The notes under the pieces: model-generated
What the model was told of the DNA's origin: nothing
Database searches by the model: none
The model's input: the letters and a program-made list of their open reading frames with translations, nothing else
Position numbers and translations under genes: made by a program
From: an uncultured Chloroflexia bacterium
GTDB lineage: Bacteria; Chloroflexota; Limnocylindria; Limnocylindrales; CSP1-4
Assembly (NCBI GenBank): GCA_963783055.1
Contig: CAWAMB010000004.1
Location: forward strand, 1,251,368 to 1,315,367
Reading direction: 5' to 3'
DNA length: 64,000 bases
Shown here: positions 1 to 64,000 of the stretch, piece after piece
Position numbering within the stretch: position 1 is the stretch's first letter
Layout of the letters: every line of letters begins with the position of its first letter

Positions 1-316
1 CCGGCTCGGCGAAGTCCTCCTCGAGCGGCAGCCGGAAGAGGGTGATCCGGTTCGGGACGCCCGACCAGTCCGCCCCGTACTCGGTCCGCGGCACGCCCTC
101 GTACAGGCCGTAGAGCGTCTCGCCGTCGGGCAGCTCGTTGTCGCGACGCTGCTGTGGCGTCGGCTCGTCGTCGATCACGATCGCGACCTCGGCAAGGGCC
201 TCGCGGAACGGGGAGGGGATGCCGGCCAGCGCCCGCTCGACGAGGCGCTCGAACGGGGCGTGGCTGAGCGACGAGCGGGGCAGCGCGGTGCGGGCGCCGC
301 GACGGCGTTTCGGCAT
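1..316 (-). CDS. zincin-like metallopeptidase family protein (DUF1025/Zincin_1-like), N-terminal part; 3' end outside window
   Basis: Not in the ORF track because there is no stop in the window. Hand translation of the reverse strand from ATG (complement of 314-316) gives MPKRRRGARTALPRSSLSHAPFERLVERALAGIPSPFREALAEVAIVIDDEPT...LYGLYEGVPRTEYG...PNRITLFRLPLEEDF. This is the typical N-terminal layout of the family. The gene is divergent from the next gene. Confidence 0.5.
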   Translation of the reverse strand, partial: MPKRRRGARTALPRSSLSHAPFERLVERALAGIPSPFREALAEVAIVIDDEPTPQQRRDNELPDGETLYGLYEGVPRTEYGADWSGVPNRITLFRLPLEEDFAEP

Positions 317-1208
317 GGCGACCTATCGTAGCCACGTGCCGAGCCCTCTCCCGTCCGATCCAGCCGCCGACCCGCCCGGATTTGTCGTCGTCGTCGCGCC
401 CGGCGACCGGATCCACTTCCTCGACTGGGGTGGACCGGCGCGCGCCGACGGTCCGGGGGTGCTCCTCGTCCACGGCCTGTCGGCGAGCGCCTGGGTCTGG
501 GCGCCGGTCGCGCGCCGCCTCATCGCCGCCCGTCCGACGGTCGCGATGGATCTCCGCGGGCACGGCCTGTCGGACGCGCCGACGGACGACGGCGCGTACG
601 ACCTCGCCGTCCTGGCCGACGACGTGGTCGCAGTCGCCGAAGGCTCGGGGCTGCTCGACGATGCGCCCGCGCTGACCCTGGTCGGCCACGGGTTCGGGGC
701 GGTCGTGGCCGCGGCGGCGGCGGCGGTCCTCGCCGACCGGTGTGCCCGACTGGTCCTCGTCGACGGCGGCCTCGATGACCTGCCGACCACGACCGGCGTC
801 GACGTCGACGAGTTCCTGCGCGGTCTCGACGAGCCGCCGGAGGTGATGGCATCGATGCGCGCCTATCTCGCGGATCGACGCGGCTGGCATCCCGCGACCT
901 GGGACGCCGACCAGGAGCGGGCCGCACGGGCGGCCGTCGTCGAGACGCCGGCCGGCCGGCTCGTCTCGGCGACGCGGCCGCATGCCCTCGACGCCGCCGT
1001 GCGGACGATGTTCGCGTACCGCCCGGACGAGGTCCTGCCGCGCGTCACCGCGCCGATCGTCGCCGTGCGTCGGATCACGCCCGGAGACGAAGGGGCGAGC
1101 CCGGTCGAGCCACGTCCGGACGTCGAGGTCGTCGAGCTTCCCGCGCCCGGCCACAACCTGCTTCGCTATCGCCCCGACGAGGTCACGACCGCGATCCTCG
1201 GCCGCTAG
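315..1208 (+). CDS. alpha/beta-hydrolase fold protein (nucleophile position is Gly)
   Basis: ORF 138..1208 trimmed to ATG 315 (MATYRSHV). Motifs seen: VLLVHGLSASAWVWAPV, DLRGHGLSD, LVGHGFGAVV at the nucleophile elbow, and C-terminal PGHNLL. Confidence 0.8.
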   Translation: MATYRSHVPSPLPSDPAADPPGFVVVVAPGDRIHFLDWGGPARADGPGVLLVHGLSASAWVWAPVARRLIAARPTVAMDLRGHGLSDAPTDDGAYDLAVLADDVVAVAEGSGLLDDAPALTLVGHGFGAVVAAAAAAVLADRCARLVLVDGGLDDLPTTTGVDVDEFLRGLDEPPEVMASMRAYLADRRGWHPATWDADQERAARAAVVETPAGRLVSATRPHALDAAVRTMFAYRPDEVLPRVTAPIVAVRRITPGDEGASPVEPRPDVEVVELPAPGHNLLRYRPDEVTTAILGR

Positions 1209-1250
1209 GATTCGCCGGCCGGCGTCGCCCGGCCCGAGGAGGTAGCCCGC

Positions 1251-2363
1251 GTGCGTGTCGTCTACAGTCCGGCCCATCTCGCTCATGACACCGTGACCGA
1301 GACGGTGATGGGCGCCGTGATCCCGGCCAACGAGGTCGCCGAGCGGGCCGAGCGGATCCGGGCGACCCTCGAGAGCGACGGCGGGTTCACGATCGAGTCC
1401 CCGACCGAGCACGGCCTCGACCCCATCCTGGCCGTCCACGATCCGGGTCTCGTCCGGTTCGTCGAGGAGGCGTGGCGCGAGGCGCGCGCCCAGTCGATCG
1501 ATCGCCCGAACCTGATCGCCGACACGTTCCCGACGTTCCGGATGTTCGAGGGGATGAGCGCGGAGTTTGTCGCGTCGCGGGCGGAGACGCGCTTCGCCGC
1601 CGGACGCGCCGGCTGGTGGGGCCTCGATACCGCGAACCCGCTCGTTGCGGGGACGGCAGGCGCGGCGCGGGCGGCCGTCGACGTCGCTCTCACGACGGCC
1701 GACCTCGTGCTCAGTGGCGAGCGCGCGGCCTATGGCCTGTGCCGGCCGCCCGGTCATCACGCCGCCCGCTCGATGGCCGGCGGCTACTGCTTCTTCAACA
1801 ACGCCGCCATCGCGGCCGAGGCGATCACGCGGGCGACCGGCGAGCGGGTGGCGATCCTCGACGTCGACTACCACCACGGCAACGGGACGCAGCAGATCTT
1901 CTGGCGACGGGGTGACGTGCTCTACGTCTCGCTCCACGCCGATCCGGAGCGGCAGTACCCGTTCTTCCTCGGCGCCGCCGACGAGACCGGCGAGGGGGAG
2001 GGGAGCGGGGCGAACCTGAACCTGCCGCTGCCGGCCGGCACGGACGATGACACCTACCTGGCCGCTCTGGACCGCGGCCTGTCGGCGATCGCCGACACGC
2101 CGGGCGACGTCATCGTGGTCTCGCTCGGGTTCGACACGTACGGCCACGACCCGATCGGCGACTTCGCGCTCACCACAGCGGTCTACCACGAGTGCGGTCG
2201 TCGGACCGCCGCGCTGGGCCGGCGGCTCGTCATCCTCCAGGAGGGCGGCTACCACCGGCCGTCGCTCGGCGCGAACGCCCGGGCGTGGCTGCGCGGGGCC
2301 GAGGGCCGTCCGTACGACGCTCTGCCGGCCGCCGGCTTCGGCGAGCACGGCTCGGAGCGCTGA
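1251..2363 (+). CDS. histone deacetylase-family amidohydrolase (acetoin utilisation / acetylpolyamine deacetylase-like)
   Basis: 370-aa ORF with GTG start. Motifs seen: [33 protein letters not shown]. Confidence 0.9.
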
Positions 2364-2394
2364 CGAATCGGCGTCCCGTCGTACCATCGCGCCC

Positions 2395-3084
2395 ATGCCT
2401 GACCGGACCGACCTGCCCAGCCACGTTCGTGCGATCGTCGACGAGATCGAGACCGAGATCGGCGAGGAGCCGCACCAGGCCGAGACGCTCATCGAGGGCG
2501 CCGGCAAGCACCCGGGCAACGGCCGGGTCGAGGCCGCGGTCCACGAGATCCTGACCGAGATCGGCGAGGACCCCGACCGGCAGGGCCTCCAGGGCACCCC
2601 CGAGCGCGTCCATCGGATGTACACCGAGCTCACCGCGGGCTACCACGTCGATCCCGAGCGGCTGATCAACGGCGCGGTCTTCGACGTCGCCTATTCGGAG
2701 ATGGTCGTCGTCAAGGACATCCCGTTCTACTCGCTCTGCGAGCACCATCTCCTGCCGTTCTTCGGTCAGGCCGCCGTCGCCTACATCCCGCGCGGCCGGG
2801 TCATCGGGCTGTCGAAGATCCCGCGGGTCGTCGAGATGTACTCGCGCCGGCTCCAGGTGCAGGAGCGTCTCACCCAGCAGATCGCCGAGTTCATCCAGGA
2901 GCGGCTCGACCCGCAGGGCGTCGGCGTCGTGATGGAGGCGACCCACCTGTGCGCGGTCATGCGCGGCGTCCGCAAGCCCGGCACGATCATGACCACGTCC
3001 GCCGTCCTCGGCCTGTTCCGGACGCGCGACCGGACCCGGGCCGAGTTCTTCGCCCACCTCGACCGGCGGGCGCCAGGCGCCTGA
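2395..3084 (+). CDS. folE: GTP cyclohydrolase I
   Basis: Tail of ORF 2047..3084 from ATG 2395 (codon 117). Motifs seen: [45 protein letters not shown]. Confidence 0.95.
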
Positions 3085-3347
3085 ACTCCGCGGTTGCGGA
3101 GGGCGCTGCGTCAAGCGACTGGTTGGCGGCGACTGACGAGCCGGCAATCGTGAATACCGGTCCTCAGGCGGTCACGTTGCAGAAGGACCGAGATCCGTCC
3201 TGTGCGGCAGCGGGCAACCATTTGAACAACGACTCTTCCGGCGGTCGCTGTGCACGAACGTCTCGCGCATCGACCGCCTGATGGTCGGTATGCAGGAACG
3301 GCCTCGGCCCCCCGGCGCCGTGTCGGCCACCGACCGCTGGACGGTCG

Positions 3348-4439
3348 TCAGGGTCGGTCGACGATGTCGATCGACTTGGAGCCGCCGACGACCTCGAGCG
3401 TGATCCGGTCACGAGCGCTTGCCCAGCCCGGGGATTCGACGGTCGACTCGCCGCCTTTCGCGCCGTGCTTGACGCCGTCGATCGTGGCCGACGCCGTTGA
3501 TCCGACGATTTTCAGCCGAACCGGGAAGCCGCGCGGTCGCTCCAGGCGAACGGTCCTCGCCCCGCCCACCACCCGGACAGGCACCTCGCCCTGCGGCCGG
3601 CCGAGCTCGATCTGGAACCGCTCCGTGCCGCCGACCAGGTCGAACCGCCGGACGTCCAGCCGGCGAAGGTCCGCTTCCACCCGCTGGATGCCACCGAGGG
3701 CCTCGATCGTCCACGGGATCGTCGTGTTCAGCCCGAACGTCGCCGTCCGCTTGCGCCAGTCGAAGGGGAGGCCGCGGTATTGCACCAGCACGCGCCCGTC
3801 GCGCAGGCGGACCTGGGGGACGGCGCCCTCGAAGGCCGCCCGGTAGAGGTCGGTCGAGCTCGCGCTGTCCCGGAGACGGAGCGAGGACAACCCGGACCGG
3901 ACGTGGAGCTTCGCCGCGGTCAGGCCGCCCAGCGGCGCGCTGTGCTCCGATGCCGAGGTCTCGCCTGCCTCGCCGCCTTCGCCGGCGGGGTTGTCGCGCA
4001 GCGTGGCCGCTTCCTCGCGAGTGATCTGCTCCATCTTCGTGAGGAAGTCCGTGATCAGGGCCAGCTGGGCGTCCGTGTAGCGGCCGATCTCGGCGGCCGA
4101 TGCGCCGCCGACCCGGTTCAGCGTGGCCTGGACGTCCGCGACCTTGTCCGGGACCACCTCGACGATCACCCGGCGACGGTCGGCCGGGTCGGGGACACGC
4201 CGGACGAACCCGGACTGCTCCAGCCGGTCGATCACGCGCGTGACGGCGCCCGACGTGAGGCCGGTCAGCTCGGACAGCCGCCCGGCGGTCGAGGCGCCCA
4301 TGTCGATCAGCGCCTCGAGGGTCTCGATGTCGGATTCGGACAGGCCGAACCGGATCGCGACCGTCTGGCCGAAGAACGAGCCCTGGAGGTTGACGCGTCG
4401 CAGGGCGCGCAGGACGGAGTCGATGTTGTCGCGGGTCAT
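3348..4439 (-). CDS. MarR-family winged-HTH regulator fused to a C-terminal beta-rich toast-rack/DUF4097-like domain
   Basis: ORF 3348..4760 trimmed to Met108 (MTRDNIDSVL, start at 4439). The N-terminal ~140 aa are MarR-like (ASTAGRLSELTGLTSGAVTRVIDRLEQSGFVRRVPDPADRRRV). An acidic linker follows. The remaining ~200 aa have repeated V-x-V/L-x-G-G-x strands (VRVVGGARTVRLE, LKIVGSTASATIDG, LEVVGGSKSIDIV). No TM segment. Confidence 0.75.
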   Translation of the reverse strand: MTRDNIDSVLRALRRVNLQGSFFGQTVAIRFGLSESDIETLEALIDMGASTAGRLSELTGLTSGAVTRVIDRLEQSGFVRRVPDPADRRRVIVEVVPDKVADVQATLNRVGGASAAEIGRYTDAQLALITDFLTKMEQITREEAATLRDNPAGEGGEAGETSASEHSAPLGGLTAAKLHVRSGLSSLRLRDSASSTDLYRAAFEGAVPQVRLRDGRVLVQYRGLPFDWRKRTATFGLNTTIPWTIEALGGIQRVEADLRRLDVRRFDLVGGTERFQIELGRPQGEVPVRVVGGARTVRLERPRGFPVRLKIVGSTASATIDGVKHGAKGGESTVESPGWASARDRITLEVVGGSKSIDIVDRP

Positions 4440-4468
4440 GGCTTGACACATGCTCCTGTGTGGGTAAC

Positions 4469-4487
4469 TATCTGCACTGCGCAGATA
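4469..4487. promoter_or_regulatory. perfect inverted repeat TATCTGC-N5-GCAGATA, candidate MarR operator in the divergent intergenic region
   Basis: Read directly from the sequence. It lies between the MarR-fusion start (4439) and the ABC ATPase start (4558). TTGACA is at 4443-4448 and AGGAGG at 4547-4552. Confidence 0.4.
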
Positions 4488-4557
4488 ATGACCCATGTTG
4501 CTGAACCGTGCAAGGAGCGCCGTCGACAGCATCGGCCACAGGACGCAGGAGGTCAAC

Positions 4558-5542
4558 ATGACGGCTCCCACCCAGCTCGGCGCGACGATGATCGCGACCC
4601 GCGATCTCGCCCGGACGTACAAGACTCGCGGCGGTGCCGTCGAGGCCGTCCGCGGCGTCGACCTGCGGGTCCACGCGGGCGAGATCTTCGGCTTCCTCGG
4701 CCCGAACGGAGCAGGGAAGACGACGACGCTCCGGATGCTCGCGACGCTGATCAAGCCCACGGCCGGCGAGGCACCGTCGCCGGCGCCGACCTCCGGACGC
4801 GAACCAGCCGAAGTCCGCCGCCGGATCGGCTACGTCCCGCAGGGCGGGTCCACCGATCCGGCCGAGACCGGTCGCGGGGAGCTCGTGCTTCAGGGCCAGC
4901 TGTACCGGATGTCGGCCAGCGCGGCCAAGGCCCGGGCCGCCGAGGTCCTGGCGGCCCTCGATCTCGAGGCTGCCGCGGACCGGCCGATCCAGACGTACTC
5001 CGGGCGGGATGAAGCGACGGCTGGACGTCGGGCTCGGGATCGTCCACCGGCCGCAGGTCCTGTTCCTCGACGAGCCCACCACGGGTCTCGATCCCCAGGC
5101 ACGGGCCCGGATGTGGGACGAGATCCGCAACCTGCGGGAGCTCGGCACCACCGTCTTCCTGACGACCCACTACCTCGAGGAGGCGGACGCGCTGTGCGAT
5201 CGCCTCGCGATCATCGACCAGGGCAGGATCGTCGCCGAGGGCACCTCCGACGAGCTGAAGCAGGCCGTCGCCGGCGACGTCGTGACGATCGGCGTGGACG
5301 GTGCCGGTGCTCGGGTGCTGGCGATCGTCGAGGCGCTGCCGTTCGTGCGCGAGGCCTCGCACGACGAGGAGAGCGGTCTCGTCCGGCTCTACGTCGATCG
5401 CGGCGAGGTCGCCGTGCCACAGCTGCTCCGCATGCTCGATGCGGCCGGCTACGCGCCGTCCTCGATCGCGCTCAACAAGCCCAGCCTCGACGACGTGTTC
5501 CTGCGCCAGACCGGGCGCTCGCTGCGCGAGGAGGCGGCGTGA
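4558..5542 (+). CDS. ABC transporter ATP-binding protein (DrrA-like), reading frame broken by a +1 shift at 5002-5004
   Basis: Walker [10 protein letters not shown] is in frame 1. The signature and Walker B ([31 protein letters not shown]) resume in frame 2 (ORF 5009..5542). Deleting one G from TCCGGGCGG restores YSGGMKRRL. AGGAGG lies 5 nt upstream of ATG 4558. Confidence 0.85.
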
Positions 5543-5608
5543 CCGCCGACGCCCGCCGCGACCGCCATTCCCTCCGCACCGACGACCCGTTCGAAAGGAT
5601 CCAACCCG

Positions 5609-6367
5609 ATGCAGACGCTCCACGACACCTGGCTGATCTTCCGCCGATCGGTCCTCCTCACGCTCCGTCAGCCGACCTGGCTCCTGTTCGGGATCATGTA
5701 TCCCGTCCTCTACCTCGTCTTCTTCGGGCCCCTGCTCGACAAGGCCGTCGGCGCCAGCGGCGGGAGCGTGAGTGCCACGAACTGGTTCGTGCCCGGGCTC
5801 CTCGTCCAGGTCGCCCTGTTCGGATCGGCGTTCGTCGGGTTCGGGCTGATCGCCGAGCTCCGCTACGGCGTCGTCGAGCGGATGCGGGTCACGCCGATGA
5901 GCCGGACGGCGATGCTCCTCGGCCGCTCGCTCCGCGACGTCGTCATGCTCCTCGTCCAGGCGTCGATCATGATCGTGCTCGCGATCCCGTTCGGGCTCCA
6001 CATCGACCTGGTCGGCGTGCTCGCGACCTTCGGGATGCTGGCCCTGATCGCCCTCGTCATGGCACCGGCGTCGTATGCCGCAGCCCTCATCCTGAAGAGC
6101 GAGGACGCCTTCGCCCCGCTGGTCCAGGGCGTCACGATGCCGCTCCTGCTCCTGTCCGGGATCCTGCTGCCGATGGCGCTCGCGCCGGACTGGCTGCGCT
6201 TCCTGAGCACGATCAACCCGCTGACCCACGCGGTCGACGCCGTGCGCGCGATCTTCAACGGCCAGTGGGGCGACCCGGAGATCCTGATCGGGACCGTCGT
6301 GACGGCGGTGCTCGCGGTTCTCGCGGTCCGCTTCGCCGGCCGCTCGTTCACGCGCGCCAACGCCTGA
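5609..6367 (+). CDS. ABC-2 type transporter permease
   Basis: 252-aa ORF with six hydrophobic segments. It follows the ATPase. GAAAGGA lies upstream of the ATG. Confidence 0.85.
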
Positions 6368-6483
6368 CCGCTCGGACGTCGTGTTCGTCGCGGACGCCGC
6401 TGCCTTCGGGCTCGGCGTCCGCGTCTGCGTTCGCCGGAGCGTCCGGCGTGCCCCGCCGGGCTCTTGGGTGTCACAATCCGCCC

Positions 6484-6888
6484 ATGTCCGATCGACCGAT
6501 CAAGGTGCTCATCGCCAAGCCGGGTCTCGATGGCCACGACCGAGGAGCCAAGGTCCTCGCCCGCGGTCTCCGCGACGAGGGCTTCGAGGTGGTGTACACG
6601 GGACTCCGCCAGACGCCCGAGATGATCGCGACGGCCGCGCTCCAGGAGGACGTCGACGTGGTCGGCCTGTCGATCCTGTCCGGCGCCCACATGACGCTCC
6701 TGCCGCGGATCACCAAGCTGCTTCGCGACGAAGGCCTGGCCGATGTCCTCGTGACGGCCGGCGGGATCATCCCCGACGACGACGTCGCCGCCCTGTCCGA
6801 GGCGGGCGTGTCCCGCGTGTTCGGCCCGGGCACGACGATCGCCGAGGTCGCGGACTACCTGCGGACCAACGCCCGGCCGCGCGACTGA
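6484..6888 (+). CDS. cobalamin (B12)-binding small subunit/domain of an acyl-CoA mutase
   Basis: Tail of read-through ORF 4495..6888 from ATG 6484: [40 protein letters not shown]...[10 protein letters not shown]. The DxHxxG B12 motif is present. Confidence 0.85.
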
Positions 6889-6890
6889 CC

Positions 6891-7921
6891 GTGCCCGGCT
6901 CCGCGGACGCGCCCGCGCCCGCCGCTCGCGCCCACGAGCTGGTGGTCGCCGCCCGCGACGGCGACCGACGATCACTCGCCCGTCTCCTGACCGCGGTCGA
7001 GAACCGGACCGCGCTTGCCGAGCCAGCCCTGCGGCGAGCTCTACCCGCTGGCGGGCGGCGCCCACGTCGTCGGGATCACCGGCCCGCCGGGCGCCGGGCA
7101 AGTCGACGCTCGTGGCCGCGCTGATCGGCGAGGTCCGCAAGGCCGGCCGGGCGGTCGCGGTGGTAGCGGTCGATCCGTCGTCGCCGATCACGGGCGGCGC
7201 CTTGCTCGGCGACCGGGTCCGGATGCAGAGCTACGCCGGCGATCGCGACGTGTTCATCCGCTCGATGGCCGCCCGCGGGCATGCCGGCGGCCTGGCGTCG
7301 ACGACGGGGGCGGCGACGGCCGTCCTGGACGCCGCGGGCTTCGACCTGATCCTGGTCGAGACCGTGGGGACGGGCCAGAGCGAGGTCGAGGTCGCGGCGG
7401 CCGCCGACACGACCGTCGTGCTCGAGGCGCCCGAGATGGGCGACGAGGTCCAGGCGATCAAGGCCGGTCTTCTCGAGGTCGCCGACCTGGTCGTCGTCAA
7501 CAAGGGCGACAAGCCGGGCGCCCAACGGACCGCCGCCCAGCTCCGGGCGATGCTGGTCGCCACCGGGGGTCCGGCGGTCGGCGGGGGAGGCGATGGCACG
7601 CCGAGCCGGCCGCGGCCGAAGCGTCCCGAGGTCCTCATCACGACCGCGGCGACCGGTGCCGGCGTTCCCGAGCTGCTGGCGGCATTGGACCGCCACCGAA
7701 CGATCGTCGGAGCCGGGCCGACCGACGCCGCTCGGCTGGCCCGGGCCGAGGCGCTCGTCTGGGCGATCGTCGCCGACCGGCTGCGCGACCGGCTCGCAGG
7801 CCCGCAGCTGTCGGCGGTGACCCGCGACACACTGGCCGCCGTCGCCGGCCATCGGCTCGACCCATACGCCGCCGCCGACGTCCTGCTGGAGCACCTGGCC
7901 GGCGACGCCGCCGAACCGTAG
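6891..7921 (+). CDS. meaB: methylmalonyl-CoA mutase-associated GTPase MeaB/ArgK, two +1 frame breaks (about 7033 and 7096-7098)
   Basis: The gene starts in frame 3 at GTG 6891 (LARLLTAVENRTALAEPALR). Frame 1 then gives ELYPLAGGAHVVGITGPPGAG. Frame 2 gives KSTLVAALIGEVRKAGRAVAVVAVDPSSP...NKGD. Removing one G at each site restores GPPGAGKST. Confidence 0.85.
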
Positions 7922-9109
7922 GTGAGCGTGGCGCCGACCCGGCTCCTGACCGCGACGTTCGTTGCGCTGGCGGCGGCGACCCTCGTCTTCTACATCGCGA
8001 GCGGCATCGTCCTGGTCGCGGCGCCCCTGTTCGGGGGCGAGCGGCTCGGGCTGTCGAAGGCAGTCGTCGGGTTCGCCATCGCGATCTTCAGCATCGCCGC
8101 GCTCGCGGCGCGGCCCGTCGTCGGCTGGGCAACCGATCGGTTCGGGCGGCGACGGGCACTTCTGATCGGGGCCGCCCTGACCGTCGGCGGGCTGCTGGCG
8201 CATCTCCTGGCGAACGATCTCGCGCTGTTCATCGTCGCGCGCTGCATCCTGGGCGCCGGCGAAGCGTTCTGGCTGGTGGCGGCGTTGTCGGCCGCGGCCG
8301 ATCTCGCGCCCGAGGGCCGGCGCGGCGAGTCGCTCAGCTTCCTGTCGCTGTCGCTGTACCTCGGCGTGGCGATCGGACCGTGGCTGGGGGAGGCAATCCT
8401 GCAGGCGACGGACTCATTCCCGGCGGTGTGGCTCGTCACCGCCGCGATTGCCGGGGTTGCCCTCGTCCTGGCGTGGTTCGTGCCGGAGACGGCGCCGGTG
8501 CGCGAGGCCGGCGCGTCCCGCGTGCGACCCCGCCTGATCCATCCGGCCGGCGTGTTCCCCGGTGTCGTGATCCTCCTCGGCCTGTCGGGGATGGCCTACT
8601 ACCTGACGTTCCTGCCGCTGTACGTCCGGACGATCGGGGTCGATGGCGCGAGCCTGCCGCTCGCCGAGTACGGCCTGATCGTGGTCGGCCTGCGCCTCGT
8701 CGGCGCGCGGTTGCCGGATCGACTCGGCGCGGTCGCCCTGTCCGGGTCGGCGCTCCTGGCGTCGGCGGCCGGGCTCGCGATCATCGCGGCCGTCCCGACC
8801 CTGATCGGACTCCTCGTCGGGACCGCCCTGTTCGCGTTCGGGGTGGCGTTCATCATGCCCGCCCTCCTGTCGCTCACGGTCTCGCGCGTGCCGCCCGCGG
8901 AGCGGGGCACGGTCGTCGGGACGGCCACGCTCTTCCTCGACGTGTCGTTCGGCTTCGCCCCGGCCGTGCTGGGCCTGGTGGCAGAGGCAGGCGGCTACCC
9001 GCTCGGCTTCTTCGTCGCCGGGCTCGTCTCCGTGCTGGGCTGTGTCCTGCTCGTGGCCGGGTCGCGCCCGCGGCCCCGCGCGCCACGAGCCGCTACCCTC
9101 GTCCGATGA
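7922..9109 (+). CDS. MFS transporter
   Basis: 395-aa ORF with about 12 hydrophobic segments and the motif GWATDRFGRRRALL. GTG start lies directly after the meaB stop. Confidence 0.85.
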   Translation: MSVAPTRLLTATFVALAAATLVFYIASGIVLVAAPLFGGERLGLSKAVVGFAIAIFSIAALAARPVVGWATDRFGRRRALLIGAALTVGGLLAHLLANDLALFIVARCILGAGEAFWLVAALSAAADLAPEGRRGESLSFLSLSLYLGVAIGPWLGEAILQATDSFPAVWLVTAAIAGVALVLAWFVPETAPVREAGASRVRPRLIHPAGVFPGVVILLGLSGMAYYLTFLPLYVRTIGVDGASLPLAEYGLIVVGLRLVGARLPDRLGAVALSGSALLASAAGLAIIAAVPTLIGLLVGTALFAFGVAFIMPALLSLTVSRVPPAERGTVVGTATLFLDVSFGFAPAVLGLVAEAGGYPLGFFVAGLVSVLGCVLLVAGSRPRPRAPRAATLVR

Positions 9110-9969
9110 CGACCGAACGGGTGCTCGTGGCCGGGGCCGGGCTGATGGGTCATGGCATCGCCCAGGTGCTTGCGGCCACCGGACGATCCGTCGCCCTCTA
9201 TGAGCCGGACATCAGTCGGGCGACGGCGGGTCGCGACCGGATCGCCGCCAACCTCGAACGCTCCGTGACGAAGGGTCGGCTCGATGGCGCCGAGCGAGAC
9301 CTGATCGTGGCCCGAGTTGTGCCGACGGACGATCTGGCCGCCGCCGCCGACGTGGATCTCGTCGTCGAGGCCGTCTTCGAGGACGTCGGCGTGAAAGCCG
9401 CCCTCTGGACCGAGCTCGATCGGCGTGCCCCCGAGCGGGCGATCTTCGCCTCGAACACGTCGTCGATCGCCATCGACCGGCTCGCGGAGGCGGTGTCGGA
9501 TGCGCGCCGGTCGCGCTTCGTCGGGATGCACTTCTTCAGCCCCGTGCCCGTCATGCCCCTGATCGAGCTGATCCGGGGGTCGGCCACGAGCGACGAGACG
9601 GAGGCGGCGGTCCGATCGGTGGCGGCCGACATGGGCAAGCAGGTCATCGTCTCGGCCGATCGCCCGGGGTTCATCGTGAACCGGATCCTCATGCCGTTCC
9701 TGGCCGAGTCGATGCGGGCCTACGAGGAGGGCCTCGGGACAGCCGACGACATCGATGCGGGCGCGAAGGTCGGGCTGAACCATCCGATGGGTCCCCTCGA
9801 GCTGGCCGACTTCATCGGCCTCGACGTCTGCCTCGGGATCATGCGCGTCCTGCATGAGGGGTTCGGGCAGGCGCACTTCGCCCCGCCCGCCGTCCTCGTC
9901 CAGCTCGTCGAGGCGGGTCACCTCGGCCAGAAGACCGGGCGCGGGTTCCACACCTACCCGAGAGGCTGA
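9106..9969 (+). CDS. 3-hydroxybutyryl/3-hydroxyacyl-CoA dehydrogenase
   Basis: Tail of artefactual ORF 7015..9969 from ATG 9106 (ATGA overlap with the MFS stop). Motifs seen: VLVAGAGLMGHGIA, FASNTSS, HFFSPVPVMPLIE, NRILMP. Confidence 0.9.
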   Translation: MTTERVLVAGAGLMGHGIAQVLAATGRSVALYEPDISRATAGRDRIAANLERSVTKGRLDGAERDLIVARVVPTDDLAAAADVDLVVEAVFEDVGVKAALWTELDRRAPERAIFASNTSSIAIDRLAEAVSDARRSRFVGMHFFSPVPVMPLIELIRGSATSDETEAAVRSVAADMGKQVIVSADRPGFIVNRILMPFLAESMRAYEEGLGTADDIDAGAKVGLNHPMGPLELADFIGLDVCLGIMRVLHEGFGQAHFAPPAVLVQLVEAGHLGQKTGRGFHTYPRG

Positions 9970-9987
9970 GCGGATCGGGACGAACGG

Positions 9988-12900
9988 TCAGGCGCGCCCG
10001 GCGAGCAGGCGCTCGACGACGGCCGCGACGGCCGCAATGTCGAACGGCTTGGCGAGGAGCTGGACGCCGTGCTCGCCGGCGAACCTGCGGAGCTCCGGGT
10101 TCAGGACGTCGCCGCTCATGAACGCGAAGCGCCTTCCGAGCTCCGGGTTGCCCAGGACCACGGCGTCGTAGAACTCGGTGCCGGTCATCCCGGCCATCCG
10201 GTGGTCGCACAGGATCGCGGCGGGCGGTTCGGCCGTGACGATGTCGAGCGCGGCCTGGCCCGTCATCGCAAGGACGGGCTCGTAGCCGGATCTGGACAGG
10301 ACGCGGGCGAGGAACTCGCGGATCGAGGGCTCGTCGTCGAGGACGAGGATGCGGTCACGGCCGGCGTCCGTCGGTGGCCTGGCGCCCGTCGTGGCCGCGC
10401 CGGCCGTCGCCGCGCCGGATGTCGGCGGCGACGGCGTAACGGGTGGCGGCGGGGACGATCGGGGCCCATCGACGGCGCCGGCGCCGTCAATGATCGTTCG
10501 ACCCGTCGGCAGCTCCATCACGAACACCGCACCGCCGCCGGGGTTGGGCTCGTGCCGGAGAGTGCCGCCGTGGCCGGCAACGATCCCGAACGACACAGAC
10601 AGCCCGAGCCCGGTCCCCTCGCCGGGTTGCTTGGACGTCACGAACGGGACGAAGAGCCGGTCGCGCATTGTCGGGGCAACGCCGGGGCCGTCATCGGAGA
10701 TCGCGATCCGGACCGTCGGCCCGTCCTCTGACATCCCCGTCCGGGCCTGGATCCGGATCGTGCCCGGCCGGCCCAGCTCCGAGATCGCCTGCGCCGCGTT
10801 GACGGTCAGGTTGACCAGCACCTGCTGGATCTGCGATCGGTCGATCGACAGGCGTGGGATGTCGTCCGGGATATCGACCTCGACCGTGAGGCTGTTGCGG
10901 GACAGGATGTAGGACTGGAGCGACATCACGCTCTCGACGAGCGGCCCGAGATCGGTCTCGATCCGCTCGGGCGGGCTCTGGCGAGCGAAGTCGAGCAGGT
11001 TCTGGACGATGTTCCTCGTCCGGTTCGCCTCCTGCACCAGGAGCTCGGCCTGATGGCGCAGGTCCGGTGGCAGGGCTGGATCGGTTCGGATGAGGTGGCT
11101 GAAGCCGACGATCGCCGCCAGCGGATTGTTCAGCTCATGGGCGACGCCGGCCACGAGCAAGCCGATCGCCTCCATCTTCTGGGCCTGGACGAGCTCGCCC
11201 TGCATCCGGCTCCGCTCCGTCAGGTCGCGGACGATGACCAGGGTCCGCGGCACGCCAGCGATCTCGATCGGGCGCAGGTCGACCTCTTCGGGGAAGGTCG
11301 AGCCGTCGAGCCGCCGGCCGATGCCTGTGTATTGGGTGAACCCAAGGGGATTGACGACGCCGAGGTTCGGGGCGGTTGGGTCCTCCACGACGAGGCGATC
11401 CACGGGCTGGCCGATCAGGGGCTCACCGTACAACCGGACGGCGGCGGGGTTGGCGTCGACGACGACCTCGTCGACCGACTGGACGATCAGCGCGTCCGGC
11501 GAGCTTTCGAACAGCTCGCGATAGCGGCGCTCGCCGGCGAGGATCTCCTCGCGCAGGCGCTGGTTCGCGAAGGAGATGTCGAGCACCCGGCCGATCGCAT
11601 CGAGCGTGCGCTCATCGAGCTCGAGCTCTGCGACGGGCTCGCGGAATACCGCGATCAGGATGGCGACCAGATTGCTGGCGTCTCGAATCGCGAATGCGGC
11701 GATCGTGCGATAGCCCTTCGCGTCCATGGCCGCGGCGGCCGCCGGGCTGAGGTGCCCCGGATCGAGGGAGGCAAGCAGCGACTGGGCGCCGTTGACCAAC
11801 GGGGCGGCCATCGGGGCGGACGAGAGCGGCCGTTCCAGCAGGGGCCGGGCCCAATCCGGGTCGATCCGGTGAACAGGGCCGAGCACGAGTTGGTCATCGA
11901 TGACCTGGCTGAGGCACGTGCCATCCGCGCCGATGACGTCGCGAAGGTCGACGAGGAGGCGCTCGACCGCGGTCCGGCCGGTCCCCAACGCGTCGGGCAG
12001 CCGGGTGAGCTCGACGAGCGCGCGCATCCGGCGGGTCAGGAGGCGCTCCTCGCTGAGGCCGCTCTCGACGGCCTGGAGGAGGCGGGCGTTCTCGAGGGAG
12101 GAGGCGATCGCGGCGGCGGCCTGGAGCAGGACCGACTGCGACGGCTCGCTCGGGCTTTCGTGGCGCCAGCCCAGGGCGACGATTCCCACCAGCCGGTCCT
12201 GGAGCCGAAGCCCGACGATGATCAGGTGCCGGATCCCGTCCGCCAGGACGGCCTCGCGAACATCCTCGCGGAGGGGGGCGGTTGCAACGTCGGCCGAAAT
12301 GACCGCCTCGGGCTCGCGGAGGGCGTGGGCGAGCGGACCGCCGAGCTGCCCGTAGGCGAGGATGACTGCCACCGTCTCCGGGCTCACGTTGCGGATGCCG
12401 ATCGCCTCGTAGGTCTCGTCGGAGGACGTGACGAGGCCCGCGTCGGCGCCCGTCGCACGACACAGGAGCTCCAGCGCCGTCTCGGCGACGTGCGTCTTCG
12501 TCCGGGACTGTCCGGTGGCGAGGACGATCGTGCCCAGGGCGGCCATCTCGCTGTCGAGACGCGCCGCGGCGGTCACGTCGCGGTTCACCGCCAGAACGGC
12601 GGAGGGCGCCCCGTCCCGATCGTGAAGGACCGTCACGATCGAGCTGACGGTGACATCGCGGCCGACGCGCGATCCTGTCAGCGGGTGTTGGACGACTCGC
12701 TGGCGCCAGACACCGTCGCGGTTCAGTGCGGAGGCTGCCGCCGCTCGGTCGATCGGCTGTCCGTTGACCTCGAGTGCCCGGAGGAGCGCCTCGATGGGGC
12801 GCCCCACGGCATCCGCGGCGGCGATGCCATAGAGACGCTCGGCCGCGGGGTTCCATACACGGACCAGGAATGCCCGATCGGTGATGATCATCGCGTCGAC

Positions 12901-13035
12901 CGACTGGCTGATGATCTCGTCGCCGATCGAGCCGGCGAAGGTCGCGTCGGGCGACGGGCCCGTGTCGATCGGCTCGCCGCCGGCGCCGGGAGCGCGCACA
13001 GCGTCCTGGCGGCCGGGGGTCGGATCGATGGTCAC
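9988..13035 (-). CDS. hybrid sensor histidine kinase (PAS-GAF-GAF-PAS-HisKA-HATPase-REC)
   Basis: 1015-aa ORF. H-box HELNNPLAAIVGF; N/G boxes NLTVNAAQA, DDGPGV, GTGLGLS. A Pro/Thr linker is followed by a receiver domain (ILVLDDEP...CDHRMAGMTG...AKPFD). Confidence 0.9.
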   Translation of the reverse strand: MTIDPTPGRQDAVRAPGAGGEPIDTGPSPDATFAGSIGDEIISQSVDAMIITDRAFLVRVWNPAAERLYGIAAADAVGRPIEALLRALEVNGQPIDRAAAASALNRDGVWRQRVVQHPLTGSRVGRDVTVSSIVTVLHDRDGAPSAVLAVNRDVTAAARLDSEMAALGTIVLATGQSRTKTHVAETALELLCRATGADAGLVTSSDETYEAIGIRNVSPETVAVILAYGQLGGPLAHALREPEAVISADVATAPLREDVREAVLADGIRHLIIVGLRLQDRLVGIVALGWRHESPSEPSQSVLLQAAAAIASSLENARLLQAVESGLSEERLLTRRMRALVELTRLPDALGTGRTAVERLLVDLRDVIGADGTCLSQVIDDQLVLGPVHRIDPDWARPLLERPLSSAPMAAPLVNGAQSLLASLDPGHLSPAAAAAMDAKGYRTIAAFAIRDASNLVAILIAVFREPVAELELDERTLDAIGRVLDISFANQRLREEILAGERRYRELFESSPDALIVQSVDEVVVDANPAAVRLYGEPLIGQPVDRLVVEDPTAPNLGVVNPLGFTQYTGIGRRLDGSTFPEEVDLRPIEIAGVPRTLVIVRDLTERSRMQGELVQAQKMEAIGLLVAGVAHELNNPLAAIVGFSHLIRTDPALPPDLRHQAELLVQEANRTRNIVQNLLDFARQSPPERIETDLGPLVESVMSLQSYILSRNSLTVEVDIPDDIPRLSIDRSQIQQVLVNLTVNAAQAISELGRPGTIRIQARTGMSEDGPTVRIAISDDGPGVAPTMRDRLFVPFVTSKQPGEGTGLGLSVSFGIVAGHGGTLRHEPNPGGGAVFVMELPTGRTIIDGAGAVDGPRSSPPPPVTPSPPTSGAATAGAATTGARPPTDAGRDRILVLDDEPSIREFLARVLSRSGYEPVLAMTGQAALDIVTAEPPAAILCDHRMAGMTGTEFYDAVVLGNPELGRRFAFMSGDVLNPELRRFAGEHGVQLLAKPFDIAAVAAVVERLLAGRA

Positions 13036-13151
13036 GTGGCTATCCTAGTCGCGCAAGCGATCCCGTCTCCCCCTCCGTCGGGGGAGCGGCGACTCATCCT
13101 GATGCATGAGGAGGACCCGTTCTGTCCTGGCCGCTGACCGACGAGGAGCGA

Positions 13152-14273
13152 TTGCTCCGCGATACCGCCCGCGAGTTCGCGCGGCGGTCCGTCGCGCCGA
13201 CGGCGATCGAGCGCGACGAGGCCGAGCGCTTCGATCGGTCGATCTTTGCCGGGATGGGCGAGCTCGGGCTGACCGGTGCGCCGCTGCCGGAGTCGGTCGG
13301 CGGATCCGGGTTCAGCTACCTCGGCTGGTCGCTCGTCATGGAGGAGCTCGGCGCGGCCGACATGGCGACGGCTGTGACGCTGTCGGTCCACATCCTGTCG
13401 CAGTACCCGGTCGTGACGTGGGGCACGGACGAGCAGAAGGCCCGCTGGCTCGGGCCGATGGTGACGGGCGAGGCCCTCGGCGCCTTCGGCTTGACGGAGC
13501 CGCACGCCGGCTCGGACGCCGGAGCGATCCGGACCCGGGCGGTGCGTGTCGGGTCCCCAGATGGCCCGGAGGGGTATCGCCTGACCGGGACGAAGATCTG
13601 GATCACGAATGCGCCCGAGGCGGACCGCTACCTCGTGTTCGCGGTCGTCGACCCGGCCGCGGGGTCCAAGGGGATCGCGGCATTCCTCATCGAGAAGGGG
13701 ACGCCCGGCTTCACGTTCGGAGCCCACGAGAAGAAGATGGGGATCCGGGCCTGTCCCGCCGCAGAGCTCGTCTTCGAGGACTGCTTCGTGCCGGTCGCCG
13801 ATCGGCTCGGCGCCGAGGGCGACGGCTACAAGATCGCGCTGTCGGCGCTGGCCGAAGGTCGGATCTCGATCGCGGCGGCCTGCGTTGGGCTGGCCCGATC
13901 CGCGCTGGAGCAGGCGGCCGCGTACCTCGGCCAGCGCAAGGCGTTCGGCGGCGTGCTCAGCGAGCAGCAGGGACTGCGGTTCGTGGTCGCCGAGATGGCA
14001 CGGGACGTCGAGGCGGCACGAGCGCTGACTCGCCAGGCGGCGGCGATGAAGGACCGCGGCGAGGCGATCGGCGTGGCATCGTCGCTGGCGAAATGGACCG
14101 CCTCGGACACCGCGATGAAGGTCGCCACAGACGCCGTTCAGCTGTTCGGCGCGAGCGGCTACTCACGCGAGACCGGGATCGAGCGGCTGATGCGCGACGC
14201 GAAGGGTGCCCAGATCTACGAGGGTACGAACCAGATCCACCGCCTGATCGTCGCGGACGACGTGCTGGGCTAG
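13152..14273 (+). CDS. acyl-CoA dehydrogenase (start uncertain; conserved sequence extends upstream to about 13122)
   Basis: Motifs seen: GLTEPHAGSDAG, KIWITNA, IYEGTNQIHRL. The upstream in-frame residues SWPLTDEER look like part of the protein, but only CTG codons are available there. Confidence 0.9.
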   Translation: MLRDTAREFARRSVAPTAIERDEAERFDRSIFAGMGELGLTGAPLPESVGGSGFSYLGWSLVMEELGAADMATAVTLSVHILSQYPVVTWGTDEQKARWLGPMVTGEALGAFGLTEPHAGSDAGAIRTRAVRVGSPDGPEGYRLTGTKIWITNAPEADRYLVFAVVDPAAGSKGIAAFLIEKGTPGFTFGAHEKKMGIRACPAAELVFEDCFVPVADRLGAEGDGYKIALSALAEGRISIAAACVGLARSALEQAAAYLGQRKAFGGVLSEQQGLRFVVAEMARDVEAARALTRQAAAMKDRGEAIGVASSLAKWTASDTAMKVATDAVQLFGASGYSRETGIERLMRDAKGAQIYEGTNQIHRLIVADDVLG

Positions 14274-14334
14274 CGACGCGGGGCGCCGCGGCCGCCGGAC
14301 CGATCGATCCTGTCGCAAGTCCAGCCCACGCACC

Positions 14335-15156
14335 TTAGTCGCGAAAGGCGACGCCGATTCGCGGTTCGCGCCGTCGCGCGCCCACGTTTGGGCCTCCATC
14401 CACGCTCGCCGCGCGCCGGCGGACCCGGCGTGGCGTCGTCGGATCCCGCCCAAGGGTTCCCAGCCGGACTTGTGGCAGGAAACTCAGGGCAGCCACGGTG
14501 CCGGAGGGTCGTGCGAGCCAGCCCCGCATGGTGCGCCCGTCCTCGGGGAACTTAGCCCGGAGAACGGTCTCATGATCGGCGAGGATCCGCGCGTTCGTTC
14601 GGCCGGGTGCCATGACGACCCACAGCCCGATGGCTGTTGGGGCCCATCCGCGATCACGCGCGATCCGACGGGCCATGCGCGCGCGGATGTCCATCGTCGC
14701 CATGAGGTTGTTGATGTCGACGATTCGCGTCTTGAGCTCAACGATCAGCATCGTCTGCGTGGCCGCGTGCCACGCGACGATGTCGATGACGCCGCGTTCG
14801 CCGGCGTACGCGAACGAGACCTCGGGCACCGCGACCCACCCTCCGATGTCCGCAAGCCACGCCGTCGTCGCCTCGTGGAGTCGGGCGTGGCCACGATTCA
14901 GCATCCGATCGAGGTCGGCGCCCTGCCAGAGGATCGACCCGTCGAACCGCGCACCGAGCGCCTTGGCATACGCCCGGATGTCGCCGAATCGCACGCGCTC
15001 CAGCCGCCCGGACTCGATGAGGATCGCCACCCGCCGAGGAATGCCGGCCTCGGCGCAGACGTCGATCTGCCGCACGCGTCGCCGGATCCGAAGGGCCCGG
15101 AGCGAAGCCCCGACCCGCTGATCGTCCATGCGCTCAAGGTGACGCCCGCGGCTCAT
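14335..15156 (-). CDS. XRE-type HTH domain fused to a YraN/PD-(D/E)xK nuclease-like core (uncharacterised)
   Basis: 273-aa ORF. HTH: LRALRIRRRVRQIDVCAEAGIPRRVAILIESG. Nuclease-like core: GERGVIDIVAWH...MLIVELKTRI (D...E-x-K). It is a paralog of 55725..56579. Confidence 0.7.
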   Translation of the reverse strand: MSRGRHLERMDDQRVGASLRALRIRRRVRQIDVCAEAGIPRRVAILIESGRLERVRFGDIRAYAKALGARFDGSILWQGADLDRMLNRGHARLHEATTAWLADIGGWVAVPEVSFAYAGERGVIDIVAWHAATQTMLIVELKTRIVDINNLMATMDIRARMARRIARDRGWAPTAIGLWVVMAPGRTNARILADHETVLRAKFPEDGRTMRGWLARPSGTVAALSFLPQVRLGTLGRDPTTPRRVRRRAASVDGGPNVGARRREPRIGVAFRD

Positions 15157-15197
15157 CCTTCGGTTATCGAGGAGCCGGCCCGGTGTAGATTCGGTCG

Positions 15198-16733
15198 ATG
15201 ACCGAAACCGCCAACCTGGCGCTGTCGCCGGCAGGCCCCGCTGCCCCGACGCCGACCTTCCGCCACTTCATCGCCGGCGAGTGGTGCGACTCCACCTCCG
15301 GAGCCACGTTCGAGAGCGTCAACCCGGCCGACACCCGCGACGTCATCGGGCGATTCCAGCAGGGGACCCCGGCGGACGTCGCGATGGCGGTCCGCGCGGC
15401 GGACGTCGCCGGCGGGCTCTGGCGCCGGACGCCGGCACCCAAGCGCGGCGAGATCATGTACGCGTTCGCCGCGCTCATGGCCGAGCACAAGGAACGCCTC
15501 TCGCGGGCCATGACCCGCGAGATGGGCAAGGTCATCGCCGAGGCCCGCGGCGACGTCCAGGAGGGCATCGACATCGCCTTCCTGATGGCCGGCGAGGGCC
15601 GCCGGATGTTCGGCGACACGACCCCGTCGGAGCTGCCCGACAAGTGGGCGATGAGCATCCGCCAGCCGATCGGCGTGGCCGGGATCATCACGCCCTGGAA
15701 CTTCCCGATGGCGATCCCGTGCTGGAAGATGATGCCGGCCCTCGTCGCGGGCAACACCGTCGTCTTCAAGCCGTCGAGCGACACGCCCCACTGCGCGACC
15801 CTGCTCGTCGAGCTGCTGGCCGAGGCGGGCTTCCCGCCGGGGACGGTCAATCTCGTGACGGGCGCAGGCAGCGAGGTCGGGGACGCGATCGTCGACAACC
15901 CGGACGTCTCGGTCATCTCGTTCACCGGCTCGTCGGCGACCGGCAAGCACATCGCCAGTCGGGCCGGCCGCCAGCTGAAGCGGCTGAGCCTCGAGCTCGG
16001 TGGCAAGAACGCGATCGTCGTCATGGCCGACGCGGACCTCGACCTCGCCACGGACGGGATCGTCTGGTCGGCATTCGGGACGACCGGCCAGCGCTGCACT
16101 GCGGCGAGCCGGGTCGTCGTCGAGCGCGCCGTCGCCGAAGCACTCCTCGAACGCGTCGAACGCCGCGCCCGTAGCCTCCGGCTCGGCTCGGGTCTGGACG
16201 AGTCGGTCGACGTCGGCCCACTGATCAACGCCGGCGCGGTCGACAAGGTCGGGCGCTACATCGGCATCGGCCGAGGCGAGGGCGAGCTGATCCTGGGCGG
16301 CGAGGCGGCGCGGGACGGAGAGCTCGCCAACGGTCACTTCTTCGCGCCGACGATCTTTCGCGACGTCGCGCCCATGGACCGGATCGCCCAGGAGGAGATC
16401 TTCGGGCCGGTCCTGTCGGTCATCGCCGTCGACGACTACGCGGCCGCGACCACGGCCGTCAACCAGACCCGCTACGGCCTCAGCTCGTCGATCTTCACCC
16501 GCGACGCGAACACCGCATTCCGGGCGATGCGCGACTTCGAGACCGGGATCGTCTACGTCAACGCGGGCACGACCGGCGCCGAGACCCACCTGCCGTTCGG
16601 CGGCTGGAAGGAGACCGGCAACGGCCACCGCGAGGCGGGCCACGCCGCGCTCGACACGTACACCGAGTGGAAGTCGATCTACGTCGACTTCAGCGGCCGC
16701 CTCCAGCGCGCCCAGATCGACAACCAGGAATAG
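15198..16733 (+). CDS. NAD(P)-dependent aldehyde dehydrogenase
   Basis: 511-aa ORF. Motifs seen: WNFP, FTGSSATG, LELGGKNA, GQRCTAAS, EEIFGPV. Confidence 0.9.
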   Translation: MTETANLALSPAGPAAPTPTFRHFIAGEWCDSTSGATFESVNPADTRDVIGRFQQGTPADVAMAVRAADVAGGLWRRTPAPKRGEIMYAFAALMAEHKERLSRAMTREMGKVIAEARGDVQEGIDIAFLMAGEGRRMFGDTTPSELPDKWAMSIRQPIGVAGIITPWNFPMAIPCWKMMPALVAGNTVVFKPSSDTPHCATLLVELLAEAGFPPGTVNLVTGAGSEVGDAIVDNPDVSVISFTGSSATGKHIASRAGRQLKRLSLELGGKNAIVVMADADLDLATDGIVWSAFGTTGQRCTAASRVVVERAVAEALLERVERRARSLRLGSGLDESVDVGPLINAGAVDKVGRYIGIGRGEGELILGGEAARDGELANGHFFAPTIFRDVAPMDRIAQEEIFGPVLSVIAVDDYAAATTAVNQTRYGLSSSIFTRDANTAFRAMRDFETGIVYVNAGTTGAETHLPFGGWKETGNGHREAGHAALDTYTEWKSIYVDFSGRLQRAQIDNQE

Positions 16734-16737
16734 CCGG

Positions 16738-17244
16738 GTGAGCGCAGGCATCGAGGGGGCCGTCTCCATCCGGCCGGTGACGATCGACGATCTCGAGGTC
16801 CTGATCGACATCTACCTCGACACGGCGATCCACCACGCCACGATCGATCCGGAGGTCTTCCACGTCCCGGAACGGGACGCGATCGCCGAACGCCTCCGGC
16901 CCCGGATCGACGGTCGCGGCAGGACCGGGGAGTATGTGGCGGCGATGCTCGACGGGCGGATGGTCGGCTCCGCCTCGATCGGGATCTCGGACCTGCCGCA
17001 CCCGGGCTCCATGCTCCGTCCCGTGCGCGAAGCGGAGTTCGGCGTGTCCGTCGTGGACGGCTTTCGCGGGCTCGGGATCGGGCGGGCGCTGATCGCCCAT
17101 CTGGAGGCATGGGCGGCCGAGCACGGCGTCGAGCGGGTCGTCCTGAACGTCGCCGAGGCGAACATCGACGCGATCCGGCTGTACCAGGCGATCGGCTATC
17201 GGGACGGCGACCGGCTGATGCGCAAGGCGGTGGTCCGGTCGTGA
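16738..17244 (+). CDS. GNAT family N-acetyltransferase
   Basis: 168-aa ORF. Acetyl-CoA motif VVDGFRGLGIGRALI, then VVLNVAEANIDAIRLYQAIGY. Confidence 0.8.
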   Translation: MSAGIEGAVSIRPVTIDDLEVLIDIYLDTAIHHATIDPEVFHVPERDAIAERLRPRIDGRGRTGEYVAAMLDGRMVGSASIGISDLPHPGSMLRPVREAEFGVSVVDGFRGLGIGRALIAHLEAWAAEHGVERVVLNVAEANIDAIRLYQAIGYRDGDRLMRKAVVRS

Positions 17245-17582
17245 CCGCGTTCACGGAGGTCCGACGGATCGCGATGTCCCTGCCCGAGGCCGAGGAGAAG
17301 CTGACCTGGGACACCGACATCACGTTCCGCGTCCGCGACAAGATCTTCGCGATCGGCGGCGAGGGCGCCGACCACGTGTCGATCAAGGCGAGCCTCGAGA
17401 CCCAGGCTGAGCTGCTCGAGATGGATCCGGTGACCTTCGCGAAGTCGGCCTACGTCGGGCGCTACGGCTGGGTCACGGTCGACCTCGGGCGAGTCGATCG
17501 CGACCTGTTGGAGAGCCTGCTCCGAGAGGCGTGGCGGCGGACGGCGCCGAAGAAGCTCGCGGCCACGCTCGGCGACGCGTGA
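17241..17582 (+). CDS. MmcQ/YjbR family protein
   Basis: GTG 17241 overlaps the previous stop (GTGA). Sequence: RRIAMSLPEAEEKLTWDTDITFRVRDKIFA...YVGRYGWVTVDL. Confidence 0.6.
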   Translation: MTAFTEVRRIAMSLPEAEEKLTWDTDITFRVRDKIFAIGGEGADHVSIKASLETQAELLEMDPVTFAKSAYVGRYGWVTVDLGRVDRDLLESLLREAWRRTAPKKLAATLGDA

Positions 17583-18377
17583 CGGCCCCCGACGAGGCGC
17601 TCCCGGAGCACGTTCAACGCAACCGGACGGCGTGGGACGAGTGGGCGCCCGACTACGTCGCCAACGGCGAGGTGAGCTGGCGGCTCGGGCGAGGCGAGGA
17701 GAAGTGGGGCGTCTGGGATATCCCGGAACGGGAGCTCCGGCTCCTGCCCGGATGACCTGGCAGGCAAGGACACGATCGAGCTCGGCTGCGGGACGGGGTA
17801 CGTGTCGGCCTGGCTGGCGCGTCGCGGAGCCCGGCCGGTGGCGGTCGACAACTCCGAGGAGCAGCTCGCCACCGCGCGCCGGCTCCAGGCCGAGCACGGA
17901 TTGACGTTTCCGCTCATCCACGGCAACGCCGAGCGCGTGCCGCTGCCGGACGCCAGCTTCGACCTCGCGATCTCGGAGTACGGCGCGTCGATCTGGGCCG
18001 ATCCGAATCTCTGGATCCCCGAGGCGGCGCGGCTCCTCCGGCCGGGCGGGCGCCTCGTCTTCCTCGTCAACGCGACGACGCTGATGCTGTGCATGCCCGA
18101 CGAAGAGCGGCCGGCGACCCCCGAGATGCTCCGTCCGCTGCGCGGCCTCCACCGCCTCGAGTGGTCGAGCGACGCGTCCGTCAACTTCGCGCTGTCGCAC
18201 GGCGACTGGATCGCTCTCCTGCGATCGAACGGGTTCGCGATCGAGGCGCTCCGCGAGCTGTGGCCGGCCGAGGACGCCACGACCACGTTCCCGTACGCGA
18301 CGCTCGAGTGGGCGCGTCAATGGCCGTCCGAGGAGGTCTGGGTCGCCCGCAAGGAGGGCTTGGAGCCGGCGCCCTAA
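17579..18377 (+). CDS. class I SAM-dependent methyltransferase, +1 frame break near 17747-17751
   Basis: The N-terminus is in frame 2 (GTG 17579, GTGA overlap; HVQRNRTAWDEWAPDY). Motif I (DTIELGCGTGYVSAWLARRGARPVAVDNSEEQL) and the rest are in frame 3 (ORF 17802..18377). Deleting one base in CTGCCCGGATGAC restores LLPDDLAGKD. Confidence 0.8.
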
Positions 18378-20185
18378 GCGCTGGCCCGCGCGCGACTTCG
18401 CTCGAGGAGGCGGGCGAGACCCGCTCGCGTCGCGGCCACGATCAGGTCGTCGCCGGCGCCGGCGGCGTCGTCCGCGCCGGGCAGCCAGCGCGCATCGCCG
18501 TCGCCGGGCCCGTCGATCGCCAGGATCCGGCGCTCGCCGGCCTCGTCGAGCTGGCCGACGGCGACGCCACCGAGCGCCGACCCCGCCCCGACCGGGACGC
18601 GCGCGAACAGCATGACCCGGCGATCGCCGACCGGGACCGTGGCGACGACCTCCGAGCCGATCGCCGCCGCCGCAAACGCCGGCGCCGCGAGATGCGACAC
18701 GCTCCGCGTGAAACGGATCCGGAACCCACGCTGGACGCGGACGGCGAAGTCGGGATCGAAGACCCGGACGACGACGCGCAGGTCGGGCCGGACCGCCCGC
18801 GCGTTCAAGGCGACCGCGATGTTGACGAGGTCGTCGCTGGTCGCCGCGATGACCGCCCGGGCGCGCTCGATCCCCAGGTCGGCGAGGATCTCCGGGCTGC
18901 GCGCGTCGCCGGTGATGACCGGGATCCCGGCCGCGCGGGTCGCGGCGGCGAAACGGCTGTCCTCATCGATGTCGGCGACGACGACGGGCACCCCGCGCGA
19001 GGCCACGTCGAGCGCGACCCGGTGGCCGATCGACCCGAGCCCGGCGACGATGACGTGGTCGCGCAGGCCGCCGGGCACCGAGCGCCGGCCCAGCGTCTGG
19101 AGCAGGCGTGAGCGGACGATCGCATCGGTGATCAGGGCGTAGACGACGGCGACAACGGCGGCGCCCACGATCGACAGGACGATTGCGTAGAGCTTCAGGG
19201 CTGCTCCGGCGCGGGTCGGATCGAGGCTGGTCGGGATCGCGGCTCCGGTCAGGAGCGTGATCGCGTACGAGAACGCATCGAGTGGCGTCAGGCCGGCGGT
19301 GAGGGCGAAGAAGAGCGCGGACACCACCGCCAGGCCGAGCAGCACGGCGCCGAACCGCACGAGCCGGCGCTCGGCCCGGATCCGGGGCGGACGGGCGAGA
19401 CCGCCGCGCAGGCGCGACGGCAGAGCCCGGATCCCGCCGCCGACGCCGGCGACGACGTCGCCCGTGGCCTCGAGCGCCTGGTCGAGAACCGTCTGCGCCC
19501 GCTCGCTCGGCGGAGTCCACGCGTGATCGACGTCGACGACGAGCGAGTCGTCCTCGCCGGCCGCAGTGGCGCTGGCCGACGGCGACGCCGGCGGCAGCAG
19601 CTCGACGGTCCGGTCCCGGTGGAGCGTGGCGATCGCGATCGTCGCCAGGAGGTCACGGTCGTCGCCGGATCGCTCGTTCGTCGCGTCGGAGCCAGCCGCG
19701 CGAAGTCGCGTCGAGACGCGGTGACCCGCGAGCTGGAACGTCGCGCCGCCGTCGCCGTCGAGCGCGGCGCTGACGAAGCCCGGCGCGGCGAGGGCCGACG
19801 ACGACAACGCGACGGCGTTCGGGAACAGCGCCTCGATCTGGTTCCCGAGCTCCGGGTCGAACATCCGGAGCACGATCCGGATCGCCGGGTTCAGGTCCTG
19901 GGCGGCGAGCGCGGCATGGACGTTCGCGAGGTCGTTCTCGCCGGTCAGCACGATCGCGACGGCCGTCTGAACGGCCGCCGACCGGAGCACCGCCTCGCGG
20001 CGCGGATCGCCCGTGACGAGCGTCACGCCGGTCAGGCGCTCCTCCGCAGCGACCACGGCGTCGGCGCCGCCGATCCCGACGACCGCCTCGCCTCCGAGTC
20101 GCAGCTCCTCGATCGTGCGCAGTCCGAGATGATCGAGGCCGCACACGACGACGTGGTCGGTGAGGGTCCCCCGTGGTTCGGCCAT
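18374..20185 (-). CDS. RCK(TrkA-N)-pore-RCK ion channel family protein
   Basis: 603-aa ORF. Two Rossmann-type TrkA-N domains (VVVCGLDHLGLR; VIVAGLGSIGHR) flank a 2-TM pore-like segment (FSYAITLLTGAAIP). Confidence 0.8.
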   Translation of the reverse strand: MAEPRGTLTDHVVVCGLDHLGLRTIEELRLGGEAVVGIGGADAVVAAEERLTGVTLVTGDPRREAVLRSAAVQTAVAIVLTGENDLANVHAALAAQDLNPAIRIVLRMFDPELGNQIEALFPNAVALSSSALAAPGFVSAALDGDGGATFQLAGHRVSTRLRAAGSDATNERSGDDRDLLATIAIATLHRDRTVELLPPASPSASATAAGEDDSLVVDVDHAWTPPSERAQTVLDQALEATGDVVAGVGGGIRALPSRLRGGLARPPRIRAERRLVRFGAVLLGLAVVSALFFALTAGLTPLDAFSYAITLLTGAAIPTSLDPTRAGAALKLYAIVLSIVGAAVVAVVYALITDAIVRSRLLQTLGRRSVPGGLRDHVIVAGLGSIGHRVALDVASRGVPVVVADIDEDSRFAAATRAAGIPVITGDARSPEILADLGIERARAVIAATSDDLVNIAVALNARAVRPDLRVVVRVFDPDFAVRVQRGFRIRFTRSVSHLAAPAFAAAAIGSEVVATVPVGDRRVMLFARVPVGAGSALGGVAVGQLDEAGERRILAIDGPGDGDARWLPGADDAAGAGDDLIVAATRAGLARLLERSRARASA

Positions 20186-20217
20186 CGGCGCAGTCTACGG
20201 TCCGCGGACCACGCGGA

Positions 20218-20551
20218 TCAGGGCGTGAACACCTCGACGATGTCCGAGACGGACAGCATCGCCGCCCGCCCTCCGCCGATGACGTACCACCGACCGTCGA
20301 CCACGGCGGAGGCGAGTCCGTGGCGTTTCGTCGGCAGGTCGGGTGCGCGCGACCACGTCATCGTCGCGAGGTCCAGCACCTCGTGCTGCGGATCGGTGCT
20401 GACCGACGTGAGGTCTTCGCCGCCGGCTGTGTGAATCCGGCCGTCGATCACATCGGCCGCCATCCCGCCGCGAGCGGTCGGCAGCGGCGGCAACGTCGCC
20501 CATGCGTTCGTGGCCGGGTCGTACGCCTCGACCGCCGCGAGATTCGACTAC
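20218..20551 (-). pseudogene. Kelch-repeat protein C-terminal remnant (about 2 blades)
   Basis: Hand translation: SNLAAVEAYDPATNAWATLPPLPTARGGMAADVIDGRIHTAGGED...WSRAPDLPTKRHGLASAVVDGRWYVIGGG. An in-frame TAG lies just upstream (about 20552-20554). The MMPL gene starts divergently at 20610, so there is no room for a full propeller. Confidence 0.4.
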
Positions 20552-20609
20552 GCTCCACCGCGGGTCGAAGTTCAGGCAGACCGGTGCTTCGGGTACCCTG
20601 ACGGCCGCG

Positions 20610-22904
20610 ATGACCCCGTCCGATCCGTCCCCTTCGACCCCCAAGGCGCCGCCCTGGACTGCGCGCGTCGCGGGCTGGAGCGCCCGTCATCGCTGGCCGG
20701 TCTTCGGCCTCTGGTTCCTGGTCACGATCGGGATCTTCGTCGTGAGCCTGCTCGCCGGCGGGACGCGGGCCGTCGAGGCGGTCTCGAACGACGAGCGGGC
20801 GAAGTACGAGGCCGGCGAGGCGTACGTGCTCTGGAACGAGGCCAACCCGCCGACGGGCCAGGAGGAGCCGGCGTCGCAGCAGTTCCTCCTGATCGTGTCG
20901 AGCCCCGACCGGACCGTCGACGACCCGGCGTTCGCCGCCGACGTCGCCGCGATCACGAAGCGGCTCGCCGCCATCCAGGCCACGGTCGACGGCGTCAGCG
21001 GGACGGTCATCTCCGATCTCGTCGATCCGATCGGTGTGCCGCAGGCGGCCGGGCTCGTCTCGCCCGACAAGACCACGGTCCGCCTCGTCGGACGTGTCGC
21101 CGGCGAGGGGGCGACGGTCGCCGCCCGCCTCGAGCCGGTGCCCGCCGCGGTCGCGGAGATCATGGCCGCCTATCCGGCGTACCGGATCCACGCGCTGAAC
21201 AACACGATCGCCAACAACGAGATCAGCGAGCTGATCAACGGCGGCCTCGATGCGTCGCTCCGGCTGACGATCCCGCTGACGTTCCTGATCCTGCTGGCAG
21301 CGTTCGGCGCGGTGGTTGCGGCGGTGATTCCGCTGGTCCTCGCGATCACCGCCCTGCTCGCGGCGTTCGGGATCCTCGGCCTGTACAGCCAGACCGTCTC
21401 AGCGGTCAGCCCGTACGCGAGCCAGCTCGTCGTGTTGATCGGGCTCGCGGTGGCGGTCGACTACTCGCTCTTCATGCTCACCCGGTTCCGGACGGAGCGT
21501 CGCCATGGCCGGCCGAAGCTCGCCGCGATCGACGTCGCGAGCAACACCGCCGGACGAGCGGTGTTCTTCTCCGGCCTCGCGGTGATGATCTCGATCGGCG
21601 GACTGTTCCTGCTCGACGACCCGCTCTTCCGCTCGATGGCGATCGGGACCATCTCGGTCGTGTTCGTCGCCGTGATCGGGTCGCTGACCTTCCTGCCGGC
21701 GACGCTGGCGATCCTCGGCGACGGCGTGAACCGGCTGCGGCTGCCGTTCGTCAGCCGGGATCGACCCGAGGGGAGCGGCCTCTGGGCGACGCTCGTCCGG
21801 TGGGTCATGCGCCGACCCGTCATCGCCGCCGTCGCGACGTCGGCCCTGCTGATCGTCGTGGCGTCACCGGTGGTCCGGCTCCACATGGGCCAGGCCGACT
21901 TCACCTCGTTCCCGGACTCGCTCGACGGCGTCCAGGCGGTCAACCTCCTCAACGAGAAGTGGCCGAGCGGCTCGGACCTCGACCTGTCCGTCGTCGTCAC
22001 CCGGGCCGACGAGGCGCCGACCAAGGCGGCCATCGACAAGCTGACCGCCGCGGTCCTCGTGATCCCGGGGCTGAGCGGCCCGCCCGAGACGATCACCTCA
22101 TCGGACGGTCACCTCGTCTTCATCAACTACCTGATGGCCGGTGGCAGCAATGACATCCAGAACCAGGACATCGTCCGCCAGGTCCGCACGAGCGTCGTCC
22201 CGACGGCGTTCGCGGGTCTGACCGGCGTGCGAGCGCTGGTCACCGGCGACGCCGCGTACACGCTCGATGTCGTCGACTTCTACGCCCGCGGGATGCCGAT
22301 CGTCATGGCCTTCGTGCTCGCCCTGTCGTTCGTGCTCCTGCTGGTGGCGTTCCGCTCGATCGTCATCCCGATCAAGGCGATCCTGCTCAACCTGCTGTCG
22401 ACCGGGGCCGCCTTCGGGCTCCTCGTGCTGGTGTTCCAGGAAGGCTGGCTGTCCGATCAGCTCGGGTTCAAGGCTGGCCCGATCGAGTCGTTCATCCCGG
22501 TCTTCATCTTCACCATCCTGTTCGGGCTCTCGATGGACTACCACGTCTTCATCCTGACCCGCATCAAGGAGGCCCGCGATCACGGGCTGTCGTCGAACGA
22601 GGCGGTCGCGCGCGGGATCGCGATCACGTCGGGGACGATCACGAGCGCGGCCGCGATCATGGTCGTCGTGTTCGCGGTCTTCGTGACCCTCGAGCTGACG
22701 ATCATCAAGCAGCTCGGGTTCGGGCTGGCGGTCGCAGTGTTCCTCGACGCGACGATCGTGCGGAGCGTGCTCCTGCCCGCCACGATGCGGCTCCTCGGGG
22801 AGTGGAACTGGTGGCTGCCGTCGTGGCTCGGCTGGCTGCCCCACGTGACGATCGAGGGCGAGGTCGACGAGGACGAGACCGCGCCGCTGACGGCCGCGAC
22901 CTGA
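20610..22904 (+). CDS. MMPL family (RND-type) membrane transporter
   Basis: ORF 20502..22904 trimmed to ATG 20610. RHRWPVFGLWFLV N-terminus, two 6-TM bundles, LSMDYHVFILTRIKE. Confidence 0.9.
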   Translation: MTPSDPSPSTPKAPPWTARVAGWSARHRWPVFGLWFLVTIGIFVVSLLAGGTRAVEAVSNDERAKYEAGEAYVLWNEANPPTGQEEPASQQFLLIVSSPDRTVDDPAFAADVAAITKRLAAIQATVDGVSGTVISDLVDPIGVPQAAGLVSPDKTTVRLVGRVAGEGATVAARLEPVPAAVAEIMAAYPAYRIHALNNTIANNEISELINGGLDASLRLTIPLTFLILLAAFGAVVAAVIPLVLAITALLAAFGILGLYSQTVSAVSPYASQLVVLIGLAVAVDYSLFMLTRFRTERRHGRPKLAAIDVASNTAGRAVFFSGLAVMISIGGLFLLDDPLFRSMAIGTISVVFVAVIGSLTFLPATLAILGDGVNRLRLPFVSRDRPEGSGLWATLVRWVMRRPVIAAVATSALLIVVASPVVRLHMGQADFTSFPDSLDGVQAVNLLNEKWPSGSDLDLSVVVTRADEAPTKAAIDKLTAAVLVIPGLSGPPETITSSDGHLVFINYLMAGGSNDIQNQDIVRQVRTSVVPTAFAGLTGVRALVTGDAAYTLDVVDFYARGMPIVMAFVLALSFVLLLVAFRSIVIPIKAILLNLLSTGAAFGLLVLVFQEGWLSDQLGFKAGPIESFIPVFIFTILFGLSMDYHVFILTRIKEARDHGLSSNEAVARGIAITSGTITSAAAIMVVVFAVFVTLELTIIKQLGFGLAVAVFLDATIVRSVLLPATMRLLGEWNWWLPSWLGWLPHVTIEGEVDEDETAPLTAAT

Positions 22905-22920
22905 ACGGCTCGTCGAGGCC

Positions 22921-23139
22921 CTAGCCGTCGGTCCCGGTTCGCTCGGCTGGAGGATCAGACGGATCGTTCAGATGCCACACCCGACGCATCAGCCGCTCGA
23001 TCTCCGAGTCGACGGCCTGCCACTCCGGGCTCCCCGGCAACTCGGCCCTGCGACGCTCCTCGAGCTTCAGGAGGCGTTCTCGCAAATCGAGCAGGTCGTC
23101 CACCTGGCTAAGGCTGCCGGGTGCGATCGGAGACGTCAT
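22921..23139 (-). CDS. hypothetical small coiled-coil protein
   Basis: 72-aa ORF with balanced composition (LLDLRERLLKLEERRRAEL...EIERLMRRVWHL). No family recognised. Confidence 0.4.
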   Translation of the reverse strand: MTSPIAPGSLSQVDDLLDLRERLLKLEERRRAELPGSPEWQAVDSEIERLMRRVWHLNDPSDPPAERTGTDG

Positions 23140-23219
23140 GACGGACCGTCATGTCCGCGATGGAGCGACGACCGTTGGCCGGATCGGCGCGTGCTGCGGT
23201 AGACTCGCTCCTCGCTACC

Positions 23220-23294
23220 GGGCCGGTAGCTCAATGGCAGAGCAACTGACTCTTAATCAGTTGGTTGGGAGTTCGAGTCTCCCCCGGCTCACCA
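23220..23294 (+). tRNA. tRNA-Lys (anticodon CTT), CCA encoded
   Basis: Hand-folded cloverleaf. Acceptor GGGCCGG/CCGGCTC with one G-U pair. D arm GCTC-AATGGCA-GAGC. Anticodon arm ACTGA-CTCTTAA-TCAGT. T arm GGGAG-TTCGAGT-CTCCC. Discriminator A plus CCA. Confidence 0.95.
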
Positions 23295-23314
23295 AACTCA
23301 GCACGCACGAAACT

Positions 23315-23345
23315 GCCCTTTCCGGCCGCCGGAAAGGGCGTTTCT
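23315..23345 (+). terminator. intrinsic terminator-like hairpin after the tRNA
   Basis: GCCCTTTCCGG-CCG-CCGGAAAGGGC, an 11-bp perfect stem, followed by GTTTCT. Confidence 0.6.
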
Positions 23346-23681
23346 CCGTCCATACCACCGGCCGTACCACCATCTGCTGGAGCCGGGGTCGCGCGCGCCC
23401 ACCCTTGACTTCAGAGAGCCCCGGCCTCGGCGACCGGACGCGGCGCCGGAAGATCCTAGCGGGCCGCGTCGATCGCGTCGGCCCGCAGGACGCCAGTCGC
23501 GAAGGGACCAAGGACCGCGGCGTGGGCTGAGTCGGCGGCGACCCACCGACGACGGCGCCCACCGGCTGTTCGACGAGGCGACGCGGCTCGTACATCAAAT
23601 CCAGCCGATGGTCCTATTTTAGGCTCCCATCCGCTTGCGTACGCTCGGGCCAACGACGCCAGTCAGAGGTCCACCCATCTC

Positions 23682-25499
23682 GTGTTCGGTTCCGAGCCGC
23701 GCGTGCGAAAGCCCGTTCTCCTGCTGCTTGTCTTCGGCGTGCTCCTGGTCCTCGTCGGGATCACGGCCACGGCGCAGGCGGTGATGGTTTCCGCGTACGC
23801 CTCGACGTCGACCTTCAGCTCGATCGTCGAGAGCGACGTGGCGACCGTTCGAGGGTTCGTCCAGCAGGGCCTTCAGGGGATCGACGGCGACGACACCGAT
23901 CAGGCGGGCATCGTCGATGCGAGCGACCAACTCGCGACCTTGCTGGCCAAGGGCGGCATCGTCCACGCCGAGATCCGCCTGCCGGATGGACGCATCATCG
24001 CCTCGAGCAGCCCGGCATCGCAGGGCGTCACCGCCGCAGCCAGCCCGGACTTCCTCGCCGCGGTCGGCGGCGAGCCGCGGATTGCCCTTCTCGACCGGAC
24101 GCTTGCGGAGGCAGATTCGCGCGACCTGCCGGCCAGCGTGCTGCAGGAGTACCTGCCACTCCGCCAGGCCGGTCGGACGATCCTCGTCGTTGCCCTCTGG
24201 CGGGATGCCGTGCCCGTCCTGTCGCGCCTCGATGGGCTGCGCCGCGACGTCGTGCTGGTCACCCTGACGGCGGCCCTGATCGCCGCGGGGGTCCTCTTCC
24301 TGGTCTTCCGATCGGCGCAGGCGACCATCCAGCGCCAGACCGCCGCACTGGTCCGAGCCACCCGGCTCGACCCGCTGACCGGGCAACTGAATCACGGCGC
24401 GCTCGTCGGCCACCTTGCGGGTGAGATCGAGCAGGCCCGAGCCGCCGGTGGACCGCTCGGGGTCGCCCTCGTCGACGTCGACAACTTCCGGCTGCTGAAC
24501 GACAACCACGGCCACGCGGCCGGAGACGAAACGCTCCTGGCGGTCGCCGCGGCCATCGGCCGGCACCTCCCGGCGGGGGCCATGATGGGCCGATACGGGC
24601 CGGATGAGTTCCTGATCGTCGCCGGCGCCGCGTCGCTCCACGAGCTCGAACCCGCCGTCGCGCGGGTCCGGACCGATCTCGCGGACCTCGCCCTGCAGTT
24701 CGAGGCGACGGAACGACTGCCACTCACCGTCAGCGCCGGGATCTGCACCTTCCCGGACCACGGCGCGTCGGTCACCGAGCTGCTTGCCACCGCCTTCGCG
24801 ACCGTTCAGGAAGCCCGGGCGAGCGGCGGCGACGCGGTTCGCATTGCGGGCATCGACAGCCAGCGCCTGCCCGCTGCCGCGGGCTTCGACGTCCTGCAGG
24901 GACTCGTCTTCGCCGTCGACACGAAGGATCGCTACACCAAGCGACACTCGGAGGACGTCGCCCGCTACGGCGTCTTCCTGGGCGAGCGTCTCGGGCTCGA
25001 GCCTGAGGTCCTCGAGTCCATCCACACGGCCGGACTGCTCCATGACATCGGCAAGATCGGAATCCCGGACGTGATCCTGCGCAAGCCCGCGCGACTGACC
25101 GCAGAGGAGTACGAGGTCGTCAAGCAGCACGTGGCGCTCGGGGACATGATCGTTCGCGATCTGCCTGACGTCGAGGCCGTGCGAGCCGGTGTTCGTCACC
25201 ACCATGAGCGGTGGGACGGGCGTGGCTACCTCCACGCGCTGAGCGGCGAGGACATTCCCCTGGTCGCGCGGATCCTGGCGGTCGGCGACGCGTTCTCGGC
25301 GATGACGACCACGCGACCCTACCGCAAGGCCCTCGACATCCGCGAAGCCCTGAGCCGGCTCGGCGATGCGGCCGGCACCCAGCTCGATGAACGCCTGGTG
25401 GCAGCGTTCATCCGTGGTGTCGAAGAGTCGCCGGAGATTGCCGAGCGCCAGGCAGGCTCATCGGCAGCCTTGTGGAGACCGGGCCGGAGGGTCGCGTGA
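23682..25499 (+). CDS. membrane sensor with degenerate GGDEF domain (GPDEF) and HD-GYP phosphodiesterase domain
   Basis: 605-aa ORF. N-terminal TM, periplasmic-like region, second TM. Motifs seen: DPLTGQLNHGAL...RYGPDEFLIV, then HSEDVARY...LLHDIGKIGIPD...HHERWDGRGYL. Confidence 0.9.
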   Translation: MFGSEPRVRKPVLLLLVFGVLLVLVGITATAQAVMVSAYASTSTFSSIVESDVATVRGFVQQGLQGIDGDDTDQAGIVDASDQLATLLAKGGIVHAEIRLPDGRIIASSSPASQGVTAAASPDFLAAVGGEPRIALLDRTLAEADSRDLPASVLQEYLPLRQAGRTILVVALWRDAVPVLSRLDGLRRDVVLVTLTAALIAAGVLFLVFRSAQATIQRQTAALVRATRLDPLTGQLNHGALVGHLAGEIEQARAAGGPLGVALVDVDNFRLLNDNHGHAAGDETLLAVAAAIGRHLPAGAMMGRYGPDEFLIVAGAASLHELEPAVARVRTDLADLALQFEATERLPLTVSAGICTFPDHGASVTELLATAFATVQEARASGGDAVRIAGIDSQRLPAAAGFDVLQGLVFAVDTKDRYTKRHSEDVARYGVFLGERLGLEPEVLESIHTAGLLHDIGKIGIPDVILRKPARLTAEEYEVVKQHVALGDMIVRDLPDVEAVRAGVRHHHERWDGRGYLHALSGEDIPLVARILAVGDAFSAMTTTRPYRKALDIREALSRLGDAAGTQLDERLVAAFIRGVEESPEIAERQAGSSAALWRPGRRVA

Positions 25500-26711
25500 C
25501 GAGGCGTCGTGGACGCATCGCCGCGATCGCGGCCCTTGCAGCGGTCGTTGCGGCGCTGCCCGCAACGGCCCTGGCGGCACGGGCGTGGACGCTCGATCGA
25601 ACACCGAGCACCCTCCAGGCCGGGACGCAGACCGCCATCACCCTGACCGCGAAGAACACCGGCGACGACGGCGGCGGGTCCGAGATCTCGTGCATCTCGA
25701 TCGTGATCCCCTCGACATTCGCGGTGAACTCCTTCTCGATCGTGTCCGTGAAGGGCAGCACCCAGCCAGCGACCCATGACTGGGTGGCCCTGTCTTCGGC
25801 GTCCGGCTCGACGCGCGTGACGTTCAAGAATCCAGGCGACAAGAATCCCCTCGTCGGTCTTCCCAAGGCCGGCGATGTAGCCGTGTTCAGGATCGTCGGG
25901 ACGGCATCGGCATCGGGCTCGATGACCTGGACCGGATCCGCGTTCGACAAGCCCGGAGCTTCGGGTTCGGCGACGTGCGGTTCGGGCAGTGGCCCGACGA
26001 TCGGGCTCTCCTTCTCGGTCGGGGGACCCGCGCCGACGCCGACGCCGATCCCGACCCCAACGCCCACCCCGGTCCCGACCCCGGCGCCGACGCCCACGCC
26101 CACCCCGGTCCCGACAACTGCCGCCCACCCCCAAGCCAACGCCCAAGCCAACGCCGACGCCCGGACCGACAGCCCAGCCGACGCCAGTCCCGACCGCAGG
26201 CCCGACGGCACAGCCGACGGCCGGCGCGACGCCGGCGGCCACCCCGACGGCGACCGCCCCCGGTGGACCCGCGGAGAGCGCGGCGCCGTCCGGACCAGCG
26301 CCTGGATCGCCGACGCCCGATCCGCTCCCGACCGCCTCTGCCGGCGCCTCAGATCCTGCCTCCGCGACGCCGGAGCCAACGTCCGCGCCGGGCGCGACCG
26401 CGACGCCCTCGGACCGCCCGACCTCGGCGGGAACGCTCACGGTCGGCGGCGACGATCCAGGCAGCGGTCAGGGACGGCCGATCGCGAATCTCGATGGGGC
26501 GGTCACCTCGGCGCTCATGCAGCTCGGTCTCGCAGGATGGAGCGTGCCGGCGGTCGTCCTCGGGGTTCCCGGTCTGCTCGTGCTCCTCGTGGTCATCCTT
26601 CAGCTCGCGGGTGGCGCCGCCTGGCTGCCCATCACGCGGCGCTGGCTGGCTCGGGCGGGAACACCGACGGACGAGCGGCGGACCGGACCGCGCAAGCGGC
26701 CGGCCAGCTGA
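25496..26711 (+). CDS. secreted/anchored surface protein with Pro/Thr-rich stalk and C-terminal TM helix; +1 frame break about 26117-26121
   Basis: GTG 25496 (GTGA overlap). Signal peptide RRRGRIAAIAALAAVVAALPATALA. A ~170-aa beta-rich domain is in frame 2. The PT stalk and TM anchor (VPAVVLGVPGLLVLLVVILQL) are in frame 3 (ORF 25989..26711). Confidence 0.65.
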
Positions 26712-26774
26712 GCGGTCGTTCCTCGTGGGTGAGTCGCGGCCTGCCGCGCGATCAAAGGCGGCCGGATCGCCGGA

Positions 26775-27098
26775 TCAGCCGCCGACGGGCTGCAGCGCGT
26801 CCTCTTCCTGGGGGATTCCGGTCACCTGACCACGGCCCGAGAGGCGCAGCGGGGTCGTGCGTGCGCCGTTGATGACCTCGAGCTTGGCGTGCCCGCGGAA
26901 TTCGCCCTGATCGGTGGATCCGACGAGCTCCCCCTCGACCGGCAGGATCGCGTCGATGTCATCGCCGCCGAGGCCGGTCCACAACTTGATGCCGAGGATC
27001 TCCGCCGCTGTGGTCGTGAAGATCTTGACCGTGACGTCGCTGATCGGGATCCCCTCGAAGGTGACATCTCGCAGGGTGAAGATCGTCCGGTCCGTCAT
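26775..27098 (-). CDS. hypothetical protein
   Basis: ORF 26775..27170 trimmed to Met25 (MTDRTIFTLRDVTFEG...). Balanced composition. GAGG lies upstream. No family recognised. Confidence 0.45.
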   Translation of the reverse strand: MTDRTIFTLRDVTFEGIPISDVTVKIFTTTAAEILGIKLWTGLGGDDIDAILPVEGELVGSTDQGEFRGHAKLEVINGARTTPLRLSGRGQVTGIPQEEDALQPVGG

Positions 27099-27269
27099 GG
27101 TGTGCCGCCTCGTCTGGTATCGCGCCCCAGGACCCCCCGGCACCCCACAGGATAGTCCTGCACCGCCCACATGTGCCAGCCGTTCTCGGCGGTCCGGCTA
27201 TCGATCTCACCCAAGGTCGAAGTGACGGGTCGTCATGACGGGCAGCCATCTCCGCGGCACGCTCGACGG

Positions 27270-27491
27270 ATGCCATACCGAACCGAGGCAGAGGTCGTGC
27301 TGGCCATGTGGCGCGACATCGAGCCCAGGCTGGCAGACGCTCCGCCGGACTCTGACGAATCAGCTCGCTTGACCGAGATCTGGGCGATGCTCCGGGCCGA
27401 GCACAAGCGCCTGACCGACCTCGCCGTTGCGCATCATCGGCCTGATCCCGCGCCGTGGCCCGAGCGTGAAGCCGCCAATTCGACGACCTAG
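27270..27491 (+). CDS. hypothetical small protein
   Basis: ORF 27171..27491 trimmed to Met34 (MPYRTEAEVVLAMWRDIEPRL...). Weak support only. Confidence 0.3.
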   Translation: MPYRTEAEVVLAMWRDIEPRLADAPPDSDESARLTEIWAMLRAEHKRLTDLAVAHHRPDPAPWPEREAANSTT

Positions 27492-27757
27492 CGCCTCGGT
27501 TGGGACGCCACGTGGCGCTCCAGCCGATCGATCCGGCGGGCGACCGTCGCCTGCGGGGCACAGCAAAACGGGCACGCCCCCACTTCGCGTGGCCTCGTGC
27601 CCGTTCGCCACGACTGTCGCCCAGTCGAAACCCGCCATCGATCACCCGGAGGTACTGCCTCCGATCGACTCGGGTGGACCAGGGCATTTGCCTGGCCGGA
27701 CAGCCGGCGCCGTGCCGCCGGCGGCTCGATCCTGCTACCCTTCGACCATCCTTGACG

Positions 27758-27798
27758 GCCGGTCCTGTGAGGCCGGCGAACCGGTCCCGTGAGGCCGG
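27758..27798 (+). promoter_or_regulatory. two tandem hairpins with UCCYGUGAGG loops, PyrR-binding-loop-like, in the carA leader
   Basis: GCCGG-TCCTGTGAGG-CCGGC followed by CCGG-TCCCGTGAGG-CCGG, then GAAGGGAGG. The loops resemble the PyrR box UCCAGAGAGG. No pyrR gene is in the window. Confidence 0.3.
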
Positions 27799-27849
27799 AA
27801 GGGAGGCCGACGATCGTCTATCCGCGCGTCCACCGAGCCCGCCGGGCCG

Positions 27850-29051
27850 GTGGCGTTTCTGTGTGAGGGCCCGGTGATCGCGACATCGCCGACCCCGCCT
27901 CGGCCGCGTGCCTCGTCGATCGTCGATCCGCGGGTCGGCGATCTTGGACCGGCACTCCTGGCCCTCGAGGACGGCACCGTCTTCCCGGGGATCGCGTTCG
28001 GCGCCCCGGTCGCAGCCGGTGGCGATCTCGTCGTCAACACCTCGCAGACCGGCTACCAGGAGGTCTGCACCGACCCGTCCTACGCCGGCCAGATCGTGGT
28101 GATGACCTACCCGTTGATCGGCAACTACGGCCGGATGGTCGATGACGACCAGTCGGTCCGGCCGTGGCTCCGGGCGCTCGTCGTCGCGAACGCCACAGCC
28201 GCAGTCCTCGACGATGTTCGGCAGCTCGCCGCGCTCCTGCGCGACTCGAGCGATCCCGGCGATCGCCGGCGTCGACACCCGGGCTCTCGCGCGACATCTC
28301 CGGACCCACGGCAGCCTTCGGGCAATCGTCACCGAGCCGGGCTTCGTCAACCGCGACGACGCCGTCGATCGCGCCCGAGCCGTGCCCCGCTGGGAGGACC
28401 AGGACTTCGTCGGCCAGGTCTCGCCGTCGTCGATCATGGATGTCGGCAGCCACAGCGAGAGCGGCCCGCTCATCGGGATCGTCGACTTCGGCCTGAAGTC
28501 GAACATCGTGCGCGGCATGCGCCGGCGCGGAGCTCGGGTCCGGATCCTGCCCCACACGATCTCGACGTCCGTCGCGCTGGCCGACGAGATCGACGGCCTC
28601 ATCCTGTCGCCCGGTCCCGGCGATCCGGCCCGGCTCGAGGGCCCGGTCCGGCTCGCCCGCGCGATCATCGACGACGGCCGGCCGCTGCTCGGGATCTGCC
28701 TCGGCCACCAGATCGTGGCCCGCGCCGCCGGCGCCGAGACGACCCGTCTCCGGTTCGGGCATCACGGAGCGAACCATCCCGGTCCGCGACGTCGAGCTCG
28801 GGCTGGTCCAGGTCACCGCCCAGAACCACGAGGTCCAGGTGGTCGGGCGAGTCGGTTCTCGCGGGTTCCGGCTTCCACGTCAGCCAGGTCAACCTCAACG
28901 ATGGCTCCGTCGAGGGCCTGCGCCACGGAACGCTCCCGATCGAGACGGTCCAGTACCACCCCGAGGGCGCGCCCGGCCCGCTCGATGCCCTCGCGGTGTT
29001 CGACCGGTTCGTGGCCCGGGCGACCGAGCGATCTGCCAGCCGAGGCAGCGT

Positions 29052-29055
<4 letters not shown>
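27850..29055 (+). CDS. carA: carbamoyl-phosphate synthase small (glutaminase) subunit, three +1 frame breaks (28255-57, 28778-80, 28845-47); start uncertain (GTG 27850 or 27874)
   Basis: Frame 1: [13 protein letters not shown]...[26 protein letters not shown]. Frame 2: [14 protein letters not shown]...[10 protein letters not shown]...FGHHGANHP. Frame 3: [20 protein letters not shown]. Frame 1 again: [18 protein letters not shown]...VQYHPEG. Confidence 0.9.
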
Positions 29056-32586
<3,531 letters not shown>

Positions 32587-32590
<4 letters not shown>

Positions 32591-33255
32591 CGGCCGCCTC
32601 GCCCTTCGACCTCGTCATCTTCGATTGCGACGGCGTCCTCGTCGACAGCGAGCACCTGTCGATCCATCTGGACGCGGAGTTCCTCGCGGGCCTCGGGTGG
32701 CCGATGCCGAAGTCCGAGATCGTCGAGCGCTTCGTCGGCCGGACGGAGGCCGCGATGCGGGCCGAGATCGAGGGCCATCTCGGGCGCGACATCGGACCCG
32801 AGTGGGACGCGTTCTCCGAGCGCTACATCCGCCTGTTCGACGAACAGCTCCAGGCCGTCGACGGCGTCGAGGGGGCGATCGATGCGATCCAGGCCGCCGG
32901 GCTCGCGACGTGCGTCGCCTCGAGTGGCGGTCACGCCAAGATCCGGCGGAACCTGGGTCTGACGGGCCTCGCGGACCGATTCGGCGATCGGATCTACAGC
33001 GGCGAGGACGTGGAGCACGGCAAGCCGGCTCCGGACCTGTTCCTGCACGCGGCGGCGGAGATGGCCGTGGCTCCTGCGCGCTGCGTCGTCATCGAGGACA
33101 GCCGCCACGGCGTCGCCGCGGCCCGCGCGGCCGGGATGGACGTCCTTGCCTACGGCGGCGGCGTCACGCCGGCGGCAGCGCTTGAGGGTCCGGCAACCAC
33201 GGTCTTCGGCGACATGCGCGATCTGGCGCAGTTGCTCGGGATCGAGCCGGTCTAG
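32587..33255 (+). CDS. HAD-superfamily hydrolase (beta-phosphoglucomutase/phosphatase-like)
   Basis: GTG 32587 (GTGA overlap with carB). Motifs seen: LVIFDCDGVLVDSE (DxD), ASSG, GKPAPD, EDSRHGVAAARAAGM. Confidence 0.85.
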
Positions 33256-33267
33256 GAACGCGGGCGG

Positions 33268-34698
33268 TCAGCCCGGCGACGTCGGAATCAACGCCGCCGT
33301 GGCTGGGCTGACGACCGCAGCCGGCGCCTCGACGACGAGCGCCTGGCCGAGCGACCACAGCGTCAGGGTCGTCAGGAACACCATGATCACCGCCAGCGGC
33401 ACCTCACGGCGGACGTGGGCGCGGTCGCCGCGCGCGGCGCCGGACTCCTGGGCCGACACGACGTGCCCCGCCCACGCCCCGAGCATGTGCCCGCCGACGA
33501 CCGCCGCGAGCTGGATCGTCCAGACGAAGCCCGGCGGCAGGAACGTCGAGTTGGGCTCGAAGAACGCCCATCCGAAGTCGCCCAGGTCCCAGCCCTGCTG
33601 GAAGGGATCGGCGATGGCGATGATGATCCGCTGGCCGTCGATCAGCAGGTACGTGAAGTAGTGGGCAACGAGGTAGCCGGCGGCGATCGGCAGCAGGCCG
33701 GCTGCGGTCGCCCGGAGGCCGACCAGGCGCGAGACGAGGATCGCCGCGGCGACGATCAGGCCGAGGAACGCGACGAGCTGGAGCGTCTTGATCGGCACGC
33801 CCGGCGCGCCGAACACCTCGAACCAGGGTTGCGTCTGGGACAGCCCGTCGAACAGGATCGACCCGGTCCCGAGGGCGATGAGGACGACGTCCTCGAACCG
33901 CCAGCCGGGCAGGAGGAGGCCCGAGGCGAACGACCGCCTGGCGATCCGACCCTCGGCGGGATCGCCGACGAGCCCGAACGGCGCGAGCCGGCCCAGCACC
34001 CCGAACCAGACACTGAACGTCTCGCCGTTCGCGCGCCAGGCGTCACGCCCGAACTGGGCCATCATCGCCAGGGTGAACGCGGTGTATCCGACGAGGACGA
34101 TGAACAGCCCACGTGGCCCCGAGCCGTTGCCGACGAGCTCGAGCCAGATGAAGAACCCGAGCCCGATCACCGCCGGCCATCGGCCGAGCGCGCGCGGGTA
34201 GTCGGCGGTCGCCCAGCCGTGCACGCCGATCCGCCGGGCCAGCCCGGCGCCCAGGTCATGGAGCGTGGTGAACGGGTCGAGCCAGTGCCAGACCGGTCCG
34301 ACGAACGCCGACAGCATCGCCAGACCGACCCAGCCGTACACCCACAGGAACAGGCTGGTGACATCGCCCGAGCCGGACCCACCGGCGATCCCCTGGGCGA
34401 CGATCCAGAGCCAGCCGAGCAGTCCGATCGCCCGAAGGAGGAACCGGATCGGCGCCGGCGGCACGCGGCCGGGCGCCGCCTCGGCCGGTGGCTCCGCCCG
34501 GATGTCCGCGATCAACAGGAACGCGAAGGACAGCCCGACGGCGAGCGCCGCTCCCGCGAGGTACACGACGAGCGGCAGACGGCTCTGGTAGGTGTTCGAG
34601 AGACTGTGGCCGAGCGCCGTGACGGGACCGGCGGCCAGCAGTCCACCGACGATCGGGGCGAGCGCCAGCAACCTGCCGACGAGGCGCGGGCGCGTCAC
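33268..34698 (-). CDS. polytopic integral membrane protein of unknown function, co-oriented with copC
   Basis: ORF 33268..34740 trimmed to GTG 34698, 1 nt after the copC stop. It has 10 or more hydrophobic segments. The N-terminus reads LLAAGPVTALGHSLSN. Confidence 0.75.
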   Translation of the reverse strand: MTRPRLVGRLLALAPIVGGLLAAGPVTALGHSLSNTYQSRLPLVVYLAGAALAVGLSFAFLLIADIRAEPPAEAAPGRVPPAPIRFLLRAIGLLGWLWIVAQGIAGGSGSGDVTSLFLWVYGWVGLAMLSAFVGPVWHWLDPFTTLHDLGAGLARRIGVHGWATADYPRALGRWPAVIGLGFFIWLELVGNGSGPRGLFIVLVGYTAFTLAMMAQFGRDAWRANGETFSVWFGVLGRLAPFGLVGDPAEGRIARRSFASGLLLPGWRFEDVVLIALGTGSILFDGLSQTQPWFEVFGAPGVPIKTLQLVAFLGLIVAAAILVSRLVGLRATAAGLLPIAAGYLVAHYFTYLLIDGQRIIIAIADPFQQGWDLGDFGWAFFEPNSTFLPPGFVWTIQLAAVVGGHMLGAWAGHVVSAQESGAARGDRAHVRREVPLAVIMVFLTTLTLWSLGQALVVEAPAAVVSPATAALIPTSPG

Positions 34699-34699
34699 G

Positions 34700-35320
34700 T
34701 CAGCGGGCGCGCGAGCGGCCGCGGAGGAGCCACAGCCCAAGGGCCGCGATCACGGCCAGGACGGCGACGATCGGGATCAGGGCGTCGCTCGTCGACGAGG
34801 CGGGTGTGGTCGGCTGCGACGAAGGCGACGGAGCAACGGTCGGGACGAGGGATCGGGCCGCGGAAGGCGCGACCGAGGCCGGCGCCGAGGGCGGCGCCGT
34901 CGCGACGCTCGGAGCCGGGGTCGGAGACGGCGGCGGCGCCACGACGGTGAAGCTCGTCGTGCCGCTATCCCGCTCGTTGTCTTCGCTCGACCAGCTGATC
35001 CAGCGGATCTGGTAGGCGCCGGGGGTCAGCGGCGTGGGGAGAGCGAGGGTCATCTCCCGCGGCGATCCTGACGCGACGGTGCCTCCCTGGATGACGACGG
35101 TCCCCGAGGCGTTCACGACCCGGATCGAGCTCTTCGCCGGGTCGAGGTCCTGCACGAACGTCATGACGATCTCGGCGGGCGAGCCTTCGACCGTCGACTT
35201 GTCCGCGGGCGTGACGGTGTCGAGCTCGGCGTGGGCGAGAACGGCCGCGGGTCCGGTCAGGATGGCGATCGCCAGAAGGGCGAGGGCGACGAGGAGTCGC
35301 CAGATGGGTCGAGGGGTCAT
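34700..35320 (-). CDS. copC: CopC-domain copper-binding protein with Pro-rich linker and C-terminal TM anchor
   Basis: Signal peptide, then HAELDTVTPADKSTVEGSPAEIVMTF...PGAYQIRWISWSSEDNERDSG, then a PS-rich linker and IPIVAVLAVIAALGLWLL. Confidence 0.85.
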   Translation of the reverse strand: MTPRPIWRLLVALALLAIAILTGPAAVLAHAELDTVTPADKSTVEGSPAEIVMTFVQDLDPAKSSIRVVNASGTVVIQGGTVASGSPREMTLALPTPLTPGAYQIRWISWSSEDNERDSGTTSFTVVAPPPSPTPAPSVATAPPSAPASVAPSAARSLVPTVAPSPSSQPTTPASSTSDALIPIVAVLAVIAALGLWLLRGRSRAR

Positions 35321-35479
35321 GCGCCGAGTGTAGTCGGCGGCTCGACGAACCGCCCCAGCTCGAATCGGAAACGGCGGCCGGGACGTGCGGGAGAGCCGTC
35401 CCGACCGCCGTCGAACGGAGAGTCGGAGGAGGGGAGGGTCGCCCGGGTGGCCGTGAATGCGACCCCCACGGGCGGCGGG

Positions 35480-35854
35480 TCAGGCGGCGCGCGCGAGCCG
35501 CTCGAAGTCGTCGTCGCAGGGGTCGTCCTGCGCCGCCGCCGCGGTCGCCGCCAGCGTCCGCCCGGCCATCGGGTTCGGGCGGGTCGAGCCGGCGATCGCC
35601 TCGCCGACCGCCACGAGCCAGTGCCCGAGCCGGATCCGGCGCGACGGGAGATCGGCCGGATGGTCGGCGTCGGTGCCCGCGACATCGTGGGCGCGGACGT
35701 GGTCGAGCTCGCGCTCGGCGCGGATCGCCGAGCCCTCGCGCTCGAGCGATGCGATGTGGTCGGCCACGAGGGCCTGCTGCAGGTCGATCATCTCGGACAC
35801 CTCGTTCCCTCTCGTTCTCGTGCTGTTTCGATCTGTCATGTGTTCGATGTTCAT
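35480..35854 (-). CDS. hypothetical protein
   Basis: 124-aa ORF (MNIEHMTDR...MIDLQQALVADHIASLEREGSAIRAEREL). TAAGAG lies before the ATG. No family recognised. Confidence 0.4.
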   Translation of the reverse strand: MNIEHMTDRNSTRTRGNEVSEMIDLQQALVADHIASLEREGSAIRAERELDHVRAHDVAGTDADHPADLPSRRIRLGHWLVAVGEAIAGSTRPNPMAGRTLAATAAAAQDDPCDDDFERLARAA

Positions 35855-35875
35855 CTAACTCTTACCCCCGAACGT

Positions 35876-35898
35876 GGGCCGCGGGAAGACCGCGGCCC
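35876..35898 (-). terminator. GC hairpin between the ArsR-like gene and the downstream gene
   Basis: GGGCCGCGG-GAAGA-CCGCGGCCC, a 9-bp perfect stem with no U tract. Confidence 0.4.
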
Positions 35899-35918
35899 TG
35901 GGATGCGCGGCGCCGTTG

Positions 35919-37025
35919 CTAGCCGATCAGGAACCGCTTGATCTCGGCCGACGCGTCGTCGAGCCGGTTGCGCCGGAGGGTGTAGTACAGGACCGTCCCC
36001 GCGTCCGTGATGGTCACCAGGCCGGCTGCCCGGAGCTGGATCATGTGGTGCTTGATCGTCGGCTTGGAGAGATCGAGCTGCTGGGCGATCTCCGTCAGAT
36101 ACAGGTCGCGCGACGCGAGCAGCTTCAGGATCCGGAGCCGCGTCTCGTCGCCGAGGGCGCGGTGGAGGCGGACGAGGGACAACGGCGGGGTCAGCGCATC
36201 GGCTGGCCCGAGCGCGCTGTCGGCGACGGGATAGCCGAAGAACCGCCAGTCGCGGGCCGACATCAGGAAGTTGTACGGCCGCGAGAAGTACGACGGGCCG
36301 AGGACGACCCGGGAGATCCCGGGCTCGGGCAGGTACCGGACGCCGCCCGTGGTGGTCTCGATGAGCTCAGCCGGGGCGAGTCGCTCGCGGTCGGCCGCCC
36401 GATCGTCGTAGTCGCGCTCGATGATCGATCGGACCCGATCCTCGATCTCCGCGAATGGCACCTGCCAGGCGCGGAGCACCGTGAGGATGCGCTCCTTGGC
36501 GAGGGCCGGGTCGCGGAGCAGCTCGATCCGGCCCTTGCGGTTCCAGTCCGGCAGCTTCTCGGCCAGGATCGGCAGGGCGGTCAGGTCACCGGCGATCGCC
36601 CGGTCGACCACCTGGTTCAGCTCGGCGTCATGGCTGTTGTCGGAGAACAATGCCGCCGCCAGCGCGGCTGGAGGCGTCGCTTCGACGAGCGCGACGACGT
36701 CGGCCGCGGTCCGGACGTCCGGCTGATCGACGAGCAGGACGCCTGCGTGGATGGCGAGCTCGCTCTCGAACAGGTCGTTGATGCCTGCCTGGACGTCCTC
36801 GGGGAGGGCCTTGCGCGTGTCGACCAGCCAGGCCCGGTCGGGGGCCGGCAGGTCATCCGTCGAGCCGGCATCGCCGGACAAGGAGAAGATGAAGTCGTAC
36901 GCGGTCCGGACGTCCCAGTCGATCCGGTAGGAGGCGCCCGTCCGGGTGAGGTCGCGGACGATCGCGCGCTGCGGCAGGTCGCTGGGCCGACCCATCGGTC
37001 GCCTGGTCGCCGGTCGTGCTGCCAT
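35919..37025 (-). CDS. ArsR/SmtB-family HTH regulator with long (~270 aa) N-terminal domain
   Basis: 368-aa ORF. C-terminus: LHRALGDETRLRILKLLASRDLYLTEIAQQLDLSKPTIKHHMIQLRAAGLV. Confidence 0.8.
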   Translation of the reverse strand: MAARPATRRPMGRPSDLPQRAIVRDLTRTGASYRIDWDVRTAYDFIFSLSGDAGSTDDLPAPDRAWLVDTRKALPEDVQAGINDLFESELAIHAGVLLVDQPDVRTAADVVALVEATPPAALAAALFSDNSHDAELNQVVDRAIAGDLTALPILAEKLPDWNRKGRIELLRDPALAKERILTVLRAWQVPFAEIEDRVRSIIERDYDDRAADRERLAPAELIETTTGGVRYLPEPGISRVVLGPSYFSRPYNFLMSARDWRFFGYPVADSALGPADALTPPLSLVRLHRALGDETRLRILKLLASRDLYLTEIAQQLDLSKPTIKHHMIQLRAAGLVTITDAGTVLYYTLRRNRLDDASAEIKRFLIG

Positions 37026-37038
37026 CTCTCGTGGTGCT

Positions 37039-37065
37039 CCTAACGCGTGTTAGATGGAAATCTAA
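37039..37065. promoter_or_regulatory. nested palindromes CTAAC-GCGT-GTTAG and GTTAGAT-GGAA-ATCTAAC, candidate ArsR operator
   Basis: Read directly, 14 nt upstream of the ArsR-like start. The half-site ATCTAAC recurs at 35853-35859. Confidence 0.4.
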
Positions 37066-37181
37066 CGCCGCTCGCCGGGCGATGTCAAGTGGCCATCGGC
37101 TTTCCGGATGCGCTCCCCGTCCGCCCGTCCGCCCTACAATCGATGTTCCCTGTCTGACCTCGCGAGGAGCCAGCCCGACTG

Positions 37182-38557
37182 ATGCCCACCCAGCCCACCG
37201 TGTCGTTCACCGACGAGCGCCTGGCCAACGGCCTCCGCCTCATCATCGCGGTCGATCGGCTCGCCCCGGTGGTGGCCGTCAACCTCTGGTACGACGTCGG
37301 GTCGAAGCACGAGGTCGAAGGGCAAGACCGGCTTCGCCCATCTCTTCGAGCACGTGATGTTCCAGGGGTCGCGGAACGTCACCAAGGCCGAGCACATGTC
37401 GCTGGTCCAGAGCGCCGGCGGGACGATGAACGGCAGCACCTGGCTCGACCGCACGAACTACTACGAGACGCTGCCGTCGCACCAGGCCGAGCTCGCCCTG
37501 TGGCTCGAGGCCGACCGGATGGGGACGCTCCTGGATGCCCTGAACCAGGAGAACCTGGACAACCAGCGCGAGGTCGTCAAGAACGAGAAGCGCTGGTCCT
37601 ACGACAACCGGCCCTACGGCTCGTGGTACGAGAAGGTCCAGGGCCACCTCTATCCGCCGGAGCATCCCTACCACCACGTCGACGATCGGCTCGATGGAGG
37701 ATCTCGACGCGGCCTCGATCGAGGACGTCAGCGCCTTCTTCCGGACGTACTACGCCCCGAACAACGCGGTCCTGACCGTGGTCGGCGACGTCGAGCCGGA
37801 CGAGATCCGGGCGTGGACGGAGCGCTACTTCGGCGGCATCCCGGCCAACCCGGACATCCCCGCGCTCGGCGATCTGTCGCTGCCCCCGATCCTCGGCCGC
37901 GAGGTTCGCGAGACGGTCCATGACAAGGTGCCACTGCCGCGCGTGTACGTCGGGTTCCGGGCGCCGGCGTACGGCGACCCGCGGCTCGACGCCCTCGACA
38001 TCGCGGCCCAGGTGCTGGCAGGCGGCAAGGGCTCGCGCCTCCATCGGCGCCTCGTCCGCGACGAGCGGATCGCCCAGGACGTCGCCCTCGTGCCGCTCGG
38101 GTTCGTGGGTGGCGCCTCGATCTGCGTCGGTTGGGCCACGGTCCGGCCGGGAATTCCGGTCGAGCGGGTCGAGGCCGCGCTCCACGAGGAGCTCGCCCGG
38201 CTGACCACCGAACCGATCAGCGAGGACGAGCTGGCCCGGGCGCGCGCCCTGATCGAGACCGAGGAGCTGAGCGGTCTGTCGCGGGTCGAGGAGCGGGCCG
38301 ACCGCCTGTCGATGTACGCGACCCTGTTCGACGATCCCGATCTCATCAACCAGATGCTGCCGCGCTACCTGGCGGTCACCGCCGAGCAGATCCGCGACGT
38401 GTCCGCGTCCACGTTCCGGGCCGACAACCGCGTCGTCCTGACCTATCTGCCCGAGCTGCCGACCGCCGAGACGGCCGCCGCCGACGAGGCGAAGCCCGAC
38501 GACGCATCCGACGCCGATTCGGACGACGCAGCGGACGACGAGGAGGTCGCGGCATGA
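37182..38557 (+). CDS. M16 (pitrilysin) family zinc peptidase, catalytic-type subunit, two +1 frame breaks (37320-22, about 37672-80)
   Basis: Frame 3: NLWYDVGSKHEVEG. Frame 1: KTGFAHLFEHVMFQGS (HxxEH)...NEKRW. Frame 2: STIGSMEDLDAASIEDV... to the acidic tail. Confidence 0.85.
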
Positions 38558-40077
38558 GCGAGACCTCAGCGCCGCGCGCCCTGCCCGAGCCGCAGATCGT
38601 CGCGGAACGCCCGACGCCCGGGACGCCCCGGCCGTATGACTTCCCGACCGTCGAGCGGACGCGCCTCGCCAACGGCCTGGCGCTGGCGATCATCCACCTG
38701 CCGGGCCGGCCGCTCGTCAGCGGATCGCTGGTCCTGCGCAACGGCGCGGCCGACGAGCCCGACGGCGAGGGCGGTGCCACGGTCCTGGCGGCTCGAGCGC
38801 TGACCGAGGGCACCGAGCGCTACGACGCGATCGCCCTCGTCGAAGCGAGCGAGCGCCTCGGCGCGTCGATCCACGCTGAGGCGGGCTGGGATGCGATGTC
38901 GATCGGGGTCGACGTGCCGGCGGCCCGACTCGAGCCGGCCCTCGAGCTCATGGCCGAGGTCGCCCTCACGCCGACATTCCCCGAGGCCGAGGTCGACCGT
39001 CTGCGCGACGAGCGCCTCAACGATCTCCTTCAAGCCGAAGCCGATCCCCGGCGCCGCGCCGACGAGGTCTTCGCGGCGACGATCTACAGCGGCGGCTCGC
39101 CGTACCGCCGGCCATCGGGCGGCCTGAAGGCCACCGTCGAAGAGCTCGATGCCGCGCGGCTCCGAGCGGCGTACCAGCGCGGGCTCGATCCCGCGCGGGC
39201 GTCGCTGATCATCGGCGGTGACCTGACCGGGATCGACGTCGCGGGCATCGTCGAGCGCCTGTTCGGCGGCTGGGCCGCGGGCTATGGCGCCGGCCACACC
39301 GGCTCGATCGTCGCCGAGAGCGCCGTCCGCGACCGGTTCGTGCGCGTCGTCCACCGGCCGGGCTCGGTCCAGACCGAGATCCGAGTCGGTCACGTGGGAC
39401 TGCCCCGCCGAATCGCCGACTTCCACGCCCTGTCCGTGATGGGCGCGATCCTCGGCGGGCTCTTCAACTCCCGGCTCAACGCGAAGCTGCGCGAGGAGAA
39501 GGGCTACACCTATGGGGCCGGTGCCGGCTTCGACCTCCGCCGGGCGGCCGGTCCGTTCGCCGCCCGGGCCGCGGTCAACACCGAGGTCACGATCCCGGCC
39601 CTGGCCGACATGGTCGCCGAGCTCGAGAAGATCCGGTCGGAGCCGGTGGACGCGTCCGAGCTGAAGCTGGCCCGTGACTTCCTGGTCGGGATCTTTCCGC
39701 TCCGGTTCGAGACGCCGGGCCCGGTCGTCGGCGCGCTGGCCGGCCTTGCGGTCCACGACCTGCCCGACGATGAGCTCACCCGCTACCGCCCCGCGATCGA
39801 GGCGGTCACGATCGAGGCCGTGTTGGCGGCGGCGGGCCACATCCGGCCGGAGCAGTCGGCGATCGTGCTGGTCGGCGACGCCGATGCGTTCGGCAAGGAG
39901 CTCGAGATGGCCGGCTTCGGGCCCGTGACGATCGAGCGCGACAGCGGGCCGCAGGACGAGGGTCGCTCGACCGGCATCCAGGATCCGCTCGAGCCACTCG
40001 ACGGCGGCCCGACCGGCCCGACCGAGGGCGCCGAGGACACCGACCCGGCGCCCGATCCCGAGTCGGCGACCGAGTAG
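38554..40077 (+). CDS. M16 family peptidase, non-catalytic-type partner (no HxxEH)
   Basis: ATG 38554 (ATGA overlap). Tail of ORF 38131..40077. M16 fold motifs are present (LANGLALAIIHLPGRP, REEKGYTYG) but the zinc motif is absent. Confidence 0.85.
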   Translation: MSETSAPRALPEPQIVAERPTPGTPRPYDFPTVERTRLANGLALAIIHLPGRPLVSGSLVLRNGAADEPDGEGGATVLAARALTEGTERYDAIALVEASERLGASIHAEAGWDAMSIGVDVPAARLEPALELMAEVALTPTFPEAEVDRLRDERLNDLLQAEADPRRRADEVFAATIYSGGSPYRRPSGGLKATVEELDAARLRAAYQRGLDPARASLIIGGDLTGIDVAGIVERLFGGWAAGYGAGHTGSIVAESAVRDRFVRVVHRPGSVQTEIRVGHVGLPRRIADFHALSVMGAILGGLFNSRLNAKLREEKGYTYGAGAGFDLRRAAGPFAARAAVNTEVTIPALADMVAELEKIRSEPVDASELKLARDFLVGIFPLRFETPGPVVGALAGLAVHDLPDDELTRYRPAIEAVTIEAVLAAAGHIRPEQSAIVLVGDADAFGKELEMAGFGPVTIERDSGPQDEGRSTGIQDPLEPLDGGPTGPTEGAEDTDPAPDPESATE

Positions 40078-40081
40078 CTCC

Positions 40082-40110
40082 TGAAACCTTTCGCCGGCGA
40101 CCTGTCTCAA
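40082..40110 (+). promoter_or_regulatory. candidate ECF-type promoter TGAAAC-N16-GTCTCAA
   Basis: Read directly, about 55 nt upstream of ATG 40166. A similar motif is at 45256-45280 on the minus strand. Confidence 0.25.
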
Positions 40111-40165
40111 GGAGTCAGATGGCCGGCGATGACGCCGGTCCCACGCTGACGGAGACAGACCGGAC

Positions 40166-40711
40166 ATGAATCTCACGAACCGACTCGGGCGTAGCCTCGC
40201 GACCTCCGCCGTCGCACTATTCCTGCTGACGGGGGTCGTCCTCGGCGCCAACGCGATCAATCCGACTTCGGCCGGGCAGGTCGATGCGACCGCGCCGACC
40301 GCCGAGCCCACCGCCGAGCCCACCGGCGAGGCGACGTCAGACCCCACGGCCGACGCAACGGACGACGCGAATGCCGACTCGACATCTGACCCGGCGGCCG
40401 AGCCCACCGACGACGCGACAGCCGAGCCGACCGCCGACGCGACCTCGGAGCCGGACGAGACGGCCGAGCCCACGGCGACCGCCGACGACCAGGGCGAGGG
40501 CGAGGGCGGGGACGACGCCGACGAGACGGCGGGCCCGACCGCTGCCCCGACTGCGACCGCCGACGATCATGGTGGCAACTCGGGCTCGGACGACTCGGGC
40601 TCGGACGACTCGGGCTCGGACGACACCAGCGGGCCGGGTGGCAACAGCGGCCCGGGCGGTGATGACGACTCCGGCCACGGCGGGAGCGACGACGGCAGCG
40701 GCCACGACTGA
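40166..40711 (+). CDS. secreted low-complexity acidic protein (AEPT repeats, DDHGG, (SGSDD)n tail)
   Basis: 181-aa ORF. Signal peptide MNLTNRLGRSLATSAVALFLLTGVVLGANA, then a D/E/T/P/G/S-rich sequence. Confidence 0.6.
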   Translation: MNLTNRLGRSLATSAVALFLLTGVVLGANAINPTSAGQVDATAPTAEPTAEPTGEATSDPTADATDDANADSTSDPAAEPTDDATAEPTADATSEPDETAEPTATADDQGEGEGGDDADETAGPTAAPTATADDHGGNSGSDDSGSDDSGSDDTSGPGGNSGPGGDDDSGHGGSDDGSGHD

Positions 40712-40748
40712 GCTCGCGGCCCACTTGACTGCACGACTTCCCGGAACC

Positions 40749-41402
40749 ATGGACCATGGACGGACACCGCGTGTGGTCCAGGGCGCCCCGGGGAGTCGCG
40801 ACACGCCAACTTCGATTGACCAAGCCGCAGCCGATCGCGCCCACGCGCCCGACCTCTTCGACGAGCGCCGCGCCGTCGAGGCCGTCCTGGCCGGCGATCG
40901 CGACGCGTTCCGTGGCCTCGTGGACCAGAACTCGGCCGCGGTCATCCGAGCCTGTCATCGGATCCTCGGCGATGTTCATGAGGCCGAGGATGCGGCCCAA
41001 GAGGCGTTCGTGACCGCGTTCCGGAGCCTCGCCGGCTGGCGCGCCGACGGACCGTTCGGGGCCTGGCTGACCCGGATCGCGGTTCGCATCGCGCTGCGCC
41101 GGGCACAGAAGCGGCGCGACGTGACATGGATCGACCCGACCAACCCGGATCGCCCGGTGGATCTGCCGGGCGGCCCCGATCCCGCCGTCACCTCCCTCCG
41201 CGCGGAGCGGGCGGCCGACGTCCGGGCCGCCGTGTCGCGCCTCGACGATCCCTATCGCGAGACGATCGCCCTGCGGTTCTTCGGGGACCTGAGCCTCGAC
41301 GAGATCGCCCAGGCGACCGGCCGACCGCTCGGAACGGTCAAGACGCACCTCCATCGCGGACTGCTCCGGCTCCGGGGCGTCGTGGAAGGGAGCGCAACGT
41401 GA
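40749..41402 (+). CDS. ECF-type RNA polymerase sigma-70 family factor
   Basis: Tail of ORF 40284..41402 from ATG 40749. Region 2: EDAAQEAFVTAFRSL...FGAWLTRIAVRIALRR. Region 4: YRETIALRFFGDLSLDEIAQATGRPLGTVKTHLHRG. Confidence 0.85.
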   Translation: MDHGRTPRVVQGAPGSRDTPTSIDQAAADRAHAPDLFDERRAVEAVLAGDRDAFRGLVDQNSAAVIRACHRILGDVHEAEDAAQEAFVTAFRSLAGWRADGPFGAWLTRIAVRIALRRAQKRRDVTWIDPTNPDRPVDLPGGPDPAVTSLRAERAADVRAAVSRLDDPYRETIALRFFGDLSLDEIAQATGRPLGTVKTHLHRGLLRLRGVVEGSAT

Positions 41403-42082
41403 GCCGTGACCTGCCGTTCCACCCGTCCGACGAGGACCGCATCGCGGCCGACATGACGCGCGAGCTCGAGGCGATGACGATGACCTCTCCGCCGACGGTC
41501 AGCGATGGCTTTGCCGACCGGGTCATGGTGGCGATCGCGGATGAGCCGCTGCCGCAGCCCGTCCGGGCATTCGGGCTGGCCTTGGTCGGCGGACACCTTC
41601 GTGCGGCGGTCTCGGCCGTCGGGGACGCCTGGCGAACGATCGCGAGTACGCGGGCGCCCCTGTCGGTGCGGGCCCAGGCCCTGGCTCTGGTGCTCGTCGT
41701 GGTCGTCGGGTCGCTCGGGCTGGCGGGCGGGGCGGCCGTCGGTGCCCTCGGACTGCTCGGCAACAGCGGGCCGACCCCGGCGCCGAGCGGTCCGCCACCA
41801 AGCCAGCCCGCGCCGAGCAGCGCACCGTCACCCGAGCCGTCGCCGTCCGTGGCGCCGTCGCCCGTCGCGACGCCGAGCAACTCGCCCGAGCCGAGCCCGA
41901 CGGACACGGCCGAGCCGACGAATACGGCCGAACCGACCGAGAGTGACGATCACGGCGGCGGCTCTGGGTCGGGTACGAGCTCAGGATCGGGGTCCGGCTC
42001 CGGCTCCGGATCGTCCGGTTCCGGTTCAGACAGTTCCGGCAAGGGCGGCGGCGAGCGCACGCCGAGTCCGACGCCGACATGA
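41399..42082 (+). CDS. putative anti-sigma factor: single-pass membrane protein with PS-rich ectodomain
   Basis: GTG 41399 (GTGA overlap with the sigma stop). Cytoplasmic ~95 aa, TM ALALVLVVVVGSLGLAGGAAVGALGLL, then PSxP repeats and DDHGGGSGSG...(SG)n. Confidence 0.6.
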   Translation: MSRDLPFHPSDEDRIAADMTRELEAMTMTSPPTVSDGFADRVMVAIADEPLPQPVRAFGLALVGGHLRAAVSAVGDAWRTIASTRAPLSVRAQALALVLVVVVGSLGLAGGAAVGALGLLGNSGPTPAPSGPPPSQPAPSSAPSPEPSPSVAPSPVATPSNSPEPSPTDTAEPTNTAEPTESDDHGGGSGSGTSSGSGSGSGSGSSGSGSDSSGKGGGERTPSPTPT

Positions 42083-42137
42083 AAGAGCCCCGGCCGGAGG
42101 CCGGAGCACTGTAGGAGTCAACGTCGAGGAAGTCGGG

Positions 42138-42362
42138 TCAGCGCTCGCTGGGAACCTGGCGGGCCCTTGCCATCGCGCGCGACGGGCTCGACTCGACTCG
42201 GGCAAACAGCAGTCCGAGCGGATCGACGGCGGCAAAGCCAGCGAGTGCTGCCGCGACGATCGGTCCGATCGGCCGGGGGATGCCCGTCACCGACCAGACA
42301 ACCTCGTAGGCAACCCAAGCTGCGGCGAACCAGAGAAGCGCGACCGTGGCACGTTTCGACAT
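42138..42362 (-). CDS. small membrane protein, last gene of the Tad-like operon
   Basis: 74-aa ORF with two hydrophobic helices (VALLWFAAAWVAYEVVW; IGPIVAAALAGFAAV). Confidence 0.45.
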   Translation of the reverse strand: MSKRATVALLWFAAAWVAYEVVWSVTGIPRPIGPIVAAALAGFAAVDPLGLLFARVESSPSRAMARARQVPSER

Positions 42363-42418
42363 GCCATAGATGATTGGCGCCGAACGGTCGCGGCGCCATC
42401 CCCCGGAAGTCCCGTGCG

Positions 42419-43858
42419 CTAGTGGACGAGTCCCTTCTGGTCGAACTGGTAGAGCTTCGACGGGTCATACGGCATGTCGAGCGCCGCGTTCCCGCCGATG
42501 TCGATCTGCCAGGCGATGATCTGGACCGAGGCCGTGCTCAATCCGGAGGATCCGCCCTCCATCTTGATGTTGCCTTTAGGGCTATAGATCGTCCCTGACA
42601 CATTGAGGGTGGACTGACCCTCCAAGTCGATCAATGCAGTTGGATTGCTCCCATTGGCATCGTTCCAGACGACGATCCCCTTGTACGGTCCGGTGTCAAT
42701 CCCTGCGAGCGTGAGCACGGCGCGAGCGTTGAAGTCGATGTTGGCCTGCCCCGTGTGCGTGACGGGGTTGTCGGTGTTGAAGATCAGGACAGGTGCCGGG
42801 GTCCCGGATCCGCCCTGGACCGACGTAATCGACCCGTTCGTGTTCAGCTTGATCCCGCCTCCGGCGAGAATGTAGACGCCCGCACCAAGTTCGAGGGTGA
42901 CGTTGTTCTTGATGTCCCATCCCCCGTAATAGACGCCCGGCAGAAGGTGGATTACCCCCGCGTTGTTGAAGGAACAGCCGGCCGAATTGGGTCCGGTTGG
43001 TGCGGTCACAATTCCGGTCGGACCGCACTGACCGGCGGGATAGTCGGCGGGATCGGGCGGGGCAAGTTCCGCCAGCGGATCGCCGATGCGCACGGCGCCC
43101 TCCGTGAGGGGTCCACCGATCGGCGAGTTCGACTTGCAGGTGCCCGCGGTGAAGATGCCGGGCGATGTCACCTGGCCCCCACCTGCCAGGTCCAGGCCGC
43201 CTTGTCCGCTCGTGCCACAGGTGGTGTTGGGTGTGCCAGTCGAGCAGTTGGAGTTCACCTGCACGTACCCGCCTGGTGTCCCCGGGATCACCGGATGGAT
43301 CGTGATGGCGCCGGTGCCGTGCGTCTTCAGCGCCGAGCAGGACGTCGGATCGAGGGCGATGATCGAGTTTGAGTTGGAATCGCCCGCATTGAAGGCAGCC
43401 ACCGCCGACGAGCTGACCATGATCGAGCGGATGCCAACAACGCCGGCAAGGAACGTGCCTTGATTTCTGCTGACGACGACCTCAACGAACCCCGGGCGGC
43501 CGGCAAACGTCCCGCCTGCGGCGCTTGGCGGATAGTTCACGGCCATCGACGTGCCTTGAGGATCGTTTGCCACGGTGCACGCGGCCGTGCTCGCCTGGCC
43601 GCCGAAGAGCCCGTTCTGATGCGCCACCTTGCACGCCGCGTTGACCATGTCGGTGTAGGTCCCCCCCGCACGGATGTACCTGGCGGCGACGATGGCCGCC
43701 GGGTCGGCAACGTTCTGTGCCTGGCGACGGGCGACAAACACGAAGCCTAGGTCGATGACGAGCGCCGCGATGGCGACCAGGGCGAGGAGGCCCGCCGCGA
43801 AGATGACGAGCACCTGGCCATGCTCGGGTCGCGTGCTGCGGGAGTCGTCGGAGATCAT
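42419..43858 (-). CDS. TadG-like pilus-assembly protein (TadE/G-like N-terminus) with large Cys- and Gly-rich C-terminal domain
   Basis: ORF 42419..43966 trimmed to Met37. N-terminus: EHGQVLVIFAAGLLALVAIAALVIDLGFVFVARRQAQNVAD. C-terminus has beta-helix-like repeats (GVYYGGWDIKNNVTLELGAGVYILAGGGIKLN). Lower GC than its neighbours. Confidence 0.75.
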   Translation of the reverse strand: MISDDSRSTRPEHGQVLVIFAAGLLALVAIAALVIDLGFVFVARRQAQNVADPAAIVAARYIRAGGTYTDMVNAACKVAHQNGLFGGQASTAACTVANDPQGTSMAVNYPPSAAGGTFAGRPGFVEVVVSRNQGTFLAGVVGIRSIMVSSSAVAAFNAGDSNSNSIIALDPTSCSALKTHGTGAITIHPVIPGTPGGYVQVNSNCSTGTPNTTCGTSGQGGLDLAGGGQVTSPGIFTAGTCKSNSPIGGPLTEGAVRIGDPLAELAPPDPADYPAGQCGPTGIVTAPTGPNSAGCSFNNAGVIHLLPGVYYGGWDIKNNVTLELGAGVYILAGGGIKLNTNGSITSVQGGSGTPAPVLIFNTDNPVTHTGQANIDFNARAVLTLAGIDTGPYKGIVVWNDANGSNPTALIDLEGQSTLNVSGTIYSPKGNIKMEGGSSGLSTASVQIIAWQIDIGGNAALDMPYDPSKLYQFDQKGLVH

Positions 43859-43866
43859 GGTCGTCC

Positions 43867-44547
43867 TCACTGTTGACGCTGCATGGCTTCGGTGATGACC
43901 GCGCGGAGCGTGATCGTCTGGGGAACGAACAAGAAGCCGGACATCGGCGGAGTCCAGCGGTAACACGCGTACACGGTGATCGTCGTTGGGTAGGCTTGGC
44001 TGTTCGCATAGGCGAGGGAGCTGGCCTTGTCATCTCCGTCGGCCTTCGAGTTCGCCGAGCCCGGGATCGTGGTCGGCGCGGGACAGGCGACCGCGTTCGG
44101 GTTGGTGCGTGGATCGACCCCGTTCAGCCTGCAATTCGTCATCGCGTTCGGCGCAATCGGGATAGCGTCGGCATTCCCGGCCGGGTCAACGTAGCCAGAC
44201 CAACACGCCGCGATGGTCACGCCGGCCTGCGACATGCCCCAAACCTTCGACCGCCCGGCTGCCGTCATCCTCGGCCAGCCGTCCTCGGGGGCGTCGCACC
44301 GAAAGTAAGAATTTGCCTTGTTGGGCCCGACCGGATCGAGCCGAGACACGGTTGGGCACTGTGCCGTCGAGCTGTGGACGGCGGCGTAGCGGGCGGCCTC
44401 CCGTGCAGCGTTCTCCAGCTGCTGGTTGTAGAACACGTACAACCCGAAAACAACCACGGCCATGAGGAGCCCCATGAAGATCGGGAACACGAAGGCGAAT
44501 TCCATCAGCGCCTGGCCGCGACTGCGCCGGTTCAGCTTCATCCGCAT
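43867..44547 (-). CDS. TadE-like pseudopilin family protein
   Basis: Start MRMKLNRRSRGQALMEFAFVFPIFMGLLMAVVVFGLYVF. Tail of ORF 43867..44832. Confidence 0.8.
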   Translation of the reverse strand: MRMKLNRRSRGQALMEFAFVFPIFMGLLMAVVVFGLYVFYNQQLENAAREAARYAAVHSSTAQCPTVSRLDPVGPNKANSYFRCDAPEDGWPRMTAAGRSKVWGMSQAGVTIAACWSGYVDPAGNADAIPIAPNAMTNCRLNGVDPRTNPNAVACPAPTTIPGSANSKADGDDKASSLAYANSQAYPTTITVYACYRWTPPMSGFLFVPQTITLRAVITEAMQRQQ

Positions 44548-45185
44548 TCCGATGTCCCCAGCGCGAAGTAGCACGGGATCGTGAATGCGCGCTCGCGCTG
44601 GAGCCAGACCTCTGCAAAGGAGAGGAATGGGAGGTTGGCGAGGATCGGTGTGAAGCGATAGCAGACACGAACTTCCGACCAACGCGGGCTCGCGGCTCCC
44701 TCGTTGGCATTGGTCATGCCGCTTGTGAGATTGCCGCATTCGGGCCGCACTCCGGCTCCCTGCGACTCGCCGGCGCAACGCGTGTCCTGGTTGTCGTGCA
44801 CGCACGCACCGATCAATGGCATGCCAGTGCATGTTCTCGTGCCGGAGTCGTACGCGGTATTGGCCTGATCCGACATCTCGTCACAGATCGTGTGAACGGC
44901 GATCGCGTGAAGATCCTGGTAGTAGGCGTCCACGCCCGCGGGGGCTGCAGCGTTCAGCGGGCCGGGCGGGCTCGCGAGGTATGCGTTGGACATGGCCTCG
45001 GCGGCGTTCCGGGCGGCGGCCTCCATGGAGAGGCTCGCCGCGAAGACTCTGCCGAAGTCGGCCACGAGCACGACGAGCATGATGAGCACGGGCGTGACCA
45101 GCGCGAGCTCGACCATGGACTGGCCCGAGCTACGCGAGCGTCCCGAGCGGCGGCGAGTGGCGAGGCGGCGGGGGAGCCAACGCAA
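44538..45185 (-). CDS. TadE-like pseudopilin family protein (TTG start)
   Basis: Sequence RSSGQSMVELALVTPVLIMLVVLVADFGRVF. Nine Cys in the mature part. Overlaps the next gene by 10 nt. Confidence 0.75.
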   Translation of the reverse strand: MRWLPRRLATRRRSGRSRSSGQSMVELALVTPVLIMLVVLVADFGRVFAASLSMEAAARNAAEAMSNAYLASPPGPLNAAAPAGVDAYYQDLHAIAVHTICDEMSDQANTAYDSGTRTCTGMPLIGACVHDNQDTRCAGESQGAGVRPECGNLTSGMTNANEGAASPRWSEVRVCYRFTPILANLPFLSFAEVWLQRERAFTIPCYFALGTSECG

Positions 45186-45255
45186 TGAGAAGACCTGGTA
45201 CCTATGGCGATGCCTGTAATCCCCGGACGGCCGATCGTACTATCCGTGCCCTTGC

Positions 45256-45280
45256 GAACCACCTTGCAGCGACGCGTTTC
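45256..45280 (-). promoter_or_regulatory. candidate ECF-type promoter GAAAC-N16-GTTC upstream of the Tad-like operon
   Basis: The reverse strand reads CCGAAAC-GCGTCGCTGCAAGGTG-GTTCGC, about 70 nt upstream of the TTG at 45185. Confidence 0.25.
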
Positions 45281-45313
45281 GGTGACGTGCCGCAACGCTG
45301 ATACGCTCGCGCG

Positions 45314-45994
45314 ATGATCGTCATCGTCGGCAGCCCCATCGCTGAGCCCGCCCTGCACGGCATCGACGCCGGCGGGCTGAGCTCCGCAATCGCCATTGCG
45401 GCGGTCGCCGGCGGAGCCGCGGTGCAGCTCGTTGGGCGGGTCGGCGAGGACGCGGCGGGCGACCAGGTCCTCCTCGCGCTCGCCGCTGCGGGGGTGGGGC
45501 ATGTCGCGGTCCTGCGCGAGCCCGGTCGGCCGACCCCGGCAGCCGCACCGACGGCCGGCGAATCGCCCAGCCCGGATGGGCCGGCTCTGGGCGAGTCGCT
45601 GCTCGAGGACGAGAGTGGGGGCTCCGAGGACGGCGACGGCGCCATCCCGGCGGGACTGTCGGTCGACGCGGCCGATCTCGAGCTCGCCCTCCGCTACGTG
45701 CCGGACTATCGCGTCCTCGTGATCGCCGCGGACCTCGATCCGGAGCCGCTCGCGACGGTCGTTGCCGCGGCCGGCTGGTCCGGCGCGCATCTCATCGCCC
45801 TGCTCGCCGATGGCGCGTCGACGGAGAGCCTCCCCGCAGCGACGACCGTCCTCCAGCGGCCCGGCGGCGATCCGGAGGGCACGTTCGCGGCGATGGTCGC
45901 GGCCTACGCGGTGGCGCTCGACCAGGGCATCGAGCCCGCTGCGGCCTTTGCCGAGGCGCAGCGGGCCGGAGGCTGGGCGGCCGTCGCCGACTGA
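45314..45994 (+). CDS. PfkB/ribokinase-like fold protein, degenerate (no DTxGAGD motif)
   Basis: 226-aa ORF. N-terminus: IVIVGSP...AIAAVAGGAAVQLVGRVGEDAAGD. A low-complexity insert follows. The C-terminus GDPEGTFAAMVAAYAVAL sits where DTTGAGDAF is expected. Confidence 0.55.
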   Translation: MIVIVGSPIAEPALHGIDAGGLSSAIAIAAVAGGAAVQLVGRVGEDAAGDQVLLALAAAGVGHVAVLREPGRPTPAAAPTAGESPSPDGPALGESLLEDESGGSEDGDGAIPAGLSVDAADLELALRYVPDYRVLVIAADLDPEPLATVVAAAGWSGAHLIALLADGASTESLPAATTVLQRPGGDPEGTFAAMVAAYAVALDQGIEPAAAFAEAQRAGGWAAVAD

Positions 45995-46004
45995 CCCCTC
46001 GGGC

Positions 46005-46736
46005 TCAGGAGCCCGCGACCTCGTCGAACAAGCCCGGCTGCGCCTCGGCCGGCACGGACGCCATCGGCTCGACCTCCTCGAACAGCTCGGGACCGTCGTT
46101 CCGGACGTTGTTCACGAGGAGGCTCACCGGCCAGATGCGCAGCTCCACCTCGTCGCTCGGTTCGAACAGTCCGTGCAGCTCGGCCGGGTCGTCAAGCCCT
46201 GGATCGAGCCACGCCGACCACGCCTCGGGCGGCACGATCACGGGCATCCGATCGTGGAGCCCGGCCATCTGGTCGTTCGGCCGGCTCGTGATGATCGTGA
46301 ACGTTCGAACGACCCGATCGGCGGCGGGATCTCGCCAGCCCGACCAGAGCCCCGCCAGGGCGAGCGGCCGGCCATCATTGCGCGCGATCGCGAACGGCTG
46401 CCGGCGGCTGCCCTCGCGATGCCACTCGTAGAAGCCGTCGACCGGGACGAGACAGCGCTTGCGCCGGAAGGCGTCCCGGAACGCCGGACTCGCCGTCAGG
46501 GTCTCGGCCCGGGCGTTGAACATCCGCGACCCGACCTTGGCCGCGTCGGCCCAGTGCGGGATCAGGCCCCAGCGATAGGCCGTGATCGCGCGGCGCTCCT
46601 CGCGCTGGACGACGACGAGGGCGTCATCCGTCGGGGCGACGTTGAACCGCGGACCGGGGTCGTCGACGAGCGGCTCGGCCGCGAAGATCTCGGCCAGCTC
46701 CGACGCCGGACGTTGCTGGCTGAACCGACCGCACAT
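46005..46736 (-). CDS. SOS response-associated peptidase (SRAP/YedK family)
   Basis: 243-aa ORF beginning MCGRF (Cys2 nucleophile). Motifs seen: FNVAPT, WGLIPHW, NARAETL, PVDGFYEW. Confidence 0.9.
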   Translation of the reverse strand: MCGRFSQQRPASELAEIFAAEPLVDDPGPRFNVAPTDDALVVVQREERRAITAYRWGLIPHWADAAKVGSRMFNARAETLTASPAFRDAFRRKRCLVPVDGFYEWHREGSRRQPFAIARNDGRPLALAGLWSGWRDPAADRVVRTFTIITSRPNDQMAGLHDRMPVIVPPEAWSAWLDPGLDDPAELHGLFEPSDEVELRIWPVSLLVNNVRNDGPELFEEVEPMASVPAEAQPGLFDEVAGS

Positions 46737-46776
46737 TCCGGCAAGTCTAGTGGCCGGTCCTGTATCGTCGGGCGCG

Positions 46777-48006
46777 ATGGATCAGCCGCCCGAATCACCT
46801 GACGCGCCGCCTGGCGCCGACCGCGTCGCGACGCCGCCCGTGGACCCGAACCTCCCAGGCCCACTCGATCGCGCCACTGCCGGCAAGCTGCTCGACCGGG
46901 GTGCGGCCTTGATCGAGAGCGGCGACTACCCCGACGCCCTGGCCGCCTACCAGCGCGTCGTCGGCTTCGACGATCCGGACGTCACCGCGGCGGCCCTCCT
47001 CGGCATGGCCCAGGCCCGCTACCGGATGGACGACGAGGACGCCGCGGTCCGGACCTGGGAAGCGATCCTCGAGCTGCCCGAGACGACGTCGACCTACCAC
47101 GCCTGGCGCAACGTCGCGGCCGCCCGAGTCCGCGACGGCGACCTGAATGGCGCAATCGCGGCCTACCGCGAGGCCGACCGGCGAGCCCCATCCGAGGACA
47201 AGGCGGAGATCTCCAATCGCCTCGGCTGGCTGGCGAAGGAGACGGGCAACGTCCGGGCTTCGCGACGGTACTTCGCCCGCGGCCGCGGGACCGTGATGCC
47301 CTATGCCACGTACGCCCTTCTCGGCGTCACGATCGCCGTCTCGCTGACGGCGATGTTCTCGAGCGATGGCGGGGCGATCTACGAGACTCTCTGGCTGGAC
47401 AAGGGCGCCGTCGCCGCCGGCGAGATCTGGCGGCTCTGGTCCGTGACGCTGCTCCATGATCCCAACAACGTCCTGCACCTGCTGTTCAACATGTACGCGC
47501 TCTACCTCGCCGGACCGATCGTCGAGCGCTTGTACGGCTCGAGCCTGACGGTGGCTCTGTACCTGGCCTGCGCGCTGGGCGGATCGCTCGGGAGCTTCGC
47601 GTTCGGTGGCAGTGGGCCATCCGTCGGGGCGTCTGGAGCGATCTTCGGGCTGTTCGGCATTCTCCTGGTCGCCACCCGTACCCACCATCCGGCGCTGGAC
47701 CGGGCATCGCGAGCGTTCGTCGGCCAGCTCGGGACCCTGCTCATGATCAACATCATCTTCGGGATCATCGCGGCGGGGTATATCGACAACGCAGCCCACG
47801 CCGGCGGCTTCGTCGCCGGCGCCCTCCTCGGCGTCGCGTTCGTGCCCGGCAAGGTCGCCACGATCCGAGGGATGTGGCAGGCGGGCTCGTCGGGTCAGCT
47901 GGCGGGCGGCTTCATCGGCAGCCCCGCGGGGCGCGCCGCCGCACTCCTGGTGCTCGTGGTCGCGATGGCCGTCGCCTGGGTGATCGGGCTCGGCCGCTGG
48001 GGCTGA
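46777..48006 (+). CDS. rhomboid-family intramembrane serine protease with N-terminal TPR-like region
   Basis: ORF 46582..48006 trimmed to ATG 46777 (Met66). Motifs seen: WRLWSVTLLH, GASGAIFG, AAHAGGFVAG. Confidence 0.85.
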   Translation: MDQPPESPDAPPGADRVATPPVDPNLPGPLDRATAGKLLDRGAALIESGDYPDALAAYQRVVGFDDPDVTAAALLGMAQARYRMDDEDAAVRTWEAILELPETTSTYHAWRNVAAARVRDGDLNGAIAAYREADRRAPSEDKAEISNRLGWLAKETGNVRASRRYFARGRGTVMPYATYALLGVTIAVSLTAMFSSDGGAIYETLWLDKGAVAAGEIWRLWSVTLLHDPNNVLHLLFNMYALYLAGPIVERLYGSSLTVALYLACALGGSLGSFAFGGSGPSVGASGAIFGLFGILLVATRTHHPALDRASRAFVGQLGTLLMINIIFGIIAAGYIDNAAHAGGFVAGALLGVAFVPGKVATIRGMWQAGSSGQLAGGFIGSPAGRAAALLVLVVAMAVAWVIGLGRWG

Positions 48007-48016
48007 TCCCGGTCGA

Positions 48017-49495
48017 TCACGCCGAACGGCCCACGCCATCGGGCGGGTGAACCGGAAGCACGACGCTGACCCGGGCGCCACGCGGGCTCAGGTTCTCGGC
48101 GATCGCGGTCCCGCCGTGGGCCCGGGCGAGCTCGCGCACGATCGACAGGCCGAGGCCGCTCCCCGAGCCGGATCGCGACGGATCGCCGCGGTAGAACCGC
48201 TCGAACGCCCGGCCGATGCCGCCCGGTGCGAAGCCCGGTCCGTCGTCGACCACGGAGAAGGCGATGGCCGGCCCGGCGACGCCGCCTTCGCCGGCGACCC
48301 CACGGACCTCGAGCCGGACCGTTCCGCCCGCGGGCGTGACCGCGATCGCGTTGTCGACCAGGTTGCCCAGGATGCGGTCGAGGGCGAGCCGGTCGGCTGC
48401 CAACGATCGACCGACCGTGGCCGGCCCGCCGCCTTCGGGAGCCGCTTCCCGATCCGGGGTCGCGGTCAGGATCACGCCGGCCGCGGACGCGGCGGCGGCG
48501 AAGCGATCGACGGTCGCGTCGATCACGGCATCTGCATCGATCGGCTCGAGACGCAGGGCATCGGTCCCGGCGCGCAGTCGGTCGATCGCCCCGAGCTCGC
48601 CGACGAGGCGCTCGAGACGGTCAGCCTCTTCGGCGATGGCCGCGGCGGCGCGGTCGGCGGCCGCACCCGTCGCCGTGCCGTCCGCGAGGGCCGCGGCGTA
48701 GCCGGCGATCACGGTCAGCGGCGTTCGCAGGTCGTGGCGAAGATCGGCCAGGAGCTCACTCTCGCGGGCTCGCGTCCGGGCGAGCTCCTCCGCCAGGGCG
48801 TTGACCTGGGCCGTCGCGTCGCGCACCTCGCGCGGGCCGGCCAGGGGCAGCGGTGGCGGCGGGCCGGCGGCCGCGCCGGGCTCGACGAGCTCGCTGGTGC
48901 GTCGGGCCAGGCGCTCGAGCGGCCGGGCGATCGAGCGCGACAGGAGCAGCGCCAGAGGCGCCCCGATGACCAGCGTGACGAGGATGACGATCGGCAACGT
49001 CCTGCCGAGATCGCGCAGGGCGGCAGCTCCGGAATGATCGATCGTCGACAGGAGGATGGCCCGCGCCGCGCTCGCGTTCGGGCCGCGCAGGACGAGGGCG
49101 GCGTAGTCGTGGACTTGGCCGTCGGTGAACGGCGTCGATCCGGTCAGGGTGTCGCCGATCCGGGTGGCCGTCGAGATCGGGATCGGGCTGGCAGGGGAGG
49201 GATCGGCCGGCCCGACGTCGACGACCGAGCCGTCGGCCGCGAGGAGATGGACGGTCACGGTGTCGCTGCTGACCTCGTCGCGGATCTGGGCGATGACCTG
49301 GCGGATCTCGCGATCGACCACGGCGCCGCGGAGCCGCACGGCAAAGGTCTGGGCGACGTCGGCCAGGGCGCTCGACGTCGCCTCGGCATGGAGCGATCGC
49401 AGGGCGACGAACATCGTGGCGCCGATCGCCAGCCACAGGACGACCGCCAGCAGGGCGATCGCGCCGACGATCCGGCCGGTCAGGCTGCGGGGCAT
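48017..49495 (-). CDS. two-component sensor histidine kinase
   Basis: 492-aa ORF with two TMs. H-box RHDLRTPLTVIAGY. Also NLVDNAI, DDGPGF, GSGLGLSIV. Confidence 0.9.
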   Translation of the reverse strand: MPRSLTGRIVGAIALLAVVLWLAIGATMFVALRSLHAEATSSALADVAQTFAVRLRGAVVDREIRQVIAQIRDEVSSDTVTVHLLAADGSVVDVGPADPSPASPIPISTATRIGDTLTGSTPFTDGQVHDYAALVLRGPNASAARAILLSTIDHSGAAALRDLGRTLPIVILVTLVIGAPLALLLSRSIARPLERLARRTSELVEPGAAAGPPPPLPLAGPREVRDATAQVNALAEELARTRARESELLADLRHDLRTPLTVIAGYAAALADGTATGAAADRAAAAIAEEADRLERLVGELGAIDRLRAGTDALRLEPIDADAVIDATVDRFAAAASAAGVILTATPDREAAPEGGGPATVGRSLAADRLALDRILGNLVDNAIAVTPAGGTVRLEVRGVAGEGGVAGPAIAFSVVDDGPGFAPGGIGRAFERFYRGDPSRSGSGSGLGLSIVRELARAHGGTAIAENLSPRGARVSVVLPVHPPDGVGRSA

Positions 49496-49509
49496 TGGCT
49501 CGGTCGCCG

Positions 49510-50247
49510 TCAGGCCGGGTCGGTCGGGGTCGCGGGCGGCCGCGACCCCGCATCCGGGGCGGGCACCGGTTCGCGGGCCGGCGGGACCAGCCGGTAGCCC
49601 ACTCCGCGGACCGTCTCGATCTGGGGACCGTCCGAGCCGAGCTTGCGGCGGACCTCGCTCACGTGGACGTCGACCGTCCGGGTCTCGCCCGGAAAGTCCG
49701 TGCCCCAGACGTCCTCCAGGAGCCCATCCCGGGTGAGGACCACCCCCGGGTCGCGGGCCAGCGCCGCCAGCAGGTCGAACTCGCGGGCGCGCAGGCCGAG
49801 ATCGCGGCCGGCGACGGTCGCTTCGCGGCGGCGCGGGTCGATCCGGAGCTCGCCGACATCCATCGGCCGCCCGCCGCGGGCCGTCGCGTCGGTCCGGCGG
49901 AGAATCGCCTTGACACGAGCAACGAGGGCTCGCGGGTTGAACGGCTTCGTGACGTAGTCGTCGGCTCCGAGCTCCAGGCCGACGATCGCGTCGACGTCAT
50001 CGTCCCGTGCCGTGAGCATCAGGACCGGCGTGTCGCCGCGCCGCCGGATCTCGCGACAGACCTCGAATCCGTCGACCTTCGGGAGCATCAGGTCGAGGAT
50101 GACGAGATCCGGATCGTGCCGGGCGTGGCGGTCGAGAGCTTCCTCGCCATCGTGCGCGGCAACGACCGCGAACCCGTCCTTCTCGAGGTAGAGCCGGACG
50201 AGATCGACGATGTGGCGCTCATCGTCGACGACCAGAATCGTCTTCAT
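49510..50247 (-). CDS. OmpR/PhoB-family response regulator
   Basis: ILVVDDE...DLVILDLMLP...VLMLTA...DDYVTKPF plus a winged-helix C-terminus (TVDVHVSEVRRKL...VRGVGYRL). Confidence 0.95.
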   Translation of the reverse strand: MKTILVVDDERHIVDLVRLYLEKDGFAVVAAHDGEEALDRHARHDPDLVILDLMLPKVDGFEVCREIRRRGDTPVLMLTARDDDVDAIVGLELGADDYVTKPFNPRALVARVKAILRRTDATARGGRPMDVGELRIDPRRREATVAGRDLGLRAREFDLLAALARDPGVVLTRDGLLEDVWGTDFPGETRTVDVHVSEVRRKLGSDGPQIETVRGVGYRLVPPAREPVPAPDAGSRPPATPTDPA

Positions 50248-50377
50248 CGACGGGGGCGCACGGCGTCGGCGGGCGTGGACAGCATCGCGGCGGAGGATAC
50301 GCCGCAGCCCTCGCCTCGGCCTCTCCGGATGTCAGCGGAACGTAAGGCGGCGACGCGTCGCCGGGAACAGCGAACGC

Positions 50378-50926
50378 TCAGCCCGTCGGCCAACGATCGC
50401 GAAACACCGTTTCGTCGCGCGGTAGGCGGGCCTCGCCGGGTCCGGACTTCGAGCGTCGTGCCCTCTCGGTCGGGTGGCCGAGCTGGATGATCGTTCGGAC
50501 CGTCCGGTCGTCCGGCAGTCCGAGGATCGCCGCCGCGGCAGGCCGGACGTCGTCGCGGATCCAGCTGATCCCGGCCCCGAGGTCGAGCATCCGCGCCGCG
50601 ATCAGGATCCGTTCGGCGACGCGACCGTCGTCGTACGCGTGCGAGATGGCCTCGTCCGGATCGGACGGCAGGACGATCGCGATCGCCGCGTTCGCGGTCG
50701 CGAGTCCGCGGGTCTGTGGCAGACCGGCTTGGTGGAGGGCACGGATCGTCGCGACATCCGTCAGGACGACGAAGCGCCACGGCTGCGTGTTCATGCTGCT
50801 ACCGGTCCAACGGGCCACGTCGGCCACCGCGTCCAGCGTGGCCGGATCGAGCGCCATCGGCTCGAACTCGCGAACCTGGCGCGTCCGGCGCAGGACGCCG
50901 AGGACGTCGTCGGGGTCGGCAGGCAT
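50378..50926 (-). CDS. nitroreductase family protein
   Basis: ORF 50378..51964 trimmed to MPADPDDVLGVLRRTRQVREF (start at 50926). AAGGAG lies upstream. NTQPWRFVV motif present. Confidence 0.8.
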   Translation of the reverse strand: MPADPDDVLGVLRRTRQVREFEPMALDPATLDAVADVARWTGSSMNTQPWRFVVLTDVATIRALHQAGLPQTRGLATANAAIAIVLPSDPDEAISHAYDDGRVAERILIAARMLDLGAGISWIRDDVRPAAAAILGLPDDRTVRTIIQLGHPTERARRSKSGPGEARLPRDETVFRDRWPTG

Positions 50927-51028
50927 GGCACTCCTTGTGAGTCGGCGAGATGGCGCCACCATCATCGGCGGAGCGGTCACTCCGCGCAGGGAGCAGCGTC
51001 GGCTACGATCGAGGTCCCCGGAGGTCTC

Positions 51029-51937
51029 GTGTTCTCGACGCTGCTCGGACCGCTCCCCGCCGCTCCCGATGCCGCCGCGCCCGAAGACGATGCGGCCGTT
51101 CAGCAGGGGCGTCTCGAGAATGCCGCGGCCCTCGAGGCCGCGGGCCTCGAGCTCGTCACCGACGGGATGACCCCGGCAAGCCCCGGCGCTGACCCGACGG
51201 AGCATGTCGCCCGCTGGACCGCCCTCGCGGCGGCCGGTGCCACGCCGGTGAAGCACGTCCTGAACGGGCCGTGGTCGTCCGCCCGGGCATCCGGCGCGAA
51301 CCCGGAGGCCGAGGCCGACCGCCTCCGGCCGACCATCCTCGCCCTCGCGGCCGCCGGCTGCCCGCTCGTCGAGATCGCCGAGCCAGACGCGTTGTCGATC
51401 GCGACCGATCCCGCCGACGCGCGGGCGTTCGCCGCCGCCCACCGCCGCCTGGTCGACGGGACTGAGGGAATCCACGCGTCGCTCGCCGTCACCGGCGGCA
51501 ATGTCGATGCCGCCGGAGCGAGCACGTTCTTCGACCTGGCCTATGCGAGCTACGCGTTCGACCTGATTGCCGGACCGGACAACTGGCGCCTGATCGTCGA
51601 GGCGCCCGCCGATCGCGGGATCGTGTGCGGGGCGATCGGGCTGGCAGCAGGAGCCGAAGCGACCCGCGAGGTCCTGATCTGGGCCGCGCACTACGCTGCG
51701 TCCACTCGAGGGCGCGGACTTGCCCGGGTGGGCCTCGCGAATGCACCGCTCGCGCCCGGCGCGTCGCCACCGTCTCGGGCGGAGGTCCTCAGGCGACTCG
51801 CGATCGTGGCCGAAGCGAGCCGGATCGCCTCGGTCGAATTGGGGGAAGAGATGGCCGGCCTGCTCGATCCGCGCGCCGTCGACCCGCGATCGGCGGCGAC
51901 CGGGCGATTCGCGCCCCAGCGCCGCCGGCGATCGTGA
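51029..51937 (+). CDS. MetE C-terminal/UROD-like TIM-barrel protein; function uncertain (zinc ligands not evident)
   Basis: GTG 51029 after GGAGG. Tail of ORF 50474..51937. Only loose resemblance (PLVEIAEPDAL; IHASLAV). Confidence 0.5.
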   Translation: MFSTLLGPLPAAPDAAAPEDDAAVQQGRLENAAALEAAGLELVTDGMTPASPGADPTEHVARWTALAAAGATPVKHVLNGPWSSARASGANPEAEADRLRPTILALAAAGCPLVEIAEPDALSIATDPADARAFAAAHRRLVDGTEGIHASLAVTGGNVDAAGASTFFDLAYASYAFDLIAGPDNWRLIVEAPADRGIVCGAIGLAAGAEATREVLIWAAHYAASTRGRGLARVGLANAPLAPGASPPSRAEVLRRLAIVAEASRIASVELGEEMAGLLDPRAVDPRSAATGRFAPQRRRRS

Positions 51938-52476
51938 CCGGGCAGGGGCCAACGGCTGGCTCAACGAAGGGGGGTCGATCCGCGATCTGGTCCGCCGTCT
52001 GGCGGGTCCTGTACCGCCTGATCCGCCTGCTCGACCCGCTCCTCCGGTCGTGGATGGCGAACGGGCTGCCGGGTCTCGACGGAGTGGTCGAAGTGCGGTC
52101 GATCGGCCGTCGGACGGGGCGCGAGCGGCGCGTGCTCGTGACCCTCCTCGGCTTCGCCGGCCATTGGTATGTCGGCCACCCGAACGGGCTCACGAGCTGG
52201 CAGCGCAATGCCGAGGCGGCAGGCTGGCTCGAGATCGAGCCGCCAGCGGCGCACGGATCGCGGTTCACCGTGGCCAGATTGGCGCCCGGTGCCGAGCGCG
52301 ACGCCGTCATCGCCGCCACGGGCGCCCAGCAGTTCTTCCCCGCCAATCTCATCTATCGGATCGCGCGGCGCCATGTCTCGGCCGTCGGCGTCTACCATCG
52401 GCTCGACCCGCTCGAGGCCCCGATCGAGCCTCACCTGGCCGTCCGATCCGAACCCAGCACCAGAGGAGCCCGATGA
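51934..52476 (+). CDS. deazaflavin(F420)-dependent nitroreductase-like / PNPOx-like split-barrel protein
   Basis: GTG 51934 (GTGA overlap). Sequence: VEVRSIGRRTGRERRVLVTLLGFAGHWYVGHPNGLTSWQRNAEAAG. Confidence 0.55.
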   Translation: MTGQGPTAGSTKGGRSAIWSAVWRVLYRLIRLLDPLLRSWMANGLPGLDGVVEVRSIGRRTGRERRVLVTLLGFAGHWYVGHPNGLTSWQRNAEAAGWLEIEPPAAHGSRFTVARLAPGAERDAVIAATGAQQFFPANLIYRIARRHVSAVGVYHRLDPLEAPIEPHLAVRSEPSTRGAR

Positions 52477-53729
52477 CCAGCAGCCGCTTCTGGCATGGCT
52501 TTGCCGACATGCACGTCGTCGCCGAGTCGAAGGTCGTGATCCGCTCGGCCGACGGCATCTGGCTCGAGGACACGGCCGGCAACCGCCTGCTCGACGCGAC
52601 GGCCGCCCTCTGGTGGTGCAACGTCGGCTACGGCCGGCGCGAGATCGCGGAGGCCGTCGGCGAGCAGCTCGCCCGCCTGCCGGCCTACTCGTCGTTCGGC
52701 GCCTACACCTCCGAGCCGACGCTGGCGCTCGCCGATCGCCTGGCCGCCCTCGCCCCGATCCCGAATGCCGTCGTCTTCCTCGGCTCTGGTGGCTCTGACG
52801 CGGTCGACACGGCCGCCAAGCTCGTCCGGCGCTATTGGGACGTGATCGGCCGCCCGGAGAAGCGAGTCATCGTCTCGCGCGAGTTCGGCTACCACGGGAT
52901 GCACGGCTGGGGCACGTCGCTCGTCGGGATCGGGCCGATGAAGACCGGCTACGGCGGGACGTTCATCGACGAGGTCGTGAACGTCGGCTCGATGGACGTC
53001 GAGACACTCGGCGCGCTGTTCGCCGAGCGTGGCAACGAGATCGCGGCGTTCATCGGCGAGCCCGTGATCGGCGCCGGCGGGGTCTATCCGCCGGAGGATC
53101 ACTACTGGCCCGAGATCAACCGGCTCTGTCGCGAGCACGACATCCTGCTGATCGCGGACGAGGTGATCACGGGCTTCGGCCGGACGGGCCACCTGTGGGG
53201 CAGCCAGCGCTACGGCATCGAGCCGGACCTCGTGACATTCGCCAAGGGCGTGTCGTCCGGCTACGTCCCGCTCGGCGGGGTGCTGGTCGGCGAGCGCGTG
53301 CGGGCGCCGTTCTGGGACGACGACGTGCCCGGTGCGGTGTTCCGCCACGGCTACACCTACTCCGGCCACGCCGGGGCAGCCGCGGCGGCGATGGCCAACC
53401 TCGACATCCTGGAAGGCGAGGGGCTCGTGGCCCGAGTGGCGGCCCTGGAGCCGGTCCTCGATCGTGAGGTCCGCCGGCTCGAGAGCGCGCCCGGCATCGG
53501 GGAGGTTCGAACCGTGGGCCTGACGGCGGCCGTGGCGTTCTCACCCGCCTTGCTCGCGGCGGACGCGGGCCTGCCGGAACGAGCGGTGACGGCCGCCCTC
53601 CGCCACGGCGTGGCAACCCGCGTGCTGCGCGGCCATGCGCTCCAGATCTCGCCGCCGTTCGTGATCACCGAGTCCGAGATCACCCAGATGGTCGACGGGA
53701 TCGGCGCCGCGCTGGACGACGTCGCGTAA
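52473..53729 (+). CDS. class III (omega) aminotransferase, PLP-dependent
   Basis: ATG 52473 (ATGA overlap). Motifs seen: GSGGSDAVDTA, YHG, LLIADEVITGFGRTG, TFAKGVSSGY (Lys). Confidence 0.9.
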   Translation: MTSSRFWHGFADMHVVAESKVVIRSADGIWLEDTAGNRLLDATAALWWCNVGYGRREIAEAVGEQLARLPAYSSFGAYTSEPTLALADRLAALAPIPNAVVFLGSGGSDAVDTAAKLVRRYWDVIGRPEKRVIVSREFGYHGMHGWGTSLVGIGPMKTGYGGTFIDEVVNVGSMDVETLGALFAERGNEIAAFIGEPVIGAGGVYPPEDHYWPEINRLCREHDILLIADEVITGFGRTGHLWGSQRYGIEPDLVTFAKGVSSGYVPLGGVLVGERVRAPFWDDDVPGAVFRHGYTYSGHAGAAAAAMANLDILEGEGLVARVAALEPVLDREVRRLESAPGIGEVRTVGLTAAVAFSPALLAADAGLPERAVTAALRHGVATRVLRGHALQISPPFVITESEITQMVDGIGAALDDVA

Positions 53730-53952
53730 CGCAGGCGCCGGCGACACGGCCTTCCGGGTCTACGTCGAACGGGTGACACCCGTCGGGCAGGTGCCCGACA
53801 CGGATCGGCTCTCGTCCTATATCGGGCGGACCCCGTGGCCCACACAGTGGGAGCACGCGCGGCGCAAGGGCCCCGACGCGGACACCTTCACGGCTTCGTC
53901 ACCGGGAAGGGGCAGCGGCGCCCATCGGGACCTAAGCCCACCAGGTGACACC

Positions 53953-54528
53953 GTGCACACGATCGCAACTCGTCGCGTCCTCGCGGGCGTCGGCGCAGCG
54001 TCCGTCCTTCTCGCCTCGATCTCCGGCCCGGCTCTCGCCGCGGACACGGTCACGCTCGCCATCACCGGCAGCGGCCTCACCGCAAGCGTGGCCGACGTGA
54101 CCCTGGCCAGTGCCGCCTACCAGAACGCCGCCCACAGCGTGACCGGATCGATGACCCTGACGGCCGATGACAGCACCGGCACAGGAGCTGGATGGAACGT
54201 CACGATCCAGTCCTCGAACTTCGTGTGGGTCGGGACCGCGAACGGCGGGATCGACATTCCCGCCGCGGGGTTCGCCCTGACATCCGCCGCGGCGCCGACG
54301 ATGGTGGCCGGGCAGGTCGTCAGCGTCGCCGCGGCCACCGGGCCGCAGGTCCCGCCGACGTCCCCGCTCGGGACGCTCGACACGCCGCGGAAGACGCTCT
54401 CGGCAACCGCCGCGTATGGCGCGGGCACGTACACCCAGGCCCTCGGTGTCACGCTGACGATCCCGGCCATGAGTCGTGTCGGCACCTACACCGGAACGCT
54501 GACCACGACGATCACCTCGGCTCCGTGA
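53953..54528 (+). CDS. WxL-domain-like secreted surface protein
   Basis: GTG 53953. Signal peptide RRVLAGVGAASVLLASISGPALA. GAGWNVTIQSSNF is present. The C-terminal GTYTGTLTTTITSAP sits where WxL proteins carry ...LTWTL..AP. Confidence 0.55.
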   Translation: MHTIATRRVLAGVGAASVLLASISGPALAADTVTLAITGSGLTASVADVTLASAAYQNAAHSVTGSMTLTADDSTGTGAGWNVTIQSSNFVWVGTANGGIDIPAAGFALTSAAAPTMVAGQVVSVAAATGPQVPPTSPLGTLDTPRKTLSATAAYGAGTYTQALGVTLTIPAMSRVGTYTGTLTTTITSAP

Positions 54529-55644
54529 CGATCGCCTCCGCGCGACCGGCCGCCGGAGCCGAGCGGGTCGGGCCGGCGCGCGGATCGAGCGGCGGGCAAC
54601 CCCGCCGGTCCTCGCGCCGCATGTTCATCGCCCTCGTCTGCGTGGCGGCGTGGTCGGTCCTGCCGGCCACGGCTCTGGCGCAGGACCTGGCCCAGGACGG
54701 CGAGATTCGGCTCGCCCTCACGCCGATCGGCCAGACCGGGTCGTGGTTCGACCTCACGATGCGACCCGGCGAGCGACAGCATCGTGCGGGTCGAGCTGGC
54801 GAACGTCGCCTCCAGCCCGCGAACCGTGCGGACCTACGCGGCCGACGTCTTCTCGATCATCAACGGCGGCTTCGGCGGCCGCCTGCGGGACGCGCCGCCA
54901 ACCGGCATGACGGAGTGGCTCGAGTACCAACCCGAGGTCCTCGATCTCGACGCCGGCGAACGCGTCCGCCGGTCCATCGCGATCGCCGTGCCAGCCGATG
55001 CCATCCCGGGCGAGCACATCACGAGCATCGTCCTCGAGAACGACGAGCCGATCCGCGGCAGCGGGCCGGTCGCGATCGACGAGGTGATCCGGCAGGCCGT
55101 GGCGGTCGTCGTCACCGTGCCCGGGCGGAGGCTCCCGGAGCTGACGATCGGGGCCGCCCGGCACCTGATCGTCGCCGATCGCTCGACGGTCTCGATCGCG
55201 ATCGCCAATCCGGGCAATGTCCGCCTCAAGCCGGTCGTCTCCTTCACCCTGTTCGATGCCGCGGGAGCCCGCGTCAGCCACGCGACCGTGCCGATGGACA
55301 CCGTCTACGCCTGGACCGACACATCGATCGAGGTGCCCCTAGCGTCTCTGCTCGAGCCGGGGATCTACACGATCCGGCTGTCGCTCGACGATGCCGACCA
55401 GGGCGCGCATGCCGACGCGGCGGCGATCGAGCTGGTCGTCGAGGCGCCGCCACCGGACGCGCTCGTCGGCGCCCCCGGGACCGGGCTCGCGCCGGTCGAC
55501 CAGGGCGGACCGGCCGTGCCGACAGATCTGGCGTGGCTGGCGACCGCGCTGGGCGGCGGCCTCGTCCTCGCCGGGCTCGCTGGGCTCGGTGCCGCCTACT
55601 TCGTCGGGCGCCGCCGGCGTGTCGGGATCGGGCTTCCCCGGTAA
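54525..55644 (+). CDS. DUF916/DUF3324-like cell-surface protein with C-terminal TM anchor; +1 frame break about 54765-54783
   Basis: GTG 54525 (GTGA overlap). The signal peptide and WFDLTMRP are in frame 3. The remainder is in frame 1 (IVRVELANVASSPRTVRTYAADVF...PGEHITSIVLEN...IAIANPGNVRLKP). TM GGGLVLAGLAGLGAAYFVGRRRR. Confidence 0.65.
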
Positions 55645-55677
55645 CGTCCCGTCCTGTGCCGACCCTGAGGAGCGACC

Positions 55678-55790
55678 GACTCACCAGTTGAGTCAGATCC
55701 GCCGCCAACACGCAGCGGTCGGAGTCAACTGCGCCCGAGCTGAGCGCGAAGTGCCGTCTTGTGACTCGACTGGCGAGTCGGCGCAAGTGC
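55678..55790. repeat. left copy of ~110-bp imperfect direct repeat (overlaps 3' end of the HTH-nuclease gene)
   Basis: Hand alignment to 56643-56754 gives about two-thirds identity. Shared core GTCAGATCCGCC. Hairpins GACTCA-N5-TGAGTC (55678-94) and GACTCG-N5-CGAGTC (55763-79). Confidence 0.5.
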
Positions 55791-56579
55791 CGTCGCCGCA
55801 TCGCCGTAGTCGCGGTACGGAAGGAGCGCTCGCCCGCCATCAACCCGCGGTCGTCGCAACCACGCGTCTCGGCGGCTGCGCGGATCGATCAGGACCACGG
55901 ACGGGTCAGGCTGAGGGAGCTCGGGATCGGCGATCCATCGCCCGAGTCGATCTGCACCACCCGGAAACGACTGCCTGACGAGATCGGCGCTGGCGGTCAG
56001 GCGTGTGTCGGCCTCCACGGTCGCGAGCAACGCGACGACTGGAACGATCCTCCGCGGCCGCCAGCCGAACTGGTCCGCCGCCGCCCGGCTCGAGCGGACG
56101 TACCAGCCGACCGTTCGCAGGAGTCGACCAGCGTCGTCGATCTGGGTCTTGACCTCGATCACCATCAACGCGGCGTCGGCCTGCCGCCAGGCCAGGATGT
56201 CGATCCAGCCGCGAACTCGGCCATCGCCGATCTCGACTTCCGTGCGAGTTGCCCAGCCGCGCCGCTCCAGCTGTCTGATGACGTACCCGCAACAACGGGC
56301 ATGGACGAGGTCGCGTTGCTCGCGTCGAGCACCGAGCCCGACCGGGTCGGCGTCGAGCGTGAGCCGGATTCCCAGATGGTCCAGGGCGACGGTCGCCAGG
56401 GCGACGTCGAGGTGTCGCTGACGTCCAGCTTCGAGCCGCTGGACCGCGGCCTGGTTCGTGCCGAGCCGGTCTGCCATCTCTCGTTCCGTCCAGCCGATCG
56501 CCTTCCGCGTGGCGCGGATCGACGCTCCGAGCCGTGCTCCGATCGTTGCCGGTGCGGGCTCGCGCTCAGGCCGTCCCAT
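55725..56579 (-). CDS. XRE-type HTH domain fused to a YraN/PD-(D/E)xK nuclease-like core (paralog of 14335..15156)
   Basis: 284-aa ORF. HTH: IRATRKAIGWTEREMADRLGTNQAAVQRLEAG. Core: GRVRGWIDILAWRQADAALMVIEVKTQI. Confidence 0.7.
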   Translation of the reverse strand: MGRPEREPAPATIGARLGASIRATRKAIGWTEREMADRLGTNQAAVQRLEAGRQRHLDVALATVALDHLGIRLTLDADPVGLGARREQRDLVHARCCGYVIRQLERRGWATRTEVEIGDGRVRGWIDILAWRQADAALMVIEVKTQIDDAGRLLRTVGWYVRSSRAAADQFGWRPRRIVPVVALLATVEADTRLTASADLVRQSFPGGADRLGRWIADPELPQPDPSVVLIDPRSRRDAWLRRPRVDGGRALLPYRDYGDAATALAPTRQSSHKTALRAQLGRS

Positions 56580-56642
56580 CGCGACTACTTAGCACGTGGG
56601 GCTGCACCGCCGATTAGCGCTCCGGGCTGAGCTGCGGGAGGC

Positions 56643-56754
56643 GACTCACGCGTCGGGTCAGATCCGCCACCGACGCGCACAGGTCGCGCCCAAATTGCGG
56701 TCGAGCCGAGCGTGACGCGATGCGCCCTGACTCGCCCCGTGAGTCGCGACGCGC
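56643..56754. repeat. right copy of ~110-bp imperfect direct repeat (upstream of the HTH-nuclease gene)
   Basis: See the left copy. Contains GTCAGATCCGCC (56657-68) and the hairpin GACTC-N7-GAGTC (56729-45). Confidence 0.5.
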
Positions 56755-56928
56755 GCGCCGCGCGCCCGCCCGCCTGGCCCGCGCGGCGCCCGGCCCGCAC
56801 CGTGCGCGACCGCCTTGCAGCCGACCCGTGAGCGGTTCACCATGGACGCATCCCGGACGCATCGACAGGGCACTCGCACCCCGTCGGCCTGACCGCCGAC
56901 ATCGGCTTCGCGGAAGGAGGCTCCACCC

Positions 56929-57432
56929 GTGGTCGAGCACATCTCGATCGTCGTCAATGGACAGCCGCGGGAGGGGGATGTCGAGCCGAGACGGATGCTC
57001 GTCCAGTTCCTCCGTGAGGACCTCGAGCTGACCGGCACCCATGTCGGCTGCGACACGAGCCAGTGCGGCGCGTGCACCGTGACGATCGACGGCAAGGCGG
57101 TCAAGAGCTGCACGATGCTTGCCGTCCAGGCCGACGGCGCCAACGTCAGGACGATCGAGGGGATGCAGGCCGCCGACGGCGCGCTCCACGCCCTCCAGGA
57201 GGGATTCTGGGCGAAGCACGGACTCCAGTGCGGGTTCTGCACGCCGGGCATGATCATGGCCGCCTCCGACCTCCTCGCCCGCAACGCCGACCCGACCGAC
57301 GACGAGATCCGGCACGCGATCGAAGGCAACATCTGCCGCTGCACGGGCTATCACAACATCGTCGCGGCGATTCGCGATGCGGCGTCCACGATGCGGGCCG
57401 GCGCGACTGCTCCGTCGACCGCCACCGCCTGA
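56929..57432 (+). CDS. coxS: [2Fe-2S]-binding small subunit of a molybdenum hydroxylase (CoxS-like)
   Basis: Motifs seen: [29 protein letters not shown]. Confidence 0.9.
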
Positions 57433-57434
57433 CC

Positions 57435-57483
57435 GCCGAACCGGCACGAACGCCGAACCGGCACGAACCGCCGAACCGGCACG
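57435..57483. repeat. tandem repeat GCCGAACCGGCACG(AA) x3, period 17-18 bp, in the coxS-coxL spacer
   Basis: Read directly. Copies start at 57435, 57452 and 57470. Confidence 0.7.
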
Positions 57484-57520
57484 CTCCGCACGCACGCAGC
57501 GACGACGAAGGAGAGCAGCG

Positions 57521-59935
57521 ATGGCCACCGACGTCCAGGACGTCCTCGGCAGCTCCATCAAGCGGGTCGAGGATCCGCGCTTCATCACCGGCAAGGGCCG
57601 CTATCTCGACGACATCGTGCTGACCGGGATGGCCCACCTCGCCATCCTCCGCAGCCCGTACGCCCACGCCAACATCCGGTCGGTCGACACGTCGAAGGCC
57701 AAGGGCTTGCCCGGCGTCATCGCGGTGATCGTCGGTGCCGACATCCCGTACAACCCCCTGCCGATGGCCTGGCCGGCGGGCGGCTCGTCGGGCGTCACGA
57801 ACAACGTCAGCACGCCGCGGACCCTCGCCACCGACTCGGTCAAATGGACCGGCGAGGGCGTCGCCGCGGTCGTCGCCGAGACCCCCGAGCAGGCGGTCGA
57901 CGCCCTCGACGCGATCGAGGTCGACTACGAGCCGCTGCCCGCCGTCGTCGATGCCGAGAAGGCGACCCAGCCGGGCGCACCGCAGCTTCACGACAACGCC
58001 CCGAACAACGTCGTCTTCGACTGGACGGTCGGCGACAAGGACGGGACGGAGGCGGCGCTCAAGGACGCCGAGGTCGTCGTCAGGGAGCGCCTCGTCAACC
58101 ATCGCCTGATCCCGAACCCGCTGGAGGTCCGCGGTGACATCGGCTGGTACAACCCCGGGACCGAGGAGTACACGGTCTGGATGTCCAGCCAGACGCCGCA
58201 CATCCAGCGGCTGCTGCTGACGGCGTTCGTGACCGGCATCCCCGAGCACAAGGTGCGGGTGATCGCGCCCGACGTCGGCGGCGCCTTCGGATCCAAGATC
58301 TTCTGTTACGCCGACATGGCGCTGGTCATGTTCGCGAGCAAGCTGATCGGCGGCGGACGACCGGTGAAGTGGGTCGAGAGCCGGCGCGAGAGCTACGGCT
58401 CGACGATCCACGGCCGCGATCACATCACCTACGTCGAGATCGCCGGCAAGCGCGATGGCACCGTGACCGGGGTCAAGGTCAAGACGTTCGCCAACCTCGG
58501 CGGCCGCCTGTCGACGATCGGACCCGGCATCCCGACCACGCTCTACGGCCGCGTCCTGTCGGGTTGCTACAAGATCCCGAACGTCTACGCCGAGGTCACC
58601 GGCGTCTATACGAACACGACCTTCGTCGACGCCTACCGCGGCGCCGGCCGGCCGGAGGCCACGTACGTCATCGAACGGGCGATGGACCTCTTCGCCAACG
58701 AGATCGGCATGGACAAGGCCGAGCTCCGTCGCAAGAACTTCATCCCGAAGGACGCGTTCCCGTACGACAACCCGTCGGGCCTCGGGACCGCCGTCAACGG
58801 CGAAAAGATCTACGTCGACTCGGGCAACTACGAGCCGGCGATGGACATGGCGCTCAAGACCGCCGGCTACGCCGATCTCGCCGCCAAGAAGGCCGAGGCG
58901 AAGAGCCGCGGCAAGCTGCTCGGGATGGGCCTGTCCACCTACATCGAGGTGTGTGGCGTCGCGCCCTCCAAGTGGATCGGTGCCGTCGGTGAGGGCTGGG
59001 GCGCGGCGATGTGGGAGTCGTCGAACGTCAAGGTCCACCTGACGGGCAAGGTGATCGTCACGATGGGCACCCAGCCCCAGGGTCAGGGCCACGAGACGAC
59101 CTACAGCCAGATCGTCGCGCACGAGCTCGGCATCCCGATGGACGACATCGTGATCCAGCACTCCGACACGCAGGGCACGCCGTTCGGCTACGGGTCGTAC
59201 GGCAGCCGGACGTCGTCGGTCGGCAGCACGGCCGCGATCAAGGCGACCGACAAGATCAAGGACAAGGCCCGGCGCTACGCCGCCCACATGCTCGAGGCGT
59301 CGCCCGACGACATCGAGATCGTCGGCGCCGAGTACCGGGTCAAGGGCTCTCCCGAGAAGAAGAAGACGATCCAGGAGATCGCGTTCGCGCTCGACCTGGG
59401 CTTCTCTCTGCCGGCCGGCATGGAGCCGTATCTCGACGAGACGGCCTACTACGACACGCCGAACTGCACCTGGCCGTTCGGGACGCATATCGCGATCGTC
59501 GAGGTCGACGAGGAGACCGGCGAGACGGACCTGGTCCGCTACATCGCGGTCGACGACGTCGGCAAGAAGATCAACCCGATGATCGTCGACGGCCAGCTCC
59601 ATGGCGGCATCGCCCAGGGCGTCGGCCAGGCCCTCTGGGAGCAGGCGGTCTACGCCGACGACGGCCAGCTCCTGTCCGGCTCGATGATGGACTACGCCCT
59701 GCCCCGAGCCTCGTGGCTGCCGAACTTCGAGCTCGACGAGACGGTCACGCCGTCGCCGGTCAACCCGCTCGGCGTCAAGGGCGTCGGCGAGGCCGGCTGC
59801 ATCGCGTCGACCGCCGCGGTCGCCAACGCCGTCAACGACGCCTTGGCCCCGCTCGGGATCAAGCACCTCGACATGCCGTTCACCGGCCAGACCGTCTGGC
59901 GGGCGATCCAGTCCGCGAAGGGAGCCCGGGCATGA
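57521..59935 (+). CDS. coxL: molybdopterin-binding large subunit, form-II CoxL-like (AYRGAGR signature)
   Basis: ATG 57521. Tail of ORF 57377..59935. Motifs seen: FVDAYRGAGRPEA, GTQPQGQGHETT, GVKGVGEAG. Confidence 0.95.
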   Translation: MATDVQDVLGSSIKRVEDPRFITGKGRYLDDIVLTGMAHLAILRSPYAHANIRSVDTSKAKGLPGVIAVIVGADIPYNPLPMAWPAGGSSGVTNNVSTPRTLATDSVKWTGEGVAAVVAETPEQAVDALDAIEVDYEPLPAVVDAEKATQPGAPQLHDNAPNNVVFDWTVGDKDGTEAALKDAEVVVRERLVNHRLIPNPLEVRGDIGWYNPGTEEYTVWMSSQTPHIQRLLLTAFVTGIPEHKVRVIAPDVGGAFGSKIFCYADMALVMFASKLIGGGRPVKWVESRRESYGSTIHGRDHITYVEIAGKRDGTVTGVKVKTFANLGGRLSTIGPGIPTTLYGRVLSGCYKIPNVYAEVTGVYTNTTFVDAYRGAGRPEATYVIERAMDLFANEIGMDKAELRRKNFIPKDAFPYDNPSGLGTAVNGEKIYVDSGNYEPAMDMALKTAGYADLAAKKAEAKSRGKLLGMGLSTYIEVCGVAPSKWIGAVGEGWGAAMWESSNVKVHLTGKVIVTMGTQPQGQGHETTYSQIVAHELGIPMDDIVIQHSDTQGTPFGYGSYGSRTSSVGSTAAIKATDKIKDKARRYAAHMLEASPDDIEIVGAEYRVKGSPEKKKTIQEIAFALDLGFSLPAGMEPYLDETAYYDTPNCTWPFGTHIAIVEVDEETGETDLVRYIAVDDVGKKINPMIVDGQLHGGIAQGVGQALWEQAVYADDGQLLSGSMMDYALPRASWLPNFELDETVTPSPVNPLGVKGVGEAGCIASTAAVANAVNDALAPLGIKHLDMPFTGQTVWRAIQSAKGARA

Positions 59936-60789
59936 TCCCCAACACGTTCGACTACCAACGGGCGAGCTCGCTCGACGAGGCACTCGGCCTCGTCGGCACG
60001 CCCGGCACGAAGGTGATTGCCGGCGGGATGAGCCTCCTGCCGCTGATGAAGCTCCGTCTGGCCAACCCGGAGCGGCTCGTCGACATCGGGCGACTCGCCG
60101 AGCTCCGCGGCGTGCGCCAGCTCGACGATGGCCGGCTGGCGATCGGGGCGTTGACGACCTACTCGGAGCTGGCGGACTCGGCGGCTCGCCACTACGGATT
60201 GCTCGGCGATGCGCTGCCCGACATCGGCGACGTCCAGGTCCGCAACCGCGGCACGGTCGGTGGCGCGGTCGCCCACTGCGACCCGGCATCCGACCTGCCG
60301 GCCGTCCTGCTCGCCCTCGACGCCGAGATCGTGGCGCGCTCCACGCGGGGCGAGCACGTCTACGCCGCCGACGGCTTCTTCACGGGCGCCTTCTCGACGG
60401 CTCTCGCCGACGACGAGCTCGTCACGGAGATCCGCCTGCCGGGTCCCCGGGACGACGCCGGGTCGGCGTACCAGGCGCTGTCGCAGCGAGCCTCGGGCTA
60501 CTCGATCGTCGGCGTGGCGGCCGTGATCATCAAGGAGAACGGCAGCGCGATCACGAAGGCCGGGATCGCCCTGACCGGGGTGGGCGACGCGCCGTACCGG
60601 GCATCGGCGGTGGAGGCCGCCCTCCTCGGCAACGAGGGCACGCCCGAGTCGATCGCCGCGGCGGCCGCCCACGCGACCGACGGCCAGACGGTCAACGGCG
60701 ACATCCACGCCGACAGCGAGTACCGGGCGGCGATGGCCATCGCCTACACGAAGCGGGCGATCACGGCCGCGCTCGGCCGGCTCGGCTGA
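59932..60789 (+). CDS. coxM: FAD-binding medium subunit (CoxM-like)
   Basis: ATG 59932 (ATGA overlap). Motifs seen: KVIAGGMSLLPLMKLRL, VRNRGTVGGAVAH. Confidence 0.9.
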   Translation: MIPNTFDYQRASSLDEALGLVGTPGTKVIAGGMSLLPLMKLRLANPERLVDIGRLAELRGVRQLDDGRLAIGALTTYSELADSAARHYGLLGDALPDIGDVQVRNRGTVGGAVAHCDPASDLPAVLLALDAEIVARSTRGEHVYAADGFFTGAFSTALADDELVTEIRLPGPRDDAGSAYQALSQRASGYSIVGVAAVIIKENGSAITKAGIALTGVGDAPYRASAVEAALLGNEGTPESIAAAAAHATDGQTVNGDIHADSEYRAAMAIAYTKRAITAALGRLG

Positions 60790-60829
60790 CCTCCCGCAGC
60801 CCCAACGCGGATCAGCGGTTCGACGGCGG

Positions 60830-61879
60830 GTGCGGCTCGAGCGTCTGACGCCGGGTCGTCGCCCGCCCGCCGAGCTCGTCGGCGCCGTCCTCGCCCGCGA
60901 CCTGGTCGTCGGCGGCCGTCGCTGGGCGAAGGGCCGGCGGCTGACGGCCGACGACCTCGCCGCGTGGGCGGCCGACCCGTCGCTGGGGGTCGGGCCGGTC
61001 GCGGTCATCGTCCTCGACGCCGGTGACCTCCACGAGGACGACGCCGCACTCCGCCTCGCGGACGCGGTCGCGGGCTCCGGGTTGACGCGGCGCGGGCCGG
61101 TCCAGAGCCGGGTCGACCTCCTGGCGGCTCACGATGGCGTGCTCCACGTCCGAGCCGCCGAGCTCGAGCGGCTCAACCGGGTCGATCCGCTCGAGGTCTT
61201 CACCCGGCTCGACGGCTCGATCGTGGCTGCCGGCGACGTCGTGGCGAGCGTCAAGATCGCGCCGCACGCCGTCGAAGCCGCGGTCGTGGACGCGGGCCTG
61301 CGGGCGGCGGGCGGCGGTCAGCGGCCGCTCGTCCGGGTCGCGCCGTTCCGTCCGATGCGGGTCGCGGTCATCGTCAAGGAGTCGCTCCGGGCAGCGGACC
61401 GCGAGCGGTTCGAGGCCAGCGTTCGGGTCAAGGTCGAAAGTCTCGGCTCGGAGATCGTCGCCATCGACTACGTGGCCGACGAGGACGAGGCGGTGGCGGC
61501 AGCGCTCGACCGGCGGGCCCGGGGCAGGGGACGGGCGAGTGTCATCCTGACCGCGGGCGGCCGGTCGACCGACCCGTCGGACCCGTTCTTTGCCGCGATC
61601 GCCGGCCTCGGCGGGCGAGTGGTCCGGCATGGCGTGCCGGCCCATCCCGGCTCGATGCTCTGGCTGGCGCGCATCGGCCGGACCGCGATCCTGGGCCTGC
61701 CGACGTGCGGCGCCTACGCCAAGGCGACGGCCGCCGACCTCCTGTTGCCGCGGCTCTTGACCGGCGAGCCTCCGACGCGGCGGACCGTGTCGCACCTCGG
61801 TCACGGGGGCGTCCTGACTCGCGAGATGCGCTTCCGATTCCCGCCGTATGCCCGCGAGCTGGACGCGCCGGACGGCTGA
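60830..61879 (+). CDS. molybdopterin-binding (MoeA/MoCF_biosynth-like) accessory protein
   Basis: 349-aa ORF. Sequence: VILTAGGRSTDPSDPFFAAI...VRHGVPAHPGSMLWLARIGRTAILGLP. Confidence 0.65.
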   Translation: MRLERLTPGRRPPAELVGAVLARDLVVGGRRWAKGRRLTADDLAAWAADPSLGVGPVAVIVLDAGDLHEDDAALRLADAVAGSGLTRRGPVQSRVDLLAAHDGVLHVRAAELERLNRVDPLEVFTRLDGSIVAAGDVVASVKIAPHAVEAAVVDAGLRAAGGGQRPLVRVAPFRPMRVAVIVKESLRAADRERFEASVRVKVESLGSEIVAIDYVADEDEAVAAALDRRARGRGRASVILTAGGRSTDPSDPFFAAIAGLGGRVVRHGVPAHPGSMLWLARIGRTAILGLPTCGAYAKATAADLLLPRLLTGEPPTRRTVSHLGHGGVLTREMRFRFPPYARELDAPDG

Positions 61880-63294
61880 TGGACGCGCCGAGCGTGGCGA
61901 TTGGCGGCGCGGTCCTGAGAGCAGACCCCGGGTCGGTCGGTGTGCTCGCTGCAACCGAGCGGACCGCGATGTGCAGGTTCGTTCGCGGGCTCGGCATCGG
62001 AGAGGATCAGGTAGAGGACTGCGTCCAGGAGGCCCTGACCCGGCTCTGGCTGCAGCTGGATCGTGGTGTCTTGATCGCGGACCCCAAGGGGTGGACCTAC
62101 CGGACCCTCTATCGGATCGCGATCGACGAGCACCGCCGACGCCGTCGTCAGGGTGAAGCGTTCGGGCGAGTGTTCGATCGTGCGGCGCATACACCGGGAT
62201 TCGACGCTGCCGATCTCATCGTGACGCGAGATGAGCTGGACCGCCTGCCGACCCGCCGGCGACAGGTGCTCCGTCTGCGGTACCTGGCGGGCATGCGCTA
62301 CGACGAGATCGGCTCGACGCTCGGGATCGCGCCCTCAGCGGCACGCAGCCATGCGACGCAGGCGCTCGACGCGCTCCGCGAACGCGTCCTGAAGACCGTT
62401 GCCAAGGCGGGCGCCCCGGGTCTGGCTCCCGATGCGTTCGACGGGCGCCAACGGGGATGGATCGAACCCCTGGGTCAACTCGAGTCCCCGCCCGGCGGAT
62501 GGCTCGATCCGGGCGGAGTGGACGTCGACCCGACGGGACGGATCTGGGTCGTTGACGCGGGTCATGACGCGATCGCCATCTTCTCCACAGAAGGGCGGTT
62601 CCTGGAGCGCTGGGGCAAGCCGGGCTCCGAGCCGGGCCGGTTCTCGTTCCGTCGCGCCCTCGGGAACGTGGGCGATGTAAGGTTCGCGGCCGACGGTGGC
62701 TTCTACGTCGCGGACAACGGGAACCGGCGTATCCAGCGGTTCGATTTGGAGCGCCGCCTCGTTACGACGTGGGGCCGCCGGGGTCGCGAGGCCGGCGAGT
62801 TCCTCGACCCGTGGTCGGTCCGGCTCGACGGCCTCGGACGCGTGTACGTGTCGGATGCAATTCGCGATGACATCCAGGTCTTCACGCCGGACGGTCGCCA
62901 CCTTCACACGATCGGTCGCCGGGGCTCCGGCCGCGGGCAGCTCGACTTCCAGGGCGACGCCATCGTGGCCGGCGACCGGATGTACGTCGCCGATCACGCG
63001 AACTCGCAAATCGCGATCTTCTCGGCTGAAGGCACGTTCATCCGAGTGGCGGGAGTCGGCCACCTGCGCGGGCCGGACGGACTCGATGTCGGCCCCGACG
63101 GCAACCTCTACGTCGCCGACACACGCGGACGCCGCTTTCTGGTGATCGCACCCGACGGCACTGTGCTCGACGCCTGGCCGGGCCACGCCTGGCTCCTGCG
63201 CGCCCTCCCCGATGGCCGGATCCTGACGTCGGGAGGCGGTCAGGTCACGATCCATCGCCGGCTTTCCGGCGCGGATCTCGCCGTCGACGGCTGA
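61879..63294 (+). CDS. ECF-type sigma-70 family factor fused to a C-terminal NHL-repeat beta-propeller
   Basis: ATG 61879 (TGATG overlap). Tail of ORF 61705..63294. Region 2: DCVQEALTRLW...TLYRIAIDEHRR. Region 4: LPTRRRQVLRLRYLAGMRYDEIGSTLGIAPSAARSH. Five to six NHL repeats follow (GGFYVADNGNRRIQRF; GRVYVSDAIRDDIQVF; DRMYVADHANSQIAIF; GNLYVADTRGRRFLVI). No TM segment. Confidence 0.8.
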   Translation: MDAPSVAIGGAVLRADPGSVGVLAATERTAMCRFVRGLGIGEDQVEDCVQEALTRLWLQLDRGVLIADPKGWTYRTLYRIAIDEHRRRRRQGEAFGRVFDRAAHTPGFDAADLIVTRDELDRLPTRRRQVLRLRYLAGMRYDEIGSTLGIAPSAARSHATQALDALRERVLKTVAKAGAPGLAPDAFDGRQRGWIEPLGQLESPPGGWLDPGGVDVDPTGRIWVVDAGHDAIAIFSTEGRFLERWGKPGSEPGRFSFRRALGNVGDVRFAADGGFYVADNGNRRIQRFDLERRLVTTWGRRGREAGEFLDPWSVRLDGLGRVYVSDAIRDDIQVFTPDGRHLHTIGRRGSGRGQLDFQGDAIVAGDRMYVADHANSQIAIFSAEGTFIRVAGVGHLRGPDGLDVGPDGNLYVADTRGRRFLVIAPDGTVLDAWPGHAWLLRALPDGRILTSGGGQVTIHRRLSGADLAVDG

Positions 63295-63385
63295 GCGTTT
63301 CGGCGATCCGGCGCGTCGTTCTCATATGGGGCCGATGGCCGCATGTCCCGCCCGGACGGTCGGGCAGAGGGTGTGCATCGTGGCA

Positions 63386-64000
63386 ATGCAGCGATCGTTG
63401 ACGCTTGGAGTCGGCCGAACGTCGGCCGCGACCTGGATCCTGCTCGCGGGCCTCGCGGGCCTCGCGGGCCTCGCGGGCTGTAGCTCGACGGCCGTCGCAC
63501 CTCCTTCGGCGATCGCGTCGCCTTCGGCCGGCACCATCACTCCGCCCGCCAGTGCGTCCGCCAGCCGAGCCCAGTCCACTGCTCCGTCGGCGACGCCGAA
63601 CCCGACACCGCTGGCTGTCGCCGCGGGGGAACCGTGGATTGCCTACCAGGGTGGATCGGGAGGGCCGCCGCGGATTCGGTTCGTCCGGCCCGACGGAAGC
63701 GATGACCACGCACTGGCGGCAAGCGGCGTACCGGCTGCCCGCGAGAAGCCAGACTGGTCGCCGGATGGTCTGCGCGTCGCGTTTCGCGTTGAGGACGAGG
63801 ACGGCACGCTCGACATCTGGGTCGTGAACGCCGACGGATCCGATCCCGAGCGCGTCGTCGACTGCGCCGCACCGTGTGCCTGGGCGGACGACCCCGCCTG
63901 GTCCCCGGACGGCAGATCGATTGCCTACCAGCAAGGCACGGCGGTCGGGGGGGACGGACTCGGTCTCGGGACGATCGAGGTCGTCGATCTGGACACGAAC
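63386..64000 (+). CDS. lipoprotein with TolB/PD40-like beta-propeller repeats (partial, runs off window)
   Basis: Not in the ORF track because there is no stop. Hand translation: MQRSLTLGVGRTSAATWILLAGLAGLAGLAGLAGCSS (lipobox)...PDWSPDGLRVAF...LDIWVVNADGSDPERV...PAWSPDGRSIAY. Confidence 0.7.
   Translation, partial: MQRSLTLGVGRTSAATWILLAGLAGLAGLAGCSSTAVAPPSAIASPSAGTITPPASASASRAQSTAPSATPNPTPLAVAAGEPWIAYQGGSGGPPRIRFVRPDGSDDHALAASGVPAAREKPDWSPDGLRVAFRVEDEDGTLDIWVVNADGSDPERVVDCAAPCAWADDPAWSPDGRSIAYQQGTAVGGDGLGLGTIEVVDLDTN
63443..63478 (+). repeat. perfect 9-bp tandem repeat CTCGCGGGC x4 inside the lipoprotein signal peptide ((LAG)4 before the lipobox Cys)
   Basis: Read directly. Copies are at 63443, 63452, 63461 and 63470. 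Confidence 0.8.

Follow-up and report, generated by a model that had tools for sequence, protein, structure and literature searches.

Near its 3' end, the window (the whole 64,000-nt stretch of DNA that was analysed) carries a cox-type cluster on the plus strand that includes a coxS-like gene (56929-57432, Pfam Fer2_2), a coxL-like gene (57521-59935, MoCoBD_1/2, with the motif AYRGAGR), a coxM-like gene (59935-60789, FAD_binding_5 plus CO_deh_flav_C), and a gene with a MoCF_biosynth domain (60830-61879, Pfam PF00994). The TGA of this last gene (61877-61879) shares one base, as TGATG, with the ATG at 61879 of a further plus-strand coding sequence of 471 codons plus TGA (61879-63294, stop at 63292-63294, within an open reading frame at 61705-63294), whose product joins an ECF sigma factor to an NHL beta-propeller and is here called sigma-NHL. 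The gene that follows, again on the plus strand, starts at 63386, encodes a TolB-like lipoprotein with a PD40 match and the lipobox LAGLAG-C, and runs off the window, leaving its 5' part at 63386-64000. An earlier note on this DNA had described a single frame holding both the sigma and the NHL parts, an overlap with the stop codon of a cox-cluster gene, and a TolB-like propeller lipoprotein as the next gene. The second and third of these descriptions hold as they stand, and for the first the open reading frame, the Pfam and NCBIfam domain matches, and 17 orthologous clusters all agree.

These clusters come from the survey of orthologues that the same note had proposed, in which the uninterrupted sigma-NHL architecture was found in at least 17 further protein clusters of 443-481 aa, with 50-82% identity, drawn from independent assemblies (Logan, JGI, ENA, and NCBI). 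The junction between the two parts can be aligned across the orthologues, with the length of the tether as the sole difference. Sigma-NHL is a small conserved family of uncultured Chloroflexota, encoded in MAGs labelled Limnocylindrales or Chloroflexia.

The domain assignments made by eye in the earlier note were borne out by HMM searches. Sigma70_r2 matches at aa 30-90 with 29.6 bits (Pfam cut-off 24), Sigma70_r4_2 at aa 118-166 with 45.3 bits (cut-off 25.7), and NHL with 66.6 bits (cut-off 20), while the NCBIfam model for ECF sigma-70 factors, TIGR02937, gives 61.3 bits against a cut-off of 42.9. There is no Pfam match to sigma regions 1 or 3 (regions 1.1 and 3 are absent), and with regions 2 and 4 both above their cut-offs, the protein is an ECF (group 4) sigma-70 factor. 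Region 2 (aa 18-100, 61930-62178) consists of three helices, modelled by AF2 at residues 18-37, 45-61, and 69-100 with pLDDT of about 86-90, and carries the motifs DCVQEALTRLW and W.YR..YR.A.DEHRRRRR. Region 4 (aa 117-176, 62227-62406) matches Sigma70_r4 as well as Sigma70_r4_2, with AF2 helices within residues 125-176 and the recognition helix SAARSHATQA. In the AF2 model, the sigma part forms two helical bundles with a disordered linker between them. Behind it lies a Pro/Gly/Ala-rich tether (aa 177-192, 62407-62454) with pLDDT below 50, which is 11-31 aa long across the orthologues and has a mean identity of 25%.

The remainder of the protein (aa 193-465, 62455-63273) has NHL, SGL, and DUF5128 matches and is an NHL propeller of six blades with four strands each, where the earlier note had counted 5 to 6 blades. 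AF2 places all 24 strands within residues 194-462 with pLDDT above 90 (pTM 0.68 for the full-length protein), the strand at 194-200 completing blade 6. Foldseek returns the NHL domains of Thin, TRIM71, and TRIM2 as best matches (target TM-score about 0.82), with the alignment confined to the propeller, and the PDB matches of the propeller include the NHL domains of TRIM71, Thin, TRIM2, and Brat. Its score against the ScyF equivalog is 149 bits where the cut-off is 350, and the SGL lactonase match covers only aa 365-433 and not the full length of that model. No hydrophobic helix had been seen before, and we likewise find neither a signal peptide nor a membrane helix, the highest 19-residue Kyte-Doolittle window of the protein being 1.27 against the usual threshold for a membrane helix of about 1.6, which places the whole of sigma-NHL in the cytoplasm.

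In an alignment of the family (n = 18 sequences), the propeller is the most conserved part, with a mean identity of 66%, where the sigma domains have 54-58% and the tether has 25%. There are 24 fusion-specific invariant positions, of which 19 fall in strand A or in D-to-A loops (P about 2e-5); among the fusion-specific residues are D215, D266, R268, W312, S313, R315, D360, H373, D400, D403, W438, and R441. These residues cluster in the innermost strands of the blades, where by the general architecture of propellers they would face the central channel, and a ring of charged residues stands in the fusions where the canonical Ala of G-V-A-V-D is otherwise found.

Among alternative sigma factors, the ECF type forms the largest class, and to our knowledge the way in which the groups without an anti-sigma factor sense their signals is largely unknown. 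Such groups, where they carry a C-terminal extension, are treated as regulated by that extension (PMC7826278, PMC8999054). Sigma-NHL belongs with the extended ECFs in the sense of Casas-Pastor et al. (2021), having an extension well beyond 50 aa (about 295 aa, conserved in the 17 clusters) and no anti-sigma gene as a neighbour. ECF41 (SnoaL-like, e.g., SigJ of M. tuberculosis) and ECF42 (TPR) are built in the same order, sigma2-sigma4 followed at the C-terminus by a conserved cytoplasmic domain longer than 50 aa, and they too have no anti-sigma gene nearby and fall under the concept of a "one-component" sigma factor (PMC7826278, PMC8999054). The fusion differs from both in its NHL propeller, its unconserved tether, and the lack of a cognate motif 5' of its own gene; it has no SnoaL or TPR match in Pfam, and its sigma core resembles that of SigJ only remotely (E 0.003). 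Among the NCBIfam subfamilies, the nearest is SigE-fam_strep, with 74.5 bits and thus below the cut-off of 141.6, and the nearest sigma factors in the PDB match with E of 5e-8 or weaker.

The extensions of ECF57 far exceed that of sigma-NHL in length, and membrane helices are common in them. Like the fusion, ECF57 (formerly ECF01-Gob) joins an ECF sigma factor to repeats of the beta-propeller type, in its case WD40-like repeats in the C-terminal extension; two conserved Cys link sigma2 and sigma4, and control via protein interaction has been proposed, with no mechanism characterised (PMC8999054). Sigma-NHL carries NHL and not WD40 repeats (there is no WD40 match in Pfam), comes from Chloroflexota and not from Planctomycetes, and has 0-2 Cys in the sigma part of its members, none of them invariant. 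The earlier note had been aware of no characterised sigma-NHL architecture, and our literature searches agree in that they found no published sigma-NHL fusion, although a beta-propeller extension as such, the WD40-like one, was already known in ECF57. Sigma-NHL thus extends the known theme of an ECF sigma factor with a C-terminal extension, the NHL propeller being a new type of extension.

The surroundings of the fusion gene are conserved along with it. The PD40 gene lies downstream of the fusion in 7 of 7 loci, and that of the window is 52% identical to the gene in the same position in locus L001. A MoCF_biosynth gene stands directly 5' of the fusion gene in L001, L002, L006, and L007, overlapping it in the first two and separated from it by 8 nt in L006. 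In most loci, the fusion gene in this way adjoins or overlaps the gene before it, which belongs to a cox-type (xanthine-dehydrogenase-family) operon; this suggests translational coupling, and no intrinsic terminators were found between the genes. Of the 6 loci whose upstream side is covered, 5 have the sigma-NHL/PD40 pair within a cox-type molybdoenzyme operon; the seventh locus is cut at the contig start. In L008, the pair lies outside any cox cluster, so the link to cox is frequent and not obligatory. Neighbours of the fusion across the loci are MoCF_biosynth, PD40, and AAA/VWA/XdhC genes and sometimes a STAND ATPase (AAA_16/NB-ARC plus TPR). No anti-sigma-type gene is found beside the fusion in the window, as had been noted before, nor in the orthologous loci L001, L002, L006, and L007.

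A candidate ECF-type promoter of 27 nt (63291-63317, plus strand) lies at the end of the fusion gene, composed of a -35-like element CTGAGCGTT (63291-63299) that contains the TGA stop of sigma-NHL, a 14-nt spacer, and a -10-like CGTC (63314-63317). The consensus of this motif over the fusion loci and the operons of stand-alone paralogues is CT(G/A)A(G/A)C(G/A)(T/C/A)(T/A)-N13-15-CGTC, and in 7 of 7 loci it is located on or just past the stop of the fusion gene, 5' of the PD40 lipoprotein gene. In its strict form, it has a single match in each fusion locus, and a single one in the whole 64-kb window where 0.19 matches are expected. Independent matches of the same motif are found 62-93 nt 5' of the start codons of the sigma operons in L010, L011, L012, and L013, four loci of stand-alone relatives, against a background of about 1 match per 150 kb per strand. 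Scans for sigma-70-type promoters gave nothing meaningful, neither in the window nor in L008 does an autoregulatory copy of the motif precede the fusion gene, and around the promoter there is no conserved sequence beyond the -35/-10 motif. Judged by its sequence and position, this AAC...CGT-type pair of elements close to the fusion gene is probably the cognate promoter of sigma-NHL, and the PD40 lipoprotein gene is its probable target. A relaxed form of the motif, widened after one paralogue site was known, also matches at 16739, which we dismissed as a chance match at the start of a coding region. Another relaxed match is present at 11132 on the minus strand.

The sigma core of the fusion falls within a large Chloroflexota/Limnocylindrales clade of stand-alone ECF sigma factors comprising at least 286 clusters, as returned by sigma-only searches in whose listing the known fusion proteins were absent. 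The residues of regions 2.4 and 4.2 are common to the fusions and this clade, as are those of region 2 more generally, and the recognition-helix core SAAR.HA is kept across both; together with the TIGR02937 score, this speaks for a sigma core that is functional in type. In three of the four relatives examined (L010, L011, and L012), a sigma factor with a core about 50% identical to that of the fusion and the same recognition-helix residues is encoded in one operon with an SBP_bac_3 single-pass protein, a putative anti-sigma factor, and a PQQ+NHL lipoprotein, with the PD40 lipoprotein gene present as well in L011 and L012; in the fourth, L013, the sigma factor is paired with a Beta-lactamase-domain protein. 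The stand-alone clade with the SBP_bac_3 partner appears to be undescribed. Its loci resemble the fusion loci in their promoter motif and in their association with NHL and, in L011 and L012, PD40 proteins, but there the NHL domain belongs to a separate exported lipoprotein and the membrane partner is present, whereas the fusion family is without the membrane partner and the PQQ domain and has its NHL domain fused and in the cytoplasm.

The closest matches to the propeller outside the family point to an origin among the envelope proteins of this pathway. The best non-fusion NHL matches are two PQQ+NHL lipoproteins, P0030 and P0031, at 44% identity, followed by P0021 and P0022, TM-anchored tandem-NHL proteins of anti-sigma-type architecture whose NHL domains are about 40% identical to that of the fusion and are apparently the input domains of signalling proteins; the gene of P0021 comes immediately behind that of another ECF sigma factor (L014). 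The NHL sensor domain of M. tuberculosis PknD (PDB 1rwi) is likewise among the matches. The propellers of P0021, P0022, and PknD are on the outer side of the membrane and would exert their effect via a transmembrane anti-sigma factor or kinase, whereas the fusion has no membrane segment. Since the nearest NHL relatives are extracytoplasmic, the fusion has moved an envelope-type domain into the cytoplasm.

These features can be assembled into a model in which sigma-NHL is made from a cox-type operon, works at a promoter on its own stop codon, and uses the NHL propeller as an on-board input domain in place of an anti-sigma factor, a reading that we hold to be on balance probable. Transcription of the upstream operon would yield sigma-NHL, which would in turn guide RNA polymerase to the promoter located on the stop codon of its own gene. 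If this promoter fires, then the PD40 lipoprotein gene would be turned on, and probably also the downstream maturation genes of the coxD/coxE/xdhC type, which no terminator separates from it. The propeller would have been captured from the envelope proteins of the pathway itself, with its innermost strands remodelled, and would replace the missing anti-sigma factor by binding a cytoplasmic ligand or partner that permits or blocks sigma activity. This would parallel the C-terminal extensions of ECF41 and ECF42, with a sign that could be inhibitory or required, the latter being the case in ECF42. That the propeller is a built-in regulator of the sigma domain was already the proposal of the earlier note, and it is consistent with four of our observations: the membrane partner, a putative anti-sigma factor, is missing from the fusion loci; the propeller is more conserved than the rest of the protein; the fusion-specific charged residues lie in its innermost strands; and a related NHL domain forms the ectodomain of the anti-sigma-type P0021 beside an ECF sigma factor. 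To that extent the proposal stands, and the gating step itself is what we infer from them. Of most weight beyond the earlier note are the probable cognate promoter on the stop codon, the descent of the propeller from envelope proteins of the pathway, and the conserved position within a cox-type operon.

A more specific version, in which an envelope NHL domain was moved to the cytoplasm and rebuilt as a charged ring, giving a one-component sigma sensor that couples a form-II CODH-like operon to PD40 and maturation genes, is one we offer tentatively. It would amount to an evolutionary short-circuit of a signalling pathway, with an extracytoplasmic input domain relocated to the cytoplasm. The family is a compact test case in that it combines a new type of extension, a mapped 27-nt candidate promoter, and few fusion-specific residues, and the ancestor system is clear for comparison, with its stand-alone sigma factor, membrane partner, and NHL lipoprotein. 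Orthogonal one-protein sigma/promoter pairs would also be of practical use in building synthetic circuits. The immediate reach of the family is limited, since it is small and does not extend beyond uncultured Chloroflexota.

On the other hand, if the sigma part were constitutively active, then its output could be set simply by expression of the upstream operon, and the propeller could have an unrelated role as a scaffold, in partner binding, or in catalysis. In favour of this, the fusion gene lacks a promoter motif of its own and adjoins or overlaps the gene before it, there are known ECFs that have no anti-sigma factor and are regulated at the level of transcription (PMC8999054), the long tether is unconserved, with disorder predicted, and the propeller has partial matches to families of the lactonase/lyase type (SGL, 43 bits; PAL by Foldseek). 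We nevertheless consider such a simple cascade rather unlikely. It leaves unexplained why the propeller is covalently retained in every orthologue and why the fusion coincides with loss of the membrane partner of the clade; relatives of the propeller also serve as the ectodomain of an anti-sigma-type protein beside an ECF sigma factor, and no catalytic signature was identified in the propeller.

The promoter site at the stop codon could also be used by a stand-alone paralogue whose gene lies elsewhere in the genome, in which case the sigma part of the fusion would be a decoy or relic that competes for the site or for core polymerase, or the protein would act through its propeller only. The fusion and the stand-alone paralogues have most of their DNA-recognition residues in common and would therefore recognise the same motif, and the window is 64 kb of a 1.89-Mb contig. 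We regard this as quite improbable, however, with the sigma2 and sigma4 residues under clear purifying selection in the fusion family, the promoter linked in cis to the fusion gene in 7 of 7 loci, one of them outside a cox context, and no paralogue in the window or in the searched parts of the fusion-bearing contigs (L001/L003, L002).

Another role for the propeller could be to bind nucleic acid, much as the NHL domains of TRIM71, Brat, and Mei-P26 bind RNA, which would provide the sigma factor with one more point of contact, to upstream DNA or to the nascent transcript. The best PDB matches are indeed RNA-binding TRIM-NHL proteins (TRIM71, E 4.5e-40; target TM-score 0.8), and fusion-specific Arg and Trp residues occur at top or inner positions of the blades. 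The TRIM-NHL proteins (TRIM71/LIN-41, Thin, TRIM2/3, Brat) are, however, eukaryotic E3 ligases whose propellers serve as RNA- or protein-binding modules, and at 21-28% identity (target TM-score about 0.8) their likeness to the fusion is at the general level of fold and repeat. The propeller is also near neutral (pI mostly 5-7), so that its charge lends no support, acidic residues are as many as basic ones among the fusion-specific positions, and the surroundings of the promoter hold no conserved sequence other than the -35/-10 motif, all of which makes this very improbable.

That a lost stop codon or an indel merged two separate genes is scarcely credible: the earlier note had spoken of indel errors elsewhere, and frameshifts occur in some orthologous loci (the C-terminus in L001, the sigma region in L008), but the same unbroken fusion, with a junction that aligns, is present in 17 more clusters of four independent origins, which excludes an indel peculiar to the window, and the splitting stop or indel by which the note would have abandoned the fusion is not what the orthologues show. 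The frameshifted orthologues of L001 and L008 may reflect sequencing errors or decay. A profile search with the full-length alignment over 1.84 billion representatives was swamped by giant multi-NHL proteins, the fusion family being reduced to one representative (P0003) at the scores listed, and scans of genome and metagenome contigs returned one true fusion locus, on the L001 contig, plus two NHL-only loci.

The earlier note had read an ECF sigma factor and an NHL propeller in one uninterrupted 471-codon frame, and its factual statements were all borne out. The open reading frame spans 61705-63294 (+), with an ATG at 61879 that gives 471 codons and a TGA stop at 63292-63294. Sigma70_r2 (aa 30-90), Sigma70_r4_2 and Sigma70_r4 (aa 118-168) and the NHL repeats all score above the Pfam gathering score, and matches to SGL and DUF5128, which are other six-bladed propeller families, overlap the NHL region. 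The protein passes TIGR02937, the general ECF model of NCBIfam (61.3 bits against a cut-off of 42.9), and reaches none of the specific subfamily or equivalog cut-offs of that collection. Because its highest 19-residue Kyte-Doolittle window is 1.27, it has neither a membrane helix nor a signal peptide, in agreement with the earlier reading that no hydrophobic helix follows the sigma part. Both neighbors were also as claimed: the start shares one base, at 61879, with the TGA of the preceding cox-cluster gene (60830-61879; MoCF_biosynth domain in Pfam), and the following gene, from 63386, encodes a PD40/TolB-like propeller protein with a lipoprotein signal. GC at the third codon position is 0.81 in the fusion gene versus 0.90-0.96 in the flanking cox-type genes (56929-61879), which fits either a sigma-NHL/PD40 pair that joined the operon later or weaker expression.

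The sigma-NHL fusion is real and conserved, and apparently undescribed so far. A survey of orthologs, proposed at the outset to see whether the fusion is maintained, searched 5.8 billion protein clusters and found the architecture intact in 17 further clusters (443-481 aa, 50%-82% identity) from Logan, JGI, ENA, and NCBI assemblies, including Candidatus Limnocylindrales and Chloroflexia MAGs. These align end to end, and the sole differences at the junction are in a Pro/Gly/Ala-rich tether, whose length (11-31 aa) and sequence vary. Two "NHL-only" matches were rejected as exceptions: that on contig L008 is a frameshifted fusion, and that on contig L009 starts 121 nt from the contig start, which probably cut off the sigma part. 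The family is rare, with one species-level genome in GTDB and, at 50% clustering, one full-length representative among the matches listed. Some copies are interrupted or shortened, with a C-terminal frameshift in L001 (about 9255-9400), a frameshift separating sigma regions 2 and 4 in L008 (about 6730), and an N-terminus missing from the assembly in L007 (4935-5115); these may reflect sequencing errors or gene decay.

Upstream gene order was compared in the six fusion loci with sequence 5' of the fusion gene. Five of them (the window and contigs L001/L003, L002, L006, and L007) share a cox-type order as far as each contig extends, in which coxS-like (2Fe-2S), coxL-like (molybdopterin subunit), coxM-like (FAD), and MoCF_biosynth genes precede sigma-NHL, the PD40 lipoprotein gene, and sometimes a STAND ATPase gene (AAA_16 plus TPR), followed by genes for a coxD-like AAA protein, a coxE-like VWA protein, XdhC, and an NTP_transf_3 protein. 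The fusion gene and its predecessor overlap in three loci (the window, L001, and L002), and in L006 they are 8 nt apart. The sigma-NHL/PD40 pair of L008 adjoins two-component-system genes, not a cox-type operon, and in L009, whose contig begins inside the fusion gene, a STAND ATPase gene (NB-ARC plus TPR) comes after the pair. Taken together, these neighborhoods indicate that the invariant unit is sigma-NHL plus PD40, and the cox-type operon is its usual, non-obligatory host. Between the window and L001, the PD40 proteins are 52% identical and the fusion proteins 57%. The coxL-like subunit (57521-59935) carries the motif AYRGAGR, not the AYXCSFR signature of bona fide form-I CO dehydrogenases, and the host operon is therefore assigned to a form-II/xanthine-dehydrogenase-family enzyme. 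The STAND ATPases (L002 4583-6898, between PD40 and the coxD-like gene; L009 2220-4577, also after PD40) could be an additional regulator. A divergent HTH_3 (XRE-type) gene at 55728-56579 (-), about 350 nt 5' of the coxS-like gene, may regulate the host operon and hence, indirectly, sigma-NHL expression.

With the sigma part as query, stand-alone ECF sigmas of 165-266 aa were recovered at about 50% identity, and a profile of fused and stand-alone sigmas matched at least 286 clusters, every one from metagenomes or Chloroflexota MAGs. Both kinds share the segments that recognize DNA, W.(Y/F)R...R..(M/I)D..R in region 2.4 and SAAR(S/A)HAT in region 4.2. Of 4 stand-alone loci examined, 3 (L010, L011, and L012) have directly behind the sigma gene, its start codon overlapping the sigma stop, a gene for a single-pass protein (L010 7570-8535; L011 7558-8613; L012 6594-7658) whose short cytoplasmic N-terminus (MDDERIERALR...) is joined by one membrane helix to a solute-binding ectodomain of the SBP_bac_3 type. 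No recognizable anti-sigma Pfam domain is listed for these three proteins, which we regard as the putative anti-sigma factors that serve the stand-alone sigmas. The next gene in each encodes a lipoprotein in which a PQQ-type propeller is combined with an NHL propeller at the C-terminus, and in L011 and L012 a PD40 gene lies immediately 5' of the sigma gene. In the fourth locus, L013, the sigma is paired with a Beta-lactamase-domain protein.

When the short stretches that separate the fusion gene from the PD40 gene were aligned, one element was conserved while the rest had diverged: CT(G/A)A(G/A)C(G/A)(T/C)T, 13-15 nt, CGTC, starting at the fusion stop codon or 2-3 nt beyond. In the window, it reads CTGAGCGTT-N14-CGTC (63291-63317), 94 nt 5' of the PD40 start codon. 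Classical ECF promoters have the form AAC...CGT, and the motif read as GA(G/A)C-N17-CGTC has the same spacing. A strict regular expression derived solely from seven fusion-locus sites has exactly one match per fusion locus (1 in the 64-kb window versus 0.19 expected from shuffles), and it also occurs in L010, 82 nt 5' of the stand-alone sigma gene, and in L013, overlapping the stop of the gene behind sigma. Relaxed to permit A also at the last two -35 positions (background about 1 per 150 kb per strand), the motif is found ahead of the operon's leading gene in L011, L012, and L013 and 5' of the PQQ+NHL lipoprotein gene in L010, 62-93 nt from the start codons. This recurrence at fusion and stand-alone loci makes the motif the probable cognate promoter of the clade. 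The motif search found no copy 5' of the fusion gene itself, and no intrinsic terminators were found between genes. On this comparative evidence, it is probable that sigma-NHL would be made from the upstream operon, would recognize the promoter at its own stop codon, and would thereby switch on PD40 and probably also the maturation genes that lie farther downstream. A second motif copy, TGAGCGAACGCACGACGGCGATCGTC, is intergenic in L001 (15590-15615), ahead of the cluster's NTP_transf_3 (MocA-like) gene, and the regulon may reach molybdenum-cofactor maturation.

The ancestor system of sigma-NHL is identifiable. The closest non-fusion relatives of its propeller are PQQ+NHL proteins (P0030 and P0031, 44% identity), whose architecture matches the lipoproteins of the stand-alone clade, and proteins such as P0021 and P0022 (about 40%), in which about 100 cytoplasmic residues at the N-terminus precede a single membrane helix and a tandem pair of extracytoplasmic NHL propellers. 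The P0021 gene (L014 5360-8301) directly follows, with a 4-nt overlap, another, unrelated ECF sigma gene; the architecture of P0021 is typical of an anti-sigma factor, and P0021 and P0022 look like a class of NHL-sensing anti-sigma factors. From these relatives it follows that this NHL subfamily recurs extracytoplasmically in ECF pathways of these lineages. The fused propeller has apparently lost its export signal and PQQ partner domain and joined sigma in the cytoplasm. The fusion family has no membrane partner. The lipoprotein propellers of L010 and L011 are acidic (pI about 4.4), and the fused ones are mostly near neutral (about 5-7).

An AlphaFold2 model from the 18-sequence alignment (mean pLDDT 81, pTM 0.68) predicts sigma2 helices at aa 18-100 (pLDDT about 86-90), sigma4 helices at 117-176 (about 80), and a propeller of 24 strands in six blades at 194-462 (above 90), its last blade closed by strand 194-200; the sigma2-sigma4 linker (92-115) and the tether (177-190) fall below 50. 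By Foldseek and sequence search, the PDB entries that best match the propeller are NHL domains, those of Thin, TRIM71/LIN-41, TRIM2/3, and Brat (target TM-score about 0.8; E 4.5e-40 for the TRIM71 sequence match). The sigma part is only distantly related in sequence to solved ECF structures, the nearest being 5uxx (5e-8) and M. tuberculosis SigL (8e-7). Mean pairwise identity is 66% in NHL, 58% in sigma4, 54% in sigma2, and 25% in the tether. Comparing 17 fusions with 9 extracytoplasmic paralog propellers, 24 positions are invariant in the former and rare in the latter, of which 19 lie in strand A or the loop entering it and 11 within strand A proper (P about 2e-5 for each). The small residue of the strand-A motif G-V-A-V-D is replaced by D215, R268, R315, D403, and R441 in blades 1, 2, 3, 5, and 6; further fusion-specific residues are D266 (blade 2), W312 and S313 (blade 3), D400 (blade 5), and W438 (blade 6), and blade 4 keeps A361, with Q358 and D360 just ahead and H373 in the B-C loop. 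Strand A lines the central channel of propellers, and the D-A and B-C loops make the top face. Because the fusion-specific residues cluster in these elements, the alignment and predicted secondary structure suggest that the channel entrance bears a charged site specific to this family.

The propeller, in place of a lost anti-sigma factor, might then gate sigma through a cytoplasmic ligand or partner, a step to which, by analogy with ECF41, ECF42, and ECF57 and from the conservation pattern, we give about even chances. Less probably, the system is a simple cascade in which the NHL function is unrelated to sigma control. Nucleic-acid binding by the propeller and a decoy role for the sigma part are both unlikely. 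Last, an artefactual fusion is contradicted by the end-to-end alignment of the 17 further clusters from four assembly sources.

The concept of an ECF with a C-terminal extension, to which sigma-NHL conforms, is already established. The ECF reclassification paper describes nineteen such groups, with extensions including SnoaL-like domains, TPR, Cys-rich motifs, DUF1835, and multi-TM segments, and its main text mentions neither NHL nor propellers nor Chloroflexi (PMC7826278). ECF57 has WD40-like repeats of uncharacterized mechanism (PMC8999054). Sigma-NHL has none of the defining features of ECF41, ECF42, or ECF57, and full-text literature searches pairing NHL with ECF/sigma factor or anti-sigma returned nothing relevant, consistent with the earlier note, which was aware of no characterized sigma-NHL architecture. 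The family is small and from uncultured organisms, which limits its reach for now; it offers a candidate promoter and candidate functional residues.

Within the PD40 signal peptide, a GC-rich unit, GGCCTCGCG, is repeated three times in tandem (about 63437-63475), yielding LAGLAGLAGLAGC, and this tract may be prone to slippage.
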